From assembly GCA_013336285.1 (NCBI GenBank), contig JAAXTX010000003.1, forward strand, positions 3,448 to 67,447: a DNA stretch of 64,000 bases, given 5' to 3'. The notes under the pieces were generated by a model that was given only the letters and a program-made list of their open reading frames with translations, made no database searches and had not been told where the DNA came from. The translations under genes were made by a program, and so were the position numbers. Positions 1-64,000 of this stretch are shown here, piece by piece. Numbering within the stretch: the first letter of the stretch is position 1; every line of letters begins with the position of its first letter. The stretch comes from Candidatus Moraniibacteriota bacterium (GTDB taxonomy: Bacteria; Patescibacteriota; Minisyncoccia; Moranbacterales; UBA1568).

Positions 1-2
1 AT

Positions 3-1448
3 ATGAAGGTACCGGTCGTTTTTCATGTTCAGGACGGACTTCTACCGGCGGAAAGCACCCTTACCCAGCTCGAAAGAGTAGCAAGTAACGACGGGCTATA
101 TCTCCATATCGCCGCGATGGCGGACGTCCATTCCAAGCCGGGCCGTAAGAACGCGACCGGTACGACTATCGCATCCGAGAAATTCATCCTCCCCCAGGTA
201 AACGATACGGACCCGGCCTGCGGCATGCGTCTCATCCGGACGAACATGAACGAGGATGACCTTTCTCCCGAAGACATTGAGAAGCTCTTCAACGCACTCG
301 TCTTAAAGGTACCGACCAAGGCGCTCATCGGTACGAAACTCCCCTTCCATGTCGTGACCGACATCTGTCGGCAAGGTGTCGGCGCGGCGGTCGACTATCT
401 CGGTATCGAAACGAAATTCGAAAAAGAAAATTCCCTCGATCGCGGAAACTTCTTCGCAGAGGAGGTGTCCCGAAAGAAGATCTATGAGGTCATTCCCCGG
501 CTCTTCCTCTTCTTCGCGAAGTTCCGTTCCGGAATCCTGGGCGCCGCCGGTAACCACTTCCTGGATCTCATGAAGGTGACCGGGATCGAGGACTCGGCCG
601 TCGCGGAAAGACTGGGAATCAAAAACGGCCAGTATGTCTTCATGGTACACTGCGGATCCGGCATCCTCGGGCAATACACGATGTACATGTACACCGCCAA
701 GAAGCGCGAACACCTCTCGCAAGCCTTCATGGCCTGGCTCGGTCGCATGACGTTCTTCACGCCGCGTAAACACGTCATCGACGGCATTGCGAAGAAGATC
801 AAGAATTTCGATTTCGGTGACAAGGAGGAACTCTTCACTTTCGACGGAACAGGCGAGGATGGGAAGATGTACATGGAAGCGCGCAACGCCTGTTCGAATT
901 TTGCCCACGCGAACCGCGCCATCATCGCCCATAATGTCTCACAGACGATCAAGGACGTCCTCGGCCGCGACCCCGGTTTCGAACTCGTCTACGACATGCC
1001 GCACATCCTCGTTTCCGAAGAAGAGCATTTCGACAAGAAGGCCTGGATCCACCGAAACGGCACGAGCCGGGCCTACGGTCCGTCACGCATGGCGGATCAT
1101 CCGAATTTCCGCGAAACCGGCGAGCCGGCATTCATTCCGACTTCAATGTCGACGGAAGGCTACCTCTGCGTGGGTACGGACGGTAACGAATCCACATTCT
1201 TTTCCTGTAATCACGGTGCCGGGAAACCGAAGGCGGCGGCCGAATCGGTCATCCCTCAGAGTCGTGAGGAACTGGATAAGAAACTCGCCACAAGAGGAGT
1301 ACGACTCTATAACGGCCGATCGTCCAAGGTCATAGAACAGGATTCCGCCCACTATAAGAACGCGGACGCCGTCATCACGAGCGTCAGAGAAAACGACGTC
1401 GTCAAACCCGTCGCCAAGCTACAACCGATCGCGGTCATCATGTATTAA
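3..1448 (+). CDS. rtcB: RNA-splicing ligase RtcB (archaeal-length form, 481 aa). ATG is 2 nt from the window edge, so a longer N-terminus cannot be excluded.
   Basis: The RtcB metal-binding motifs are present: DPACGMRL (Cys-Gly-Met), HCGSGILG and FFSCNHGAGKP (NHGAG). TAA stop at 1446-1448. Confidence 0.78.
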   Translation: MKVPVVFHVQDGLLPAESTLTQLERVASNDGLYLHIAAMADVHSKPGRKNATGTTIASEKFILPQVNDTDPACGMRLIRTNMNEDDLSPEDIEKLFNALVLKVPTKALIGTKLPFHVVTDICRQGVGAAVDYLGIETKFEKENSLDRGNFFAEEVSRKKIYEVIPRLFLFFAKFRSGILGAAGNHFLDLMKVTGIEDSAVAERLGIKNGQYVFMVHCGSGILGQYTMYMYTAKKREHLSQAFMAWLGRMTFFTPRKHVIDGIAKKIKNFDFGDKEELFTFDGTGEDGKMYMEARNACSNFAHANRAIIAHNVSQTIKDVLGRDPGFELVYDMPHILVSEEEHFDKKAWIHRNGTSRAYGPSRMADHPNFRETGEPAFIPTSMSTEGYLCVGTDGNESTFFSCNHGAGKPKAAAESVIPQSREELDKKLATRGVRLYNGRSSKVIEQDSAHYKNADAVITSVRENDVVKPVAKLQPIAVIMY

Positions 1449-1461
1449 CGGCAAATTAATA

Positions 1462-1498
1462 AAGACGACCGCCCTCTTGCGAGGAGTCGTCTTTTTTG
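1462..1498 (+). terminator. Rho-independent terminator after rtcB. An A-run on the other side makes it usable in both directions.
   Basis: Stem aagacgac/gtcgtctt (1462-1469 / 1487-1494) with an inner cctc..gagg pairing, followed by TTTTTT. Confidence 0.6.
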
Positions 1499-1548
1499 GT
1501 ATGCATTAACCGATAATTTCGGCGTCCGGTATTTACCGGATTGCGATT

Positions 1549-1782
1549 TTAGGAGATGTACCCACCGGCCCATTCCGCATACAACCGATCGAGTCGGAGT
1601 TTCAGCGCGACAATCACGTGAATCCGGGAAAAATCGATCATACCAGTCCTGCGAGAAAACTCTTCCGCTAATCGCATTTCCCTCTCGATAGTTCTCTTCG
1701 TCTGAATAATGCGAGTGGGACGATGACCATTCGTTCCCAACGTGAATAATCTTTCGATCGCTCCTTGATTCAGAAATGCCAT
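1549..1782 (-). CDS. Hypothetical small protein (77 aa).
   Basis: ORF with GGAGGTG 4 nt upstream of the ATG on the minus strand. No recognisable motif. Confidence 0.3.
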   Translation of the reverse strand: MAFLNQGAIERLFTLGTNGHRPTRIIQTKRTIEREMRLAEEFSRRTGMIDFSRIHVIVALKLRLDRLYAEWAGGYIS

Positions 1783-1858
1783 TTACACCTCCGCCAGTCT
1801 ATTGATTGAAAGTGACTTTCTTCGAGCTTCCGAACACTAGCTAACGACGCGGAGTCTG

Positions 1859-3250
1859 TCAATCGTCGGACGATGCGATGCCGAGAAGCGTGGTCAGAAA
1901 GAGCATTCCGGATACGGAATCCCAGAGAAAGTGATCGAAAAGAAGACTCGGAACGAAGAGCAGGAACATGACTGTGGCCGTAGCACTCCTTTTTTTTATC
2001 ATCTCAGACGTGAGCGACACCAGGAAGCAGATTAACAATACGAGGCCCGGGATGCCTAACTCCGCCACGACAAGCAATGGCACGTCGTGCGCCGGCTGTA
2101 TGTTCCAGATCGATCGACCGGGATCGAGACTGATAAGCTCAGCCGTCGAATTCCATATCCCTGAACCGAGAAGCGGCCGTTCGCGAATGACCCGTACGGC
2201 ATCACGGTAGGTGGTCATCCGGTCCGTCACCGATCCTTCCCGATCCACGGTCGATCCGTCGAACCGCGGAAATGTCGTTTCTCGCAAAAGAAACGAGAAT
2301 ACGGCGCCGGATATCAGGACGGTACCGAAAAATGCCCAGACATATTTCCGCGTCACCGGATCCGTGGTTCGACGTCGCCTTATCCACTCCGAGAAGAGCA
2401 CTGAGAACCCCATTGAGAATCCGACCCATGCGAGGCGGGAAAATGACACGAAAATCCCGAGCAGTATAACCGCAGCCATGGCTGAGAACGCGACTCGCTT
2501 CCACGATTTCTCAAGCCATCGCAGCCGGGTTGAAACTACGATCCACCAAAACGCGAGAAGCAGTACTCCCGCAAGGTAAAGTCCGAACATATTCGGATGC
2601 GCGAACGTCCCGTAAGCCCTCAACCAGCGTCCGGAATCATTCTTCAGGACCGAGGTTCCGGCTTGCCAGACTTCGTGCGTACTCATTCCGAAAAACGTCG
2701 AGGAAAACGTATCCTGCGACAGGAATTGCCAAATTCCAATTAATGACTGCGTGACCGCGCCGAGAAGTAATGCGACGACTATCCTATCCAAAAGCCCCCT
2801 CCGCACCATGTCCCGCGCCATCATCAACGCGTCCGCGGCCACAAGCAATATCAGAAAACCGTACAAAGCCAAAGCATGATCCCGGGCCCAAAAAATCGAG
2901 AGCGACGCCCATAGGACGAATATCGCAAGTAAAGCATCGCTTCTCCGTTTTCGCCACATCGTTCGTATCAGCCGCCCGAACGCCTTTTTGCCGAATGCCT
3001 TGGTTTTCAGGGTTGCAGCGATCATTACGGCAAAGACAAGAACGGCCGACGATATATATATTCCTATCGTTCCATATTGCCATTTCTCTTCCCCGATCAT
3101 CGGCTCCCTCAACAAATAAACCGTCTGGAACGGAAGAAAAAACAGAAATGAAACAAATAGAAAATCTTTCACTTTCTCGCTCATATTCTTCACATAACGC
3201 CTCTCGAGCGGATATTCCGAGACGAGACTTCTTTTCATTCTCGTACTCAT
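1859..3250 (-). CDS. O-antigen ligase / Wzy_C-family polytopic membrane protein. The start was chosen at an internal Met because the longest ORF (to 3535) would overlap the divergent gene at 3375.
   Basis: At least 10 predicted TM helices and an HPNMFGLYLAGVLLLAF segment typical of the O-antigen ligase domain. The TGA stop is at 1859-1861 (minus strand). Confidence 0.5.
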   Translation of the reverse strand: MSTRMKRSLVSEYPLERRYVKNMSEKVKDFLFVSFLFFLPFQTVYLLREPMIGEEKWQYGTIGIYISSAVLVFAVMIAATLKTKAFGKKAFGRLIRTMWRKRRSDALLAIFVLWASLSIFWARDHALALYGFLILLVAADALMMARDMVRRGLLDRIVVALLLGAVTQSLIGIWQFLSQDTFSSTFFGMSTHEVWQAGTSVLKNDSGRWLRAYGTFAHPNMFGLYLAGVLLLAFWWIVVSTRLRWLEKSWKRVAFSAMAAVILLGIFVSFSRLAWVGFSMGFSVLFSEWIRRRRTTDPVTRKYVWAFFGTVLISGAVFSFLLRETTFPRFDGSTVDREGSVTDRMTTYRDAVRVIRERPLLGSGIWNSTAELISLDPGRSIWNIQPAHDVPLLVVAELGIPGLVLLICFLVSLTSEMIKKRSATATVMFLLFVPSLLFDHFLWDSVSGMLFLTTLLGIASSDD

Positions 3251-3374
3251 GATAGCAGTATAATACCCTCTTTTCATAGACATTCGTATATATCGTCTTG
3301 ACATGGCATTCCCGCACGTGATATAGGGATATCGAATTAACGAAGTTCCTTTCAACAACCAATCGGAGATCAAA

Positions 3375-4439
3375 ATGGGAAAAGCGGATGCTATAGCGGA
3401 TATCCAGTACATCGGAACAGCCATGGATTCAGCCTTGAAACAGAATGCCGAGAATCCTAGGCTTTCGAAGGAAACCATACGGCAGATTAAGGAGGGTTCG
3501 GTACGAAAAGTGGCCGGCTTCCATATCCGCGACAAATCGAGTCTTCAATCGACTCTCCACAGGGCGTCGTCTCGTGCCGCGGAACAGATTGACGGCTTTC
3601 GTAGAACTTGTGATAAAATCTCAGTCGATATGGCGACTCGCGGACTGAAACCCGCGCTGGCGTTCGTTTCGACAAAGACATGGAAACGTATATGCGACGA
3701 AAGCGGTCTATATCGGTTCAAGCCTGTCGAAGGACTGGTGAAAGTGTCCCGGCAACCGCTTGAACGGATGCGGTCCAGAGCCGAGTCGCTCAGCTCGCTG
3801 CTCATCAGGCTGATGGTACCAGCCATCGTTTTCGCTATATCGTGGGAAATCTTCACAATACTACCGCCCGATGCGAAACAGGGCGGCCCAAAAGTCATTG
3901 CCGGGATCTTAAGCATATTGACAGGAGTGATAATCTGGTTAATCCTCTCTATCGTCTTCGATGAAGACCTGGCCTCGTCGTTGAAGGAACGTCTGGCTTC
4001 TTTCTGCACGATACTGCAGATCAAGATGTTCTCTGTTCTGCCGAACCGGCTCACGTTCAAAGGGCTGTTTCCGGACATGGAAGAAGCCGGCGATTCGAAC
4101 TGTATATCGGCAGAGATTAAGCTTCCGGATCCTCCTGAAGATGAAATGAACGACGTCGCGACGACGATTCTTGCCGCGAAAGATCTTGGCCTGAAGGTAG
4201 CCGCGGTTCCCGGAGCGGTAACCTTTGTCGGCGGTATTCAGAACGCCCTTCTCCGAAGGGAAACCGCCGATCACGCCATCAGACTCAGCGAGATCGAGAA
4301 AAGAAGGGAGGCGAGGCGATTGGATCCGATTATCTACCATGAAAGAGAAGGTGTCGTCGCGATTATCGCGCAATTCGGCAATATTCCGATCGAGAAGAAA
4401 GTGGTCGAACGCATAATGAACGACCGGGATATCATCTGA
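3375..4439 (+). CDS. Hypothetical protein with two central TM helices.
   Basis: ORF with a GGAGAT RBS 7 nt upstream of the ATG. No motif recognised. Confidence 0.45.
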   Translation: MGKADAIADIQYIGTAMDSALKQNAENPRLSKETIRQIKEGSVRKVAGFHIRDKSSLQSTLHRASSRAAEQIDGFRRTCDKISVDMATRGLKPALAFVSTKTWKRICDESGLYRFKPVEGLVKVSRQPLERMRSRAESLSSLLIRLMVPAIVFAISWEIFTILPPDAKQGGPKVIAGILSILTGVIIWLILSIVFDEDLASSLKERLASFCTILQIKMFSVLPNRLTFKGLFPDMEEAGDSNCISAEIKLPDPPEDEMNDVATTILAAKDLGLKVAAVPGAVTFVGGIQNALLRRETADHAIRLSEIEKRREARRLDPIIYHEREGVVAIIAQFGNIPIEKKVVERIMNDRDII

Positions 4440-4458
4440 TATCTTGCCAGTCAATAAA

Positions 4459-4494
4459 CATGCCCGGTATCGAAAAAATACCGGGCATTCTTAT
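4459..4494 (+). terminator. Hairpin terminator after the 3375-4439 gene.
   Basis: An 11-bp stem atgcccggtat/ataccgggcat around a cgaaaaa loop. The downstream T tract is weak (tctt). Confidence 0.45.
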
Positions 4495-4722
4495 AATCCG
4501 CGTTTTGGCACATCGATCTTAGCGCGATTTATTCTGTTCGCCGTGGAACGAGATATTCCCTGATCTCGGAATTCATACCGATACGAACTTTCACGGTCGA
4601 AAGGAACGTGCGATATTATCATTCGTTTTCCCATTAATCGACTTTTCCCGACGTAGGGACCGAATCATATCGTCATGTTCATTGCCCCTTATGAATATTT
4701 CTGATACGGTAGTGAATGAAAC

Positions 4723-5364
4723 ATGCCTTTTCCAAGGCAATATCCCAATATGAATATCATCACCCTTTCAGGGACGGACGGTTCGGGAAAGTCCACTCAA
4801 CTCGGACTCCTACGGGAATATTTCGAGAAATCCGGAAAAAAAACGGCTTACCTGCATGCTGTCGAATTCTCACTCGCGAACCGAATCCGCAGAAAAGCGC
4901 ATAGCGGGAATCCGTTCGTTCCCGGACGGGAATCGGCATCCATGCATGCTTCGTTTCTTTCTCTTAAACTGAGAAAGCTGTTCCTCGCGATCGATCTTTT
5001 CAGGATCAGATTCCTTTTGCAGTCTCTCGAGCGAAGCGGTACAGATATTCTTTTTTCCGATCGCTACTTTTATGATTCGATTGTCAATATCGCGTTCCTA
5101 TCGGGCGATAAACAGGTCCGAAGCGTTTTGGCCCGGTATATCCCACGCCCCGATACCGCATTCTTCCTCGACGTCACGCCCGAGGAAATCATGCGCCGCG
5201 ACCGGATACCGGAACAGGGTCTGGAGTACATCAGCGCGAAGCTGGAACTCTTCCGTTCCAAGCTCGACGAGTGGGAAATGGTCCGTATAGACGCCGGCCG
5301 ATCGAAAGACGAGGTCTTCGCGTCCATACTGAAAGTATTGAAGAACCGAACCGAACGATCATGA
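4723..5364 (+). CDS. Thymidylate-kinase-like P-loop nucleoside/nucleotide kinase.
   Basis: The N-terminal NIITLSGTDGSGKSTQ P-loop resembles the dTMP kinase motif I(EG)xDGxGKTTQ. Its stop overlaps the next gene in ATGA. Confidence 0.5.
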   Translation: MPFPRQYPNMNIITLSGTDGSGKSTQLGLLREYFEKSGKKTAYLHAVEFSLANRIRRKAHSGNPFVPGRESASMHASFLSLKLRKLFLAIDLFRIRFLLQSLERSGTDILFSDRYFYDSIVNIAFLSGDKQVRSVLARYIPRPDTAFFLDVTPEEIMRRDRIPEQGLEYISAKLELFRSKLDEWEMVRIDAGRSKDEVFASILKVLKNRTERS

Positions 5365-6827
5365 AACATTTTTCACGGGCTCTTCTCTGGCTTACCGTTT
5401 CGGAAATCGTTTTTAACGTGTCCGGATATCTCATTCATTCCGTCGTAGGACGGTTGCTCGGCCCGAACGACTACGGACGATACGGCCTCATAGTGAACCT
5501 CACCACGACTGTCATCATCCTGATCGGAAACGGCATTCCGACCGCGATGTCTAAATATCTTGCGGAAATTTTCGAGACGCATCCCGAGAAGATACGCGGT
5601 ATCAAACGAAAAACGATATTCCTGCAGACGACCATAATGACCGCAGTCACGGGAATATTCTTTCTGCTTTCCCGGCCTATCGCACTTCTCCTCGGCGACG
5701 ATACGCTCACGCCTCTTTTCCGGCTTTCTTCCCTTATCATCCCCTCATTCGCAGCCGCCTCGTTTTATTTTTACTACTTCACCGGGCTACATTTTTTCAG
5801 GATTCAAGCATTCCTCAAAACGACGCGCGCGCTCACCAGGATGACGTTTATCATACTTCTTGCGATGTTTTTCGGGGTGAACGGCGCCGTTTCGGGATAT
5901 ATCATTTCTCCCCTCGTGGTCTTCGGAATCGCGATCATCTGCGATATCGTCTGGACTCACAAATATTTCCCCGCCGTCGGGATCAAAAAATCTCCTGGCT
6001 TTCCCGCGAAAAAACTCCTCGACTACGCGTGGCCTCTCACGCTCTTCCTCCTTTTTTATCAGCTCATCACCTCGCTCGACCTCTTCCTCGTAAAGGCATT
6101 GCTCCACGACGACCACCAAACCGGCCTTTACAACGCCGTCATCACGGTGGGCAATATCCCGTACTATCTCTTCTACGCCCTCACCATCATCCTCCTACCT
6201 GCGATTTCCAAGACTTCGGCGAATCGTGACGAAGCGGAGACCCGCTCACTCGTGAATAAGTCGCTGCGTCTCCTCGCTCTCATATTGTTTCCGACCGTCA
6301 CTCTCTTGTCTGCATACTCAGGCCCGGTCATCCGCATGTTCTACGGACATGCCTATATCGACGCGACGACATCCATGGGCATATTCGCCATCGGCAACGG
6401 TTTTCTCACCGTATTTTACGTTCTGGCGTTCGCGATAAGCGGGGCAGGACTTGTCATGATCCCGATGTATGTTTCCGGAGCGGGACTCATCGTCTCGGCG
6501 GTTCTCAATACCCTTCTCATCCCACCCCTCGGAATCGTCGGGTCCGCCATCGCCACCACTATCGTGACGTTCGTTCTCATGATCGGGGTTCTGGCCTTTA
6601 CCGACCGGCATTTCAAAGTACGAATCCCACTCAAGCTGTGGCTCATTTCGTTCGGGTCTTCAGCTATTTTAGTCCTTCTCTCAAAGTACCTTCCGCAAGG
6701 CTCGTTTTCCTTCCTCGTTTCTGCCGCTGTGCTCTTTCTTCTGCATTTCGGCATCCTCAGATTCTTCGGGGTACTTGAAGATGCCGACATCGCACCCTTA
6801 CGGAAATTATTAGCTATCGGCAAGTGA
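5361..6827 (+). CDS. Wzx-like polysaccharide flippase (MOP superfamily polysaccharide biosynthesis protein).
   Basis: About 12-14 TM helices, and the N-terminus (MKHFSRALLWLTVSEIVFNVSGYL...GPNDYGRYG) is characteristic of Wzx/RfbX-type proteins. The ATG at 5361 overlaps the upstream stop. The longer ORF from 5271 is an out-of-operon extension. Confidence 0.7.
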   Translation: MKHFSRALLWLTVSEIVFNVSGYLIHSVVGRLLGPNDYGRYGLIVNLTTTVIILIGNGIPTAMSKYLAEIFETHPEKIRGIKRKTIFLQTTIMTAVTGIFFLLSRPIALLLGDDTLTPLFRLSSLIIPSFAAASFYFYYFTGLHFFRIQAFLKTTRALTRMTFIILLAMFFGVNGAVSGYIISPLVVFGIAIICDIVWTHKYFPAVGIKKSPGFPAKKLLDYAWPLTLFLLFYQLITSLDLFLVKALLHDDHQTGLYNAVITVGNIPYYLFYALTIILLPAISKTSANRDEAETRSLVNKSLRLLALILFPTVTLLSAYSGPVIRMFYGHAYIDATTSMGIFAIGNGFLTVFYVLAFAISGAGLVMIPMYVSGAGLIVSAVLNTLLIPPLGIVGSAIATTIVTFVLMIGVLAFTDRHFKVRIPLKLWLISFGSSAILVLLSKYLPQGSFSFLVSAAVLFLLHFGILRFFGVLEDADIAPLRKLLAIGK

Positions 6828-6860
6828 TATCCTGTCGTCACCCCGCATATCGAGAAACAT

Positions 6861-6893
6861 AAAAACCCCCAAGAGATACTCCGGGGGGTTTAT
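6861..6893 (+). terminator. Bidirectional rho-independent terminator between the convergent flippase gene and the 6907 minus-strand gene.
   Basis: aaaaa-CCCCC-(loop)-GGGGGG-tttat. Confidence 0.55.
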
Positions 6894-6906
6894 CGTTCAT
6901 ACGGTG

Positions 6907-7458
6907 TCAATTCGTGTTCATCGGGCGATCATTGAACAGATTGAAGCTGTTCACACGATCGAATCGTTCCTGACCGGCCGGAAGATACAGGTATCCTATG
7001 GACTCGACGACAAGCATTGTCGGGTCGTCGTCATTCAGAGCTTCAGGATCATCAGTCGCACCCTTCTTCCTGCCCGACTGACAGGTATTCGTTTTCGACG
7101 ATTCAGCGGCATACAGTTTCGCCTGTTCCCTGAGCCAGCTCGTTTCCAACTCGTCGCAAAGGAACGACCTTCTCACCCTTTTCTTGAAAGCTCTCAGTTG
7201 ATTGCGAAACTTGCGTTCGGTGAAATGAGCGAATTGACAGCTCAAACTCTCTATACACACCTGTATCGCGCACGAATACCGGAAATCGTCCTCAAAATAT
7301 TCGCGCGCCTCGGTATCGTCCCCGAGACCGAGCATGAAAGCGAGCAGATCGTCGATCCCTTCCGATCTGTCTTCGTCCAGGAACAATTCGCGATCGTCAT
7401 TGACATCGTAGAACAGCAGGTTCAGGATGTCCCCGATATAGAATTTTCTCTGTCTCAT
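6907..7458 (-). CDS. Hypothetical acidic protein (183 aa).
   Basis: Its end abuts the terminator at 6861-6893, and it is co-directional with the downstream GT-C genes. The plus-strand ORF 6904-7524 is judged to be its shadow. Confidence 0.35.
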   Translation of the reverse strand: MRQRKFYIGDILNLLFYDVNDDRELFLDEDRSEGIDDLLAFMLGLGDDTEAREYFEDDFRYSCAIQVCIESLSCQFAHFTERKFRNQLRAFKKRVRRSFLCDELETSWLREQAKLYAAESSKTNTCQSGRKKGATDDPEALNDDDPTMLVVESIGYLYLPAGQERFDRVNSFNLFNDRPMNTN

Positions 7459-7566
7459 TTTGAAGGTTCCGTTTCAGGTTCCCGCAAGCGCCGCGGTGAG
7501 CAAAGCCGACTCTTTCAGCGATAGTGTATCGCATATGCGAAAAAAGGCAATCCAATAACCGGTATA

Positions 7567-9135
7567 TCAGTAACTTGATCCGTTCCCTCCCCACCGGAAC
7601 ACGAGTACGTCGCCACGGATGAGCACGTTACTTTGTCGGTCCATATGCCTGTACATGAAATTCTCAGCATCCCTCGAAATGTAATCCGCATCGTTACCGG
7701 AAAAGATTACCCATCCGGATGAGTACTTGGACATCAGCGACTGAAGTTCCGCCGTGGTCAGTTTGACCGTCGAGAGTTCGCCTCCAAAGTCGTAGACCGG
7801 AACATGCATACCGTTCCAGTAGTAGTTCCGAAAATTCCGAGCCACAAGTATTTCGCCGTCCGATGCGTTCTTCCGAAAGAACTGGAATATTTTCCTGTAG
7901 TTTGCGGCACTTCCGGAAGCGGTCTCATGATACGTATTATTTTCCTCAAGGAAATATCCCCAATTCGGCACCAGAAGTGCCAATGTGACAGTAGTCATGC
8001 AAGCAACATGTTTCCATCTTGCCGCCAGGAGTTTCTTTGCCTCGTTAACGAGTGCGTAACCTCCGGTCGCAATAAGGATTGCGAAAAAAGACTGTGCGAA
8101 AAAGATATACTGTTGCCCTTCGTTTCGACGCCATAACCAGACAGCCATAGCAAGCGGCACTAGAAACGACGATGAGAGCCATATTGCCTCCCGCTCGCGA
8201 TCGTATTTCCTAGCCAGAGACTGCGCCCCGAATACGGCGAGAAAAACGGCTAACATGGGCGCCCCGTAGTCCCTTACGACATAACCGAAATACGAATAGT
8301 GATTGTCAAACCAGACAAGCGTCTCCAAATAGGGCTTCATTTTTCCGGGCAACGCCAAAAATACTATCGCTGTCCCAATAATCCCGGTAAGAATCGTTGC
8401 TACATATTTATTCTGATAGCCGTTACCTTTCCGCCATTCACGTAAGGCCATAACTGTGACATAGATGCCGAAAATGGGGAGGATATTTACGGTCAACTGA
8501 TGAGTCATCGCGGATAGCGCTCCAAGTAGGACAACTGGGGCAAGATATGTGAAATTGAGCCCCGTTTTCGTCCAGGAAATCCTGAGGGATTTGAGCCGTC
8601 CTTTGTATTCATGCTCGAAGAACAGGAAAAGGGCCGTTGAAAATAGCAGATAAACCGGAAAGAACATTGAGTACATGCGCAACTTCCGATCAAATTCGAT
8701 TCCAGACGATGAAACCGCGAAAAGAAAGGCGGCAAAAAGTCCGATGGTTCTGCGTCCGGAAAGTTTCCATCCCACGAGAAACATGATCACCACCGTAAGT
8801 ACGCCCCATAAGGCCGATATGGCACGTGCATTTGCCTCTGTCGGGGGAAGAAACCGGAACACCTGTACGACCTGCCATTTATAGATGTTCGCACGCTCGT
8901 CACGGGCATCGTTCTCGTTAACGACGGCGGCTTTTCCGTCGTTGAAGTCCCATGCCTTCCATTCGCCCGTCTTGAAATATCCATAAGACGAATTGATGTC
9001 CAGGAATTCGTCCGCTACAAACGAATTGTTCCCCAGTCCCCAAAAACGAAGGGTCGCTCCAAGAATCAAGATAACCGCTAACGCTACAAATTTTATCTGC
9101 CGTACGCTCTTCATATAATTCCGCAGATTAGTCAT
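7567..9135 (-). CDS. GT-C fold membrane glycosyltransferase, ArnT/PMT-like (GT39/GT83 family), paralog A.
   Basis: Membrane protein with many TM helices. The family's acidic motif sits just after TM1 (FVADEFLDINSSYGYF). Confidence 0.62.
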   Translation of the reverse strand: MTNLRNYMKSVRQIKFVALAVILILGATLRFWGLGNNSFVADEFLDINSSYGYFKTGEWKAWDFNDGKAAVVNENDARDERANIYKWQVVQVFRFLPPTEANARAISALWGVLTVVIMFLVGWKLSGRRTIGLFAAFLFAVSSSGIEFDRKLRMYSMFFPVYLLFSTALFLFFEHEYKGRLKSLRISWTKTGLNFTYLAPVVLLGALSAMTHQLTVNILPIFGIYVTVMALREWRKGNGYQNKYVATILTGIIGTAIVFLALPGKMKPYLETLVWFDNHYSYFGYVVRDYGAPMLAVFLAVFGAQSLARKYDREREAIWLSSSFLVPLAMAVWLWRRNEGQQYIFFAQSFFAILIATGGYALVNEAKKLLAARWKHVACMTTVTLALLVPNWGYFLEENNTYHETASGSAANYRKIFQFFRKNASDGEILVARNFRNYYWNGMHVPVYDFGGELSTVKLTTAELQSLMSKYSSGWVIFSGNDADYISRDAENFMYRHMDRQSNVLIRGDVLVFRWGGNGSSY

Positions 9136-9179
9136 ACGTGGCTTACAGAATATCGCAACACTCGTTCATATAAGGCTTT

Positions 9180-10970
9180 TCAATTACCGACATCATCATC
9201 TCTTGCGTCGTTATTGGTGTCATTATGTCTGTTCCACCATTCGCTCCATGTATATCTCGGAAGTGCCGACGGGTTATCCTTCACCTTTCCGGATTCGAAC
9301 ACTTGTCGTCTCGCCTGTATGAATTCCGGCTTCGGTCGGAATTCTATCATGGTAAGCGTCCCGAAAGAGCGTGTCCCGATGAGATCATATTTCTCCAGAT
9401 ATTTTTTCGTTCCGTCGTCCAGATCGGACTTTGAACGGAGAATTGTGAGATATATACCTTCCTCATACAAACCATCCATACCGAATACCCCGTTCTCTAC
9501 CCCGGAACGTTCCAACAGATACTTGAGCGCTCGCCTATACTCCGGCTCACTCCACATGTATATAGGGTACCCGTTCTCTTCCGAGCGCTCCTTGAGATAT
9601 GCGACGATCATTTCCTGCAATTTGAGCGGTACACGGACGCGTTCCTTTAAAATGCGGTCCGACGGACTTTTCACAGCTTCGTACGGCGCCTTGGCAAGCT
9701 GGTCGAATCTTCTGTTCACGAAGAATAGATTGGAAGCAGCGAGAAGCATGATACCGACCACTGTTCCGAATATGACCGCTCGTTTCCAAGGAAGAAGCCT
9801 TTGAGCGGTTTCAAAAAGAAACCCGAGAAATAGAAACGGTACAGGTGCCGTGACCAGGAAAAATCGCGGCGCTATTCCGTACGAAAGAGGCAAATAGAGA
9901 ACGAAGGGGATAAGAAACCACAGTCCGGAAAGGAGGAGTAGGTCGGCTTTCCTCCGGTTACGCTCTTTCCACCAAAGAAATCCGAGCGAAAGAACGCCGA
10001 GAGTGAAAATTAAAATGGAACCAATCGCATACGGCCAACCATGCCGACAACCCGGATCGCATTCAGCTACCAGTCCGTCCGATCCGTTTTTGAACGTGAA
10101 AAAGTCACCGCCTTCGTATCCCGTCGACACGACCAGAAAACCGAGCCCGTGTTCGGAAATATCCTTTACGAGTTTCGCGGACATCGAATGTTCCCCTTTT
10201 GATGATTTGTTCGTGACCGCGGAAATAAACGCCTTCGAATTCACGCCACCGGTCACCATCTCGTTCAATGCGACAGGGACATATAACAGCATGACGATAC
10301 CTGCCGCCAGCAACCAGACTTTCGCCGTAAAACGAGGTCTTCGAATCAACAGGAATGCGAGCGTAATGGCCGGAAGGGCCACAAAAGCAAGGAAGTGCAG
10401 ATGCGTGGAGAATCCGATAGCGGACGCGGCAATTAAAAACCAGCGGCCGGCGTGTTTCGCCTCCGGTTCCACTGAACGCAAAAGTGCGTAAAATCCGAGT
10501 ATAGCGAAAAAAGGAAGCGGGTTCGGATTCCAGGCAAATCGCCCATACATGACGAGAAACGTAGAGACGGAGAACAGCGACGTAAGACCGAGAGAAAGCC
10601 ATTCCGAAAAATACCGACGCGAGAGCAGAAAAAAAAGACCGATCGCCGCGACGGAGAGAATCGGAATGAAGAAAGCCATTCCGACCGGAGTCGCCCCGAA
10701 AAGGAGTCCGCTCAGATATTGCAGGTAATAAAATCCGGGACCAAGCCGAAGGGATGTCCCGCCCGCCTTCATGCCGAGCAGCGTAAGTTCCCCCGGCCCA
10801 CCAAAGAGGGCATCATTCACGACACGGGCATCCCTCGACTGATCGAGTTCGAAATGCATCCAGTCATGAAAATGATAAAAACGAAGAAACGTTCCGATCA
10901 GGATGACAAGAATGAGCCCTAAAATGGCCAATTTTGACGTATTGGTGGCTGCTTTCTTTTCCTGTGACAT
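9180..10970 (-). CDS. GT-C fold membrane glycosyltransferase, ArnT/PMT-like, paralog B.
   Basis: TM1 is followed by HFELDQSRDARVVNDALF. The TM-rich N-terminal half and soluble C-terminal domain match the ArnT/PMT architecture. Confidence 0.62.
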   Translation of the reverse strand: MSQEKKAATNTSKLAILGLILVILIGTFLRFYHFHDWMHFELDQSRDARVVNDALFGGPGELTLLGMKAGGTSLRLGPGFYYLQYLSGLLFGATPVGMAFFIPILSVAAIGLFFLLSRRYFSEWLSLGLTSLFSVSTFLVMYGRFAWNPNPLPFFAILGFYALLRSVEPEAKHAGRWFLIAASAIGFSTHLHFLAFVALPAITLAFLLIRRPRFTAKVWLLAAGIVMLLYVPVALNEMVTGGVNSKAFISAVTNKSSKGEHSMSAKLVKDISEHGLGFLVVSTGYEGGDFFTFKNGSDGLVAECDPGCRHGWPYAIGSILIFTLGVLSLGFLWWKERNRRKADLLLLSGLWFLIPFVLYLPLSYGIAPRFFLVTAPVPFLFLGFLFETAQRLLPWKRAVIFGTVVGIMLLAASNLFFVNRRFDQLAKAPYEAVKSPSDRILKERVRVPLKLQEMIVAYLKERSEENGYPIYMWSEPEYRRALKYLLERSGVENGVFGMDGLYEEGIYLTILRSKSDLDDGTKKYLEKYDLIGTRSFGTLTMIEFRPKPEFIQARRQVFESGKVKDNPSALPRYTWSEWWNRHNDTNNDARDDDVGN

Positions 10971-11061
10971 TGTGGTACCGTATCGGATATGGAGGGCTAT
11001 TTACGGTCGGTTTTTCCTAAGAATTTTACCGCTTTCCACGAAAGAAAGCAATCGAAAACCT

Positions 11062-13326
11062 ATGTGGTTTTTTAATACGACTGATCGCAAGGAAGCTATT
11101 TCTCTGACAATTCTCGCCGTACTGTTCAACATCACCTCTTTCCTCTTCATCCTTAAATTCTTTCCACAAGCCCAACGCCTCGGGCTCATTCTCCCACGAA
11201 CCTTCTTCATAATTTCACTTCCCATTTCCGTCACTTTACTGTTCGGAGGGGTCTTCTATTTCAATCCCTTCCGATGCGTTTCTGATTGGTCATCCAAACT
11301 ACTCCTCTTTATTTTTCCGTCGGCTTTCATGTTCTTGATCGGTTGGCGTCTCGGTGAAAACGTTTCTAATTCGGTAAAACTGTTCGTTTCCTTCTATGTA
11401 TTTTTCATAAGTTCATATTATTTCACAAGGCTCACAATCAGAAAAAAAGAGTCCCTGCATTCGCCAGAAGTATACGAACCTTCGGTTTTCCAATGGATTC
11501 GCAAGCAGGGATGGCGAAGGATTTTGGCCGTTGTAGCCCTCACTGCCGTTTTTTTCATATTCGCCGTACGCGATCTCGGTTCCTACGCCGCAGTAGATGA
11601 AGCCCTCTGGCTCTATGACAGGATTCCGAAATTCTGGAATGCCGTATCCGATCTCAAGCCGGAAAAAACAGGCATAAGCGACAAGCCGGGTATCACCGTC
11701 GCCCTGGCAAGTGGATCAGGACTGTTCTATGAGGCCAATCCGAAGTCATGGAAGAGTGTCCGTGGAAGCGCATTCGATATTCCGGGGTTTTTCAGCACGT
11801 TCCGACTTCCGCTGGTCATCTTAGTCACCGTTCTCCTGCCTATTTTCTACTATCTCCTCGAACGACTTTCCGGAAAGACATCAGCCTTGTTTGCTTATTC
11901 GTTCATCTCTCTCTCGCCTGTCACGATCGGCATGGCAAAGATCATCAACCCCGATTCTCTCCTTTGGGTCTTTGCGCCACTCTCACTTTTTGCCTATTTG
12001 ACTTACATCAAGCGAAAACATCTCGGATTCCTCTTCCTATCGGGTGTCTTGCTCGGACTCGCGCTCCTCACGAAATACGTCGCCAATTTCCTGTTCATAT
12101 TCATGCTCGGCGCCATATTCCTCGAATATGCACTCCGAAGCGAGGAGGAACCCTTCCTCCCCTATCTCAAACGCTCACTCACGGCATACGCACTCTGGAC
12201 CGCTACGGCTCTCTTAACTTTTTTTCTTCTCTTTCCCAACATGTGGGTCAAACCGTGGAAAATACTCGACGCCACAATCTTTTCCCAAGCATTCGAAAAG
12301 GTCGCCTATCTCTTCATCGCCTTGTTCATAACCATACTCGTTGATAGTTTTCTGAACCGTTCCCGATTCGCCGAAGCGACCGCCGGGTTCCTGAAATCTC
12401 AGTACCGTCTTGTCGTCGGTCTGATTTGTGCTACATGGTTATTGCTCCTTATCACTGTCTGTGGGGATACTTGGGCAGATATGAAGCCGTATGACTTCAT
12501 GGATATCCTTGCCGCCCCGAAAACCATCATCAGCAGGGCTACCGTTATCGGCGTCTACATCTCTAATGCGTATCCACTTATTTTCGGCGTGACCCCCATC
12601 GTATTCGTGCTGCTTCTTGCCACTCCCTTCGTCGCGACCAAAGGACGGAATATCAGATCCGCTGCCGGAAAGTCCATGCTATTAGGAATACTGTTCATCA
12701 TGCTCTACTATGTGGCAACCTCGGTCAATAAGGTCGGCGCCATTACCCGCTATCAGATCATGCTCTTTCCGATCGCAGGTGCGGTCGCGGGGATCACGCT
12801 CGGGCTCATCGTGAAGTCTGTCGGTAATCCGTCTTCCGGGAATCGAAAGTGGACGAGATATCTCGTACCGACGATTTTTTCAATACTGGTCATTTCCGGG
12901 TTCATCACGCTCGCACGGACGCCTTTCCCCCTAAGCTACGCTTCGGCGCTCCTGCCGAACCGCTACAATCTCGACGTCAAGGATATGGGTCCTGGGAGCT
13001 ACGAGGCAGCTCAATACCTGAATTCGCTTCCGAATTCGAATGGCCTGCTGATCTGGACCGACAAAAGCGGGGTATGCAAATTTTTCAACGGAGGATGCAA
13101 AAGCAGTTTCGACTGGACCAACTACCAGAATCTTCCCTTTGACTATGTCGTCGTCTCTTCCGGGCGTGAAAGCCGCACCGACAAACGCATTATCGGAGCG
13201 ATCAACGGCGGACGGAACGATGCCATACGCTTCGACGAATATTATGGGATGACTGACCCGGTCTGGGAACTCCTCATCAACGGACGCCAGTCACATTATG
13301 TAAGGATCTATCGGTTCAAACGCTGA
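11062..13326 (+). CDS. GT-C fold membrane glycosyltransferase, ArnT/PMT-like, paralog C. Start placed at the first ATG that does not overlap the divergent gene; the longest ORF begins at 10903.
   Basis: Carries the VDEALWLYDRIPKF acidic loop motif. Its C-terminal domain is clearly homologous to paralog D (YEAAQYLNSLPNSNGLLIWTDKSGVCKFFNGGC versus YEAVQYLNSLPDADHLTVWSDYYGVCEFFRGNC). Confidence 0.6.
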   Translation: MWFFNTTDRKEAISLTILAVLFNITSFLFILKFFPQAQRLGLILPRTFFIISLPISVTLLFGGVFYFNPFRCVSDWSSKLLLFIFPSAFMFLIGWRLGENVSNSVKLFVSFYVFFISSYYFTRLTIRKKESLHSPEVYEPSVFQWIRKQGWRRILAVVALTAVFFIFAVRDLGSYAAVDEALWLYDRIPKFWNAVSDLKPEKTGISDKPGITVALASGSGLFYEANPKSWKSVRGSAFDIPGFFSTFRLPLVILVTVLLPIFYYLLERLSGKTSALFAYSFISLSPVTIGMAKIINPDSLLWVFAPLSLFAYLTYIKRKHLGFLFLSGVLLGLALLTKYVANFLFIFMLGAIFLEYALRSEEEPFLPYLKRSLTAYALWTATALLTFFLLFPNMWVKPWKILDATIFSQAFEKVAYLFIALFITILVDSFLNRSRFAEATAGFLKSQYRLVVGLICATWLLLLITVCGDTWADMKPYDFMDILAAPKTIISRATVIGVYISNAYPLIFGVTPIVFVLLLATPFVATKGRNIRSAAGKSMLLGILFIMLYYVATSVNKVGAITRYQIMLFPIAGAVAGITLGLIVKSVGNPSSGNRKWTRYLVPTIFSILVISGFITLARTPFPLSYASALLPNRYNLDVKDMGPGSYEAAQYLNSLPNSNGLLIWTDKSGVCKFFNGGCKSSFDWTNYQNLPFDYVVVSSGRESRTDKRIIGAINGGRNDAIRFDEYYGMTDPVWELLINGRQSHYVRIYRFKR

Positions 13327-13333
13327 CCTGCCT

Positions 13334-15202
13334 ATGAAGAAGCCGCTGAGAATACACGAGCATGTCGCGACCACCCTCCTTGCCGGCATTATTCTAGTCT
13401 CTCACCTCGCTCTCGGGATCCCTCACATCGGATCCTTCATCACGGCGGACGAGCATTATTGGGTCGAAGAGCGCATCCCGGACTACTTCGATGCCTGGGC
13501 AAGGCTCAAATGGAAGAAGACCCTCATAAACGACAAGCCTGGCGTCTCGCTTGCACTCGTTTCCGGTCCGGCACTCCTCTTCCATCCCGGAGGGATCCTC
13601 AGCTGCCGGACCGTGGAAGGACATACGTCTACCTGCGACCCCGCGGTCACTTCATCCCTCTATGCGTCGTTCCGGTTCCCGATTCTCGTCACGAACGCTC
13701 TGATGCTCGTCGCGATATTCTTCGCAATCCGCGCCTTTTCCGGTACGGCTGTCGCGTTCATGACGGCGATATTCGCTGCCGTCTCGCCCCAGCTCGTCGG
13801 TATGTCGCAGATCGTCAATCCGGATTCGCTGCTTTGGTCCTCGGGCGCGCTTGCGATCTTTTCGATGGCCGCTTTTCTGACGACTCTCAGGAAACGGCAT
13901 CTCATCACCGCTATCCTCTCACTCTGTTTGGCGCTCCTTTCCAAATACGTCGCGCTCATCATCATCCTGTTCCTTCCCGCGCTCCTGCTCGGCATCCATC
14001 TGTCCGACGAAGATTCAGAAAAGGTCGGACGACGCCTCCAGAGATTCCTGGGAACGGTCCTTACCTCGTTCGTCCCGCTTACGATATTCGTCCTCGCCGC
14101 ACCGGGAGTCCTCTCGTCGGACGAACGCATCATCGCGTTCCTTTCCGCCGATACCGGAAACATCTTCCTTCCCTGGGGCGCTTTCGCCGCATCCCTCGCT
14201 GTCACCGCTACGGTCATGTTCGCGAGAATTCCGAAACGTGTCGTCAGAAGGCTCGACCTGACGTTCCGCTGGTTGTTGGCAGCAACCGGAGTCATCCTCG
14301 TTTTATCCATCATGACGCTCATAGTCGCCCGATTGACTGCTCCGTCCTGGGACTACGAGATCTTCCGCCGCATTCCGTTCGACATTAAGAATATCTCCGA
14401 CGCGAAATACTATACCGATAAACGACTCACTCCGACCGATGTAGCGGCTTTGGAATTCTCACCGTTCGTCTACTCGCTTCCGGCCGCCGTGCTGATTCTC
14501 GGTACAGCCGCCCTGTTTAACCGTTCCTTGCGGGTCATGCGTGACAGAACGTCCGTCATTCCCCTTCTCATGGCACTCTTCATCGCGATAGAACTGGCAG
14601 CCTTCGCCGGATCGGGCATACGAACCACGCCGAGATACGTCCTCCTGACCCTTCCGATATTCTGCTTTCCGGCAGCCGATACGGCGGTCCGGATCGGTAG
14701 AGCGCTGCGCGGCCGTCTTCCGGAGCGATTGCGTTCCTTCACGCTCCCGGCCATCATCACACTCTCCGTCTTCGCTTCCCTTTCCGAGTTCGGAGGTAAC
14801 GCTCCATTCCATGCGAATTTCGCCAACGCGCTCCTTCCGAAGGACGACCTCACCGCGCATGCGTGGGGATACGGCGGATATGAGGCCGTACAATACCTCA
14901 ACTCGCTTCCCGATGCGGACCATCTCACCGTCTGGAGCGATTACTACGGTGTCTGCGAGTTCTTCCGCGGAAACTGTCTCACGAACTACACTTTCGACAA
15001 GGAAGTGACACGCCCCGATTACTACGTCCTCACCCGTCGCGGCATGTTCCGATATCTACCCCGATACGACGATTGGGAGCAGAAATCCGGCCTGACCGCC
15101 TACCGATACTACGACTCGGCCGATCCCGCCTGGGAACTCGATGTCACCGGAAAGAAAGATAATTTCGTGAAGGTAATCCAGGTAAAAGACGATACGCTAT
15201 GA
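13334..15202 (+). CDS. GT-C fold membrane glycosyltransferase, ArnT/PMT-like, paralog D.
   Basis: Carries the ADEHYWVEERIPDYF motif and is a tandem paralog of the upstream gene. Confidence 0.65.
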   Translation: MKKPLRIHEHVATTLLAGIILVSHLALGIPHIGSFITADEHYWVEERIPDYFDAWARLKWKKTLINDKPGVSLALVSGPALLFHPGGILSCRTVEGHTSTCDPAVTSSLYASFRFPILVTNALMLVAIFFAIRAFSGTAVAFMTAIFAAVSPQLVGMSQIVNPDSLLWSSGALAIFSMAAFLTTLRKRHLITAILSLCLALLSKYVALIIILFLPALLLGIHLSDEDSEKVGRRLQRFLGTVLTSFVPLTIFVLAAPGVLSSDERIIAFLSADTGNIFLPWGAFAASLAVTATVMFARIPKRVVRRLDLTFRWLLAATGVILVLSIMTLIVARLTAPSWDYEIFRRIPFDIKNISDAKYYTDKRLTPTDVAALEFSPFVYSLPAAVLILGTAALFNRSLRVMRDRTSVIPLLMALFIAIELAAFAGSGIRTTPRYVLLTLPIFCFPAADTAVRIGRALRGRLPERLRSFTLPAIITLSVFASLSEFGGNAPFHANFANALLPKDDLTAHAWGYGGYEAVQYLNSLPDADHLTVWSDYYGVCEFFRGNCLTNYTFDKEVTRPDYYVLTRRGMFRYLPRYDDWEQKSGLTAYRYYDSADPAWELDVTGKKDNFVKVIQVKDDTL

Positions 15203-16236
15203 ACCGAAAGCCGTCCTCCCCGAGAAACGGCGGTCCGTTTTCGACAATATCCGTTTCCGTATCCGTCCTCGCCGGCATTACGCTGGCTTCGGCCGCGTTT
15301 GTCCTTCCGGCGTTCTTTCGCCTGGAAACGAAGGTACCGGATCCTGTACCGATTGAGAAACCGAATCCGTTCCGTATCGGTATCGTGACTGACATACACG
15401 GACAGACCGGCAAGCAGTACAGCTCCAAGTTCATGGATCCGGATAAGATCATGCGCCCTCTGTATCGCTTCGAGGGGTATATGCAGGATGTCTTCCGTCC
15501 CGACCTGATCGTGGAGGACGGAGACTTCGTCGAGGGTTCGAACCGTGCCGGCGACAAGTCCGTTACGGACTTCACGTTCCTCCGGGATGAGCTCGACCGG
15601 ACCGGGTTTCCCGTACTCCACGTCATCGGGAACCATGACCGACGCGGGTTCGACGACTCCGAATGGAAGACGCTTACTGGCAACGATTCAACCTACTACT
15701 TCCGCGACGAGAGCGACATACGGATCGTCGTTCTCGACTATGACGACTCGAAAGTCGGCGATGAGTTGCCCGATGAAGACGCTTCGAAAACCACGGGTTC
15801 CAGTGGGAAATACTCGATATCCGAAAATCAGTTCGCCTGGATAGACCGCACGCTTGCGGACGCCGGAGGCCGCCGTGTCGTCGTCTTCACGCATGTCCCG
15901 GTAAACGAGAACGCGATTATGCCGGGAGCCTACGTCAACCCGTCGGAAGACCGTCGGAGGCTCCGCGATCTCTTCGCCGAATACGGCGTGAAAGCCGTGA
16001 TCTCGGGCCACGTCGAACTCTTCCGTTACGAGGAGGACCGCGGCGTCCGGTATTTCGTGCTCCCCGGATTCCATCGGAGTGAGGCGAAGAGCAAGCCTGA
16101 AAAATGGTTCGGGACCTACTCCGCGCTGACGATCACGGACCGGGCCGATATGCTTGTTCGATACGAAAAGGAATTCGGCGGAGCGTACGAAGAGGTCTGG
16201 GTGCCATCGGAAGCGTTCGACACGCTTCCCAAGTAA
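15199..16236 (+). CDS. Membrane-anchored metallophosphoesterase (calcineurin-like).
   Basis: Calcineurin-like phosphoesterase motifs IVTDIHGQ, EDGDFVE, VIGNHD, VFTHVP and ISGHVE follow an N-terminal TM helix. The gene overlaps the upstream stop in ATGA. Confidence 0.7.
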   Translation: MNRKPSSPRNGGPFSTISVSVSVLAGITLASAAFVLPAFFRLETKVPDPVPIEKPNPFRIGIVTDIHGQTGKQYSSKFMDPDKIMRPLYRFEGYMQDVFRPDLIVEDGDFVEGSNRAGDKSVTDFTFLRDELDRTGFPVLHVIGNHDRRGFDDSEWKTLTGNDSTYYFRDESDIRIVVLDYDDSKVGDELPDEDASKTTGSSGKYSISENQFAWIDRTLADAGGRRVVVFTHVPVNENAIMPGAYVNPSEDRRRLRDLFAEYGVKAVISGHVELFRYEEDRGVRYFVLPGFHRSEAKSKPEKWFGTYSALTITDRADMLVRYEKEFGGAYEEVWVPSEAFDTLPK

Positions 16237-16248
16237 TCTCCTTCCATC

Positions 16249-17193
16249 CTATCCGATATCGTATTCCCGCTTCTCCCGGAAGAATGCCGACGCCCCCATA
16301 AGACTGACGAGAATCTGCAAAAATCGTCCAAGGAGCGCTACCGCGAGCGCCGTTTCGGGTCGTATGCCGATAAGTGGCAGAAATGCGTAGTACGCCCATT
16401 CCTTAAGCCCGATATTGTTCACGGAAACAGGAAGACTGGAGATGATGCTTATCAGGAATACGACGGAAAAGTATGGGATGATCGGTACAGGTGAACCAAG
16501 CGCCCAGAATATCATCATATTGAAGAGCCCTACGCCTACGATCGTGAATATCGCGGAAACGACGAGCGTGTCCCGAAAAAATCTGAGGTCGGTATACCCT
16601 CCGATTTCACCGAATACGTTCCGTATCTTTTCCGGTAGAAAATCGAATGCCTCATGAAGGTGCCGTCGTGCATAGAAAAAGAACGCATCAACCAGGAGAA
16701 AGCCGAATAGGGATATTCCGAAAACGGCGAACAGGTTCTGCGAGAACACGTCCTTGTATCCGATAAGTCCGAATAGGAGAAACAGGATAATGGTCACGAA
16801 CAGACCCGTGAACCTGACGAACATGACCGATGAAAATGCTGCGGCATAGCGTTTTTCCGACTTCCCGAGAATGTAACTCTGATAGGCGTCCCCACCGATA
16901 AACGACGGAAGGAAATTGTTCAGAAAAAGTCCGGCATAGAAATGCTCCCGCGCACTCCGAAGACTCATCGAAAATCCTTTGAACTGCGCGGTCCGCCACC
17001 ACCTGTGTACGCAAAGTTCGATCCCGAACACGTAGAGCAACGCGGCTACAAGCAGGAACGGAACGGAGGCCTTTGAGAATTCTCCCCACATATCGGTCCA
17101 ATCGACCCGCCAGACGAGCAATCCGATCAAACCCGCGGCTACGGTCGATTTCGCCAGCAGTTGTAACGTATTCTTCGTTCCCGGTGATGACAT
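16249..17193 (-). CDS. Flippase-like UPF0104 family membrane protein (lysylphosphatidylglycerol-synthase-TM-like).
   Basis: Eight TM helices and the N-terminal pattern LLxxxVxxGLIGLLVWRVDW, typical of this family. Family members commonly sit beside polyprenyl-phosphate GT2 genes. Confidence 0.55.
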   Translation of the reverse strand: MSSPGTKNTLQLLAKSTVAAGLIGLLVWRVDWTDMWGEFSKASVPFLLVAALLYVFGIELCVHRWWRTAQFKGFSMSLRSAREHFYAGLFLNNFLPSFIGGDAYQSYILGKSEKRYAAAFSSVMFVRFTGLFVTIILFLLFGLIGYKDVFSQNLFAVFGISLFGFLLVDAFFFYARRHLHEAFDFLPEKIRNVFGEIGGYTDLRFFRDTLVVSAIFTIVGVGLFNMMIFWALGSPVPIIPYFSVVFLISIISSLPVSVNNIGLKEWAYYAFLPLIGIRPETALAVALLGRFLQILVSLMGASAFFREKREYDIG

Positions 17194-17264
17194 ATGGTCC
17201 CGATATCAGAGAAAAACACTAAGCGTCGAGGAGCCTCTCCTCACGGAGGGAGATATACGATCTT

Positions 17265-18413
17265 TCATTGCCGAATTGCCGCCAGTTCGTAATCATCTAC
17301 GTAAGATTTTGCCACGGTATACCAACTCATCGACTCTGCCCTGATTCGGCTCGCGGCACCCATACGTCTTCGAAGTTCCGGATCGGCAACAAGCTTACCC
17401 AGTTTATCAGCAAGATCATCCGCAGATCCGGTTTTCACGAAGAAACCGTTCTCCCCATCGGTCACCAGCTCTTGCGTCCCACCTGTCACGGTAGCGACCA
17501 CGGGCAATCCCGAGGCAATCGCCTCAAGCACCGTATTACTCATCCCCTCGTTGAGTGACGGGAGACAGAAGATATCGGATTCGCGATACACGCTTGGTAA
17601 ATCATCATGAGGAACCAGCCCGCGAAACTCTACCCGATCCGTTACACCCTTCTCCGCGGCGAGTGCCTCCAGATTCGAGCGTTCCCCCCCACCACCAACG
17701 ATAACAAGCCTGGTAACGATTGGAAGAGATGACATCGCATCAACCAGGAAGCGGATTCCTTTTCGTGGAGTGAGACGCGATACGACCAAAATCCTGACTA
17801 CCCCGTCATCCTTACGTTCACCGGAAGGAGTAAACTGCCCCGTGTCGACTCCGTTCGGAATAGCCGGAATCTCCCGTCGGGGATCCGTCCGATGAGCAAG
17901 TTCGGTCAGGCCCGAACTGTTGGATATGACCTTTACGGCACGATACCATATAAGCCTCACGACTGGACGGATAATCCCGTACATCAATTTGAAACGCTCG
18001 CTGTATCCGGGAACATCGGCGCCCCGAAGCGAGACGATGTACGGCAGACGGAATTCGATTCCGAGTATCATAGCCAAAAAACCGCAAGGAACGGTAAAAA
18101 AGGCGTGGATAAGATCAAAGTCACCCTCATCTCGTATCAACTTCCGCGAGAACAGCAGTGCCTTCCACGAGTATGTCAGAAGATCGGTCCTTGACTGGTA
18201 GTGCAGATTCTTCGGATCCTTGCCGATAGGCAGACGATGGACTATGACATCATCACTAACGGCCTCCCGAGAATAATTTCCGTCCACGGCAGCCGTCACA
18301 AGGTGTACCGAAAGACCGGCTATGCCGGCATACTCGCGAAGCAGGTACGCCGTCGCATTCCCCGCCCCTCCGCCGAGCGGCGGGTACTCGTAGTTGAGAA
18401 AAAGTACTTTCAT
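17265..18413 (-). CDS. GT4 family glycosyltransferase.
   Basis: MKVLFLNYEYPPLGGGAGN N-terminus, and the C-terminal GT-B motif EGMSNTVLEAIASGLPVVAT. Confidence 0.75.
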   Translation of the reverse strand: MKVLFLNYEYPPLGGGAGNATAYLLREYAGIAGLSVHLVTAAVDGNYSREAVSDDVIVHRLPIGKDPKNLHYQSRTDLLTYSWKALLFSRKLIRDEGDFDLIHAFFTVPCGFLAMILGIEFRLPYIVSLRGADVPGYSERFKLMYGIIRPVVRLIWYRAVKVISNSSGLTELAHRTDPRREIPAIPNGVDTGQFTPSGERKDDGVVRILVVSRLTPRKGIRFLVDAMSSLPIVTRLVIVGGGGERSNLEALAAEKGVTDRVEFRGLVPHDDLPSVYRESDIFCLPSLNEGMSNTVLEAIASGLPVVATVTGGTQELVTDGENGFFVKTGSADDLADKLGKLVADPELRRRMGAASRIRAESMSWYTVAKSYVDDYELAAIRQ

Positions 18414-18418
18414 ACTAT

Positions 18419-19744
18419 CTATCTCCCTATCGAATGGTATTCGAGACCGAGTCCGCTCATTTTCTTCGGCTCATACAGTAATCGACCGTCGAATATGACA
18501 GGCTGCTTCAACGCTTTCCTGATACGGTCAAAATCCGGTGTTCGGAATTCTTTCCATTCGGTTATGACGAGCATCGCATCGGCATCCGTAAGCGCCTCAT
18601 ATTTGTCCTCATAATATGTTATGGACGGATTGTCCCCGAAATATTCCGACGTCCTTGCCATCTTCATGGCTTCCGGGTCATGTGCCCGGATAGACGCTCC
18701 CTGTTCGATCAGAGCATTGATGATCGTGATCGCGGGAGATTCGCGCATGTCGTCCGTGCCGGCCTTGAAAGCAAGCCCCCAAACACCGAATGTCTTTCCC
18801 GACAGATCGTTTCCGAATTTCTCAGCGACCATCCGCACCAACACGAGTTTCTGCTTTTCATTGGTATCCAATGTCTGCTTGAGCATCAGGGCGTCGTATC
18901 CGAAATCACCGGCCGTCTTTACCAACGCTTTCACGTCCTTCGGAAAGCAAGAACCGCCGAAGCCGGCACTCGCATAGAGGAATGCCTCACCGATACGAGG
19001 ATCCGCACCCATTGCTTTTCGAACATTTTCATAGTCAGCACCGGCTTTCGAACAGATATTAGCCAGTTCGTTCGATGCCGAAATCTTCACCGCCAAGAAG
19101 CAATTCGAGGCGTATTTTACTATTTCCGCCGTTTTCGCGTCCATCGAAAAAAATCTCCCCTCCCGGCGCGTAAACGGTGCGTATAGTTCCCTCATAGTCT
19201 CGACCGCTTTCCGGTTGTCGGAACCGACGACGATCCGGCTCGGTTCCAGAAAATCTTTCACGGCCGTACCCTGTGCCAAGAACTCGGGATTGCTCACCAC
19301 ATGGAACGGGATATCGACACCGCGCGACTTCAGCTGCTCGGCGATCTTGTCCGAGACCTGCTGTGCGGTCCCGACCGGCACGGTCGATTTGTCCACTACG
19401 ATGATCTCGTGATCCATGAATCGTCCGAGATCCGACGCCACTCCCAATACATGACTCAGATCGGCGCTTCCATCCTCATTCGGGGGAGTCCCGACGGCGA
19501 TGAAAATAATATCGCTTTTTTTGAGCGCGTCTTCGAAATCGGTCGTAAACGAAAGTGTCTTGTTTTTCAGGCTCCGAAGGACGAGTTCGTCAAGGCCCTT
19601 TTCATGAAGCGGTGCTCTTCCGGATTCGAACTGGGCGATCTTGTTGGGATCCTTATCGACACATATGACCGTATTGCCCATCTCCGCAAAGCATGCGCCC
19701 GTCACCGAACCCACATAGCCCGTCCCGATCACTGCGATTTTCAT
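18419..19744 (-). CDS. ugd: UDP-glucose 6-dehydrogenase.
   Basis: MKIAVIGTGYVGSVTGACFAEMG Rossmann N-terminus, catalytic GGSCFPKD, and overall UDPG/GDP-mannose dehydrogenase architecture at 441 aa. Confidence 0.85.
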   Translation of the reverse strand: MKIAVIGTGYVGSVTGACFAEMGNTVICVDKDPNKIAQFESGRAPLHEKGLDELVLRSLKNKTLSFTTDFEDALKKSDIIFIAVGTPPNEDGSADLSHVLGVASDLGRFMDHEIIVVDKSTVPVGTAQQVSDKIAEQLKSRGVDIPFHVVSNPEFLAQGTAVKDFLEPSRIVVGSDNRKAVETMRELYAPFTRREGRFFSMDAKTAEIVKYASNCFLAVKISASNELANICSKAGADYENVRKAMGADPRIGEAFLYASAGFGGSCFPKDVKALVKTAGDFGYDALMLKQTLDTNEKQKLVLVRMVAEKFGNDLSGKTFGVWGLAFKAGTDDMRESPAITIINALIEQGASIRAHDPEAMKMARTSEYFGDNPSITYYEDKYEALTDADAMLVITEWKEFRTPDFDRIRKALKQPVIFDGRLLYEPKKMSGLGLEYHSIGR

Positions 19745-19757
19745 AGGTATGAGCTCT

Positions 19758-20699
19758 CTACGAATTGATTATCTCCCTGATTGAGTAGTTCATCCTCCCG
19801 CGCTGTCTGTAATACACCTTCACTGAAATATCCACCAGGATGCCGAAAACGAACAATTGGACACCGACCAAGATGAGCAACGTTCCGACCAGGGGCCAGA
19901 TACGATCGGATAGCGATGCGCCGAAAAAAGCCTTGTCCACGAACATCCAGATCAGGATGACCGAACCGAGGAAAACGGAAATCAATCCGGTCCCACCGAA
20001 AAGATGCAGCGATCTATAAGAATATTTCCGCCAGTACCAGAGAAAGACCATATCGACGAAGCCTTTCACGCCTCGCTTCCAGTTATATTTCGTCTTGCCA
20101 TGTACCCGAGCATGATGCGAGACCTTCACTTCAGTCACCCGGAATCCGTCAAGTTGCAACATGGCCGGAATGAACCGATGCATCTCCCCAAAGAGATCAA
20201 CTCCTTCGAAACATTCGCGCCTATACGCCTTAAGGCTGCACCCCGAATCATGGATACCGTCCTTGATGAGAAAACCGCGCAAAAGATTCGCCGTTCTGGA
20301 AAAGATTTTCTTCGCGAGAGAATCCTTTCTCTTGTGTCTCCACCCGGAAACGATATCGTATCCTTCTTCGATCTTCGCGAGAAGAAGCGGGAAGTCCGCC
20401 GGATCATTCTGAAGATCGCCGTCCATCGTAATGATGACACTCCCCTTTGCCGCCTTGATACCGGCATCGAACGCGGCAGTCTGACCGAAATTACGACGGA
20501 AACGGACCAGTCGAAGCGGCAGAAGCCCCGTGCAATCCTTCAGCGTTCCGTCCGTAGAGCCGTCATCCACAAAAATGATCTCGTATGGTTTCCCGATATT
20601 CTCAAGCGACTCCTTCACCTTCTTATGCAGATCACCAACATTTCCTTCCTCATTATAAAGCGGCACAACAACGGACAAATATGGTTTCTCTCCGTCCAT
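19758..20699 (-). CDS. GT2 polyprenyl-phosphate glycosyltransferase (ArnC/DPM1/GtrB-like).
   Basis: LSVVVPLYNEEGNV...IIFVDDGSTDGT GT-A motifs, a DGDLQND DxD motif and two C-terminal TM helices. Confidence 0.75.
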   Translation of the reverse strand: MDGEKPYLSVVVPLYNEEGNVGDLHKKVKESLENIGKPYEIIFVDDGSTDGTLKDCTGLLPLRLVRFRRNFGQTAAFDAGIKAAKGSVIITMDGDLQNDPADFPLLLAKIEEGYDIVSGWRHKRKDSLAKKIFSRTANLLRGFLIKDGIHDSGCSLKAYRRECFEGVDLFGEMHRFIPAMLQLDGFRVTEVKVSHHARVHGKTKYNWKRGVKGFVDMVFLWYWRKYSYRSLHLFGGTGLISVFLGSVILIWMFVDKAFFGASLSDRIWPLVGTLLILVGVQLFVFGILVDISVKVYYRQRGRMNYSIREIINS

Positions 20700-20725
20700 A
20701 GAATAATCAAGAATGATTTATCCCC

Positions 20726-20754
20726 ATATTAAACTATTTTTCTACCGTTTGCAA
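20726..20754 (-). promoter_or_regulatory. Sigma70-like promoter for the GT2-ugd-GT4 operon.
   Basis: On the minus strand, TTGCAA, a 17-nt spacer, then TAATAT, about 25 nt upstream of the GT2 ATG. Confidence 0.4.
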
Positions 20755-20805
20755 ACGGATTTCGAACGAAAAAAGCCCATCGTAGGGCCTTATTCGTAGT
20801 ATTTC

Positions 20806-21531
20806 TTAACGATTTCTCCGAAACAGCATGATTGAGATTATAAGGATGACCAGAGCACCGATGGATCCGAAAACGATGACGAGTATTCTGCTGTTTTCCG
20901 ATTTTGCCACTGTTATCTGTGTCGACTGGTCCGAATCAATCGTCTGGGTCGGCATACCGACCGGTGGCTCGTATTCCCGGAGAAGCTCAGCGCCTGTCTG
21001 CGGATCCCGTATCAATCCGTTGTTCTGATCAAGAAGCTGCTGTGTGGACAGACTATACTTTACGTTTCCCGAAGCACAGTCAGTAAGACACGTGCCCATA
21101 TTCTCTCCCTTTTCGAACTCACAGATCCCGTTCGCGTTACATTTCACGAATTCCGCCAGATTCCCTTCAAGAAGAACCTCCCCGGTCTTGACTAAGGTCA
21201 CCTGGAAGCGATTCACGATACTGAAATATGGAACCTTGAACGGAAATTTTCCCTGTGGCATATTGAAATTCGTCGATACCGCTTTCGCCCCGCTCACATC
21301 GAACAGATCCAGACTATACGGACCGGCATGGGTCGCTCTCGAAAAATCAAAAATGGAAAAAGCGGGGTCGTCCGTCTTCGCAACAGGCTCGGTCGTAGAC
21401 GTATCAAGCATGATCCTGTCCCCCGCCCGTTCAAGATGAAAAACCCAGACCTCCTCGGCTGAAGCCTCAGAAATCGGCATCAGAGCCAAGGTGAACAACG
21501 ACATTACAAGCAGACCGAAACTGTATTTCAT
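20806..21531 (-). CDS. Secreted/surface protein with a signal peptide and a C-terminal TM anchor (hypothetical).
   Basis: N-terminal signal MKYSFGLLVMSLFTLALMPISEASA, four Cys residues and a C-terminal hydrophobic segment ILVIVFGSIGALVILIISIMLF-RRNR. Confidence 0.5.
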   Translation of the reverse strand: MKYSFGLLVMSLFTLALMPISEASAEEVWVFHLERAGDRIMLDTSTTEPVAKTDDPAFSIFDFSRATHAGPYSLDLFDVSGAKAVSTNFNMPQGKFPFKVPYFSIVNRFQVTLVKTGEVLLEGNLAEFVKCNANGICEFEKGENMGTCLTDCASGNVKYSLSTQQLLDQNNGLIRDPQTGAELLREYEPPVGMPTQTIDSDQSTQITVAKSENSRILVIVFGSIGALVILIISIMLFRRNR

Positions 21532-21544
21532 ACGGATGCCATTA

Positions 21545-22714
21545 CTATTTGCAATTGTTATAATACGTCTCCACGCGACCGCAATAATCCCGCGTCGTCG
21601 TCGCGCACCTGTTTGGCCCCCCTGCGTTCCAACAAGAAGCCACCTTTCGTATGTCGTTAAGCGAACAACCGTGCTTGGCGTTATCGTTCAAGAGCCACGC
21701 CGTACAGTTCATGTCGAGCGTGATGTCGCCCTGAATCTTTGCACACGTCTGGGCTGCGGTTCCGGTTATTCCGCACTTCGTACGATTTTCCGGCAATAGC
21801 TGACCATACCCGCAGGAACCGTGTCCATCAGTCGAAATGGATTTATTACAACCCTCACCTCCCTGAATAATGGATGTGATAATATTCGCGCTGATATGAT
21901 ACGTGTTGCTGCTAATAGCATTCGCTATGGTCGGATCCGTAGCACACCTTCCGGTCGTACAAGTTCCGGCTCCACCGACAGTCGCGAACGTGTACGGTGC
22001 GTCGGTATTCGCATCGGTGAATGGCGTCGTCGTCGTAAGCGACGTATCCGAAGCTATCGAAGCGATAGTGGCTGACTGCCCGTTTATGATGATCGTATCA
22101 CCGACTTTCAACGTCGACCGGAAAGTAGTCCCCGTCCCGGTCACCGTAGTTCCGCCCGCGACATTCGTAACCGTACCGTTTCCGACCTGCGCCACCTGTG
22201 CCCCGGTCCCCTGAACAGCCGTACCCGCCGAAGAAGTCGTATCACACTCTATTTGAAAGCCGTGTTGGATACTGAACGACGCGCTCACGCCGAGATCGGT
22301 CTTCGTCGGCAGCAGCCAGTAAATGATAAGATTGACGATCAACCAGGCGAACAGGACTATAGTGATTCCGGACAATGCGGCCCAGAGCCCCTTCTTTGCG
22401 GTCCCGATCAAGCCCTCGTTTCCGGATGAAACGATGTATAGCACGCCCATTGCCGTAATGATGGAAAGGGCGAGAAATACCATGACCGCCATGAAGTAGT
22501 CGATGATATTCTTGATGCCGACGAAGAAATGACACAGCGTACACGGGTTCTCCATGGGACCGCCGCACGGCACAAGTCCTGCAGCTTGGACGGAATGCGG
22601 AAGAAGAGAAAGAGCGAGAAGCGCGAGAGTGACACTGAATACCATCACGAACCAGAACGATTTCGGTCTGATCATATTGCTATGGAAATACCGGTTTTTT
22701 TCTCGTCCCCTCAT
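21545..22714 (-). CDS. T4SS-pilin-like (TrbC/VirB2-like, VPCG-motif) protein fused to a long Thr/Gly-rich and Cys-rich C-terminal extension. The start is possibly the internal Met at 22675.
   Basis: Signal peptide, then AGLVPCGGPMENPCTLC, then two hydrophobic helices. This matches the pilin-like proteins common in CPR genomes. About 250 further residues follow: a GT-rich stretch (TGTGTT..., TSLTTTTPF) and a domain with about 14 Cys. Confidence 0.5.
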   Translation of the reverse strand: MRGREKNRYFHSNMIRPKSFWFVMVFSVTLALLALSLLPHSVQAAGLVPCGGPMENPCTLCHFFVGIKNIIDYFMAVMVFLALSIITAMGVLYIVSSGNEGLIGTAKKGLWAALSGITIVLFAWLIVNLIIYWLLPTKTDLGVSASFSIQHGFQIECDTTSSAGTAVQGTGAQVAQVGNGTVTNVAGGTTVTGTGTTFRSTLKVGDTIIINGQSATIASIASDTSLTTTTPFTDANTDAPYTFATVGGAGTCTTGRCATDPTIANAISSNTYHISANIITSIIQGGEGCNKSISTDGHGSCGYGQLLPENRTKCGITGTAAQTCAKIQGDITLDMNCTAWLLNDNAKHGCSLNDIRKVASCWNAGGPNRCATTTRDYCGRVETYYNNCK

Positions 22715-22875
22715 CGGGAAACGATACGTGTAAGAATTCCACTATCGATTTTCATCATTATATCACGATAAACGTTCCTTTGAAAATCCGCGTTTTACAA
22801 TCAGGTACTTTCGACATCGATCCGCTGAACACCGACAGTATCGTCTCTATTCATTTCGCGAAAACCCGTACGATT

Positions 22876-23835
22876 TCAGGTGCGATCATAATGGCGATAC
22901 CAATCCACGAAACGAGCTACGCCCTCGTCGATATTCGTGCAGGGAGTCCAACCGAGCGCGCGAAGCTTCGAGATGTCCGCGACCGTACGGCTCACGTCGC
23001 CAGACTGCATCGGAAGCATCCGTTTTTCGGCGGTTTTTTCGGCATACTTTTCCACCGCCGCAATATAATCCGAAAGTGCCTCGTCCCGGTCACCACCGAT
23101 GTTCATGACACTTCCTGGCGGCAGATCGGCATCAAGCGTTACGAGTATCCCGGATACTATGTCGTCGATATAGGTAAAGTTTCGACGCATATCCCCACCG
23201 TTATAGACATCGATCGGTTTGCCGTCAATAATGTTCGCCACGAACTTGAACACGCCCATATCGGGCCTTCCCCATGGTCCATAGACGGTAAAAAACCGTA
23301 GTCCGGTCGTCTTCATGCCGTATACATGTCCGTAAACATGGGCAAGAAGTTCGGTAGATTTTTTCGTCGCCGCATAGACAGATACCGGATGATCGACCGG
23401 GTCCGACTCCGAAAACGGTACTTTGGCGTTCTCTCCGTAGACGGACGACGACGAGGCGTATACAAAATGATTCGTCCCGAACTTCCTGGCACATTCGAGC
23501 ATATTAAGCGTACCCATCACGTTCACGTCGGCATAGAGTTCAGGCCGCTCGAGCGAATACCGCACTCCCGCCATCGCGGCCAAATGGATAATCCTTTCCG
23601 GTTGTTCTTTCTCGAAAACGGAATCAAGAAACGCACGGTCGCGGACATCGCCTTCATACAAACGAAACTTCCCCTCGTATCCACGCAGGAACACCGAAAT
23701 ACGGTCACGCTTCAGTTTCGGGTCGTAATAATCGTTGAAATTGTCGATGAGTATCGGGGTATCGCCACCATCCATCAAAGCCTTGGCCACGGCCGATCCG
23801 ATAAACCCCGCCCCGCCGGTAACGAGAATGGTCAT
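22876..23835 (-). CDS. NAD-dependent nucleotide-sugar epimerase (GalE-like; UDP-glucuronate 4-epimerase-like).
   Basis: TGGAGFIGS NAD-binding motif and the YAATK catalytic motif, at 319 aa. Its neighbour is ugd. Confidence 0.75.
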   Translation of the reverse strand: MTILVTGGAGFIGSAVAKALMDGGDTPILIDNFNDYYDPKLKRDRISVFLRGYEGKFRLYEGDVRDRAFLDSVFEKEQPERIIHLAAMAGVRYSLERPELYADVNVMGTLNMLECARKFGTNHFVYASSSSVYGENAKVPFSESDPVDHPVSVYAATKKSTELLAHVYGHVYGMKTTGLRFFTVYGPWGRPDMGVFKFVANIIDGKPIDVYNGGDMRRNFTYIDDIVSGILVTLDADLPPGSVMNIGGDRDEALSDYIAAVEKYAEKTAEKRMLPMQSGDVSRTVADISKLRALGWTPCTNIDEGVARFVDWYRHYDRT

Positions 23836-24044
23836 ATTGATTTCAGATTATCGTTTTTTCCCAATACGTCGCTTTTCAATTTTACAATTTCTTCCGCCGA
23901 CTCATATATCCGGCCCGTTTCAATTTTGTAGAGGAGCGGAATAACACCGCATTTCAAGCATTCGCCCCAATTGCATTTTCCACCGTTCTTCTTACTGCGC
24001 TTTCGACAAATCGATATCTCCCGTTCGAACATCCCTTTTTCCAT
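23832..24044 (-). CDS. Small Cys4 zinc-ribbon-like protein (70 aa from the internal ATG; the long 103-aa ORF would overlap the upstream GT).
   Basis: C-x10-C-x4-C-x2-C pattern (CRKRSKKNGGKCNWGECLKCG). The ATG lies 4 nt after the upstream gene's stop, and its own stop overlaps the epimerase ATG (ATGA). Confidence 0.4.
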   Translation of the reverse strand: MEKGMFEREISICRKRSKKNGGKCNWGECLKCGVIPLLYKIETGRIYESAEEIVKLKSDVLGKNDNLKSI

Positions 24045-24048
24045 AACA

Positions 24049-25281
24049 TCATTCCTTCGGATGAATCGAGCCGCCCTTGACCTCTCCTGATACCCGACCG
24101 ATCGATTCCTTAAGATATTCCACGTATTCCCCGTCATCCGCATTAGTCGTCACGTATCTGACCAGCACCGTTTTTCGAGCCTGTTCACCGATGATTCGAC
24201 GAAGATCAAAGTCGGTTATGAGTCGTTCAAGTTTTTCCTTCCACTCAATTTCGTTCGCAGCGACGAATCCGTCCACCCCTTCTCGGATCGCCTCACGGAA
24301 GGTCCTCGTGCCGGCAGCGACCGTCGGCACACCCAGGATGCCCGCCTCGAAGAATTTCAACTCGGATTTACCTTCGCAAAAAGGATTCCCTATTTCCAAT
24401 GGCGCAATATTGATATCGACCGATGCGATATTCCCGAAATGCTTTTTCCGTTCGACATAGTGCATTCGGTCGATTCGGTCCGAAAAAGCCCCGAACATAT
24501 CATCAAGCACAAGCGGTCCAACGATCAGAAGCCGCAGATTCGCATGTTTTTCGAAAAGTTCGATCAGCACACCCGTTACGGTCGAAAAGTCCTTGTCATG
24601 TCCGGCTGTGCCGCTGAAATAACCGATCGTTATGACATCATCCGTTCTCGAGTTCATCCATTCCTGTCGTTTATGATAGAGTTCATCGGCGATCGCGACG
24701 TCAGAAACTGGCAATCGGTTCGGAACCACGAACACTTTCTTTTCCTTTTCGCGCAATTTTTCCGCAAGAAACGAGGTCGATGTCGTCGCGACTTGCACGT
24801 ATGGATCGGCCAGGATTTCTCCCCCGACCCCGTTCTCGTACAGTTTTCGCTCGAGCGGATTCATGACCCGCCAATAGTCCATGTGCACTAAAAATGCCGG
24901 GTCATACACGAGATCGTCGGTCTCGAATATGATTGTCTTTCCCATTCGCTTGATTTCCTGAACCAATTTCGAGACGGATGAGGTATAGAGTACCCGATGA
25001 AAGATGAACACCGCGAAATTGTCCGCGTATGAAACAAGACGAGGATTTTCCGGTGCCGTTATGGAAGAACTGATGCCGCGAAAACCGAGTTCTTCAGCAA
25101 CGAATTTGGTCCTGAAATGAGCACTATCCCCAACCCCGCCGGAAATAAACAGAACATCGGCCGGATGCACGCGCGTAAAGAGCTCGAGTCCCGCGGAAAT
25201 AATCCGTTTCATGCCATCTATGACTCCTTCATTCCGAAGTACGCGCCAAGCCTTACCGATCTTTATGAGGATTAGTTTCAT
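24049..25281 (-). CDS. GT4-like glycosyltransferase. The alternative start at 25212 has AGGAG upstream.
   Basis: C-terminal GT-B motif CEGKSELKFFEAGILGVPTVAAG. The gene overlaps the upstream gene in ATGA. Confidence 0.6.
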   Translation of the reverse strand: MKLILIKIGKAWRVLRNEGVIDGMKRIISAGLELFTRVHPADVLFISGGVGDSAHFRTKFVAEELGFRGISSSITAPENPRLVSYADNFAVFIFHRVLYTSSVSKLVQEIKRMGKTIIFETDDLVYDPAFLVHMDYWRVMNPLERKLYENGVGGEILADPYVQVATTSTSFLAEKLREKEKKVFVVPNRLPVSDVAIADELYHKRQEWMNSRTDDVITIGYFSGTAGHDKDFSTVTGVLIELFEKHANLRLLIVGPLVLDDMFGAFSDRIDRMHYVERKKHFGNIASVDINIAPLEIGNPFCEGKSELKFFEAGILGVPTVAAGTRTFREAIREGVDGFVAANEIEWKEKLERLITDFDLRRIIGEQARKTVLVRYVTTNADDGEYVEYLKESIGRVSGEVKGGSIHPKE

Positions 25282-26495
25282 ACGCGTCTCTTCAAGATAT
25301 CCCGATATATCACCTCGATCTTCTCACCCGTTTCATCCCAAGTGAATCCATCCGCAAGAAGACGGTTTGCCTGCCCGATATCGTGCCATGACCCGGGTTT
25401 TTCGACAAGTAAAATGATCGCTTCGGCAAGCGACTCCGCAGTGCCATCTGTAGCGTACGCGCCGCCGTCACCCAGATATTTCCTATTATTCGGGGTATCG
25501 AAACAAACGACCGGAAGACCGGCTCCCATATACTGGAGCATTTTTCCGCTCGCCTGACCCGTATCGTCGTGTTTAGGATCGACCGCGATATCGCTCGCGC
25601 CGAGAATTTCCCCGATGGAGAAATACGGCAAGGGACTCACGACCGTCACGCGTTCTGTGACACCGTATCTTGAAAGAAGCGGATCGAGCAGGTCCCTCGG
25701 GAATCCGGCCAGAATGAAATGCGTGGACGAATCGGAACGAAGTACGGTCGGAATCGCAGCAACAAGCGTCTCAACCCCCTTATTCGGTATAAATGCCCCC
25801 GTATATACTATGACAGTCGCTTCACGTGGAATCAGATTGGCGATCCTGACCCGCTCGCGGGCATCCGCGGATAGAGGCGCCAACTTCCGCGCGCCGTCGA
25901 GTACCGTCTCGACACGTCCCTTTTTCCGTATCGAGGAAATCTCTTCGGCATTAGTCCAGGAACTCGCTACGGCCACATCGCCGAGATTATCCAACCATGC
26001 CTCAACCGACCTGAAAATAGCGCGAAGAAAACCGCCCCGAAGATACTCGTGCGAGACCATTTCACGTGTCAGACTTCCGTGAAAATCCGCCACCAATTTC
26101 GGACGTTGACCATTCAACCGAAGAAGCAACGTCGCTACCCAGGCGATCGCGACGCCCTCATGAATATGGGCATGAATGATATCCGGACGAAATTTTCTCG
26201 AAAGCGTGTAGGTCTTCCTGATCAGGAGTACGTCGAGCACAAGCTTCTGCCAATCCGGTCCGGCTTCGAGTTTTCTATACCAGAAAAGCAGTCGGCGGAT
26301 ACGCCTCACCTCGATACCGGGATTCTCCCGTTCCGGGATATCGTTCCCGATATGATATGTCGCGATCTTCACTTCATGGCCGCGACGAACGAGTGCCCGA
26401 GCCTCCTCGAGAATACGCACATGCGTTCCCCGATCGGCGAAGAACGGGGTAGGTGCCACCATGAGTATCTTCAATCGACTATTCGTTTCCATCAT
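25278..26495 (-). CDS. GT4 family glycosyltransferase.
   Basis: LKILMVAPTPFFADRGTHVRILEEARALVRRGHEV N-terminus, and the C-terminal G(A)GLPVV donor-binding motif. Confidence 0.75.
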   Translation of the reverse strand: MMETNSRLKILMVAPTPFFADRGTHVRILEEARALVRRGHEVKIATYHIGNDIPERENPGIEVRRIRRLLFWYRKLEAGPDWQKLVLDVLLIRKTYTLSRKFRPDIIHAHIHEGVAIAWVATLLLRLNGQRPKLVADFHGSLTREMVSHEYLRGGFLRAIFRSVEAWLDNLGDVAVASSWTNAEEISSIRKKGRVETVLDGARKLAPLSADARERVRIANLIPREATVIVYTGAFIPNKGVETLVAAIPTVLRSDSSTHFILAGFPRDLLDPLLSRYGVTERVTVVSPLPYFSIGEILGASDIAVDPKHDDTGQASGKMLQYMGAGLPVVCFDTPNNRKYLGDGGAYATDGTAESLAEAIILLVEKPGSWHDIGQANRLLADGFTWDETGEKIEVIYRDILKRRV

Positions 26496-26534
26496 TACGG
26501 CGTTCGGTCAGAGGGTTATCCCTTGCCTTCCAGC

Positions 26535-28994
26535 TTACGCGAGGTCGGCTTCGGCAATCGTCACACTCCCCCCTTCGATCACTTCACCGGCAATCACTTT
26601 CCTGACGATCACATCCTCTATATGATCCTCGATATACCGGTTGAGGGATCTTGCGCCGAACACCGGTTCGTATCCCTGTCGGACGATGGCGGCGGCGACT
26701 CCCTCCGTGAAGGCGACCGAGATGTTCTTCTGTTTCTTGATGCGGTCCGAGAGACTCGTGAGCTTGATCTGAACCACCTGTGAAAGTTCCCCTCCGAGAA
26801 GCGGAGCGAAACAGACGATGCCGTCGAAACGGTTCAGGAATTCCGTACGGAACGTACCCTTCTGTTCTATGTCCGTCAAAAGTTTCTTCCGGAGATCGTC
26901 CTGCGTGATACCTGCGGAAACGAGTTCGGCGATGAGTCCGGAACTCGCGTTCGAGGTCGCGATGATTATTGACTTCCGGAAATTTATCTTCTTTCCGAAC
27001 GCATCGGTCACGAAGCCTTCGTCAAGAATCTGAAGGAAGATGTCGAGCACTTTCGGATATGCCTTCTCGATTTCGTCGAGCAACAGTACCGAGAACGGAT
27101 GTTCCTTCATAACGCCGGACAGGCGTCCCTCCTCGCCGGTAACATTCGATCCGAGCATGCGATCAGCGGCATCCGATGATTGGAATTCGCTCATATCGAG
27201 ACGGACCATACGGTTCTCGTCACCAAAATACGCCTCAGCGAGCGCCTTGGCCGTCTCGGTCTTTCCGACACCGGTCGGTCCAAGAAAGAGAAACGAACCC
27301 AGCGGTCGATTCGGATTGCCGAACCCGGCCCTGGCACGCCGGAGCGCTTCGGCGACCTGCCTGACCGCTTCGTCCTGACCCACGACGCGCAAATGGAGTA
27401 TTTCCTCGAGCTTAAGAAGTCTCTCTTTCTCGCTCTCACCGAGCGCGCCGATCGGCACACCGGTCTTCAGCGAGACAAACGCCATGACGGTCCGCGGCGT
27501 TACGTATGGTCCGTCCGGCTCAACCTGCCAATTCTGCATCGTTTCCTGCGCAAGGTCGATCGCTTTTTCCGGATACGGAATATCCCATTCGTACTGTCCG
27601 GAAATTTCGACGATCGACTGGAGCGCTTTCCAGGAAAAAATCACGCGATTCCGTTCCTCCGGAGCGAAAACGTTGAGCAGGATACGGGCCGTGTCCTCCG
27701 GTCCGGGCTCACGGAGATAGACCGCTTCGAGAAACTTCAACGTCGGCTCGTCATCATGGGCGAGGGCGTTGTATCCGGACGCGCTCATCATGCCGATAAC
27801 CCGGAATGACGGTAAAGCGAGAAATTCCGTAAAGGCACTGGAAAGGTCGATCCGACCGCTCTTCCCGTTCAGGAAAGAATCAAGGTTTTCAATCACGAGT
27901 ACGACATTCCCAGCGTTGGCAGCCTCATAAAAAAGAGAGCGGATGAAATTTTCGGGATCCTCACCACGATTCCCCGCATCACCGACCGCTATGCTCAAAT
28001 CGAAAGAGAGGAATCTCAGCTGTTCGAATCCCGGAAGATCACCCTCGCGAATTTTTCTGGCCAATGCGTGCACGAACGTCTTCTTGCCTATACCAGCGTC
28101 ACCTACCAACACGAAACTGTTCTGACCAGGCCTACCGAGCAAAAGAGTCGTAACTCGGAGCTCGTCATCGCGACCGAACAGGTGTAATTTCGAATATTCC
28201 GAGAAATCCGCTTTCGAGATGTCAGTGGCGTATCTGTCGAGATGCACCGTGAAGCCGAACTGCCATCCGCGACCGAACGGGACGGTCTTCCGAAGATTCT
28301 CCCAGGAGAGCAATTGCAGACGTTTCGCGGCACGTTCAGCCGCGAACGCCTCATAGGTTACGATGTCGTCGAAATCCTTGTCACTCATGTTAAGATCCGC
28401 GAGACGATCACGAAACGCCTCATCGCTCGTCCAATCCGAGGCGCGAAAGTCCTGCACAGCGATTCCCAGACGTCCAAGCACCCGTGGAAACCACTTCATT
28501 CGAAACAGTTCGCCACGGGACCGGGGGAGAAACGATTTCGGTTGCCGCGAGGCGAACGAGACCAACTGCACAAGAAGCAGGACAAATGAAAACGCCAGAA
28601 AAAGCCATTCTCCACCTTTCATGTGCCCAAACGGCGATCTGACAAAAAACCAGAATAAGGCCGGGACCGTCACCAACCACCCGACCAGGAATCCGAATCC
28701 GAAAAGCGCGAGAAACGCGATGGATACCGATCCGAAAACAAGTACGAAACTTCGAACAATGACACCCATCACCCGCGAAAAGACATTCATTGCGAACCGG
28801 TTCAACGACTTTCCGATGTCGAGCCCCAACCAGTTCTTCGGGGAACTATCGCGTTTCCACGGCGAAAAAAAAGTGGGGACCAATTCTCGGAAATTGAAAA
28901 TGTGAAGGAAATATCTAAAGAGATTTTCCCACGACGAAACGAGTGAGAGGAAACCCTCCGAGTAAATCCAGATGAGAAAAGAAAACGGAAACAT
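26535..28994 (-). CDS. Membrane-anchored ClpA/ClpB-family AAA+ ATPase with a degenerate D1 domain and an intact D2.
   Basis: The N-terminal ~150 aa contain four TM helices. The D1 region aligns to ClpB NBD1, but Walker A reads GDAGIGKK and Walker B reads VLVIENLD (DE replaced by EN). D2 has GPTGVGKT, LLLDEIEKA and sensor-2 GARSLNR. A ClpA-like linker is present (AIDLAQE, LEEILHLRVVGQDEAV). No IGF/IGL ClpP loop is seen. Confidence 0.7.
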   Translation of the reverse strand: MFPFSFLIWIYSEGFLSLVSSWENLFRYFLHIFNFRELVPTFFSPWKRDSSPKNWLGLDIGKSLNRFAMNVFSRVMGVIVRSFVLVFGSVSIAFLALFGFGFLVGWLVTVPALFWFFVRSPFGHMKGGEWLFLAFSFVLLLVQLVSFASRQPKSFLPRSRGELFRMKWFPRVLGRLGIAVQDFRASDWTSDEAFRDRLADLNMSDKDFDDIVTYEAFAAERAAKRLQLLSWENLRKTVPFGRGWQFGFTVHLDRYATDISKADFSEYSKLHLFGRDDELRVTTLLLGRPGQNSFVLVGDAGIGKKTFVHALARKIREGDLPGFEQLRFLSFDLSIAVGDAGNRGEDPENFIRSLFYEAANAGNVVLVIENLDSFLNGKSGRIDLSSAFTEFLALPSFRVIGMMSASGYNALAHDDEPTLKFLEAVYLREPGPEDTARILLNVFAPEERNRVIFSWKALQSIVEISGQYEWDIPYPEKAIDLAQETMQNWQVEPDGPYVTPRTVMAFVSLKTGVPIGALGESEKERLLKLEEILHLRVVGQDEAVRQVAEALRRARAGFGNPNRPLGSFLFLGPTGVGKTETAKALAEAYFGDENRMVRLDMSEFQSSDAADRMLGSNVTGEEGRLSGVMKEHPFSVLLLDEIEKAYPKVLDIFLQILDEGFVTDAFGKKINFRKSIIIATSNASSGLIAELVSAGITQDDLRKKLLTDIEQKGTFRTEFLNRFDGIVCFAPLLGGELSQVVQIKLTSLSDRIKKQKNISVAFTEGVAAAIVRQGYEPVFGARSLNRYIEDHIEDVIVRKVIAGEVIEGGSVTIAEADLA

Positions 28995-29091
28995 AGCTAT
29001 CCCTTACGATGTGCCGGACGCACATTGTTTCCCCTCCATTTTACCCGTGACTGTCTCCTTTTGCAAACCGGCTCAATCATGATGCTTCACA

Positions 29092-29120
29092 TTGAAAAGA
29101 CGCCGCCTTTCGGCTATACT
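29092..29120 (+). promoter_or_regulatory. Sigma70-like promoter for paralog E, giving a leaderless or near-leaderless mRNA.
   Basis: TTGAAA, a 17-nt spacer, then TATACT, with the ATG of the gene 8 nt after the -10. The TTG of the -35 element is what the ORF track reports as its start at 29092. Confidence 0.5.
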
Positions 29121-29127
29121 GGGAAAC

Positions 29128-30888
29128 ATGGAACATGCTACTTCCACACCTGTCCGGGAGCGGTTATTTTCTTCCGCTATGGCAGGAATAGTCACGCTGG
29201 GACTTATCTCCTACGCCTCCGCTGTTGCGGGTATTTTTTTCCATGCGACAGTCCTCATTTTTTCCATTCCCATCATCACCGTGACGCTCATCCTGCTTTT
29301 CAGATGGATCCTTCGCGAAACCATTTCGACAAGAATGATATTCACATGTCTGATCGCTCTTTCCTTCGCGCTTCTCCTGCCGGTTGAACCGTCTGTCTTT
29401 TCGGGTCGCGACCAAGGATCCATCGCCGAGGCCGCGATCGAACTCGCCCATAACGGTACGCTTCATTTTTCCTCCCCGGCCGTAACGACATTCTCCGACA
29501 TTTACGGTCCGGGAAAAGCACTGAATTTCCCCGGCTTCTATTATGATGACAACGGGAAACTGACGACTCAGTTTCCGATCGGCTCCATCTCTTTTCTCGC
29601 AACATTCGTGTCCCTTTTCGGGATCACCGGCCTGCTCGTCGCCAATGGCGTACTGCTTATAGCATCGCTGTCGACCCTCTACGTCCTCGTTCGGACGCTT
29701 GCGAATGAACGTTACGCGGTAGGCACATTTTTCGCCGGTGCCCTTTCCTTCCTACCCTTGTGGTTCTCAAAGTTCACCTTGTCCGAGAATCTCTCCCTGT
29801 TCCTTTTTCTCTTCCTTTCGCTGACCCTCGTCAGATTCCTTCGGAAGCCCGATAGCGCGACATTCTTTGTTTCTTTTTTTCTGGCCATTTTTTTCGCAGC
29901 GACGCGTTTCGAGGGACTTTTTTCACTCGCCGTCTCAATCGTTATACTTTTCCTTACGCCATCTGGACGAAAATTCTCCGAAAAGGACCGACTGATGAGA
30001 CGTATCGTTCCGGTCATCATATTGATCGCAGCCCTATTTATAAACGTGTTTTCCTCGACTCCCATGTACCGAAGCATCGGCAAGGCACTCCTGCAAGACG
30101 GGTTCGCTACGGAGCACCCTATCGGTACGAACGGTTTCGCATCCACCGTCGCTCTATGGAACCTATTCATTCCGTACGGCCTTTTCCTTCCGTTCGTCCT
30201 CGGAATTATCTCTCTTGTCCTGCTGCTCTTCCGAAAACGATTTCTCGCCCTCATTCCGGCTATGCTCGCCATTCCGACCTTTCTCTTTCTCATCGATCCC
30301 ACCATCACTCCGGACCATCCGTGGATGCTTCGGCGGTTCCTATTCTCGCTTTGGCCGACTTTTTTCGTATCCGTTCCGGTCGCTTCTTACCTATTCATAA
30401 AAGACAACAAGAGTCGCGTCATTCGGTCATTACCGATCGCCTTGTTCGTACTTATCGTCATCTTTTCACTTCCGGCGACTACTCGTTCATTTTCCGTGTC
30501 CGAGAATCGCGGACTTATCAACGAGACCTCGACGCTTACACGCCGGTTCGGTAATCGCGATCTCCTCCTTATCGATCGGGAGGCGACTGGAGACCCATAC
30601 ACCATCCCGGCTGGTCCGATACGGTTCCTATACGGGAAAAATGCGGCCTACTTTTTCAATCCTTCAGATTATGAGAAGATTCCAAAGGATCGCTATGATC
30701 ACATCTATCTCCTGACCCCGATAGGAAAAATCCCCTCACAGTCAGATATTCGTGCCACCGTCGGAGAAGTCTCAATCATTCCGTTCTCCTTTCAACGGCT
30801 GGAACGGCTTCCGCTCTCCGTTGCCAGACTGCCGAAACTCGAGACTGTCAGCCAAGACGCCGCTCTCGTAGAACTCAAACCATTATGA
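29128..30888 (+). CDS. GT-C fold membrane glycosyltransferase, ArnT/PMT-like, paralog E.
   Basis: At least 12 TM helices, and the acidic loop after TM1 is SGRDQGSIAEAAIELAHNGTL. It has a C-terminal soluble domain. Confidence 0.55.
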   Translation: MEHATSTPVRERLFSSAMAGIVTLGLISYASAVAGIFFHATVLIFSIPIITVTLILLFRWILRETISTRMIFTCLIALSFALLLPVEPSVFSGRDQGSIAEAAIELAHNGTLHFSSPAVTTFSDIYGPGKALNFPGFYYDDNGKLTTQFPIGSISFLATFVSLFGITGLLVANGVLLIASLSTLYVLVRTLANERYAVGTFFAGALSFLPLWFSKFTLSENLSLFLFLFLSLTLVRFLRKPDSATFFVSFFLAIFFAATRFEGLFSLAVSIVILFLTPSGRKFSEKDRLMRRIVPVIILIAALFINVFSSTPMYRSIGKALLQDGFATEHPIGTNGFASTVALWNLFIPYGLFLPFVLGIISLVLLLFRKRFLALIPAMLAIPTFLFLIDPTITPDHPWMLRRFLFSLWPTFFVSVPVASYLFIKDNKSRVIRSLPIALFVLIVIFSLPATTRSFSVSENRGLINETSTLTRRFGNRDLLLIDREATGDPYTIPAGPIRFLYGKNAAYFFNPSDYEKIPKDRYDHIYLLTPIGKIPSQSDIRATVGEVSIIPFSFQRLERLPLSVARLPKLETVSQDAALVELKPL

Positions 30889-32051
30889 TCCTTTTCGATG
30901 CCGCATCAATCCTGCCCGGGACCCTTAGGAAACGTTTTCTTATTTTTCAGGCTGTTCTTCTGTTCTTATTCATGGGAGTAGCTTTTTACTTTGGCTTTTC
31001 ACTCCTCTTTCCTTCGCAGGTCTTCACTTATTCATTTAAGAACCCCGATACAGCAAAAAACACACTCGAAATTCCGACCGGAATCGAGTCAGGCGGATCG
31101 AATTTAATAAAGGGGAAAGTGAAGTCGGGCGATAAACTTAACACCTATGCGGGAACCTCGGGAAATTTTTCCTCAGTGAATGTCCGGGTTGGCCTGCGAA
31201 AAGATTCAGACACCCCCAATGATATCAGGATATCTCTCAGACGCTCCTTTCGGTCGTTCTTCTATCCGAACGGTCCGGATGCCGTATCGCCGCCGGAACA
31301 GCGCATACTCGCGATAGACGGCTCACCATATCTGTTCACACAAGAAAAAATATCACCTTTCATAAGTGACGCGGCGGCCTTATCTTGGGCCCCGAAAGAA
31401 AAGGTGCTTCCCAGCAAGAGTGAGATTCTCTCCATCTTCCCACCACAGGATACCATTATGGGATTCCGCCCCGGAACGCTCCTCTCCGACGCACAAGGGG
31501 TCTATGTGATCGACGGTGATAGCAAGGCTCATCCTATCGGTAGCACGTCCGCATTCGAAACTCTCGGATTCCACTGGAACGATGTGCACGCGATCAGTGA
31601 AGAGGAACTCGGGATTCACAAACGAGGAAAGATATTACTTTTCGGTGCGGCGCAACCCGATGGGTCGGTATTCCTCGACCGAACGACTATGCGCTATTTC
31701 CTGATCGAAAAAGGTATGAAAATCCCCGTCGTGAACAAGGACCGTCTCGATACCCTTCTGGGCGTCACGACTCCCATCGAAGCAACGAATGCCGCTCTCG
31801 GAATATCCGCCTCCTGCCATCTGACGCGAAGTTTCATTCTGTTTCAGACGGTATATTCCTGCGACATTCCGATACAGGATCTTCGAGATCTTCCCGGTGG
31901 CAGTTTCGAGTTGTCACTCGACACGGATCGCGAAGTTCATCTCTCCGATCTCTCGCTCAATTTCCGAACAAGTCCGGACAGACAGAATTTCTCACTCTTC
32001 CTCCGTCAATTGAAGGAACGGTTCCAGACGGTCTACGGAAACAAGCGATAG
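30885..32051 (+). CDS. Hypothetical membrane-anchored protein (N-terminal TM, ~350-aa extracytoplasmic domain).
   Basis: ATGA overlap with the upstream GT-C gene. One N-terminal TM helix. Confidence 0.45.
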   Translation: MILFDAASILPGTLRKRFLIFQAVLLFLFMGVAFYFGFSLLFPSQVFTYSFKNPDTAKNTLEIPTGIESGGSNLIKGKVKSGDKLNTYAGTSGNFSSVNVRVGLRKDSDTPNDIRISLRRSFRSFFYPNGPDAVSPPEQRILAIDGSPYLFTQEKISPFISDAAALSWAPKEKVLPSKSEILSIFPPQDTIMGFRPGTLLSDAQGVYVIDGDSKAHPIGSTSAFETLGFHWNDVHAISEEELGIHKRGKILLFGAAQPDGSVFLDRTTMRYFLIEKGMKIPVVNKDRLDTLLGVTTPIEATNAALGISASCHLTRSFILFQTVYSCDIPIQDLRDLPGGSFELSLDTDREVHLSDLSLNFRTSPDRQNFSLFLRQLKERFQTVYGNKR

Positions 32052-32094
32052 CGAAATCAAATAGCATGGAACCACTATCCGAAAAAGAATCGAT

Positions 32095-32517
32095 ATGAAG
32101 ATCCGTACGATCATGCGCTTCTGGAAAAAGTTCGTCGACCGATCCGTACCGGCGATGCCTTTCGTGTATGCCTCGCTAGTCGAAATCATCGAGTTGTTCC
32201 TGTTTTCCTTCGCGCTTATCATAACCGCTGAAGCCGTGCTTCCCGGCATCTTCTCCCAGAGACTGAACCTCGCGAAACCGTTTCTTGCGATTCTGATACT
32301 TATCGCGATCGCCGGATTCATCGGAAAAAAGACCGGGGTATCGTTTCCGTTCCTTCCCGATAAGAAAAGCGTCTTTACCTGGATCGGCATAGCCTGGCTC
32401 GCTTTCCTCCTCACGCTGTCTTCCATAAAGTTCCCGCCTTTCATCGTTCCAATCATTGTCGGTGCCCTGTTCCTGACCGTCCGCCTCTTCTGGCGGATTC
32501 TTTTCCGAAAAGAGTAA
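32095..32517 (+). CDS. Small integral membrane protein (4 TM helices).
   Basis: Hydrophobic 140-aa ORF. Confidence 0.4.
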   Translation: MKIRTIMRFWKKFVDRSVPAMPFVYASLVEIIELFLFSFALIITAEAVLPGIFSQRLNLAKPFLAILILIAIAGFIGKKTGVSFPFLPDKKSVFTWIGIAWLAFLLTLSSIKFPPFIVPIIVGALFLTVRLFWRILFRKE

Positions 32518-32594
32518 TGCTTGGAATCGGATGCGAAAGAAGGGACGTATCGCATCCCTTCTTTGTTTATGTTTGTTTCAATCGTTCTTTTGTC

Positions 32595-33710
32595 TTACCC
32601 TCTGATACAATCAAGCGTCTTCTCGGCACATCTTTCCCATGAAAACATCTTCACGCGCTCCAATCCCTTTTGGCGGAGTTCGCCGCGAAGTAAGGCGTTT
32701 TCCCACAGAAGAGCGAGCTTCTCCGCTATGTCGTCCTCGAGGTACGGATCGGCATAAAGTGCCGCATCACCTCCGACTTCGGGCAGGCTCGAGACATTGC
32801 CCGTCAAGACAGGCGTCCCTGCCGCGAAGGATTCCAATACCGGAAGCCCGAATCCCTCATATAGGGACGGAAACACGAACAGTCTCGCATTCTGATACCA
32901 TACGGGTAGTTCGTTCATCGGCACCTGACCGACACGGATCACATCACCCGCATCGCCGCTTCGGTCGATTCGCGCGACGATATCATCCGAAAGCCACGCC
33001 TTCTCGCCGACGATCGCCAACTTCATCTCCGGATTTCGCTTCTTAGCCTTCTCGAATGCCCCTACCAGTCGGATAAGGTTCTTCCGAGGTTGTATCGCAC
33101 CCACATAAAGGACATACGAATCAGGAACAAGTCCGTGTCGTGACAGGATCATGTCACGGAACGCGTCATCGGGCCGATCTGAAAAAAACCCAGCATTCAC
33201 GCCGTGATGTATCACATATATCTTCGATTCGGAGACCTGGGGGAAAAAATGCAGGATATCCGTCTTTGTTGATTCCGACACGGCAATAATTCTCGTCGCC
33301 TTACTCATAAGCACCCCGAGAAGCAGATTCAGCTTAGCACGTGCCGCCACCGGAAAGGTCTTCGGAAAGAACCGGAAGGCGAGATCATGAACCGTCGCGA
33401 TTATCTCGATCCCCTCCGGCGTCGCGACCGGTGCTGCCTGTACTGGAATGAATACCCGGTCAGGCCGGATATGATAGAGCGCCTGAGCGAACGCCGTCTG
33501 CATCCACAGACGATCTCCCGGCAATGTGAGAAATTCGTAGTTCGGAAATTCCGGCGGCGCGAGTTCGGGATTGAACTCACTCTTGTGACAGACAAAAAAA
33601 GTATCCTCGGAATCGATGTTACCAAAACGACGAAGCAGTTCACGAATATAGGTCCGTGTACCGTCGACGCGCTTGGCATCCAGATCCGCCGCCTGTACCG
33701 CTATTCTCAT
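32595..33710 (-). CDS. GT4 family glycosyltransferase.
   Basis: EGFGLPVLESFAAGTPVLTGNVSSLPEVGGDAALYADP motif. Confidence 0.75.
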   Translation of the reverse strand: MRIAVQAADLDAKRVDGTRTYIRELLRRFGNIDSEDTFFVCHKSEFNPELAPPEFPNYEFLTLPGDRLWMQTAFAQALYHIRPDRVFIPVQAAPVATPEGIEIIATVHDLAFRFFPKTFPVAARAKLNLLLGVLMSKATRIIAVSESTKTDILHFFPQVSESKIYVIHHGVNAGFFSDRPDDAFRDMILSRHGLVPDSYVLYVGAIQPRKNLIRLVGAFEKAKKRNPEMKLAIVGEKAWLSDDIVARIDRSGDAGDVIRVGQVPMNELPVWYQNARLFVFPSLYEGFGLPVLESFAAGTPVLTGNVSSLPEVGGDAALYADPYLEDDIAEKLALLWENALLRGELRQKGLERVKMFSWERCAEKTLDCIRG

Positions 33711-33779
33711 ATATTCAATGATTCTTTTCCGTGATACCGCACGTACCCTTGGTGACTTTTCAACAATCGTTACGTTGTC

Positions 33780-35963
33780 TCATTCATGTCGTTCCACGAT
33801 CCGGACGGAACCTGTCTCTATGTCCATCTCAACGATGTCTCCGTCATGCAGGATATGCGTAGCGTTTTTCGTGCCGATAATGCACGGCTTCCCCTTCTCC
33901 CGCGCGATAACGGCCGCATCACACGTTATGCCGCCCTCATCGGTGATGAACCCGAGTGCATGCTCCGCCGCAGGCGCGAATTGCGGCGTCGTCATCGAAG
34001 TGACAAGGATATCACCGCTTTTGACCTTGTCATTTTCCCTCGCGGAACGGAGCACCTTTACACGAGCCCGATAATAACGTTCCGGTCCCCATGATGCGGC
34101 CATGCCCGAGATATCTTCGACTGTATCCGCATTTTTCAAGTCACCAGACACTTTTCTTGACTCCTCCTCTGTGGCTATCCGGATATTTCCATCGCTTGTG
34201 ACCGACACGAACTCACCACCCATTCGGTGCTCGGCGATACCTTTCAATTCGGCTCCGCGCGTTCCGAGATCCCGAAGTTCCTCCGTGAACAGGAATTTCA
34301 AATGACGCGAAGAGATACCCGTACGTACCGATAACTCATCAAGTACCCGCTTATATTCATAGAAAAGCCTGTAATCAATCATTTTCCGATCTTCCGCCCA
34401 CGTCGCCATGTTCCGTAACATTTCCAGCCACCGCTTCTCACGCCTTCCGGAAAAATACGTTTTCCTGATTTGTTCCGCCCTCTGTTTCAGATGATTTCCC
34501 CACTCTTCCATTTCCTTGAACTGTACCTGGACATTTTTTCTTCTTGCCCGATTTTCACAGATCCGATCGAGAAAATAAGTCTCGTCCCAAATGTTCGGTC
34601 CGTCATATCCGAACGGTATCCAATAATAATGTTGGGAAAGTTGTTCCGAAATCGCAGAAAGGATAGGGTCATGCTCAAGCGCGATTTTTAAGATATCCCG
34701 TTCCATTCTCAATACGTAGCTGTCTTGTTTCGGACAGGAGACCGCATCAAGCTCGTCTTCCGGTAACCCTAATGCGACCGTTATTTTTTTCCGGAACGGT
34801 TCCCCGGCCATTGTGAAGGAGAACATGCTTGATGCATCGTATGCCGAAAAAAGGCCCCGTATCCGTTCAGCTATATCGTGCAGTTCATTGTCACTGATAA
34901 CCTCGAAATCATCCTGGCCGATCGTGTCCAGAAAACGCAATGCGTCCTTTTTTGCCGCATCAACCGCCTCGGCTATACGTTCATAGTATCCTTCTTCCGA
35001 AATTAATCGCTCAGCGATATATTCCCCGGTCTCAGCGTATTCCTTCACGGGAACGACCGTCGTCATTATGCCGTCGAAAAATACGTTATACATGACGGAA
35101 AGCGACCTTCCATATATATCACCCGATAGCCGGCTCGTCTGTGCCAACGAATTCCAATAGGCGGGCGAAAGATCGTTTTCCCTCGTTCTCAGTACGAAGA
35201 GATCCTCATCGACAGCGCCGTTCTTTCCGGCCGACTCTCGATCTCCGGGCGTTTTCTCCATGAATTCATATTCCGGGTGTTCCGATGTGAACGAATCAAG
35301 ACTGCCCAGCCATGTCTCGTGGCCATCCACAAGCAGGAACGCCTCAAGACGACGTTCCAGCATATCGGAAAGTGGGATATCGTCAATTTCGTGCGGTAGA
35401 ACCACGCCGGACTGCTCTTTCGATATTCCGGCGACACGTGAAATGCCGTCCCTGACAAATGCATCGTTCACGGCGAAGAAATCGTTGATTTCATCGGCTC
35501 CTACCGGCACTTGATCGGACGCCTTCGACTTCAAGTCTTCAATACCGATACATGAAAAAACGGTCACGCAAAAAGCCGCCTCATACATCGCATCGACATA
35601 CGCTTTGCGGCTCTGCTGTGACGAGAAACCGTCTTCTTGGCGAAGCGCGGCGAGATTTCCGGATGATTTCCGATATTCCTCGAGACATCCCTCGAGGAAC
35701 GCCGGCCCCTTCGTATTTTCCTTGAGAATCCTTTCGGACAACCAAAGCATGCCTTCCCGATGTACCCATGTCTCAATAAGACCGTTATGGACGAAGTGTG
35801 CGACCAAGGGTGGATGAGGATTCGCCTGACCGAAAACGACGCCGCATCCGTGAGAAAGGGCTTTCGCCCACAGTATCTGCGTGAAGAGTGTCGCGTCACG
35901 CGAATCCGATTTCTCGAACTTCAGCGTCAACTCGTCCGTGGCGTCCTTCGACATAATCGTCAT
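33780..35963 (-). CDS. Large protein carrying a C-terminal PEP-utilising-enzyme mobile (phosphohistidine-type) domain, with Asp at the phospho-His position.
   Basis: The C-terminus reads DEGGITCDAAVIAREKGKPCIIG against the consensus GGxTSHAAIIAREMGIPxVVG. No PPDK-type ATP-grasp motif was seen in the N-terminal 600 aa. Confidence 0.5.
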   Translation of the reverse strand: MTIMSKDATDELTLKFEKSDSRDATLFTQILWAKALSHGCGVVFGQANPHPPLVAHFVHNGLIETWVHREGMLWLSERILKENTKGPAFLEGCLEEYRKSSGNLAALRQEDGFSSQQSRKAYVDAMYEAAFCVTVFSCIGIEDLKSKASDQVPVGADEINDFFAVNDAFVRDGISRVAGISKEQSGVVLPHEIDDIPLSDMLERRLEAFLLVDGHETWLGSLDSFTSEHPEYEFMEKTPGDRESAGKNGAVDEDLFVLRTRENDLSPAYWNSLAQTSRLSGDIYGRSLSVMYNVFFDGIMTTVVPVKEYAETGEYIAERLISEEGYYERIAEAVDAAKKDALRFLDTIGQDDFEVISDNELHDIAERIRGLFSAYDASSMFSFTMAGEPFRKKITVALGLPEDELDAVSCPKQDSYVLRMERDILKIALEHDPILSAISEQLSQHYYWIPFGYDGPNIWDETYFLDRICENRARRKNVQVQFKEMEEWGNHLKQRAEQIRKTYFSGRREKRWLEMLRNMATWAEDRKMIDYRLFYEYKRVLDELSVRTGISSRHLKFLFTEELRDLGTRGAELKGIAEHRMGGEFVSVTSDGNIRIATEEESRKVSGDLKNADTVEDISGMAASWGPERYYRARVKVLRSARENDKVKSGDILVTSMTTPQFAPAAEHALGFITDEGGITCDAAVIAREKGKPCIIGTKNATHILHDGDIVEMDIETGSVRIVERHE

Positions 35964-36031
35964 ATCGGGATATTATAGACCGCTATCGTTGCCGCTTGGC
36001 AGGCCCGCTACGCTCCCACGTTTTCATAAGA

Positions 36032-36730
36032 TCACCCCCTTATGACCGTCCCTTCAAAAGACTTTCCCGCGAGATACCTCGACACGTTGTGAAGGTCCTT
36101 TCCTGCCAGGATAGCTACTTCCATGCCCTCCTCTTCAGCAAGTTTTGATGCTATCGGGTCGAACGGCGCGTTCATTCCCGGATTCCACTCGTCTCCGACA
36201 AGCGCACGGAACTCCGGCCACGTCATACGCTCGAATTTCTTCGCGGCAGGATTATTGCGCGGATCCTGGTCATAAACATGGTCGATATTGGAAAGGTTCA
36301 CTATGCGACGAACTCCGAGATATTTTCCAAGCAACGCTGCATCGTAGTCGGTTGAACAACCTGGACGCCAACCGGCTGCCACAAGAACAGGACTTTTCGC
36401 GACGTAAAAATCCTCAAGATCATGCGGATTCGTATTGATCCTGGGATAGGCGTACTCGCGAAGGATCGTCCGGAGCAGTTGAGCATTGAGCCGAGTCGAA
36501 TGGATTCCCATCCAATCCCGATCCTCGTCCGAAACCGATGCGGCCTCGCTCGCCCCCTCGATATACGCCCTCGCCGTCCGACCGCCGCCGGTGACGATGA
36601 TAAACCGGCGACCCGCCGCGATCTCACTCCCGATGAATTCCTTGAACATTTTCAAAAAAACCGAATCGATACCGTCCGGTACTATCAGGGATCCGCCAAG
36701 CGAAACGATAATACGATCTGATTCATGCAT
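36032..36730 (-). CDS. pyrH: Uridylate kinase, archaeal/eukaryal-type.
   Basis: RIIVSLGGSLIVPDG...FIIVTGGGRTAR...VLVAAGWRPGCSTDYDAALLGKYLG aligns along its full length with archaeal UMP kinases. Confidence 0.75.
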   Translation of the reverse strand: MHESDRIIVSLGGSLIVPDGIDSVFLKMFKEFIGSEIAAGRRFIIVTGGGRTARAYIEGASEAASVSDEDRDWMGIHSTRLNAQLLRTILREYAYPRINTNPHDLEDFYVAKSPVLVAAGWRPGCSTDYDAALLGKYLGVRRIVNLSNIDHVYDQDPRNNPAAKKFERMTWPEFRALVGDEWNPGMNAPFDPIASKLAEEEGMEVAILAGKDLHNVSRYLAGKSFEGTVIRG

Positions 36731-36758
36731 ACTGAGGTCGTTTATACGTATTAGACCG

Positions 36759-38003
36759 TCAACGCTTCGCAGGGAAATATCCTTCCAGGTTATCCATGGG
36801 TACCATCACCGACTCGTCCGACGTCCGATTCTTCACCTCGACCATACCGTTTTCGATCGATCTTTTTCCGACGACCATCCTGCATGGAATTCCGATCAGC
36901 TCGCTCTCGGCGAATTTTATTCCCGCTGATTCCGGGCGGTCATCGTACAGGGTTCCGATACCCGCGTCCGTCAATGCCTTATAAACTTTTTCCGCTCCCT
37001 CATCCGCGCCGAGTGATAGCAGGTGCACTTGAAACGGAGCGACCGCTTCCGGCCATACGAGACCTTTTTCGTCGGACAACAATTCGACGACGGTACCCAT
37101 AAGCCGTCCGGGACCGATGCCGTAACACCCCATGATGACCGGTTTCGAAGACCCGTCTTCATCCTTGAATTTAAGTCCGAGCGGCTCGGAAAAACGGGCG
37201 CCGAGCTTGAAGATATTTCCGACCTCTATGGACTTCTTTTGGACAAGTTTCGATCGGTCCAGGCCGAGGTCCACGATCACTTCGTCATTGAAAACTTCCT
37301 CATTGATCGCTATACGTTTCCCCTCATCGATGTAAATGATATCCTCTCCGGCATCGCAAATCGTCTGAAACTCGTGACTGTATCTTGAAAAGACACCTCC
37401 GGAAGCGAACGTCTTATACGTGTGAGTGCCTATTCCGACACGGTCGAAAATCCTCCCGTATGCCAGCGCTGTTTCCTCGTAAAACGCATCCAAACCTTCC
37501 TGAGACCGGGAAAAGGAATATAGGTCCTTCATGAGAAACTCACGCCCCCGCATGATGCCGGATTTCGCCCGCGTCTCGTTGCGAAACTTCGTCTGGAACT
37601 GGTAGACAGCCTTCGGCAGATCACGATACGACTGTATGAACGGCCGCATCATATTGGTGACCGGCTCCTCATGCGAGAACGCGAGTGGTAGTTCGCCTCC
37701 GTTTTTCAGTTTCGTCTTGAACCAGTTATCGACGACCGCGTCGTCGAATCGCCCGGTCGTCTTCCATGTATCGGGATTCTGAAGTGCCGTAAGTGCGACC
37801 TCCTGACCACCGATCTGATTCATTTCCTCGCGGATGATCCCGATGATATTCTCGAGGACCCTTAATCCGAGCGGCAGATACGAATACACTCCCGCCATCT
37901 CCTTATGTACGAACCCGGCGCGAATGAGCAGCTGCGCGTTGCGACTCTCCTCATCCTTCGGTGCCTCACGTCTCGTCTTGGTGAAAAGCTGGCTTTGTCT
38001 CAT
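36759..38003 (-). CDS. proS: Prolyl-tRNA synthetase, short form lacking the editing insertion.
   Basis: N-terminal MRQSQLFTKTRREAPKDEESRNAQLLIRAGFV, class II motifs FRNE..R and GCYGIGPGRL. Confidence 0.85.
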   Translation of the reverse strand: MRQSQLFTKTRREAPKDEESRNAQLLIRAGFVHKEMAGVYSYLPLGLRVLENIIGIIREEMNQIGGQEVALTALQNPDTWKTTGRFDDAVVDNWFKTKLKNGGELPLAFSHEEPVTNMMRPFIQSYRDLPKAVYQFQTKFRNETRAKSGIMRGREFLMKDLYSFSRSQEGLDAFYEETALAYGRIFDRVGIGTHTYKTFASGGVFSRYSHEFQTICDAGEDIIYIDEGKRIAINEEVFNDEVIVDLGLDRSKLVQKKSIEVGNIFKLGARFSEPLGLKFKDEDGSSKPVIMGCYGIGPGRLMGTVVELLSDEKGLVWPEAVAPFQVHLLSLGADEGAEKVYKALTDAGIGTLYDDRPESAGIKFAESELIGIPCRMVVGKRSIENGMVEVKNRTSDESVMVPMDNLEGYFPAKR

Positions 38004-38110
38004 AAACGGGAAAATAATGCGAAGACAGGTTCATAATAGCTTAAAATGAACCCTTACGTCAAAGAAAAACCGGCCCGAAAGAGCCGGTTGTCGTCCGAAA
38101 AAATCCGATA

Positions 38111-39259
38111 CTACAGTTGCACGGAAACATTCGTCTCTTTGCCATCACGAATGACGGTCAATTGCAGCTTTTCACCCTTCGAAAGACGGCCGATAGCGAC
38201 GGAAAGCGGATTGTCCAAATTTATCTCGGAGCCGTTCACGGCGATGATGATGTCGCCGAAACGGATTCCCGCCTTGTCCGCCGGTGAACCGGACAATACC
38301 GTAAGTCCGGTCTTACCGGACGGTGAGAACACCAACGCCCCGCGATCCCGTGTTCCGTCCCCTCCGGCGATCGCGTACGCCTTGGTAAGCGTCCGGTAAT
38401 AGACACCGAGGACCGGTCGAGTGACCAGGGTTCCCGCAACCGCACGTTGCATGGACTCACGTACCTCATTCGATGGCAGGAGATACGGTTTTTCCTGACC
38501 GTCCATGACGACGATTCCGAACAATCCGATCATCTCCCCACGGAAGTTCACCGCCGGACCACCCACATACGCGCCCGCGTTCGCGAGATCGGCTTCGAAA
38601 ACACCCTCCCATTTTTCCGAGGATGCCACCGTCTTACCGGAAAGGTTGAACAGTTTATTCAGATTACTGAGTACGCCGATAGAAAAGCGGTTCTGATACT
38701 CCTCATATGCGTTACCGATGGCGACCAGTTTCTTTCCGGGAGTGGAGTCATCCGAATTCGCGATCGCTATGGCCGGGAACGCATTGCCTTGGATCCGGAA
38801 AAAAACCAAGTCCGTAAGCGGATCCTCGCCGACGAGCACTGCTTCCTGACTCGTACCGTCATGCAACAGCGCATGGTATGTGATACTTCCGGGTTTCCTT
38901 TCGGGTACCGAAAGGGTTCCGGATGTGACGATCAATCCGTCATTGGTCAGCAATACTCCGGTCCGGTTCTTCGCATCCTCCCCATCGCCGGACGGGATGA
39001 TGTTCACTACAGCCGTGGAGGGCTGTGATACGATCGCATCTACGGAATCGTCTTCACGGACCACCATCTGTTCGGTTCTTTCGACAACCGTGACATTACC
39101 TTGCAGACTCCGAAGGAAATCACTCCGAGCCACGGCCGGAAACGAGGAGACAAGATACGGTATGAATCGGTCACGAATCACGATACCGCCGATACCGCCT
39201 ACGACGAACACGGCGAATATCAACAGGCAGACAAGCAGTATTTTCTTGAAATTTCCCAT
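38111..39259 (-). CDS. HtrA/DegP-like protein with a trypsin fold and PDZ domain, catalytic His and Ser substituted (probable pseudo-protease).
   Basis: N-terminal TM helix, the DLVFF Asp region, and a C-terminal PDZ segment (GDIIIAVNGSEI). The His-motif position reads TNDGLIVTSGT rather than TNNHVV, and the Ser-motif position reads AYVGGPA rather than GNSGGPL. Confidence 0.55.
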   Translation of the reverse strand: MGNFKKILLVCLLIFAVFVVGGIGGIVIRDRFIPYLVSSFPAVARSDFLRSLQGNVTVVERTEQMVVREDDSVDAIVSQPSTAVVNIIPSGDGEDAKNRTGVLLTNDGLIVTSGTLSVPERKPGSITYHALLHDGTSQEAVLVGEDPLTDLVFFRIQGNAFPAIAIANSDDSTPGKKLVAIGNAYEEYQNRFSIGVLSNLNKLFNLSGKTVASSEKWEGVFEADLANAGAYVGGPAVNFRGEMIGLFGIVVMDGQEKPYLLPSNEVRESMQRAVAGTLVTRPVLGVYYRTLTKAYAIAGGDGTRDRGALVFSPSGKTGLTVLSGSPADKAGIRFGDIIIAVNGSEINLDNPLSVAIGRLSKGEKLQLTVIRDGKETNVSVQL

Positions 39260-39322
39260 ATTCGGACGAAGTGATTCACAATGGTAGCACGCATCGCCTC
39301 TTCCGACAAGACCCGAGCTTCG

Positions 39323-40654
39323 CTACGGCGCTAGCCGCTTCACGTCGCGCGGATACAGCACGGCTTCCTTAATACTCCCCAAGGTGAGCATTTTCTGTAC
39401 GATTCGTTCGGAACCGAGCCCCCACCCCCCGTGCGGCGGTGCGCCGTACCTGAATATGTCGATATAATCGGAAAAATCCGACGGGTCGAGGCCGAACTTC
39501 CTTATATTTCCGGTTAGCATTTCGGCATCGTGAATTCTCTGACCACCCGAAGCGATCTCCACGCCCCTGAAAAGAAGATCGAACGTCTCGGTCGTCAAGG
39601 CATCGTCCGGACTCGGCATGCTGTAGAACGGTCGGAGACTCGTCGGATAATGCGTCAGGAACACGAGATCGGATCCATATTCCTTTTTCACATATTCGCA
39701 GATCATACGCTCCCCTTCGCTGTCGATGTCGTGGTTCTCCAATTCCTTCCCGTATTCCTTTCGAAGAATGTCCTCGGCGTCAGATAAACGGATACGCGGA
39801 ATCTCGACATCTCCCGGAACAGCTTCGCCATAGAGCGACAATTCCGCCTCGCATGATATCCCCACATTCCGGAAAATGTGCTTCATCGTCCGTTCTAGCT
39901 CGTCCATGACGTCCGTGACACCGTCGATGAATCCCATTTCCGCATCGAGTCCCGTGTACTCGTTCACATGTCGGGTCGTGAAATGAGGCTCGGCTCGGAA
40001 CACAGTCCCGATTTCGAACACGCGCTCGAACGCACTCATACCGGCCTGCTTGTAGAACTGCGGACTCTGTGCGAGAAACGCGTCTCGGTCGAAGTATTTG
40101 ATCTTGAAGAAATTCGCTCCGCCCTCGGTTGCCGAACCAAGAATCTTGGGGGTTTTGATTTCGACGAACTCCCCCGCGCGCATCGCCTCGTCGTACGAAC
40201 GTAGCACCTCGGAGTAGATTGAAAAAACCGCGCGAACCTTCACGTTGCGCAAGGCAATCGTCCGATTATTGAGCAGCGTGTCGAGATTGACCCCGAGATC
40301 CGTCTGTGACACGTCGATCGGAAGCTCCGTTTCCGGTTTCGCGATGATTCGAAGCTCCACGACTTCTATCTCCACTCCGCCGGTTTTCACGGCATCGTTT
40401 TGCATCTTCGCTGGTCGCTCCTTCACCAGGCCGTCAACCTCGATCAGGAATTCACTCCGGACATCCTTCGCCGCCTCGATCGCTCCAGGATTATCAGGAA
40501 GTATGATCAACTGAACCTCTCCGGTCCGATCCCGCAAATCGATAAAGACCAGTTTCCCGTGATCGCGACGTATATCCACCCAGCCTTGCAACCGGACCGT
40601 CTCGCCCATGCAATCAGGAGTCTCCCGTATCAGTGTCCGCTTCTTGGATTCCAT
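39323..40654 (-). CDS. Aspartyl/asparaginyl-tRNA synthetase, class IIb, archaeal/eukaryal-type, about 440 aa.
   Basis: N-terminal OB-fold region, motif 2 FEIGTVFRAE and motif 3 GAPPHGGWGLGSERIV. Confidence 0.8.
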   Translation of the reverse strand: MESKKRTLIRETPDCMGETVRLQGWVDIRRDHGKLVFIDLRDRTGEVQLIILPDNPGAIEAAKDVRSEFLIEVDGLVKERPAKMQNDAVKTGGVEIEVVELRIIAKPETELPIDVSQTDLGVNLDTLLNNRTIALRNVKVRAVFSIYSEVLRSYDEAMRAGEFVEIKTPKILGSATEGGANFFKIKYFDRDAFLAQSPQFYKQAGMSAFERVFEIGTVFRAEPHFTTRHVNEYTGLDAEMGFIDGVTDVMDELERTMKHIFRNVGISCEAELSLYGEAVPGDVEIPRIRLSDAEDILRKEYGKELENHDIDSEGERMICEYVKKEYGSDLVFLTHYPTSLRPFYSMPSPDDALTTETFDLLFRGVEIASGGQRIHDAEMLTGNIRKFGLDPSDFSDYIDIFRYGAPPHGGWGLGSERIVQKMLTLGSIKEAVLYPRDVKRLAP

Positions 40655-40663
40655 ATTCCTTTA

Positions 40664-41503
40664 TTATTCGCTCTTATCGGCACTTTTCTTTCGGTCATCC
40701 AGAAATTCGCTTACCGCCCGGGCAAGTTCGCTCGGAGTTATCTCGGTCTTCAGATAGATACGATCGATACCCGGTTCTTCGGCGATTTCCCGTATCCGAT
40801 CCTCATCGACCGAGGCCGAAAGGAGGAATATCGGCACGTCTTTCCGATCCTCAATACCATGAAGACGACTCACGATTTCCTGACCGTCGATACCCGGCAT
40901 CATGATATCGGAAATGATAAGGTCGAAGAGAGTCTCGGTCGCGGCGCTGAGTCCGGCCGAGCCGTTCTTCTCGAAAGTGACATCGTAACCTTCTTCCCGA
41001 AGGCGTCTGCCGAACATCTCGATGAAGACCTCCTCATCTTCGATAAACAGTATCTTTCCGCGACCTTGTTGGGCGGTTTCAGCGGAATCGGCATCTCGAA
41101 TCCCCTTGTTCCGTTTCCGTTCCTCGAATTGCCGAAGGAACCGCTTGATTTCTTCCACGACCTCAGACGGCGAGAATTCTGTCTTGGAAATGAAACCGTC
41201 AGCTCCGAGCTTGAGACATTCTTCCCTGTCCTCGTTGCTGCTGAGATTGCTGAAAACGACGATCCTGAGATCCTGATCGTATTCCGGATTTGTCCGGAGT
41301 TCTTTCAATACCTCCTTACCGCTCATTTCAGGTATGACAAGATCAAGCAGGATGAGATCGAACGAATTCTCTTTCACCGCCTTAAGTACCGCCTTCCCGG
41401 TAGTGACGTTCAAGGCATCCAATCCGGATGTCTCGAACTTTTTCTTGTAGATTTCAGCTATGAACAGATCGTCCTCGACGAACAATATTTTCGGCATACA
41501 CAA
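40664..41503 (-). CDS. Response regulator with two tandem receiver (REC) domains and no output domain.
   Basis: KILFVEDD...DLILLDLVIPEMSG and KILFIEDEE...DLIISDIMMPGIDG. Confidence 0.75.
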   Translation of the reverse strand: MCMPKILFVEDDLFIAEIYKKKFETSGLDALNVTTGKAVLKAVKENSFDLILLDLVIPEMSGKEVLKELRTNPEYDQDLRIVVFSNLSSNEDREECLKLGADGFISKTEFSPSEVVEEIKRFLRQFEERKRNKGIRDADSAETAQQGRGKILFIEDEEVFIEMFGRRLREEGYDVTFEKNGSAGLSAATETLFDLIISDIMMPGIDGQEIVSRLHGIEDRKDVPIFLLSASVDEDRIREIAEEPGIDRIYLKTEITPSELARAVSEFLDDRKKSADKSE

Positions 41504-41592
41504 TAAAGAGAGGATGAAAAACGACGTCTCAACTATACCCTGTAAATTCGCTCAAGGCAAGAAAAAAGACGGGTGAAACGATCAGGAGCTAC

Positions 41593-43308
41593 CTATCTCA
41601 TCGCACGGTCGTTTACCAATTTTGGATTCCGGAAAGGAAGTTCGATGATGAATCGTGACCCCTTTTTGAAACCGTCCGATTCGGCCCAAATGCGTCCGCC
41701 ATGAGCCTCTACGAAGTTCTTGCCGACATAGAGGCCAAGACCTGTCCCCGCGACGGAAACCTTTGTGGATTCCTCGCTTCGGACGAACTTCCGGAACAGG
41801 TTTTCCCGCTCGTCCTCACGTATACCGATACCCGTATCGCTCACGATGACCCGTGCCACGGACGAATTCGACTCGACAGAAACGGTTACGCCGCCCTTCT
41901 GTGTATATTTAATCGCGTTGTCGATAAGGTTCGCCACCGCCTCGCGAATCCTGGCGGCATCCAGATTGAGTTCCGACAACGGCTTCCTCGGAAGATGTAT
42001 GTCGAGTTCGAGACCATGATCCTTGGCAAGCGGAAGAAACATGTCCGTCACGTCCTTCACGAGAGTTTCCAAACGCACCGGCTCGAAACGGTACTGCACG
42101 CGCCCCGTCTCGATACGCGACACGTTCAGCAGATCCTCTACGAGTTTGATCAGGTTTCCGTTTGCGGCATTTATCTTCTCGAGCACATCGTGGACCTCGG
42201 CAGACACCGGGCCGTACGAACCCTCAAGCACGAGCGAGAGGTATCCCTTGATCGCCGTCAGCGGCGTGCGTAACTGGTGCGAGGCGATGGAAATGAACTC
42301 CGACTTCGTATTGTCAAGTTCCTTCAGCCGTTCGTTCGCCATCGCAAGGGAGTTTGAAATCTTCTGTAGCTGGTCTTTCCGTACTATTTCCTTTCTTACG
42401 GAGTTGATCAGTATCCACCCGAAAAATGCCGATGCGACAAGCGTCAATCCGGTCAGAACCTTGTTCGTCGTATTCTGGATAAAGAAGAATTGGGAGGCGA
42501 TAAGCGCCACCAGAGCCACTACCAAAGCCTGGGCAGCCAGTAGCTTTATATTGAAAGCCTCGTAACGGACGATCAGATAAGCGAGAAAGCCCGTAAAGAC
42601 CGGCATTCCGAAAAGACCATACTGCAAGATTTTCCAATTATCCGGATTTTCAGGATTGACGATGGCAGCCAGACTTCCGGCAATATTTACGCCCGAAAAC
42701 GATACGAGAAAAAGAAGAATGCCGATTGAAAAAAGCACGATTTGTTCTCTATTCCCCCTTTTCACCTGTACAACTTTCTTTATCAGATATGCCAAAGTCA
42801 CCGTAAAGAAGAGGATTTCAAGCACATAAAAATAATTCACCATCACCCCCTGTTCCGCTTCACATGAAACCGTATTGAATCCGGCTATGTTAAAGGCGGT
42901 GGGAAGTAAGACCACGTACGGAAGGAACAAGGATGAAAATAGGATCTTCACCTTGAAGGAAATGTCCTTCTTTTCTATAAAAACAAAGGCAAAATATGCC
43001 GTCAGAACCGTCACCAAATTTTCCGTCAGGTTTATTATGGACCAGAAAAAAATGGTAGCCCGACTATCGACGCTTGTCCATAAAAAAATATCGAACAGCG
43101 ACCAAAAGGAGAACAACACGGAAATAAGAAAAAAAAGCTGACTCGCGCGATTCCTTCGGCTGTGAAAAAAAATAAAAAAACCGAACAGAAACGACACCAG
43201 GGCCGTCGGTATATGAGAATAGTAGATGAAATTCAAATAATTCAGGTCTTTATTTGCTTGCAATATCATCGTACAACTCTGTAAGTAAGTGACGAGGTTG
43301 AACTCCAT
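41593..43308 (-). CDS. Sensor histidine kinase with a polytopic (about 8 TM) N-terminal sensor region.
   Basis: H-box SIASHQLRTPL, and N/G1/G2 boxes (NLIDNAIKYT, DTGIGI, GTGLGL). Confidence 0.8.
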   Translation of the reverse strand: MEFNLVTYLQSCTMILQANKDLNYLNFIYYSHIPTALVSFLFGFFIFFHSRRNRASQLFFLISVLFSFWSLFDIFLWTSVDSRATIFFWSIINLTENLVTVLTAYFAFVFIEKKDISFKVKILFSSLFLPYVVLLPTAFNIAGFNTVSCEAEQGVMVNYFYVLEILFFTVTLAYLIKKVVQVKRGNREQIVLFSIGILLFLVSFSGVNIAGSLAAIVNPENPDNWKILQYGLFGMPVFTGFLAYLIVRYEAFNIKLLAAQALVVALVALIASQFFFIQNTTNKVLTGLTLVASAFFGWILINSVRKEIVRKDQLQKISNSLAMANERLKELDNTKSEFISIASHQLRTPLTAIKGYLSLVLEGSYGPVSAEVHDVLEKINAANGNLIKLVEDLLNVSRIETGRVQYRFEPVRLETLVKDVTDMFLPLAKDHGLELDIHLPRKPLSELNLDAARIREAVANLIDNAIKYTQKGGVTVSVESNSSVARVIVSDTGIGIREDERENLFRKFVRSEESTKVSVAGTGLGLYVGKNFVEAHGGRIWAESDGFKKGSRFIIELPFRNPKLVNDRAMR

Positions 43309-43318
43309 ACTCTTGTTT

Positions 43319-44158
43319 TCAGTTTGTCTTCGTATGTATTATATCATTTATCCTATTTTCTACTATCTCTGGATAATATCTCCAATATACGTCCTCTTCC
43401 GATTCCGAAGGAACCAGACGGACAATCAATGGTTTCAGACCGACTGATTCAACGATATTCTTAAATGCCGGCAATAATATATCCGAGGTAAGGCAACCAT
43501 AAGCTTCTTTGAGGAGATAATTTTCAAACAGGATACCGTGGCAAACGAACAGGGTGATGTAGTAAGAATAGTACTTGCTCGCAATACCGCCGTTCCTTTC
43601 GTAATTTCCGGATATGTCACATGTATCAATGGACGGAATGATCATCTCACGAACGCGATCATGAAAATCAATGAATCCCTCCCCCCACAATGTCCGTATA
43701 TCAATCAAGAACTTACCGTCGAACCTATCTATGTCTATCGCCTTTAGCGAACTTAACTTTCTCCCGCCGTTTTTGCCGATGCCATTTAAAAAATACATTT
43801 TCGCGAGATAGTATTTGTCCTCATTCTTCGTGACGAATTTATCATTATTGTATTTGAAAAAAGCTGGCCGTATCCCAATATCTTTTGTCATTTCGACGAA
43901 ATGCAAGGTCTCGAAATTCGGACTCGGAATCTGTCTTGACAGGATAGCCCTCGGGGCTTCCCTCATCACATCCGGAATATCCCCACCAAGCAGCCCGATA
44001 ACCCTTTCACGCAATTGTTTATCGTTCCATCTCCTCCATATCTCTTCCTTCGCCTCTTCAAGGGGCGTATATATCTCGTCCAGCTCATTTCTCAACTCTC
44101 GCTCCCTGGTATCATGCATATCCGTTGTATAAGAGTGATCGCGAAAATCAAACGCCAT
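43319..44158 (-). CDS. Hypothetical protein (279 aa from the Met that overlaps the upstream stop as TAATG).
   Basis: ORF upstream of the histidine kinase in the same orientation. No motif recognised. Confidence 0.35.
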   Translation of the reverse strand: MAFDFRDHSYTTDMHDTRERELRNELDEIYTPLEEAKEEIWRRWNDKQLRERVIGLLGGDIPDVMREAPRAILSRQIPSPNFETLHFVEMTKDIGIRPAFFKYNNDKFVTKNEDKYYLAKMYFLNGIGKNGGRKLSSLKAIDIDRFDGKFLIDIRTLWGEGFIDFHDRVREMIIPSIDTCDISGNYERNGGIASKYYSYYITLFVCHGILFENYLLKEAYGCLTSDILLPAFKNIVESVGLKPLIVRLVPSESEEDVYWRYYPEIVENRINDIIHTKTN

Positions 44159-45165
44159 TACGAAGTCATGATAAAAACACCGAAGGCCATAATGACCGTG
44201 GCAAGCGCCTTCATCCATATTCCCTTTGTCTGTTCCGAATATATCCTGCGAAACATTTCCGCTTTTCCTACAAAAACGAACCTCGAACCGGCTACGATTA
44301 TCAGGCTATACAGCATGATGAACACCGGACCGAAGGTCTCGATAACGGCCACATAGGAAACTGACGGTGCAGTTCCTATGGCCCGCTGCAATGCCAGGTT
44401 TCCGAGGAAATACAGACCCTCGCCGAGGAAAAACACCTTATAATATTTCCGGATGGTTGAAAAAGGATTTCTCATCGAATAAAAAGAGAATAGCAGCCCC
44501 CCACTGAACGCACCGAGGCTGAAAAACAGGAATCCCATCCAGAATCCCTTTTCCCCATACGTATCCGCAAGCAGGCCGTAGGCACGATTCTCGATTATCA
44601 TACTGAGCGACAAGAAAAGGACGGCTCCGAGCATGATAGAAAAATATTTTCCTGAGAACCGCTTCCTCAGGTATGAACTGCCGGAAAGTACCGCCGCGCC
44701 CGACAACGTGACGGCCATCCCGACATATCCCATAAGGGGTAAGGTCTCACGGAACATCAGGAAGGAAAGAATCGGAACCGTTACGACCGAGAAGTTCGCG
44801 ACCAACTGAAGGAACGGTGCGTCGTTATAACTGAAAAGCGCTTTGAAGTAGAAATAAATACCGAGCGCGTATACGACTCCGCCCGCGAGAGAGAGAATAA
44901 AAACGGCATTCAGACCTAATACTTGGCCGAGAACACCGGTCTGAAAAAAATCCGTCGGCTTGAGTCCAACGAGAAAGATGAGAAACGGCCATGGAACGAT
45001 CTGGAACAATCCGGATATGATCGCTCCGTCCAGGGCGTCCTTGTATATACCATCCACGAAATAGACATCGATCACGTTCACCAGCGACCAAAATACCGGC
45101 GCCATGAAAGCGATAAGTAACCAATGGCTCCCGAAAAAAGTTAGGACATCATCCGCGAAATGCAT
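44158..45165 (-). CDS. Integral membrane protein (about 10 TM helices; DMT/EamA-like is possible).
   Basis: Hydrophobicity pattern only. Confidence 0.4.
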   Translation of the reverse strand: MHFADDVLTFFGSHWLLIAFMAPVFWSLVNVIDVYFVDGIYKDALDGAIISGLFQIVPWPFLIFLVGLKPTDFFQTGVLGQVLGLNAVFILSLAGGVVYALGIYFYFKALFSYNDAPFLQLVANFSVVTVPILSFLMFRETLPLMGYVGMAVTLSGAAVLSGSSYLRKRFSGKYFSIMLGAVLFLSLSMIIENRAYGLLADTYGEKGFWMGFLFFSLGAFSGGLLFSFYSMRNPFSTIRKYYKVFFLGEGLYFLGNLALQRAIGTAPSVSYVAVIETFGPVFIMLYSLIIVAGSRFVFVGKAEMFRRIYSEQTKGIWMKALATVIMAFGVFIMTS

Positions 45166-45189
45166 AAGATTGGCTATTCGTAATCCGTA

Positions 45190-45594
45190 TCAACCTATGT
45201 TTTCGGCCGGGTACCGTTTCCCTCGCTTCACGAAATGCTCCTCCACGTCACCGAGACCGAACCGCTCTTTGAAATACGCCGTTATAAAACCGCAATCCAT
45301 GCCGTTGCGACAGGTATAAGCATCCACAGACAGGAATCCCCTCGCTGGAAAGGTATGGATACTGATATGGCTCTCAGCGATTACCACGAATCCGCTCCAT
45401 CCTCCTGGATCCTTCCCGTTATTTCCTGGAGCGAAGTAGACTTCGGGATCGGACAGTTTCGTCATTCCGAGCCGCCCAGGAAGATCGTTCAGGATGCTTA
45501 AGACCAATTCCCTGTCACTCAGTTTCTTAGAATCCCCTCCGTATCCGTCTAACATGAGATGTTCCCCGAAATGACAGGAATCGGACTCTTTCAT
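45190..45594 (-). CDS. speH: S-adenosylmethionine decarboxylase proenzyme, bacterial/archaeal SpeH type.
   Basis: VVIAESHISIHTFPARGF matches the pyruvoyl-site ESH(L/I)S(I/V)HTWPE motif, at 134 aa. Confidence 0.8.
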   Translation of the reverse strand: MKESDSCHFGEHLMLDGYGGDSKKLSDRELVLSILNDLPGRLGMTKLSDPEVYFAPGNNGKDPGGWSGFVVIAESHISIHTFPARGFLSVDAYTCRNGMDCGFITAYFKERFGLGDVEEHFVKRGKRYPAENIG

Positions 45595-45680
45595 ACTCGT
45601 ATAAAAATTCCGAAATTAAATTATAACACGAAACAATACACATGTCAATTTTCGACATGTGGGAAAATCCTCATTCCGAA

Positions 45681-46226
45681 CTAGGAACCTGTCGGGCTCT
45701 CCGTATTGACGAAATCGACCGGAACACCCGATCCGGATACCGCGGGGCCGTCGGCCTCCGGCGTGCAGGGCGTATCGTCGCCACAAACCGGGGCTTCCAA
45801 CGACTCCTCACCGCTGTCAGTCTGAGCTCCCGTTTCCGCCTCGTCTTTCAGGTATTGCTCGGGGTCGTTGCAGGTGTCCCCCTCGGAAACGATCGAGTCA
45901 TCGCAATAAGTCACTTCACAATCCATTCCCATAACACAGTCAAGGGCACGACACCGCGGGTCATTCGGATCGCAGAGCGAGATGATATTCGCCCTTTTCC
46001 TGACATTCTTATAGTAAGTCACCGCCTGTGACTCGTCCGCCGGACATTCGCCGTCCACATCAAGACTGCACGTATGTACGAAACATTTTTCCGAAGCGGG
46101 GTCACAGTCGGCCTGCGCGCTGATGTCATAATCCAACGCGACGTAATATCGCAGATATGTCACAGTCACCGCACCCGCCATCAACAGGAAGAATAACCAA
46201 AACAACACCTTCGATTTATAGTCCAT
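45681..46226 (-). CDS. Cys-rich secreted/membrane-anchored protein (N-terminal TM/signal anchor, about 15 Cys).
   Basis: MDYKSKVLFWLFFLLMAGAVTVTYL anchor, then CDPASEKCFVHTC...CDPNDPRCRALDC... Confidence 0.45.
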   Translation of the reverse strand: MDYKSKVLFWLFFLLMAGAVTVTYLRYYVALDYDISAQADCDPASEKCFVHTCSLDVDGECPADESQAVTYYKNVRKRANIISLCDPNDPRCRALDCVMGMDCEVTYCDDSIVSEGDTCNDPEQYLKDEAETGAQTDSGEESLEAPVCGDDTPCTPEADGPAVSGSGVPVDFVNTESPTGS

Positions 46227-46317
46227 AGCGCATATTCGGATGTTGATCCAAGTATATCACACGAAAGTCCCGTATCAAAAAGAACCGCGTCAGACTTTAT
46301 CCTTCCGAACCCAATAT

Positions 46318-47496
46318 TCATCGACGTCCTGAAGGATTCACCGAAGAAAACGATTCCCTCACGCGCCTTGCGGCAGTGTCCCACGAGAATCGTTTCGCGC
46401 GCTCCGTGCCTTTTTTTGAGAGACAGTCCGCGAGTTTACGATCAAGAAGTACCGCCTCGAGTGCGCGAAAAATCTCGTCGGGACGATGCGGATCAATCAT
46501 CATTCCGGCATCTCCCACGACCTCCGGAAGGGAAGAAGAATTGGAGGCGATGACCGGCGTGCCGCAGGCGAGCGCCTCAAGGGCCGGGAATCCGAACCCC
46601 TCATAGAAAGAAGGGTATACGAAGACGCTCGCGAGATTGTAAAACACGGCCTTATCCGCATCGTCGACGAATCCAGGCATCATGATATTGCCCCCGAACG
46701 GCGAGTGTTCGATCGTTTTCCGGATCCCTTCTTCCTTCCATCCGGATACTCCGGCCAGAACGAGAGTGAGTTTCTCGAGCTTCGGATGACGTGCCCTCTT
46801 CAGAGTCTCGAACGCATGGACGAGCGACTCGATATTCTTACGCGGTTCGAACGCGCCGAGATACAGGATAAAGCGAAACGGAAGATCGTATCGCTCCTGC
46901 ACCGAGAGCATCTTCGGGTCGTTCCGGTCGTATTCGCGGAACCGTTTATCGACACCGCTCGATATGACCGTTATACGATCCTTCAGGATACCATATCGCG
47001 ATATCAGGTCGTCCCTGGTCGATTTCGAAACGGCGAAGACATGATGCGCCCGACGGAACAACCTGTTCGAATCAACGAGAAAGTGCCAGATCCGCTGCTT
47101 CAACGAGAACGTCCCCGGACAGAGCTCGAACGAAAGATCATGTGCGGTAACAAAGAGTCTCGTCTTCCCGGACACGGCACAGAAATTTATATTGGGCATG
47201 AAAAATATATCGGCCCCGCCGACGAGACGATCGAGCTTAGGATACCGAAAATACCACAAAGACAGGTTAAGTAACTTATTCGGAATGCGGAAGCGCAGTA
47301 TCGTAACGTTAGGAAAACCCTCGGCCCAGGTCAGGTCGATTTTCTCGTTTCGCCACTCGTTCAGAAACAACACGAACTCATCCTCCGTATCGATCCGAAA
47401 GAGCGAAGAAAGCAAAGAGACCGCGTATTCTTCAACCCCGCTTCGACGCCCGCTTGCCAGGCACCGAAGATCGACTCCGATCCGCATACGTTTCAC
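46318..47496 (-). CDS. GT4 family glycosyltransferase.
   Basis: EGFGFPALEALACGTPVIASNSSSLPEVVGDAGMMIDP. Confidence 0.75.
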   Translation of the reverse strand: MKRMRIGVDLRCLASGRRSGVEEYAVSLLSSLFRIDTEDEFVLFLNEWRNEKIDLTWAEGFPNVTILRFRIPNKLLNLSLWYFRYPKLDRLVGGADIFFMPNINFCAVSGKTRLFVTAHDLSFELCPGTFSLKQRIWHFLVDSNRLFRRAHHVFAVSKSTRDDLISRYGILKDRITVISSGVDKRFREYDRNDPKMLSVQERYDLPFRFILYLGAFEPRKNIESLVHAFETLKRARHPKLEKLTLVLAGVSGWKEEGIRKTIEHSPFGGNIMMPGFVDDADKAVFYNLASVFVYPSFYEGFGFPALEALACGTPVIASNSSSLPEVVGDAGMMIDPHRPDEIFRALEAVLLDRKLADCLSKKGTERAKRFSWDTAARRVRESFSSVNPSGRR

Positions 47497-47593
47497 TACG
47501 GCAACCCCTCCGGAGACCGCTTCCTTATCGGCGAATTATCCATCGGTAACCGCTTCAAATCCCGTGTCGGACCGCGTAACGGATTTCGGACGG

Positions 47594-48211
47594 TTAGTCG
47601 GTTTTCTTTCCCTGAAAATACCATACCAAAAGCACGGCCCAGAACCCGAAGAACATTCCGAGCGCCGCACCGAACGGAATCATGATCTTTGCCGATATTC
47701 GCGCATCGCGCAAGACGGGCGCATCCGACATGACGACGAACCAGTCGGTGTCGTTCGAAAGCGCGTTCAGTTTCGCCGTCTCGGCATTGAGCATATCGGG
47801 AACGGCACGCGCCATATCGCCAAATCCCGCCCTGTCCCGAGAAAAATACGTCACTGCGATCATCTGTGACGACAGGCGCTTCGCCACGATCGAATCCGCG
47901 ACGGACTGCGATACGACGGCAGTGGAACGGATATCGCTCCGGACGGACGGTGCCGCTAGCCACCGAACCACCGTATCGGCGAACCGCTCATCGGCCTGAA
48001 GCCGATAAAACTGGTCATAGGCATAATCAGAAGTGGTTCGTGTTCCCGACCGGGATACGTTCAGGGTGAGACTCGTCTCGAACCTGGACGGTTGAAACAG
48101 AAATGCGACCAGCGATAAGAAAATGAAACCCGACAAAACCGAGAAAAACAGTTTCCATTGTCGGACAAATATCATGCAAAAGTCTCGAAACTCCATAAAT
48201 TCAGTAAACAT
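47594..48211 (-). CDS. Small Wzz-like polysaccharide co-polymerase / chain-length determinant-like protein (TM helices at both ends).
   Basis: 205 aa with N- and C-terminal TM helices flanking a soluble domain. It lies between two GT4 genes. Confidence 0.35.
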   Translation of the reverse strand: MFTEFMEFRDFCMIFVRQWKLFFSVLSGFIFLSLVAFLFQPSRFETSLTLNVSRSGTRTTSDYAYDQFYRLQADERFADTVVRWLAAPSVRSDIRSTAVVSQSVADSIVAKRLSSQMIAVTYFSRDRAGFGDMARAVPDMLNAETAKLNALSNDTDWFVVMSDAPVLRDARISAKIMIPFGAALGMFFGFWAVLLVWYFQGKKTD

Positions 48212-48224
48212 TCAACAAATAACG

Positions 48225-48313
48225 GCTGACAAATCCCGTACAAACTTTTTGTTTCTTGTTTCCGCTCCCTGTCCGCCGTTATCCGCTTTCTACTATCCGT
48301 TATCTGTTATCTG
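48225..48313 (-). repeat. About 12 degenerate tandem heptamers (GGATAAC-like, RGAYRRC) spanning the 3' end of the GT4 gene and the Wzz-like gene's upstream region.
   Basis: Minus strand reads gataaac|ggatgac|ggatagc|ggacgac|agataac|agataac|ggatagt|agaaagc|ggataac|... Confidence 0.45.
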
Positions 48314-49423
48314 TCGTCCGCTATCCGTCATCCGTTTATCGGCCAGAGCCGTTCCGACATACTCCCTTATTGTCGTCATAAATACCTCCTTGTCAAACGG
48401 GATGGCCTTTTCCCTGATCCGTTCCGGATCGAAGCCGGAATCATCAAACCGCGAGACGGCTTCCATGACCGCCTCCGGGGTCTGCTCATCGAAGAACATT
48501 CCCGACACGCCTTCCTCTATACGTTCCTCGATGTCGCCTCCCCGATATGCGATTACCGGCCGGCCCGACGCGAGCGCCTCCATCGCGACGATACCGAAAT
48601 CCTCTTCCTGTGGAAAGATGAACGCCCGACACTCGGCATAGTGCCGTGATAATTCCCCATCGGGCACCCGACCCAGAAACTCGATGTTCGGGCCCGCCAT
48701 CTTTTTTAGCCGTTTCAGTTCCGGTCCCCGACCGGCGATCTTGAGCGGAATGCCGAGACGGGTGAACGCTTCGACCGCGATATCGAACCGCTTGTACGCG
48801 ATAAGCCGACCGACCATGAGGAAATAATCGCCGCGGGTATCCGAGACATGAAATCTACGCGTATCGACCGGCGGTGGGATGACCCGCGCTTCGCGACCGT
48901 AATACTTCCGGATTCGTCGGGCGACGAATCCGGAGTTCGCCAATATGAGATCCGGGCGATCCGCACTCGCACGATCCCACAGCCGGAGCGGATTCATGAA
49001 AAAAGGCACGATACGACGGATCATTCTCGGGAATCCGAAGTCCTCGGTATATTTTTGGCAGTCGTCCCACGCGTACCGCATCGGCGTATGGATATAGGAG
49101 ATATGCAACGTGTCCGGGCCGGTAAGCACGCCTTTGGCGAAACTCGCCGAATCCGACAACACGACATCGTATCCCGACAGGTCGAACTCTTCGATCGCCC
49201 CGGGCATCAGGAGCGGAAAAATGCGATGCGCCCGCCGGACTCCGGGTATCCGCTGAAGGAACGACGTATGGATTCTGGCATCGTCGAACAGCCCGTGAAC
49301 GGATTCGCGATCATGAATGAGCGTATAGATCGGTGCCTCGGGATAGACTTCGCGGAACGCCTGAAGTACGCCCTCCGCTCCCCCGTACTGCACCAGATAG
49401 TCATGGACCAGGGCGATTTTCAT
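48293..49423 (-). CDS. GT4 family glycosyltransferase.
   Basis: MKIALVHDYLVQYGGAEGV N-terminus and EDFGIVAMEALASGRPVIAYRGG motif. Confidence 0.75.
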   Translation of the reverse strand: MKIALVHDYLVQYGGAEGVLQAFREVYPEAPIYTLIHDRESVHGLFDDARIHTSFLQRIPGVRRAHRIFPLLMPGAIEEFDLSGYDVVLSDSASFAKGVLTGPDTLHISYIHTPMRYAWDDCQKYTEDFGFPRMIRRIVPFFMNPLRLWDRASADRPDLILANSGFVARRIRKYYGREARVIPPPVDTRRFHVSDTRGDYFLMVGRLIAYKRFDIAVEAFTRLGIPLKIAGRGPELKRLKKMAGPNIEFLGRVPDGELSRHYAECRAFIFPQEEDFGIVAMEALASGRPVIAYRGGDIEERIEEGVSGMFFDEQTPEAVMEAVSRFDDSGFDPERIREKAIPFDKEVFMTTIREYVGTALADKRMTDSGRQITDNG

Positions 49424-49587
49424 GGAAAAGGTCGGATGAATCCTATCGGATACAGTATATCAGAAAATAATCATATCGGCCGGTTCAAACAGAATCATTA
49501 CTCTTCGTATTGCATACTATTGACAATTTGAAGAAATGGTGCATCATTATTATAGATTTCTTAATAAACATACAAAAGGATGATGCC

Positions 49588-50334
49588 ATGGCACTCTGTC
49601 TTTCATTCATATCGGGTTTACTCACGGCCGCAATCGTTCTGTATCTTTTCGATATCGCGCGAAAGATATCCAAAGCGAAGAAAAGACTAGCGGACGTTCC
49701 CGGGACGGTCACTTCAAATGACCTCCTGTCATCGTACGACTGTCTGGAAAACATTTTGCGAATGGTTCCGAAATCGCTTCGTTATCGCCCTCCATTCAGT
49801 GATATAGCTCGACTGGAAAACAAGCTGGCGGACTGGCACAGGGTGCTGTTCATACAAGAAATGGAGTCGGGAATCATCATGAGCGTAGCGACAGCCGGGT
49901 TCCTACTTGAAGCGGCTGAAACGTGGTATTCCGTCCTCTCGAAGGAAATCGTCTTCGATGACCCGAAGGCCTTCAAGATGTGGATGAATTTCCGGACGAG
50001 AAGAATAGCGACTCTCTCATTTGTCGTCATGCACCTGATCGATTGGTACGACTACAATATGGACGATCTCAGACATCAGTCCGTGTATTGGACCAAGATA
50101 AGAGAATTGATCGGGGAATCTTCCGGAAAGAGCGTATTATCCGGAATCAATGAGCGACAACTTGCCGGAACGAAAGTAATCGCAAGTGCCTGCCGTCTCA
50201 AAGACATACTGATGTCAGGTACGGACGAACCCCACGACGATGCCGTCATCACGGCAATCAAGGAACTTGCTACCGAATCAAGACGCGCCTATGATATGGC
50301 TTGGAAAAATCAGAAGACCCTCGGACGTGAATGA
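49588..50334 (+). CDS. Hypothetical membrane-anchored protein. Start taken at the ATG with an AGGA RBS; the longer ORF begins at 49510.
   Basis: AGGA 7 nt upstream of the ATG at 49588, and an N-terminal TM helix. Confidence 0.4.
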   Translation: MALCLSFISGLLTAAIVLYLFDIARKISKAKKRLADVPGTVTSNDLLSSYDCLENILRMVPKSLRYRPPFSDIARLENKLADWHRVLFIQEMESGIIMSVATAGFLLEAAETWYSVLSKEIVFDDPKAFKMWMNFRTRRIATLSFVVMHLIDWYDYNMDDLRHQSVYWTKIRELIGESSGKSVLSGINERQLAGTKVIASACRLKDILMSGTDEPHDDAVITAIKELATESRRAYDMAWKNQKTLGRE

Positions 50335-50359
50335 CGTCCGAGGGTTTTTTCGTATCGGA

Positions 50360-50764
50360 TCACTCTTTCTCCCCGCCGACATGATCGAGAATCCCATGGA
50401 TGATCGAACTCGTGACGGACATCACGAGCGAGCCGAGAAGCGCCGCACCGAAACCGGCGACCTCGAACCCCTGGATCACGCCACCGAGCCATGCGAAAAG
50501 CGCGGCATTGATCACGAAGATGAACAGACCGAACGTTATGATCGTTACCGGAAGCGTGAGTATGACCAATATGGGTCGTACGAACAGACCCAGAATACCC
50601 CAGACGGCCGCGAGTAGGATCGCTGTCATGAAACCGTCCACGTGTACGCCTGGCACGAATCTGGCCGTGACGAAGAATCCGAGAGCCACCGCGAACCATC
50701 TGATGATGAGTTTCATACGAATGAATGACAATTTTTTTTCGTCCCCGCGCCCCGAATCTATCAT
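50360..50764 (-). CDS. DUF360-like four-TM membrane protein (phage-holin-4 superfamily-like). Alternative start at 50716.
   Basis: Pattern AVALGFFVTARFVPGVHVDGFMTAILLAAVWGILGLF. Confidence 0.45.
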   Translation of the reverse strand: MIDSGRGDEKKLSFIRMKLIIRWFAVALGFFVTARFVPGVHVDGFMTAILLAAVWGILGLFVRPILVILTLPVTIITFGLFIFVINAALFAWLGGVIQGFEVAGFGAALLGSLVMSVTSSIIHGILDHVGGEKE

Positions 50765-50879
50765 TTTTGCCGCACTCTTTCAAGCCTCATACCGGTCCGA
50801 TATCGCGTCCGATCCGCCACATTTTATGTGATGATTGTTCCTCACATGTCTGAACCGGGCGAAACGTATAACGAATGTT

Positions 50880-51446
50880 TCACGCGGGACAGGATTCCTT
50901 CTCGGGATGTCTCTGCTTCAGGGAGAATCGGCAACCGCAGTAATCCTGACGATAGATGCCTCGCTCGGCTATCATCTTCTTGCCGAGCTCCTGACGTCCT
51001 CCTTTTTTCCAGTCTTCACCGCAGTAGCGGACACCGAACCGTTCAGCGGCTTCCATGCCGATCGCGTCGATGATATCGGCGCGTTTATTGCGACCGCTCG
51101 AAAGAGTGGTTCCGAATACGGAAAATCCGAGTTCCAAGGCCGTTTCGGCCGTACGAAACAGCCTGTATCGGAAACAGACGGGGCAACGCCTCCCTCCTTC
51201 TTTTTCCTTTTCCAATCCCTTGACCTCTTCCTCCCATGCCGACGCGTCATAATCCTCATCGATCATCGGAATTCCCCATTCACCGCACACGCGTACCACT
51301 TCACTTTTGCGCTTCTGATATTCCGTTTCGGGAAATATGTTCGGATTATAAAACAGCACCCAGAGATCGTATGACGATCTGAGTCCGTCGATCACCGCGA
51401 TTCCGCATGGCGCGCAGCATACATGAAGCAGGAATCTTTCCTTCAT
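50880..51446 (-). CDS. queH: Epoxyqueuosine reductase QueH (DUF208).
   Basis: LLHVCCAPCGIAV N-terminus and the conserved Cys pattern. Confidence 0.8.
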   Translation of the reverse strand: MKERFLLHVCCAPCGIAVIDGLRSSYDLWVLFYNPNIFPETEYQKRKSEVVRVCGEWGIPMIDEDYDASAWEEEVKGLEKEKEGGRRCPVCFRYRLFRTAETALELGFSVFGTTLSSGRNKRADIIDAIGMEAAERFGVRYCGEDWKKGGRQELGKKMIAERGIYRQDYCGCRFSLKQRHPEKESCPA

Positions 51447-51479
51447 AACAACAGATGAGCGATACCCTGTCGCGACCGT

Positions 51480-52904
51480 CTAATTCCTCCGGCGGGCGAT
51501 CAGGGAACGGGCCGTCCTGAAACAGATATTGATATCAAGCCATATCGACCAGTTCTCGATGTAGTAGACATCAAGACGATATTCATCCTCGAAAGGCAGA
51601 TCTGAGCGGCCGGAAACCTGAGCCAAGCCGGTAAGTCCGGGTTTTATAGTGAGAAGACGTCGATGATATTCACGGTACTTCTCGACCTCGCGCTTCTGAT
51701 GCGGGCGCGGACCGACAAGACTCATCTCCCCGCGGAACACGTTTAAGAACTGCGGGAGCTCGTCGATCGAATATTTTTCGATGAAAGCACCTACCTTGGT
51801 CTTCCTGGGATCATCCTTTATCTTGTAGAGCGGCCCCTTGCGGACGCTGCGCTCCTCGATGAGTTGTTTCTCGAACGCGAGGGCCCCTTCGAAATCCGGA
51901 TTGTCATGCGTGACGCAATACTTCCACTTCATATAGCGGAACTTGTACACCATGAATTTCTTCCCGTTCTCACCGATACGTTCGTTCTTGTATACGATCG
52001 GCCCCGATCCGTCCTCGATCTTGATGAGCAGCGCGACGATCGCCATGACCGGCGAAAACAGGACTATGAACACCGCTGAAGCTACGACGTCAAAGATCCT
52101 TTTCAACACCCGACCCCAGCCATCGAGCGGCGTATGAAGGAAGCGGATCATCGGCTCCCCGTTGAACACTTCAAGCTGGAACCGCGATGTCTGCAACGTC
52201 GTCGGCAGGTATTTGAATGAGATATCGTGAATCTGGCAGTAGTCGAGTATCTTCTCCTGTTCATCGTCGGTGATCGACTGGTCGCAGACAATGATTTCGT
52301 CGATTCCCTTCTCCTCGCGTATCGCATCGATCCGATGCAGGCTGGCCGTCTCCATTATATCCACGACATTGTAGCCGAGTTCCGGATGTTTCGTGAACAT
52401 CTTCGCGAAGCGCCGGACACGACCGTTCACTCCGATCAGAAGCACCCGGTACGCGCCGACTCCCTTCCTTATGAGATAGTACCGTTGTATTTTTCGAAGC
52501 AGGAACCGTGCGAGCGATACATACGCGGTCGCCACGAACCACCCGGCAAGGATGATAAATCGGGACGAAAACCAGTCCCGTTCGAGGAAGACCGCTATGA
52601 TGATGACCACGATGCCGAGCGAAGTCGCCCGGAACACCATCAGCGCTTCCTCCCAGGAACGACGTGGCGATCTGATCACATACAGCCGTTCGATCGCATA
52701 TACTATGAGAAAAAACGGCGCGACGATAAGCGACATCTCGAAAAAACGATCGTAGGTCATCGAATAGACCTTCGGATTGATGATATCGGAATATTGCGGA
52801 AGGAGATCGCGAAGAACGTACACTGAAGAAGCCGCGAGGACAAGCATGATATAGTCCACCGGCACTTGAAGCACGCTCCAGAATAATTCCGATCGCTTCA
52901 TCAT
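51480..52904 (-). CDS. Polyprenyl-phosphate sugar phosphotransferase (WbaP/CpsE-like initiating transferase).
   Basis: The C-terminal bacterial sugar transferase domain reads [21 protein letters not shown]...[12 protein letters not shown], and the N-terminus has TM helices. Confidence 0.85.
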
Positions 52905-52943
52905 AATATGAAGATATTGTAGGTCGGTTTCCCGATCCTTCGT

Positions 52944-53362
52944 CCCCGAAACAGGCTCATAAGCCGGATTCTGTTAGGAGCCGAGGCTCCCGATCCATCA
53001 TTTGTCTGGGACCGCCGTTACCGACGGCCTCGTGCGGCACTCCCTGACTTGCGTCGGGGCACGGCCTTGCACACGGATAAGGGTTTAGCCGTTTCACCCC
53101 GCATGTCACCATGCGGACTCGCCCCGACGAATCGGGGCGCCCTGCCCTTTCGGGCACAGAGCCTGTCTTCAAAAGTCTCTTTCGTGTAGAAAAAGGACTT
53201 TTGAAGACAGGCTCTTAGGCGTCTCTGCTCGCACCTCGCGCCTCGCGGCGGACGGGCGTTACCCGCTACCTTTTCCTCCGACTTGCGCCGGAATCGTGTG
53301 TCCGGACTTTCCTCCCCGCCAGCCACAAATGGCTGCCGAAGCGATGGCCCGGCCTGTTTCAG
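52944..53362 (-). ncRNA. rnpB: RNase P RNA (bacterial type A).
   Basis: The minus strand contains GGAAAGTCCGGAC (P4 5' strand), GGGGTGAAACGGC (J11/12-like), ACAGAATCCGGCTTATGAGCC (P4 3' strand) and P1 pairing GAAACAGGC/GCCTGTTTC. The ORF track reports only short spurious ORFs here. Confidence 0.8.
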
Positions 53363-53402
53363 GAATGAAGGAACACGAAAAAAAGCCCTCCGGATACGGC
53401 TT

Positions 53403-53432
53403 CGTTATATCACGGAACACAATGTATGTCAA
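53403..53432 (-). promoter_or_regulatory. Consensus sigma70 promoter upstream of rnpB.
   Basis: On the minus strand, TTGACA, a 17-nt spacer, then TATAAC. Confidence 0.5.
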
Positions 53433-53499
53433 TTAATGGCTTTTATAAGCCATTATAAATGTAACGGGCATCCGTCTTTTCGGCAAATGACTCACGGAC

Positions 53500-55896
53500 T
53501 TATGACGATAATCTGGCGGAATACGCCCGGCCGATTTTCGCGATGATACCTTCGATCTCCCTCTCGATCTCCTCACTCGTGACAGATCGGTCATCCCGTC
53601 CGAACGACAGATGGAATGCGACATTCTTTTCTTCCCCTTTCGCATAGATATCGAACACGTCCGACTCACGAAGAAGAAGGGACGCCCCCCGTATTGCCTT
53701 CCCCAGATCGCCGACATTCACCTTACTTGAAACGGTGAGGGACAGATCGCGAATCGCGTACGGGAACTTCGGCAGAGTACGATACGTCCGTACCGTCTCG
53801 AACGCAGAACGAAGCACGTCGAAAGAAAATTGCGCGGACACGACGGATCCGCGAAGTCCGTATGCCTCCGCGATGAAAGGGGCGATTTCACCTGCCACGC
53901 CAAGCATGTCGTCGCCCAACGAAATCACGGCCGTCCGCGTCGGATGAAACAGGGAGTTGATTCCAGTCGCCCCGCCTTCCGGAAGAGGCGACCATGCGAT
54001 CTCACTGAGATTGGAGAACCTGAACATCTTCCCAAGCGAACCTTTGAGCGTTTTGAACCCGTCCTCACCCTTCCTCGTGACGAGTATCATGGACAGCATC
54101 CGTTCCTCGACCGGTTTGCCGTCCTCGCCGATAAGATATCGGTCACCGAGCTCGAAGAATCGGAATGATTCGAGATATCGAAGATTCTCTTTTGCTTTGC
54201 GAAGTGCGGTCGGCAACAGACTCACCCGAAGCATAGCCTGGTCGGGATTCATCGGATTCGCGAGACGCAGATGTCTCGCGAAGAGTCCCTCGCCGAACCG
54301 TTTCGCATCCGACTCGGAATAGAACGAGTACGTAGTGATCTCATCCCAACCCGACGCCGCGAGAAAATTTCGCAGTTCGCGTCCGAACCTGAATGATTCG
54401 TTCACTGCCGGCGCCGACATCGGCAAAGCGGGCACCACCGGCGGGAATCCGTCATATCCGATAATGCGTCCCACCTCTTCCGCGAAATCCCACCCGTCGC
54501 GAAGATCCGGACGGAACGTCGGCACGACCGCGATCCATTCGTCGCCGTCATCGGAAACGTCGATGCCGAGACACTCGAGCTTCTCTTTCGCATCCGGGAG
54601 CGAAATCCCGGTCCCGAACATGTTCCGGAAGACCGAGGACGGGAAACGGACGGTAACCGGCTCATCCGAACGGGTTACCATATCAGTCGCACCCGAAACA
54701 GTCGCTCCCGCATCGGACGAAAAAATCCGTATCGCATCGATCGCGGCGTCCGTCGCGCGGTCGGTATCCACGTTTCGTTCGAACCGATACGATGCGTCGG
54801 TAGGCATCCTGTGTCTCGCGGCCGTCTTACGGATCGATGACGGATCGAACGACGCTATCTCAAGAAATACGCGGTTCGTCGTCACGCTGATTCCCGACCG
54901 ACTCCCGCCCATGACACCGGCAAGGGCGAGGGGACGTTTCGTATCGGCGATGACGAGATCTTCGGAACAAAGGGAGATTTTCGAGCCGTCGAGTAATTCC
55001 AACGTCTCTCCCTCGGACGCCAGTCGCACGACGATTCCTCCGGACACGATATCCGCATCGAACGCGTGCATCGGTTGGCCGTGAAGGAGCATCAGGTAGT
55101 TGGTGACATCGACCGCCATGTTTATCGGACGAAGTCCGGACCGGATCAAAGCCGATCGCATCCGAAGCGAAGATTTCCCCGTAACGACACCGTCGATCAA
55201 GATACCAAAATATCGCCGACATCGGTCGGATTCGATCGAAACGGTCACAGTGGAATCCGGAAGCGCGGTCAACGGCGATCTTTCGTCGTCGAACGAAAGA
55301 CGACGACCTTCGAGCGCCGCTATCTCACGCGCGAGCCCGCGGTACGAGACGGCATCGCATCCGCGATTCGGAAGCACGTTCACATCGAGAATCGCATCCG
55401 CGAGTCCCGCATATTCCGCGAAGGACATGCCAAGCGGAGCGTCTTCGGGAAGCACAAGGATACCCTCGTGCTCCGATCCGAGACCGAGTTCATCCTCCGC
55501 ACAGATCATCCCCGACGACGCGACACCGCGTATCTTCGACTCTTTGATTTCGATACCGCCGGGAAGCTTCGCGCCCGGGAGTGCCACGGCGACATACTGT
55601 CCCACGGCGACGTTCGGCGCGCCGCACACGATCGTGCGGGCCGGCTCCCCTTCCGTAACCGTCACCGTCGTCACCCGCAGCCGATCCGCATCGGGATGCG
55701 GCTGTACCGTCTCCACACGGCCGATCACGACTTTTTCAAGCCCGTGCACGAACGATTCGACGGACTCCACCTCGAACGCATGGAACATGATGAGTTCCCC
55801 GAGTTCTTTCGGGGTTTTCTCCGTCTTCGACAATTCCTTCAGCCAATTATAGGAAAATTTCATATTGATAGCTTCGCAAGCTTCATTAAGCTTCAT
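53500..55896 (-). CDS. pheT: Phenylalanine--tRNA ligase beta subunit.
   Basis: MKFSYNWLKEL N-terminus, 798 aa, with tRNA-binding, B3/4, B5 and FDX-ACB-like regions. Confidence 0.9.
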   Translation of the reverse strand: MKLNEACEAINMKFSYNWLKELSKTEKTPKELGELIMFHAFEVESVESFVHGLEKVVIGRVETVQPHPDADRLRVTTVTVTEGEPARTIVCGAPNVAVGQYVAVALPGAKLPGGIEIKESKIRGVASSGMICAEDELGLGSEHEGILVLPEDAPLGMSFAEYAGLADAILDVNVLPNRGCDAVSYRGLAREIAALEGRRLSFDDERSPLTALPDSTVTVSIESDRCRRYFGILIDGVVTGKSSLRMRSALIRSGLRPINMAVDVTNYLMLLHGQPMHAFDADIVSGGIVVRLASEGETLELLDGSKISLCSEDLVIADTKRPLALAGVMGGSRSGISVTTNRVFLEIASFDPSSIRKTAARHRMPTDASYRFERNVDTDRATDAAIDAIRIFSSDAGATVSGATDMVTRSDEPVTVRFPSSVFRNMFGTGISLPDAKEKLECLGIDVSDDGDEWIAVVPTFRPDLRDGWDFAEEVGRIIGYDGFPPVVPALPMSAPAVNESFRFGRELRNFLAASGWDEITTYSFYSESDAKRFGEGLFARHLRLANPMNPDQAMLRVSLLPTALRKAKENLRYLESFRFFELGDRYLIGEDGKPVEERMLSMILVTRKGEDGFKTLKGSLGKMFRFSNLSEIAWSPLPEGGATGINSLFHPTRTAVISLGDDMLGVAGEIAPFIAEAYGLRGSVVSAQFSFDVLRSAFETVRTYRTLPKFPYAIRDLSLTVSSKVNVGDLGKAIRGASLLLRESDVFDIYAKGEEKNVAFHLSFGRDDRSVTSEEIEREIEGIIAKIGRAYSARLSS

Positions 55897-56273
55897 TAAG
55901 CTTCCAGAGCTTTTTCAGATTTCGGATTAAGTTTTTGAATCATGCTCCGTAGCATACGTTCAACTTCGAGTATCAGGCCGCTTATCTTTTCATAATTCAA
56001 ATCTTTTGTCCTCGGAAGTAACTTTGCGATTTCCATCTGCGTTTCCAATTCTCCCGTCGAACCGAGTGCTGTCCTCAGGAATTGAACAAATTCTTTCTTC
56101 GTCCCACGATGCCTCCCTTCGGCGATATTCGATGGAACGGAGACCGCTGCCCGACGCATCTACGATACCAACCCATATATTTCTTCTTCGGGAAAACCTT
56201 CCGTCACCGCATACGTTTCAGCGACCAATTCCATCGCTCTTTGCCATACGATCAATTCCTTATTAACTGTGTA
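55896..56273 (-). pseudogene. Four-helix-bundle protein of the 23S rRNA intervening-sequence family, interrupted by an in-frame TAG (and with a TGA a few codons upstream of the conserved N-terminal helix).
   Basis: Minus-strand translation gives NKELIVWQRAMELVAETYAVTEGFPEEEIYGLVS-TAG-MRRAAVSVPSNIAEGRHRGTKKEFVQFLRTALGSTGELETQMEIAKLL. The TAG falls exactly on the conserved Gln of ...YGL(T/S)SQLRRAAVSIPSNIAEG. Confidence 0.5.
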
Positions 56274-56351
56274 TCATAGTTGCAGCTTCTTAAGCTTCGT
56301 CAAGCTTCTTTCGGAAAGCTTTCGCAGCTCGTGAAGCTTCTGCGGCTTCGG

Positions 56352-57389
56352 TCAGAACTGACGTATGAATCGCAAATCGCCACTCATGAACATGCGGGTG
56401 TCGGGAATGCGGTATTTCATCATCGCCAAACGTTCCAAGCCAAAGCCCCATGCGAATCCCTGATACTGCCCTCGCGGATATCCGGCCGCCTCGAACACTT
56501 TCTGTTGGACCATACCCGCTCCCCCGACCTCGATCCAGCCCACCCCCTTGCACGAGGAACAACCATTCCCGCCACAGAACACGCACGAGATATCGAACTC
56601 GAATCCCGGTTCGACAAACGGGAAATAACTCGGTCGCAGGCGGACCGAAACCTTCCTTCCGAAAAACGCCTCGAAGAACGTCTCGCCGAGCTGTTTGAAA
56701 TGTCCGACGGTCAGGTCGCCAGCCTCTCCGACCACCAGGCTCTCGAATTGATGAAAGGTATGCTCGTGCGTCGCGTCGGTGGATTCGTTACGAAAGGTGC
56801 GCCCCGGAACGATGATGCGGAACGGGGGCGTATGCGTTTCCATGTAGCGGATCTGTACCGGGGAAGTGTGTGTCCGAAGCACATAACGCGTATCCAGGCC
56901 CTCGCTGTCGATCCAGAACGTGTCCTGCATGTCGCGCGCCGGATGATCGGCCGGAAAGTTAAGCGCCTCGAAATTATAAAACTCGGTCTCGAGCTCCGGA
57001 CCTTCGGGAATTTCGAAGCCAAGACGGGTGAAGATATCCCCGAGTTCCCCGATTATCAACGAGATCGGGTGAAGATGGCCGAGCGGATCGTTCGCGCCCG
57101 GTGCGGTCACGTCAATACGCTCCGCTTCCCAATCACGACCTTCTCGCGCGACACGCTCTTTCGCGGACGAAAACGCTTCCATGAGTGCCATGCGCACTCC
57201 CTGTACTGCCGGCCCCACTTCGCGCTTCTCATCGGCCGAAAGGTCCTTAAGTCCTTTCAGGATACCGGTAAGCTCGCTTTTACGGCCGAAGTATCTTACC
57301 TCGAGCTCCCGGAGTTCTTCCTCGGAACCGGCCTCGGGAAACGCCTTCTTTCCTTCCTTTTCGATTTCTTGAATCCGTTCGGTAGCCAT
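56352..57389 (-). CDS. pheS: Phenylalanine--tRNA ligase alpha subunit.
   Basis: FRNESTDATHEHTFHQFESLVVGE (motif 2) and GFAWGFGLERLAMM (motif 3). Confidence 0.9.
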   Translation of the reverse strand: MATERIQEIEKEGKKAFPEAGSEEELRELEVRYFGRKSELTGILKGLKDLSADEKREVGPAVQGVRMALMEAFSSAKERVAREGRDWEAERIDVTAPGANDPLGHLHPISLIIGELGDIFTRLGFEIPEGPELETEFYNFEALNFPADHPARDMQDTFWIDSEGLDTRYVLRTHTSPVQIRYMETHTPPFRIIVPGRTFRNESTDATHEHTFHQFESLVVGEAGDLTVGHFKQLGETFFEAFFGRKVSVRLRPSYFPFVEPGFEFDISCVFCGGNGCSSCKGVGWIEVGGAGMVQQKVFEAAGYPRGQYQGFAWGFGLERLAMMKYRIPDTRMFMSGDLRFIRQF

Positions 57390-57641
57390 AATGAATAGGC
57401 GTTAAAACGCTTCAATAATACCACTATCAGTAAACAATGAGCAAATAACAGGGAACAAAAGCAGACAAAAAAATGCAGACGACGGCCAACGGAGACCGAG
57501 GATCGGAATCTGGGTCTCTATTTTCCGTTTAACTACCGCTCAACACCTGCAGTTTCGCTAACTATTGCACATTGATCCCTGCCCTCTACAATTTTGTCTT
57601 TCCTGTCTCTGACTTTATAGATCTTATGACTTTCGACTTTA

Positions 57642-57670
57642 TAGACCGTTCCTTGTCCCTGTGCTATACT
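57642..57670 (+). promoter_or_regulatory. Candidate extended -10 promoter (TAGACC, 17-nt spacer, TGcTATACT) facing the 47-bp repeat array. It is flanked by 12-mer direct repeats gactttatagat/gactttatagac at 57611-57622 and 57635-57646.
   Basis: Read directly from the sequence. The -35 element is weak and the TGn extended -10 is present. Confidence 0.35.
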
Positions 57671-57764
57671 GTCTTTGAAAACCTCCAGAACGAGGCGTTG
57701 AATACAATGGAACCCACCTGGCATCCAGGGAAAAGTAATTTTTTCCTACAACCGCTTTTCATGG

Positions 57765-57945
57765 GATCCATATGCGCCTCCGCATTGGGGGTTTTTCTTA
57801 TCCAAAAAATTGCGTTCCATACGGCCTCCGCAACGGGGTTTTTCTTATCCAAAAAATTGCGTTCCATACGGCCTCCGCAACGGGGTTTTTCTTATCCAAA
57901 AAATTGCGCTCCATACGGCCTCCGCAACGGGGTTTTTCATTGCAA
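57765..57945. repeat. Tandem direct repeat with a 47-bp unit in about 3.8 copies (GGGGTTTTTCTTATCCAAAAAATTGCGTTCCATACGGCCTCCGCAAC). It is not CRISPR-like, because there are no spacers.
   Basis: Unit starts are at 57788, 57835, 57882 and a partial copy at 57929. Copies are near-identical with one T/C difference. Each unit can form a TTGCG..CGCAA hairpin followed by a T-run. Confidence 0.8.
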
Positions 57946-58146
57946 GAACACGGTCCAATATTCATATCGTGGGAATCCGGGCAACTCTTCCTGTCCGGGC
58001 CACCAGTGATCGCAAAAACGATCCCAGCAAGGACGGAAGACCTGTTTCTTTCTGAAAAAATATCATCGGTTCTTTTGACGGCCCAGATATGCGGCTTCGA
58101 CTATAAATACACGCCATGGCTTCACCGGGTTTTAAGAGATAAAGAA

Positions 58147-58180
58147 AACGGGCACGTTATTTTCGTGCCCGCCGTTTTTC
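58147..58180. terminator. Bidirectional rho-independent terminator. On the minus strand it closes the AAA+/vWA operon, and on the plus strand it would end a transcript coming through the repeat region.
   Basis: Stem gggcacg/cgtgccc around a ttatttt loop, then gccgTTTTTc. On the minus strand the hairpin is followed by TTTTCTTT. Confidence 0.65.
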
Positions 58181-59108
58181 AATCTTCGTTCATTTCCAAT
58201 GAGTCATACTGGCTCGAGAGTTTCCTGAGATCCTCCAGATCCCCTCCGATGCATACGGTATGCAGGGTACAGTTGAGCTCCTTCAGACGACCGGACACCA
58301 TCTTACCGTTTACCCCCGCAGTACCGTCGGTGACAAGGAGAATCTTCGATTCCCCGAATCCCTTCTCTTCGGCAATCCGGAAGGCTTCCGCTAGGGCATG
58401 GTTGATATCCGTACCGCCGAGCGGATGTAACGCCCTAGCGAGTCTCCCTCGCAATTTGTCCGCGGATTGCTGGTCCGTGACCTCGCTCACTTCCCTGATG
58501 GTATCGGTATAGACGATCAGGATCATCTCGGCGCCGATCTTGACGCACCTGCCGATCAGTTGATCGACCAACGATATCGCCCATTCGACTCGCCCGAATT
58601 CCTCCATACTTCCCGATGCGTCGACAACCGCGATAAGCGCGTTGGCGGCTTTGCCCACATACTGGCGATATTCCTTGACCAGATGGCTGTTCACCGCAAG
58701 ACCGGCATAAAACTGTTCATCCGGAAGCAGCTGTGCTGTCGGTGACATGCGTCTCCATTCCTGGATTCCACGCATCGGTCGCATGGAAATATCGCGGACC
58801 GGATACATCGACTCTCGCGGTTCCGATCCGGGTATCGGCACATCCGACACCCTCTCCGTTTCGACGAACCGGATCGAATCGACTAGCCTCCTGATAAGCT
58901 CGTTCTTCCTCAGCCGCAAGTCACCGGAACGCTTATTACGATATTCTCCCTCTTCCCCTCCGGATAGGTCCCCTCCAGGCCCGTTTTCACCGGTACCATT
59001 CGGCGGGTATTCGGATGAAGGCCCGTCCCGCTTCGCTTTTCTTTTCGCGAGGAGCCACCCGATCGCCGCGGCAGCCGCAGCGGCCGCAAGATACACTAAC
59101 CATTCCAT
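58179..59108 (-). CDS. Membrane-anchored von Willebrand factor A (vWA) domain protein (ViaA-like partner of the upstream AAA+ ATPase).
   Basis: N-terminal TM helix (LVYLAAAAAAAAIGWLL), MIDAS motif VVDASGSM, and further vWA elements (LLVTDGT). Confidence 0.75.
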   Translation of the reverse strand: MEWLVYLAAAAAAAAIGWLLAKRKAKRDGPSSEYPPNGTGENGPGGDLSGGEEGEYRNKRSGDLRLRKNELIRRLVDSIRFVETERVSDVPIPGSEPRESMYPVRDISMRPMRGIQEWRRMSPTAQLLPDEQFYAGLAVNSHLVKEYRQYVGKAANALIAVVDASGSMEEFGRVEWAISLVDQLIGRCVKIGAEMILIVYTDTIREVSEVTDQQSADKLRGRLARALHPLGGTDINHALAEAFRIAEEKGFGESKILLVTDGTAGVNGKMVSGRLKELNCTLHTVCIGGDLEDLRKLSSQYDSLEMNED

Positions 59109-59111
59109 CCG

Positions 59112-60389
59112 TTATCCTCCCTTTTTGAGTCCGGCAAGTTTAAGCGCCTTTTCTTCCGCTTTCGTACGCATCTCCGCGAGTCTCGCCTTGAGATTTCGCT
59201 CCATCCCTTTCGCCGTGTCACTCTCAGGCTTCAGTTTCGACAATTCGGATTCGATCTCACCAAGAGCCTGGGAAAGCTCCCGAAGACCGTTCACGTCAGA
59301 GATAAGATCAACACTGAAGCTCTCAATCCTGGATATCAGTCCGCGGAGCGCCATACAGTGTGCGTCATTCATTTCGGCCTCGCGTTCCTTTTCCAGCTTC
59401 TTGAGTTCCTCATCGATTATGGACTTCAACAGCGCCTGTTCCTCAACCGACGAGCACAGCGCGAGTTCCATCGAATACAGGTCCTCGGGCAGCACGTATT
59501 CCCTTGCCGCGAGAATTGCGGTCACCTCCGCGGTCTGCGTCGCAAGACACAGTCTGCGATCGGATATCTTCGGGAAAATGACCGTCGCTTTTCCGGACTG
59601 GATCAGCTGCTCACGCTTCACGCGATACTGATGAAAGATTCTGCCCATGGCCCTGAACAGGGCTTCATCCCTGATCATGGATGGGAACTCGAGCGTCAAC
59701 CGGGAGAGGTCCTGAATATCCTGCAGTCTCAGTTCGCCGGAAAACGCATGCATGCTGCCGTTTTGGAACCCCTTGATCATGGTGGTGATATCGGATTCGC
59801 TGTCCAGATAATCCACATAGGTCATATAGAGGAAGCGGTCAAGTACGGCAAATGCCTGCTCGTTGCGTTTCAGATACTGGCCTGGTTCCACGTTCGTGTC
59901 ACAGTAAGCCGTTACGAGCGGCAGATCGACGACCTGACTTCCGCGCTCAAGGACTCGCTCATTCAGTTCCGACAGCATAGAGCGGAGCAACGGAAGGTTC
60001 GCGTCGAGGAATTCACCAAGACGCGCGATATCGGCCTCGGGAAGCATTCCCGCGATATTGTGTTCCAGCCTTCCCTCTTCCCGCATCACCTTCGGATTAT
60101 AGGGACCGTTCAAAGCCGTATCGTCCATGAACATGTTCAGCTCGATCTTGAAGATCTTGCTGCCGTTCACGCGGGACGTCAGTTTGTTGAACAGCGCCGT
60201 TTTCGAAGTGCCGGGAGGGCCGAAAACCAGGACGTGCTGTTTCTGGATGAGTCCGTACTTCAGAAACTTTATCAACTGTTCCCGATGCACGAAGCACTTT
60301 TCCAGCTCAGTGAAGAAGGCATTATACCTTTCCACGGTCTCCTGAAATGCCGTTCCGGACAAACGGGGCGTATTCGATTTTTTTGTCAT
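59112..60389 (-). CDS. MoxR-class AAA+ ATPase, RavA-like.
   Basis: Walker A reads VLVFGPPGTSKT, and the region EGRLEHNIAGMLPEADIARLGEFLDANLPLLRSMLSELNERVLERG aligns with RavA. The Walker B position appears as LGE rather than LDE. There is a C-terminal coiled coil. Confidence 0.72.
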   Translation of the reverse strand: MTKKSNTPRLSGTAFQETVERYNAFFTELEKCFVHREQLIKFLKYGLIQKQHVLVFGPPGTSKTALFNKLTSRVNGSKIFKIELNMFMDDTALNGPYNPKVMREEGRLEHNIAGMLPEADIARLGEFLDANLPLLRSMLSELNERVLERGSQVVDLPLVTAYCDTNVEPGQYLKRNEQAFAVLDRFLYMTYVDYLDSESDITTMIKGFQNGSMHAFSGELRLQDIQDLSRLTLEFPSMIRDEALFRAMGRIFHQYRVKREQLIQSGKATVIFPKISDRRLCLATQTAEVTAILAAREYVLPEDLYSMELALCSSVEEQALLKSIIDEELKKLEKEREAEMNDAHCMALRGLISRIESFSVDLISDVNGLRELSQALGEIESELSKLKPESDTAKGMERNLKARLAEMRTKAEEKALKLAGLKKGG

Positions 60390-60510
60390 TGTCCCACTCC
60401 TTTTTTGGAATTATTAAGGCGCAAATATATTCGGATATGAAATCCAAATAAAGCATACGATAGTATATAATTTTAATTTTGTCAAGTATTTTATACATAA
60501 TGGAGTTGAG

Positions 60511-60548
60511 AAAAAAAAGACGGACCAGAGCTTTGCTCTGATCCGCTT
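60511..60548 (-). terminator. Rho-independent terminator between the TerF-like vWA gene and the AAA+ gene.
   Basis: On the minus strand, GGATCAGAGC-AAA-GCTCTGGTCC followed by GTC-TTTTTTTT. Confidence 0.6.
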
Positions 60549-60574
60549 CGTCGATTTGACGACTTTGTCGTCGT

Positions 60575-61348
60575 TTACTTCTTCAACCAGTCGATCAGCT
60601 CCTGCTGAATGAGAATCTGGTTGATTTCCTCATCGGACATCTTCAGGAATGCCGGAATGTTACGGCAGATGTGAAGGCCGGTGTTGGAGAACTCGTCGGC
60701 GATTTCCTGAAGGAAGCGGAACTGGCCGCCCTGATTGGAAAAGGCGAAGAACTGTACGTACATCTCATCTCCACGCTGTTCCATCTCCTGAAGCAGCTGC
60801 CTGGTCTCGGCCTTATCGCTATTGTCACCGTCCGTACCGAACAGTACGAGCGATTTCCGCTTGACCGAGGTATTTACGGATGCCGCTGCCGGCTGAGCAT
60901 GACCGCCGAACATTTTTCCGAAGAAACCGCCGGATTTAGGCTGAACTGCGGCGACATCAGGTGCGAGCCATCCGAAATGCTGAAGGTTCTTTCTCAGGAC
61001 ATAATGATAGTCCGTGCCTCCGTTGTACCCAGGCACCTTATCGATGATATTGTCCCAGACATAGTTCAGATAATTTTTCTCATTGATCTCCCCGACATAA
61101 TACGCGTTCCGGGCACCGTTACTAAAGGTGAACATGTCGATCTTCTTGTCAGGGTCGAACACGAGCCCCCACGGGATCAATCTGGATACGATATCATTGG
61201 TCAGGCCAGCCTTATGTTCATCATCGAACGAACCGGACACGTCCAGATCGAACGCGACGTCCACGGAAGGGATATTCGTGATACCGGCTTTCTGCAGATC
61301 GAGTACCAGCGTCTGCTCCGCTTTCTTCAAATCGAGTGCGAGTGCCAT
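60575..61348 (-). CDS. vWA domain protein of the TerF/TerY-associated type (vWA-TerF-like).
   Basis: MIDAS motif FDLDVSGSFDD, GGTDYHYV and LVLFGTDGDNSD. The N-terminal segment MALALDLKKAEQTLVLDL resembles the TerD-family N-terminus. Confidence 0.55.
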   Translation of the reverse strand: MALALDLKKAEQTLVLDLQKAGITNIPSVDVAFDLDVSGSFDDEHKAGLTNDIVSRLIPWGLVFDPDKKIDMFTFSNGARNAYYVGEINEKNYLNYVWDNIIDKVPGYNGGTDYHYVLRKNLQHFGWLAPDVAAVQPKSGGFFGKMFGGHAQPAAASVNTSVKRKSLVLFGTDGDNSDKAETRQLLQEMEQRGDEMYVQFFAFSNQGGQFRFLQEIADEFSNTGLHICRNIPAFLKMSDEEINQILIQQELIDWLKK

Positions 61349-61373
61349 GCGGCTTCTCCTTTGTTTAGTTTCG

Positions 61374-62567
61374 TTATTTCGACTTCAATTGATTTACCAC
61401 ATCTTCCAATCCTCGCTGGACGGTATAAACATCCGTCTTCGTGAGGTCTTTCGCCTGTACGATTCCAACCTGTTCGATCCAGGCCGGAAGTTTCAGCAGT
61501 ACGCCGTCTTGAATCCTGGAAATCAGTTCCCCGATCTCCCGGACCATCGATTGACGTCCGATGTCCCCCTGCTTGATCTGCACGACGGTCTGAGTCAGAC
61601 TCAGGCTCCGCTCGAGCAGACGCTGTGACAATGACTCTTGTTCCGGAGTCTTGTTCGTCAGCAGGTTCGACAGGTAATGCGCCGCAAGACTTTGCGCTTC
61701 CAGCGTGACCGACAGACTCACATACTCCCGTGCCCCGTCGTCGATCTTCGACTGGATATCTATGATATCCGGCAAAACCGCGCGAAGGAACGTGCTGAGC
61801 TGGTCTATCTCGGCCTCCCTTTCCCGAAAAGCCTCCAACGGGCTTTCCCACTTTTTCCAGAACGCGAGTCCGGAATTGTCCTGGTTCTTGAACGAATCGG
61901 CCACTTCCAGAAGCAGGGCATACAGGCGCCCAAGATGTCTTTGGCTGTCCCGTATCCTCTCGCTCCCGGTCAAAGCTAGCGATTCCTTCACCAGTTTACC
62001 GTACCGTTCCTGATCCTTGGTCCCCCAACTGACGCTGATTTTCATCGTAAGCGTCTCAAGTACCGTCTTGATCAGGATGTCCCTGACCGCCGTCAGCGTC
62101 TCGACAGAATTCGCGGGGAACCGCTTTGTCAGTTCATTCATCTCGACTTCCAACCCCTTTCTAACGACGCCGCCGGGAATGGTCGTCGATTTGGTGACCG
62201 TCATCGGCTTCCTTTCATTCTCCGGAATCACTTTGGGAGGAGGAGCCGACGGTATGACTGTCGGCTTCCTCGGCGGTTGTTCTTTCTTCACCTCAGGCAC
62301 TGAGCCTTTTTCCGGAACAGGTCCGGAAGGAATGATTGTCGGCCGGACGGGCCCCTTTAGCGGAGCGTTACCGGATCCGATGACCGTCGGCTTCAGTCGA
62401 TCATGTGGAGGATCCTGTGACTCAGTTGACCGACCGATATTCTGGGCGACGATAATCGTCGGCTTGAATACGGTAGGTTTCACCTGATTACATTCCCCTC
62501 CGATAATCGTCGGCTTTAACTCTCCGGATCCAGTGCCGGAGACGGCAATTGGTTCTGTCCCCAGCAT
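61374..62567 (-). CDS. Protein with N-terminal K-P-T-[VI]-I repeats (about 7 copies) and a ~250-aa alpha-helical C-terminal domain. A TelA-like assignment is possible but unverified.
   Basis: Repeats read KPTIIGG, KPTVFKPTIIV, KPTVIGSG, RPTIIPSG, KPTVIPSA. The C-terminal domain is predicted to be coiled-coil/helical. Confidence 0.4.
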   Translation of the reverse strand: MLGTEPIAVSGTGSGELKPTIIGGECNQVKPTVFKPTIIVAQNIGRSTESQDPPHDRLKPTVIGSGNAPLKGPVRPTIIPSGPVPEKGSVPEVKKEQPPRKPTVIPSAPPPKVIPENERKPMTVTKSTTIPGGVVRKGLEVEMNELTKRFPANSVETLTAVRDILIKTVLETLTMKISVSWGTKDQERYGKLVKESLALTGSERIRDSQRHLGRLYALLLEVADSFKNQDNSGLAFWKKWESPLEAFREREAEIDQLSTFLRAVLPDIIDIQSKIDDGAREYVSLSVTLEAQSLAAHYLSNLLTNKTPEQESLSQRLLERSLSLTQTVVQIKQGDIGRQSMVREIGELISRIQDGVLLKLPAWIEQVGIVQAKDLTKTDVYTVQRGLEDVVNQLKSK

Positions 62568-62588
62568 GCTGGCTCCTGTTTGAGTTTT

Positions 62589-63209
62589 TTACTGAAAGTA
62601 TCCGAGAATGGCATTGAAATCGCCGTTGAAGCCGGACCCAGCCGCTTCATACGACCATCCGTTCGCACCGAGAATGAGGCTGCCCATCTGGACGGCATCG
62701 AACTCGCCGAACTGATTGGAGAGTATGTACTCCCCAAGAATCTTCCCGCTTTCGTCCTTGATCCTGATACCAGCGTCCGTCACCTGCGAAAACTTCGCGG
62801 TATGTGTCGGATGTATCGTGACAAATATCGGGATTTCGTTCACGCCCGGCGGGATCAGACTGCCGTCGATCGTAATGATCTCGTCGACCGTTGCACCGAT
62901 GCCCGTTCTGGCATCGCCGCTGTGGCGCAACGACCCGCATGGCGTCATGAACGGCCGTTTGTCGCCAGACTTTCTTGACGAGGCTGAACCGTCAGCCAGC
63001 GGAAGGCCTGGATTATAGGTCGAGAGGACCTGGGCCATGTCGGTGATCTTCGCACCAAAACCGTTATTGGTGGCAAGAAGCGCATGACCATCAAGATCGT
63101 GCTCTGATTCCCAGAACAGCTCGACGGAGAACTTTGCGCCTTTGTCAAGGTTCAAGCTCAGCTTAGGGGCGACGTCGCCTTCTTTCTTGAGAGGAAGTGT
63201 TAAAGCCAT
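62589..63209 (-). CDS. TerD-domain stress protein (TerD/TerE/TerZ family).
   Basis: MALTLPLKK...LSLNLDK N-terminus and the calcium-binding-type motif RHSGDARTGIGATVDEIITID (consensus HSGDNxTGEGDGDDE), at 206 aa. Confidence 0.75.
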   Translation of the reverse strand: MALTLPLKKEGDVAPKLSLNLDKGAKFSVELFWESEHDLDGHALLATNNGFGAKITDMAQVLSTYNPGLPLADGSASSRKSGDKRPFMTPCGSLRHSGDARTGIGATVDEIITIDGSLIPPGVNEIPIFVTIHPTHTAKFSQVTDAGIRIKDESGKILGEYILSNQFGEFDAVQMGSLILGANGWSYEAAGSGFNGDFNAILGYFQ

Positions 63210-63324
63210 GGTAAAATCTCCTGTTTTTGTTGGATAGTATGACGACGCACGACATGCACGTCGCCAATTTCGTTTTGTTTTAAGAAGTTGGTATATCCCA
63301 CAATCGCCGATCCGCCGAAGCGTA

Positions 63325-64000
63325 TCAGCTTTTCAGGGCAAGCATCTCACGCTGGGCCTGTTCGAACATCTGACGCGTCTGATCGAACTTTGCCTTGTTC
63401 GACTCGATCGCCTGCTTGTTGATCGCCTCGAGTTCCTTCGTCTCCTTGACGATGTCCAGGATCTCCTGTGCCTGTGCCAGACGATTATCCCCCGGTGCGT
63501 TCGCGGCCTTGGTAATAACTTCCCTCCCCATACTGCCACTGATAGCGGCGATGTTCTTGTCGAGAGCATCGCTTTTTTCCGCGATCATCTGATTTTCCCT
63601 GATGGTGATCGCGCTGTGAAGCTTGAGGAGATTTTTCTTGATATTTACGAATTTGCCGACGATCGAATTGGCGGTCTCTTCGAACTGCTGAATACCGGCA
63701 TTCTGAATCTGGCTCAATACTATGTTGTCGGCCGGCAGCTTCGTCATCGTACCCTCCAGACTCAGTGCCCGGCTGGTCAGACTCTGTAGTTTCGCCTCAA
63801 GTTCGTCGATTTCCATTTTCTGCGTGATGTTGTTCGGATCGGCCGAACTCCTGAACGCAGCAACCTGGGCGGTTCCCTTTTCGAGCAGCAGCTTCGCAAA
63901 GATGACCTCATCGACGAAGACGGGGAAAGAGTCCCTGTACGCCTTGATCCGCAACTCCATGTCCTGCACCTCATTGAGCAAGACGCCCTGTGAGACTTGC
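63325..64000 (-). CDS. Alpha-helical/coiled-coil protein, 5'-partial (runs off the window). A TelA-like toxic-anion-resistance protein is possible.
   Basis: The ORF has no in-frame stop to the window end and is Glu/Gln/Lys/Ala-rich. It lies immediately upstream of the TerD gene. Confidence 0.3.
   Translation of the reverse strand, partial: QVSQGVLLNEVQDMELRIKAYRDSFPVFVDEVIFAKLLLEKGTAQVAAFRSSADPNNITQKMEIDELEAKLQSLTSRALSLEGTMTKLPADNIVLSQIQNAGIQQFEETANSIVGKFVNIKKNLLKLHSAITIRENQMIAEKSDALDKNIAAISGSMGREVITKAANAPGDNRLAQAQEILDIVKETKELEAINKQAIESNKAKFDQTRQMFEQAQREMLALKS

Follow-up and report, generated by a model that had tools for sequence, protein, structure and literature searches.

A compact Ter-type cassette and an adjacent MoxR ATPase–vWA pair, probably two independent units, in a Candidatus Moranbacteria genome

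Ter systems are found widely, on plasmids as well as in pathogens and phages, yet to our knowledge no molecular mechanism has been established for TelA, TerD or the TerF-type vWA proteins. The classical ter/tel loci hold TerD-fold proteins, TerC and TelA in one stress-induced operon. Such loci include enterobacterial terZABCDEF and the Bacillus subtilis yceCDE-meeF (yceF) genes with yceGH downstream, of which yceH is a TelA. TelA and TerF vWA proteins have been proposed to build sub-membrane structures, and phages are known to have abbreviated operons of TerD, TerC, TerF and TelA (PMC7824862). MoxR–vWA pairs are described as chaperone/co-chaperone pairs, and a ternary system is defined by a vWA protein that carries a ~4-bladed β-propeller at its C-terminus, together with a third TPR/β-propeller component (PMC7159879). 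The RavA–ViaA pair works at the inner membrane (PMC9489729). A literature search for Ter-type cassettes in CPR genomes found nothing.

The window, which is the whole 64,000-nucleotide stretch of DNA analysed, belongs to Candidatus Moranbacteria, in line with the CPR host suggested by a first-pass annotation of the letters. All six minus-strand ORFs were found where that annotation had placed them. They probably constitute two independent transcription units that are chance neighbours in one genome. The first is likely a compact Ter-type membrane-stress cassette extending from 60575 to beyond 64000, and the second, probably self-contained, is a membrane-anchored MoxR ATPase/vWA chaperone pair (58179–60389). 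The strong terminator that had been noted between the two gene sets ranks first in the terminator scan, and it is followed by a promoter-like site upstream of the MoxR gene. Profile matches are far above chance and conserved orthologues occur elsewhere.

Table 1. Positions of the genes, motifs and signals of the two units in the window.
Feature	Position	Strand	Evidence
helixA, last 225 codons of the gene for a TelA-like helical protein of 398 aa	63325..64000	-	ORF open to window edge
TerD-domain protein, 206 aa	62589..63209	-	Pfam PF02342, 70.3 bits
TerD GDxRTG...DE motif	62880-62918	-	
helixB, second divergent TelA-like protein (KPT-repeat protein), 397 aa	61374..62567	-	
helixB disordered N-terminal region, six [KR]PT[VI][IF] copies	62244..62519	-	pLDDT below 50
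helixB helical domain, residues 140-397	61377-62150	-	
TerF-type vWA protein, 257 aa	60575..61348	-	PF10138, 54.1 bits
Intrinsic terminator, end of Ter operon	60520..60546	-	12-bp stem, 7 GC pairs, T8 tail
Promoter-like site TTGACA-17-TATCGT, upstream of MoxR gene	60457..60485	-	10/12 consensus matches; consensus match only
MoxR-class AAA+ ATPase, 425 aa	59112..60389	-	PF20030, 115 bits
MoxR Walker A GPPGTSKT, residues 57-64	60198-60221	-	
MoxR non-canonical Walker B RLGEFLD	60003-60023	-	
Membrane-anchored vWA partner, 309 aa	58179..59108	-	VWA, VWA_CoxE, VWA_2 match
vWA partner TM helix, residues 3-21 hydrophobic, then KRKAKR	59046-59102	-	
vWA partner MIDAS DASGS, residues 163-167	58608-58622	-	
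Bidirectional terminator hairpin, end of MoxR–vWA operon	58147..58173	-	10-bp stem, 7 GC pairs, T-rich tail

Profile searches confirmed the TerD and TerF-type vWA proteins proposed from the sequence. The TerD protein matches PF02342 with E = 1.9e-19 (cut-off 25.3 bits), Klebsiella TerD (2KXT, E 5e-10), 3IBZ (E 2e-9) and phrog_5698 (E 1.5e-22), and the string RHSGDARTGIGATVDE is present in it. Its Ca-binding loop has fewer acidic residues than that of 2KXT, so Ca2+ sensing by this protein is uncertain. The TerF-type vWA protein matches PF10138 (vWA-TerF-like) with E = 3e-14 (cut-off 29.4 bits) and phrog_5359 with E 8e-40, and shares 44-52% identity with the product of the last gene in every related cassette. 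Its DxSGS MIDAS is complete (D36-x-S38-x-S40, T112 and D173) and is visible as DVSGS (residue 36), GGTD (110) and TDG (172).

The two remaining cassette genes encode long helical proteins, helixA and helixB. The window stops inside helixA, whose gene runs on for ~520 bp past the window end; the ORF is 100% identical to a 398-aa protein of a Candidatus Moranbacteria bacterium (P0013, HGA31_01090). AF2 models it as wholly helical, its helices being very long, and its best viral fold matches are nearly all TelA proteins (E 2e-5 to 8e-3). The AF2 C-terminal domain of helixB has a pLDDT above 90, and its fold matches are CcrColossus gp218 and phage TelA proteins; Foldseek comparison between long helical proteins is intrinsically weak (TM 0.4-0.5). 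The helixA and helixB families align to each other by hhalign with 93% probability (E 2.4e-7). Neither window protein reaches Pfam TelA (PF05816), which is matched at E<=0.01 by 26/110 members of the helixB family (385 representatives at E<=1e-3) and by 1/16 members of the helixA family. The suggestion that the KPT-repeat protein lacks a characterised homologue thus stands for the single sequence, which has no Pfam hit, and falls for its family, with its TelA matches and phage TelA folds. These results indicate that helixA and helixB are divergent TelA-like paralogues, members at the level of the superfamily rather than of the curated family. Some family members are fused to TerD (P0103) or to part of TerC (P0082), possibly as gene-call artefacts.

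The KPT repeats noted earlier are six copies of [KR]PT[VI][IF] between residues 18 and 105 of helixB. Among 153 helixB-family representatives the motif occurs 247 times, compared to 17±5 in shuffles (14-fold enrichment), and 97% of the copies fall within the first 150 residues. [KR]PTVIG is common to both TelA-like families; helixA has a single copy at its N-terminus, and helixB has two to seven.

The Ter cassette recurs in other genomes. Across 26 other distinct loci the order helixA–TerD–helixB–vWA(TerF) never varies; 20 of these loci are complete, and 17 of the 20 have at least 1.5 kb of downstream sequence. They come from CPR bacteria (L010, another Moraniibacteriota MAG, and L009, a Nomurabacteria genome, are examples), from Variovorax/Acidovorax, from an 80-kb phage and from a TGA-recoded genome. 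The gene immediately upstream of the cassette is TerC/DUF475 in L002, L003, L005, L006, L007 and L009, and TerC/DUF475 was detected in further loci; in the present genome that position falls outside the window, which ends within helixA. In the TGA-recoded genome the cassette is apparently a recent import, and the L005 copy adjoins HipA and GmrSD-like genes. Phage occurrences comprise L007/L057, CcrColossus and phi92-like phages. We consider it probable that the Ter cassette is a horizontally mobile unit of fixed order, [TerC]–helixA–TerD–helixB–TerF-type vWA. The first-pass annotation had allowed that the whole arrangement might prove to be a common, already annotated operon, which applies in part: the Ter unit is a recurrent operon.

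The cassette could be a phage-derived superinfection-exclusion or anti-phage module captured by a CPR genome: TerD, the TerF-type vWA protein and the ATPase have PHROG matches, TerF-type vWA genes occur in 160 phage records, the full cassette is present on an 80-kb IMG/VR phage contig, and Ter genes have been proposed as phage-versus-phage weapons (PMC7824862). However, none of the six proteins matches a PADLOC-DB v2 defence model below E=1e-3 (weak P-loop hits only), and the GC content of the region (0.51-0.54) is that of the remainder of the window. The neighbouring genes are housekeeping (pheS/pheT and RNase P RNA), with no integrase or phage structural genes seen nearby. On balance we find such a capture possible but somewhat unlikely.

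How might a mobile Ter cassette act? The two TelA-like paralogues would form a helical scaffold beneath the membrane, beside the TerC membrane protein. Their disordered N-termini bear the common [KR]PTVIG short motif, through which one of the cassette partners, TerD or the vWA protein with its MIDAS site, may be docked in several copies. The metal-dependent assembly so formed would answer envelope or ion stress, or invading DNA. Alternatively, the cassette could be mainly accessory to TerC metal handling (Mn2+/Ca2+ export and metalation of exported proteins) rather than a stress- or invader-response scaffold. Its usual upstream gene is TerC/DUF475, TerD has a Ca2+-binding fold (2KXT match) and the MIDAS site of the vWA protein is metal-dependent. 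TerC proteins also metalate exoenzymes and export Mn, and in B. subtilis meeF belongs to the yceCDE-meeF operon (PMC10550928). We judge this unlikely, as the cassette is patchy in distribution and present in phages, was apparently imported recently into the TGA-recoded genome and, in L005, stands beside HipA and GmrSD-like genes, a pattern that fits conflict or stress cassettes better than housekeeping metal homeostasis.

The second unit opens with the ATPase, which is RavA-like as had been recognized. It matches PF20030 (bpMoxR) with E = 2.3e-33 and AAA_5 (PF07728) with E = 7.5e-10 (39 bits), and RavA (3NBX) is its closest solved relative (E 7e-19, residues 19-325); its C-terminus is a coiled coil. 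The first-pass reading of Walker B as LGE rather than LDE was borne out, with RLGE of the window protein aligned to FLDE of RavA, a departure from the canonical hhhhDE. Gly-Glu is kept in 26/32 members of this MoxR subfamily, while distant members keep DE. Sensor 1 N166, R185 and R278/R279 are invariant in the subfamily alignment, and Walker A, sensor 1, the arginine finger and sensor 2 are all present. With the Walker B Asp replaced by Gly and all other catalytic residues kept, these sequences make slowed or regulated ATP hydrolysis likely in the subfamily.

Downstream lies the vWA partner, for which membrane anchoring and a DASGS site had been predicted; both are present. VWA is matched with E = 1.3e-9, and there is no Pfam match beyond vWA-type families. 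A ~300-aa vWA orthologue lies directly 3' of the MoxR gene in 5/5 other distinct loci. In all six vWA partners D163, S165, S167, T233 and D261 are invariant and the hydrophobic N-terminus is conserved. The single N-terminal helix would tether the vWA subunit to the cytoplasmic face of the membrane, where its intact MIDAS may grip a client that the MoxR ATPase remodels.

Each operon is conserved independently of the other. Neither MoxR nor the TM-vWA was found in the flanks (up to 10 kb) of the 26 distinct cassette loci, and the pair occurs without the cassette in five other distinct loci (L016/17, L018, L019/20, L021 and L022), four of which have no Ter-type gene near it. Together with the terminator and promoter-like site, these distributions leave the single Ter plus MoxR/vWA module of the first-pass annotation unsupported. 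Because a TelA-superfamily gene lies no more than 3 kb from the pair in two of its six distinct loci, the window and L022, there may still be a loose functional link between the pair and TelA-superfamily genes.

One joint reading goes further. A distinct Ter subtype of five genes, complete in itself, would use [KR]PTVIG as a docking code that has so far gone unrecognised: two TelA-like scaffolds, one monovalent and one multivalent, would recruit TerD or the TerF-type vWA protein into a membrane-proximal assembly around TerC. In CPR, the Walker-B-variant MoxR and its membrane-anchored vWA would serve as a remodeller dedicated to TelA-type scaffolds. We hold this reading to be doubtful; if true, the remodeller would explain why the pair adjoins TelA-superfamily genes in 2/6 distinct loci. 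That all six genes form one super-module, with the MoxR–vWA chaperone assembling or remodelling the TelA/TerD/vWA scaffold, is very unlikely: the units share a strand 185 bp apart, both are membrane-proximal, the L022 pair lies 2.7 kb upstream of a Pfam-positive TelA and DUF4178, and the L019/L020 pair adjoins a Band_7 membrane-scaffold protein, but a strong terminator and a promoter-like site intervene here, the cassette loci without the pair include two other CPR genomes, and most other pairs stand apart from Ter-type genes.

The fixed-order cassette in CPR, β-proteobacteria and phages provides a minimal Ter form to work with, and the repeated motif on both TelA-like proteins is a testable handle on assembly. 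The locus shows Ter-type cassettes in reduced CPR genomes of about 1 Mb. A MoxR subfamily with a Walker B Asp→Gly change could help dissect how nucleotide state is coupled to vWA partners.

Compared to the classical ter/tel loci, the window cassette likewise combines a TerD-fold protein with TelA-like proteins. However, it has one TerD in place of several paralogues, two divergent TelA-like paralogues and a stand-alone TerF-type vWA protein. Its genes are also seen without the TerB and PRTase/HAD nucleoside-signal synthesis genes of the classical loci: these gave no Pfam hits among the six window proteins and are absent from the precomputed Pfam calls for genes inside related cassettes, a PRTase_3 fragment ~2 kb upstream of TerC occurring in L002 only.

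E. coli RavA–ViaA shares with the pair the gene order AAA+ then vWA. An orthologue of RavA was rejected, with NCBIfam RavA (NF010054) scoring 65.9 bits against a cut-off of 681. The alignment stops at residue 325/425 of the window MoxR, leaving the LARA-type C-terminal region of RavA unmatched by the coiled-coil tail that follows. Walker B has Gly where RavA has Asp and, unlike in RavA–ViaA, the vWA partner is anchored by an N-terminal TM helix. With the MoxR–vWA–β-propeller ternary conflict systems (Kaur et al. 2020, PMC7159879) the pair has in common PF20030, the family that best describes its ATPase domain. A ternary system was rejected, since the vWA partner ends ~9 residues past the vWA domain and is followed by a terminator, a 790-bp gap and pheS.

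Among the closest known counterparts of the cassette are the abbreviated Ter operons of Caulobacter jumbo phages (such as CcrColossus gp218-gp222; Iyer et al. 2021, PMC7824862). They have the same components, TerC/DUF475, TelA, TerD and a TerF-type vWA, with an extra ~336-aa helical protein (gp218, assigned by its 336-aa length) that is the best structural match of window helixB. Their gene order, TelA–vWA–TerC–TerD–gp218, is unlike that of the window, and CcrColossus TelA scores 121 bits against Pfam TelA, where helixA and helixB score nothing. [KR]PTVIG is in neither CcrColossus TelA nor gp218. 'Abbreviated Ter operons' with TerC, TerD, TerF and TelA are already in the literature, and the claim of a new system joining Ter and MoxR is not borne out; the [KR]PTVIG docking-type motif shared by both TelA-like proteins and the conserved Walker B Asp→Gly across the MoxR subfamily appear to be new details.

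Six minus-strand ORFs fill positions 58179-64000. Four form a Ter cassette in the order helixA, TerD, helixB and a TerF-type vWA, helixA and helixB being helical proteins; downstream on the same strand lie a MoxR-class AAA+ ATPase and a membrane-anchored vWA protein (TM-vWA). Profile searches confirmed the TerD, TerF-type vWA, MoxR AAA+ and second vWA domains proposed in the first-pass annotation, and the window TerD matches two solved structures of its domain, 2KXT and 3IBZ. The helixA ORF is open at the window end. Its full length, 398 aa, was established from a Logan contig (L001), which extends the sequence past the window end by 360 bp only, and from a 100%-identical NCBI protein (P0013, HGA31_01090); the latter comes from a Candidatus Moranbacteria bacterium, which bears out the CPR host suggested earlier. 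The terminator noted between the two units is also present. Upstream of the ATPase gene lie a TTGACA-17-TATCGT site and a GGAG site for ribosome binding, and the last gene, TM-vWA, is followed by another terminator.

Features of the locus and its surroundings
Feature	Position	Strand	Evidence and remarks
TerD	62589-63209	-	PF02342, 70.3 bits
TerF-type vWA	60575-61348	-	PF10138, 54.1 bits
Terminator	60546-60520	-	12-bp stem, T8 tail; 3' of TerF-type vWA gene
MoxR-class AAA+	59112-60389	-	PF20030, 115 bits; AAA_5, 39 bits
Membrane-anchored vWA	58179-59108	-	matches to VWA, VWA_CoxE, VWA_2
RNase P RNA, bacterial class A	52944-53360	-	105 bits vs gathering score 100; between pheT and sugar-transferase-like gene

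The RNase P RNA was the sole match in an Rfam scan of the whole window, with none between the genes of the locus, and the PADLOC defence models gave no assignment for the locus proteins. The TM-vWA gene and pheS are 790 bp apart, and the gap contains a 47-bp tandem repeat (57767-57938; 3.6 copies, 95% identity), each unit of which has, on the plus strand, a small GC hairpin and then a run of Ts; Rfam has no match there. TerD and the TerF-type vWA begin with near-identical peptides, MALTLPLKK (63183-63209) and MALALDLKK (61322-61348), both on the minus strand.

Related loci were gathered from assemblies, GTDB genomes, JGI metagenomes and IMG/VR with both helical proteins as markers, the genome scan for relatives using an alignment of five sequences. 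Comparison by tblastn with all six window proteins recovered the order helixA-TerD-helixB-vWA(TerF) in 38 loci, which reduce to 26 distinct cassettes when grouped at a TerD identity of 95%; 20 of the 26 are complete, and 17 of those 20 have at least 1.5 kb of downstream sequence. The same searches detected neither MoxR nor the membrane-anchored vWA in any flank of the cassette loci. A Moraniibacteriota MAG left out of the 38 loci because its TerD falls off the contig (L010) also lacks the pair in the 5.7 kb downstream of its cassette. Conversely, five other distinct loci encode an ATPase orthologue (35-51% identity) and, after it, a vWA protein of about 300 aa; all five are devoid of the Ter cassette. 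The evidence is thus clearly against an obligatory six-gene module. The MoxR-vWA pair may be loosely linked in theme with membrane scaffolds, since a Pfam-positive TelA and a DUF4178 protein are encoded 2.7 kb downstream of the pair in L022, and a Band_7 protein upstream of it in L019 and L020.

After the pair at L019 comes a protein of 418 aa (9610-10866) that matches FG-GAP (β-propeller) weakly; it alone hints at a third component, and only in this locus. SmpB adjoins the pair at L018:5836-6276 and L022:229-696 and lies near the Ter cassette at L004:16229-16678; its proximity probably reflects conserved local synteny, not a functional link.

Hosts of the cassette include Nomurabacteria and Moraniibacteriota MAGs, Variovorax and Acidovorax, as well as an 80-kb phage contig and a 30%-GC genome reading TGA as sense. 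In many of the related loci, TerC/DUF475 is directly upstream. The recoded genome is represented by a 344-kb JGI contig (Ga0633758_000056; L002:1-21086), in whose flanks genes such as ribonucleotide reductase give long ORFs only when TGA is translated: ORFs of 200 aa or more then number 26, compared with 7 otherwise. None of its five Ter cassette genes contains an in-frame TGA, which suggests recent import of the cassette into this genome. On the phage-like contig (L007:8678-16386 and L057, IMG/VR UViG_3300012005_000004), five small unknown genes are inserted between helixA and TerD, and DNA ligase, adenylosuccinate synthase and DHFR are among the products encoded by the rest of the contig. 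At L005, an HTH-HipA toxin pair and a GmrSD_N-like gene (12310-13937 and 16691-17215) stand beside the cassette, a setting that resembles a defence-island neighbourhood.

As single sequences, helixA and helixB have no Pfam match, and a PDB sequence search returned nothing for either protein or for the TerF-type vWA. A helixB profile search retrieved 385 cluster representatives among 1.84 billion. TelA was matched in 26 of the 110 representatives scanned with Pfam (best E 1.3e-8), and no other Pfam family recurs among them. The AF2 model of helixB has a disordered N-terminal stretch of 135 residues and, C-terminal to it, a confidently modelled helical domain that includes two helices of about 60 residues. 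Its best viral structure match is the 336-aa CcrColossus protein K4JW31, equal in length to gp218, the product of the gene after TerD in the CcrColossus Ter cluster; the next-best matches are annotated TelA proteins. Nearly all of the best fold matches of helixA are TelA proteins, and the hhalign probability of a helixA-helixB relationship is 93%. Against phage TelA, hhalign gave both proteins a probability below 1%, an uninformative value given a two-sequence alignment on the TelA side; the TelA link rests on Pfam scans of family members and on fold matches. From these matches and the helixA-helixB alignment, we therefore conclude that two divergent TelA-like paralogues flank TerD in the cassette.

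Both paralogues carry a short N-terminal motif. In the helixB family, [KR]-P-T-V-I-G occurs 247 times in 153 representatives, compared with 17±5 in shuffled sequences; there are one to seven copies per protein, and 97% of copies fall within the first 150 residues. Proteins of the helixA family begin with a single copy of a near relative of this motif, M[KQ]P[RT][VI][LI]G[SG]. Canonical phage TelA proteins and gp218 lack the motif. Because this is a short linear motif in disordered regions, common to two paralogous scaffold proteins, we infer that it most simply indicates a common docking partner, with TerD, the TerF-type vWA and TerC as candidates. Two family members are fused, P0103 to TerD and P0082 to part of TerC. 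These fusions fit a physical association, but may also be gene-call artefacts.

The closest solved relative of the ATPase is RavA (3NBX, E 7e-19), and the LGE Walker B reading stands, with RLGE aligning at the FLDE position of RavA. Of 32 subfamily members, 26 keep Gly-Glu; Asp-Glu or Glu-Glu is retained in distant members and in viral relatives, and the wider clade has an Asp three residues after the Walker B Glu. The subfamily shows no variation in Walker A, sensor 1 (N166), R185 or R278/R279. Judged from this conservation, the Gly-Glu Walker B is a functional variant and not decay; its presence across the subfamily rules out an error or a pseudogene. All the vWA partners begin with a hydrophobic helix that has basic residues after it, which predicts a cytoplasmic vWA domain. 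Their middle region is likewise conserved, and their MIDAS residues (DxSxS…T…D) are invariant.

The first-pass annotation was therefore right about domains and host, but its combined Ter and RavA-like stress module does not stand, the pair occurring in none of the related cassette loci and the cassette in none of the five other pair loci. The locus is a fixed-order, two-TelA Ter cassette with a common docking-type motif, plus an unrelated MoxR(Gly-Glu)-membrane-vWA neighbour. Nothing in it is categorically new, but the motif and the Walker B variant each offer a concrete lead that can be tested.

Our literature search found no paper on Ter genes in Patescibacteria. For Ter systems in general, Iyer et al. 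proposed sub-membrane structures formed by TelA and the TerF vWA (PMC7824862), a paper through which we also take the model of the primary comparative genomics by Anantharaman et al. 2012. We confirmed their CcrColossus Ter cluster in the phage genome, and the TerF-type vWA is encoded in 160 phage records. A rival functional reading of the cassette is metal handling, as TerC proteins are now connected with the export of Mn and with the metalation of exoenzymes (PMC10550928). A ternary β-propeller system is ruled out: PF20030 is named for ternary systems, but the window locus has neither their defining propeller nor a third component. E. coli RavA is the nearest solved relative of the ATPase, yet the RavA model scores 66 bits on it against a cut-off of 681, which places the ATPase outside RavA orthology.
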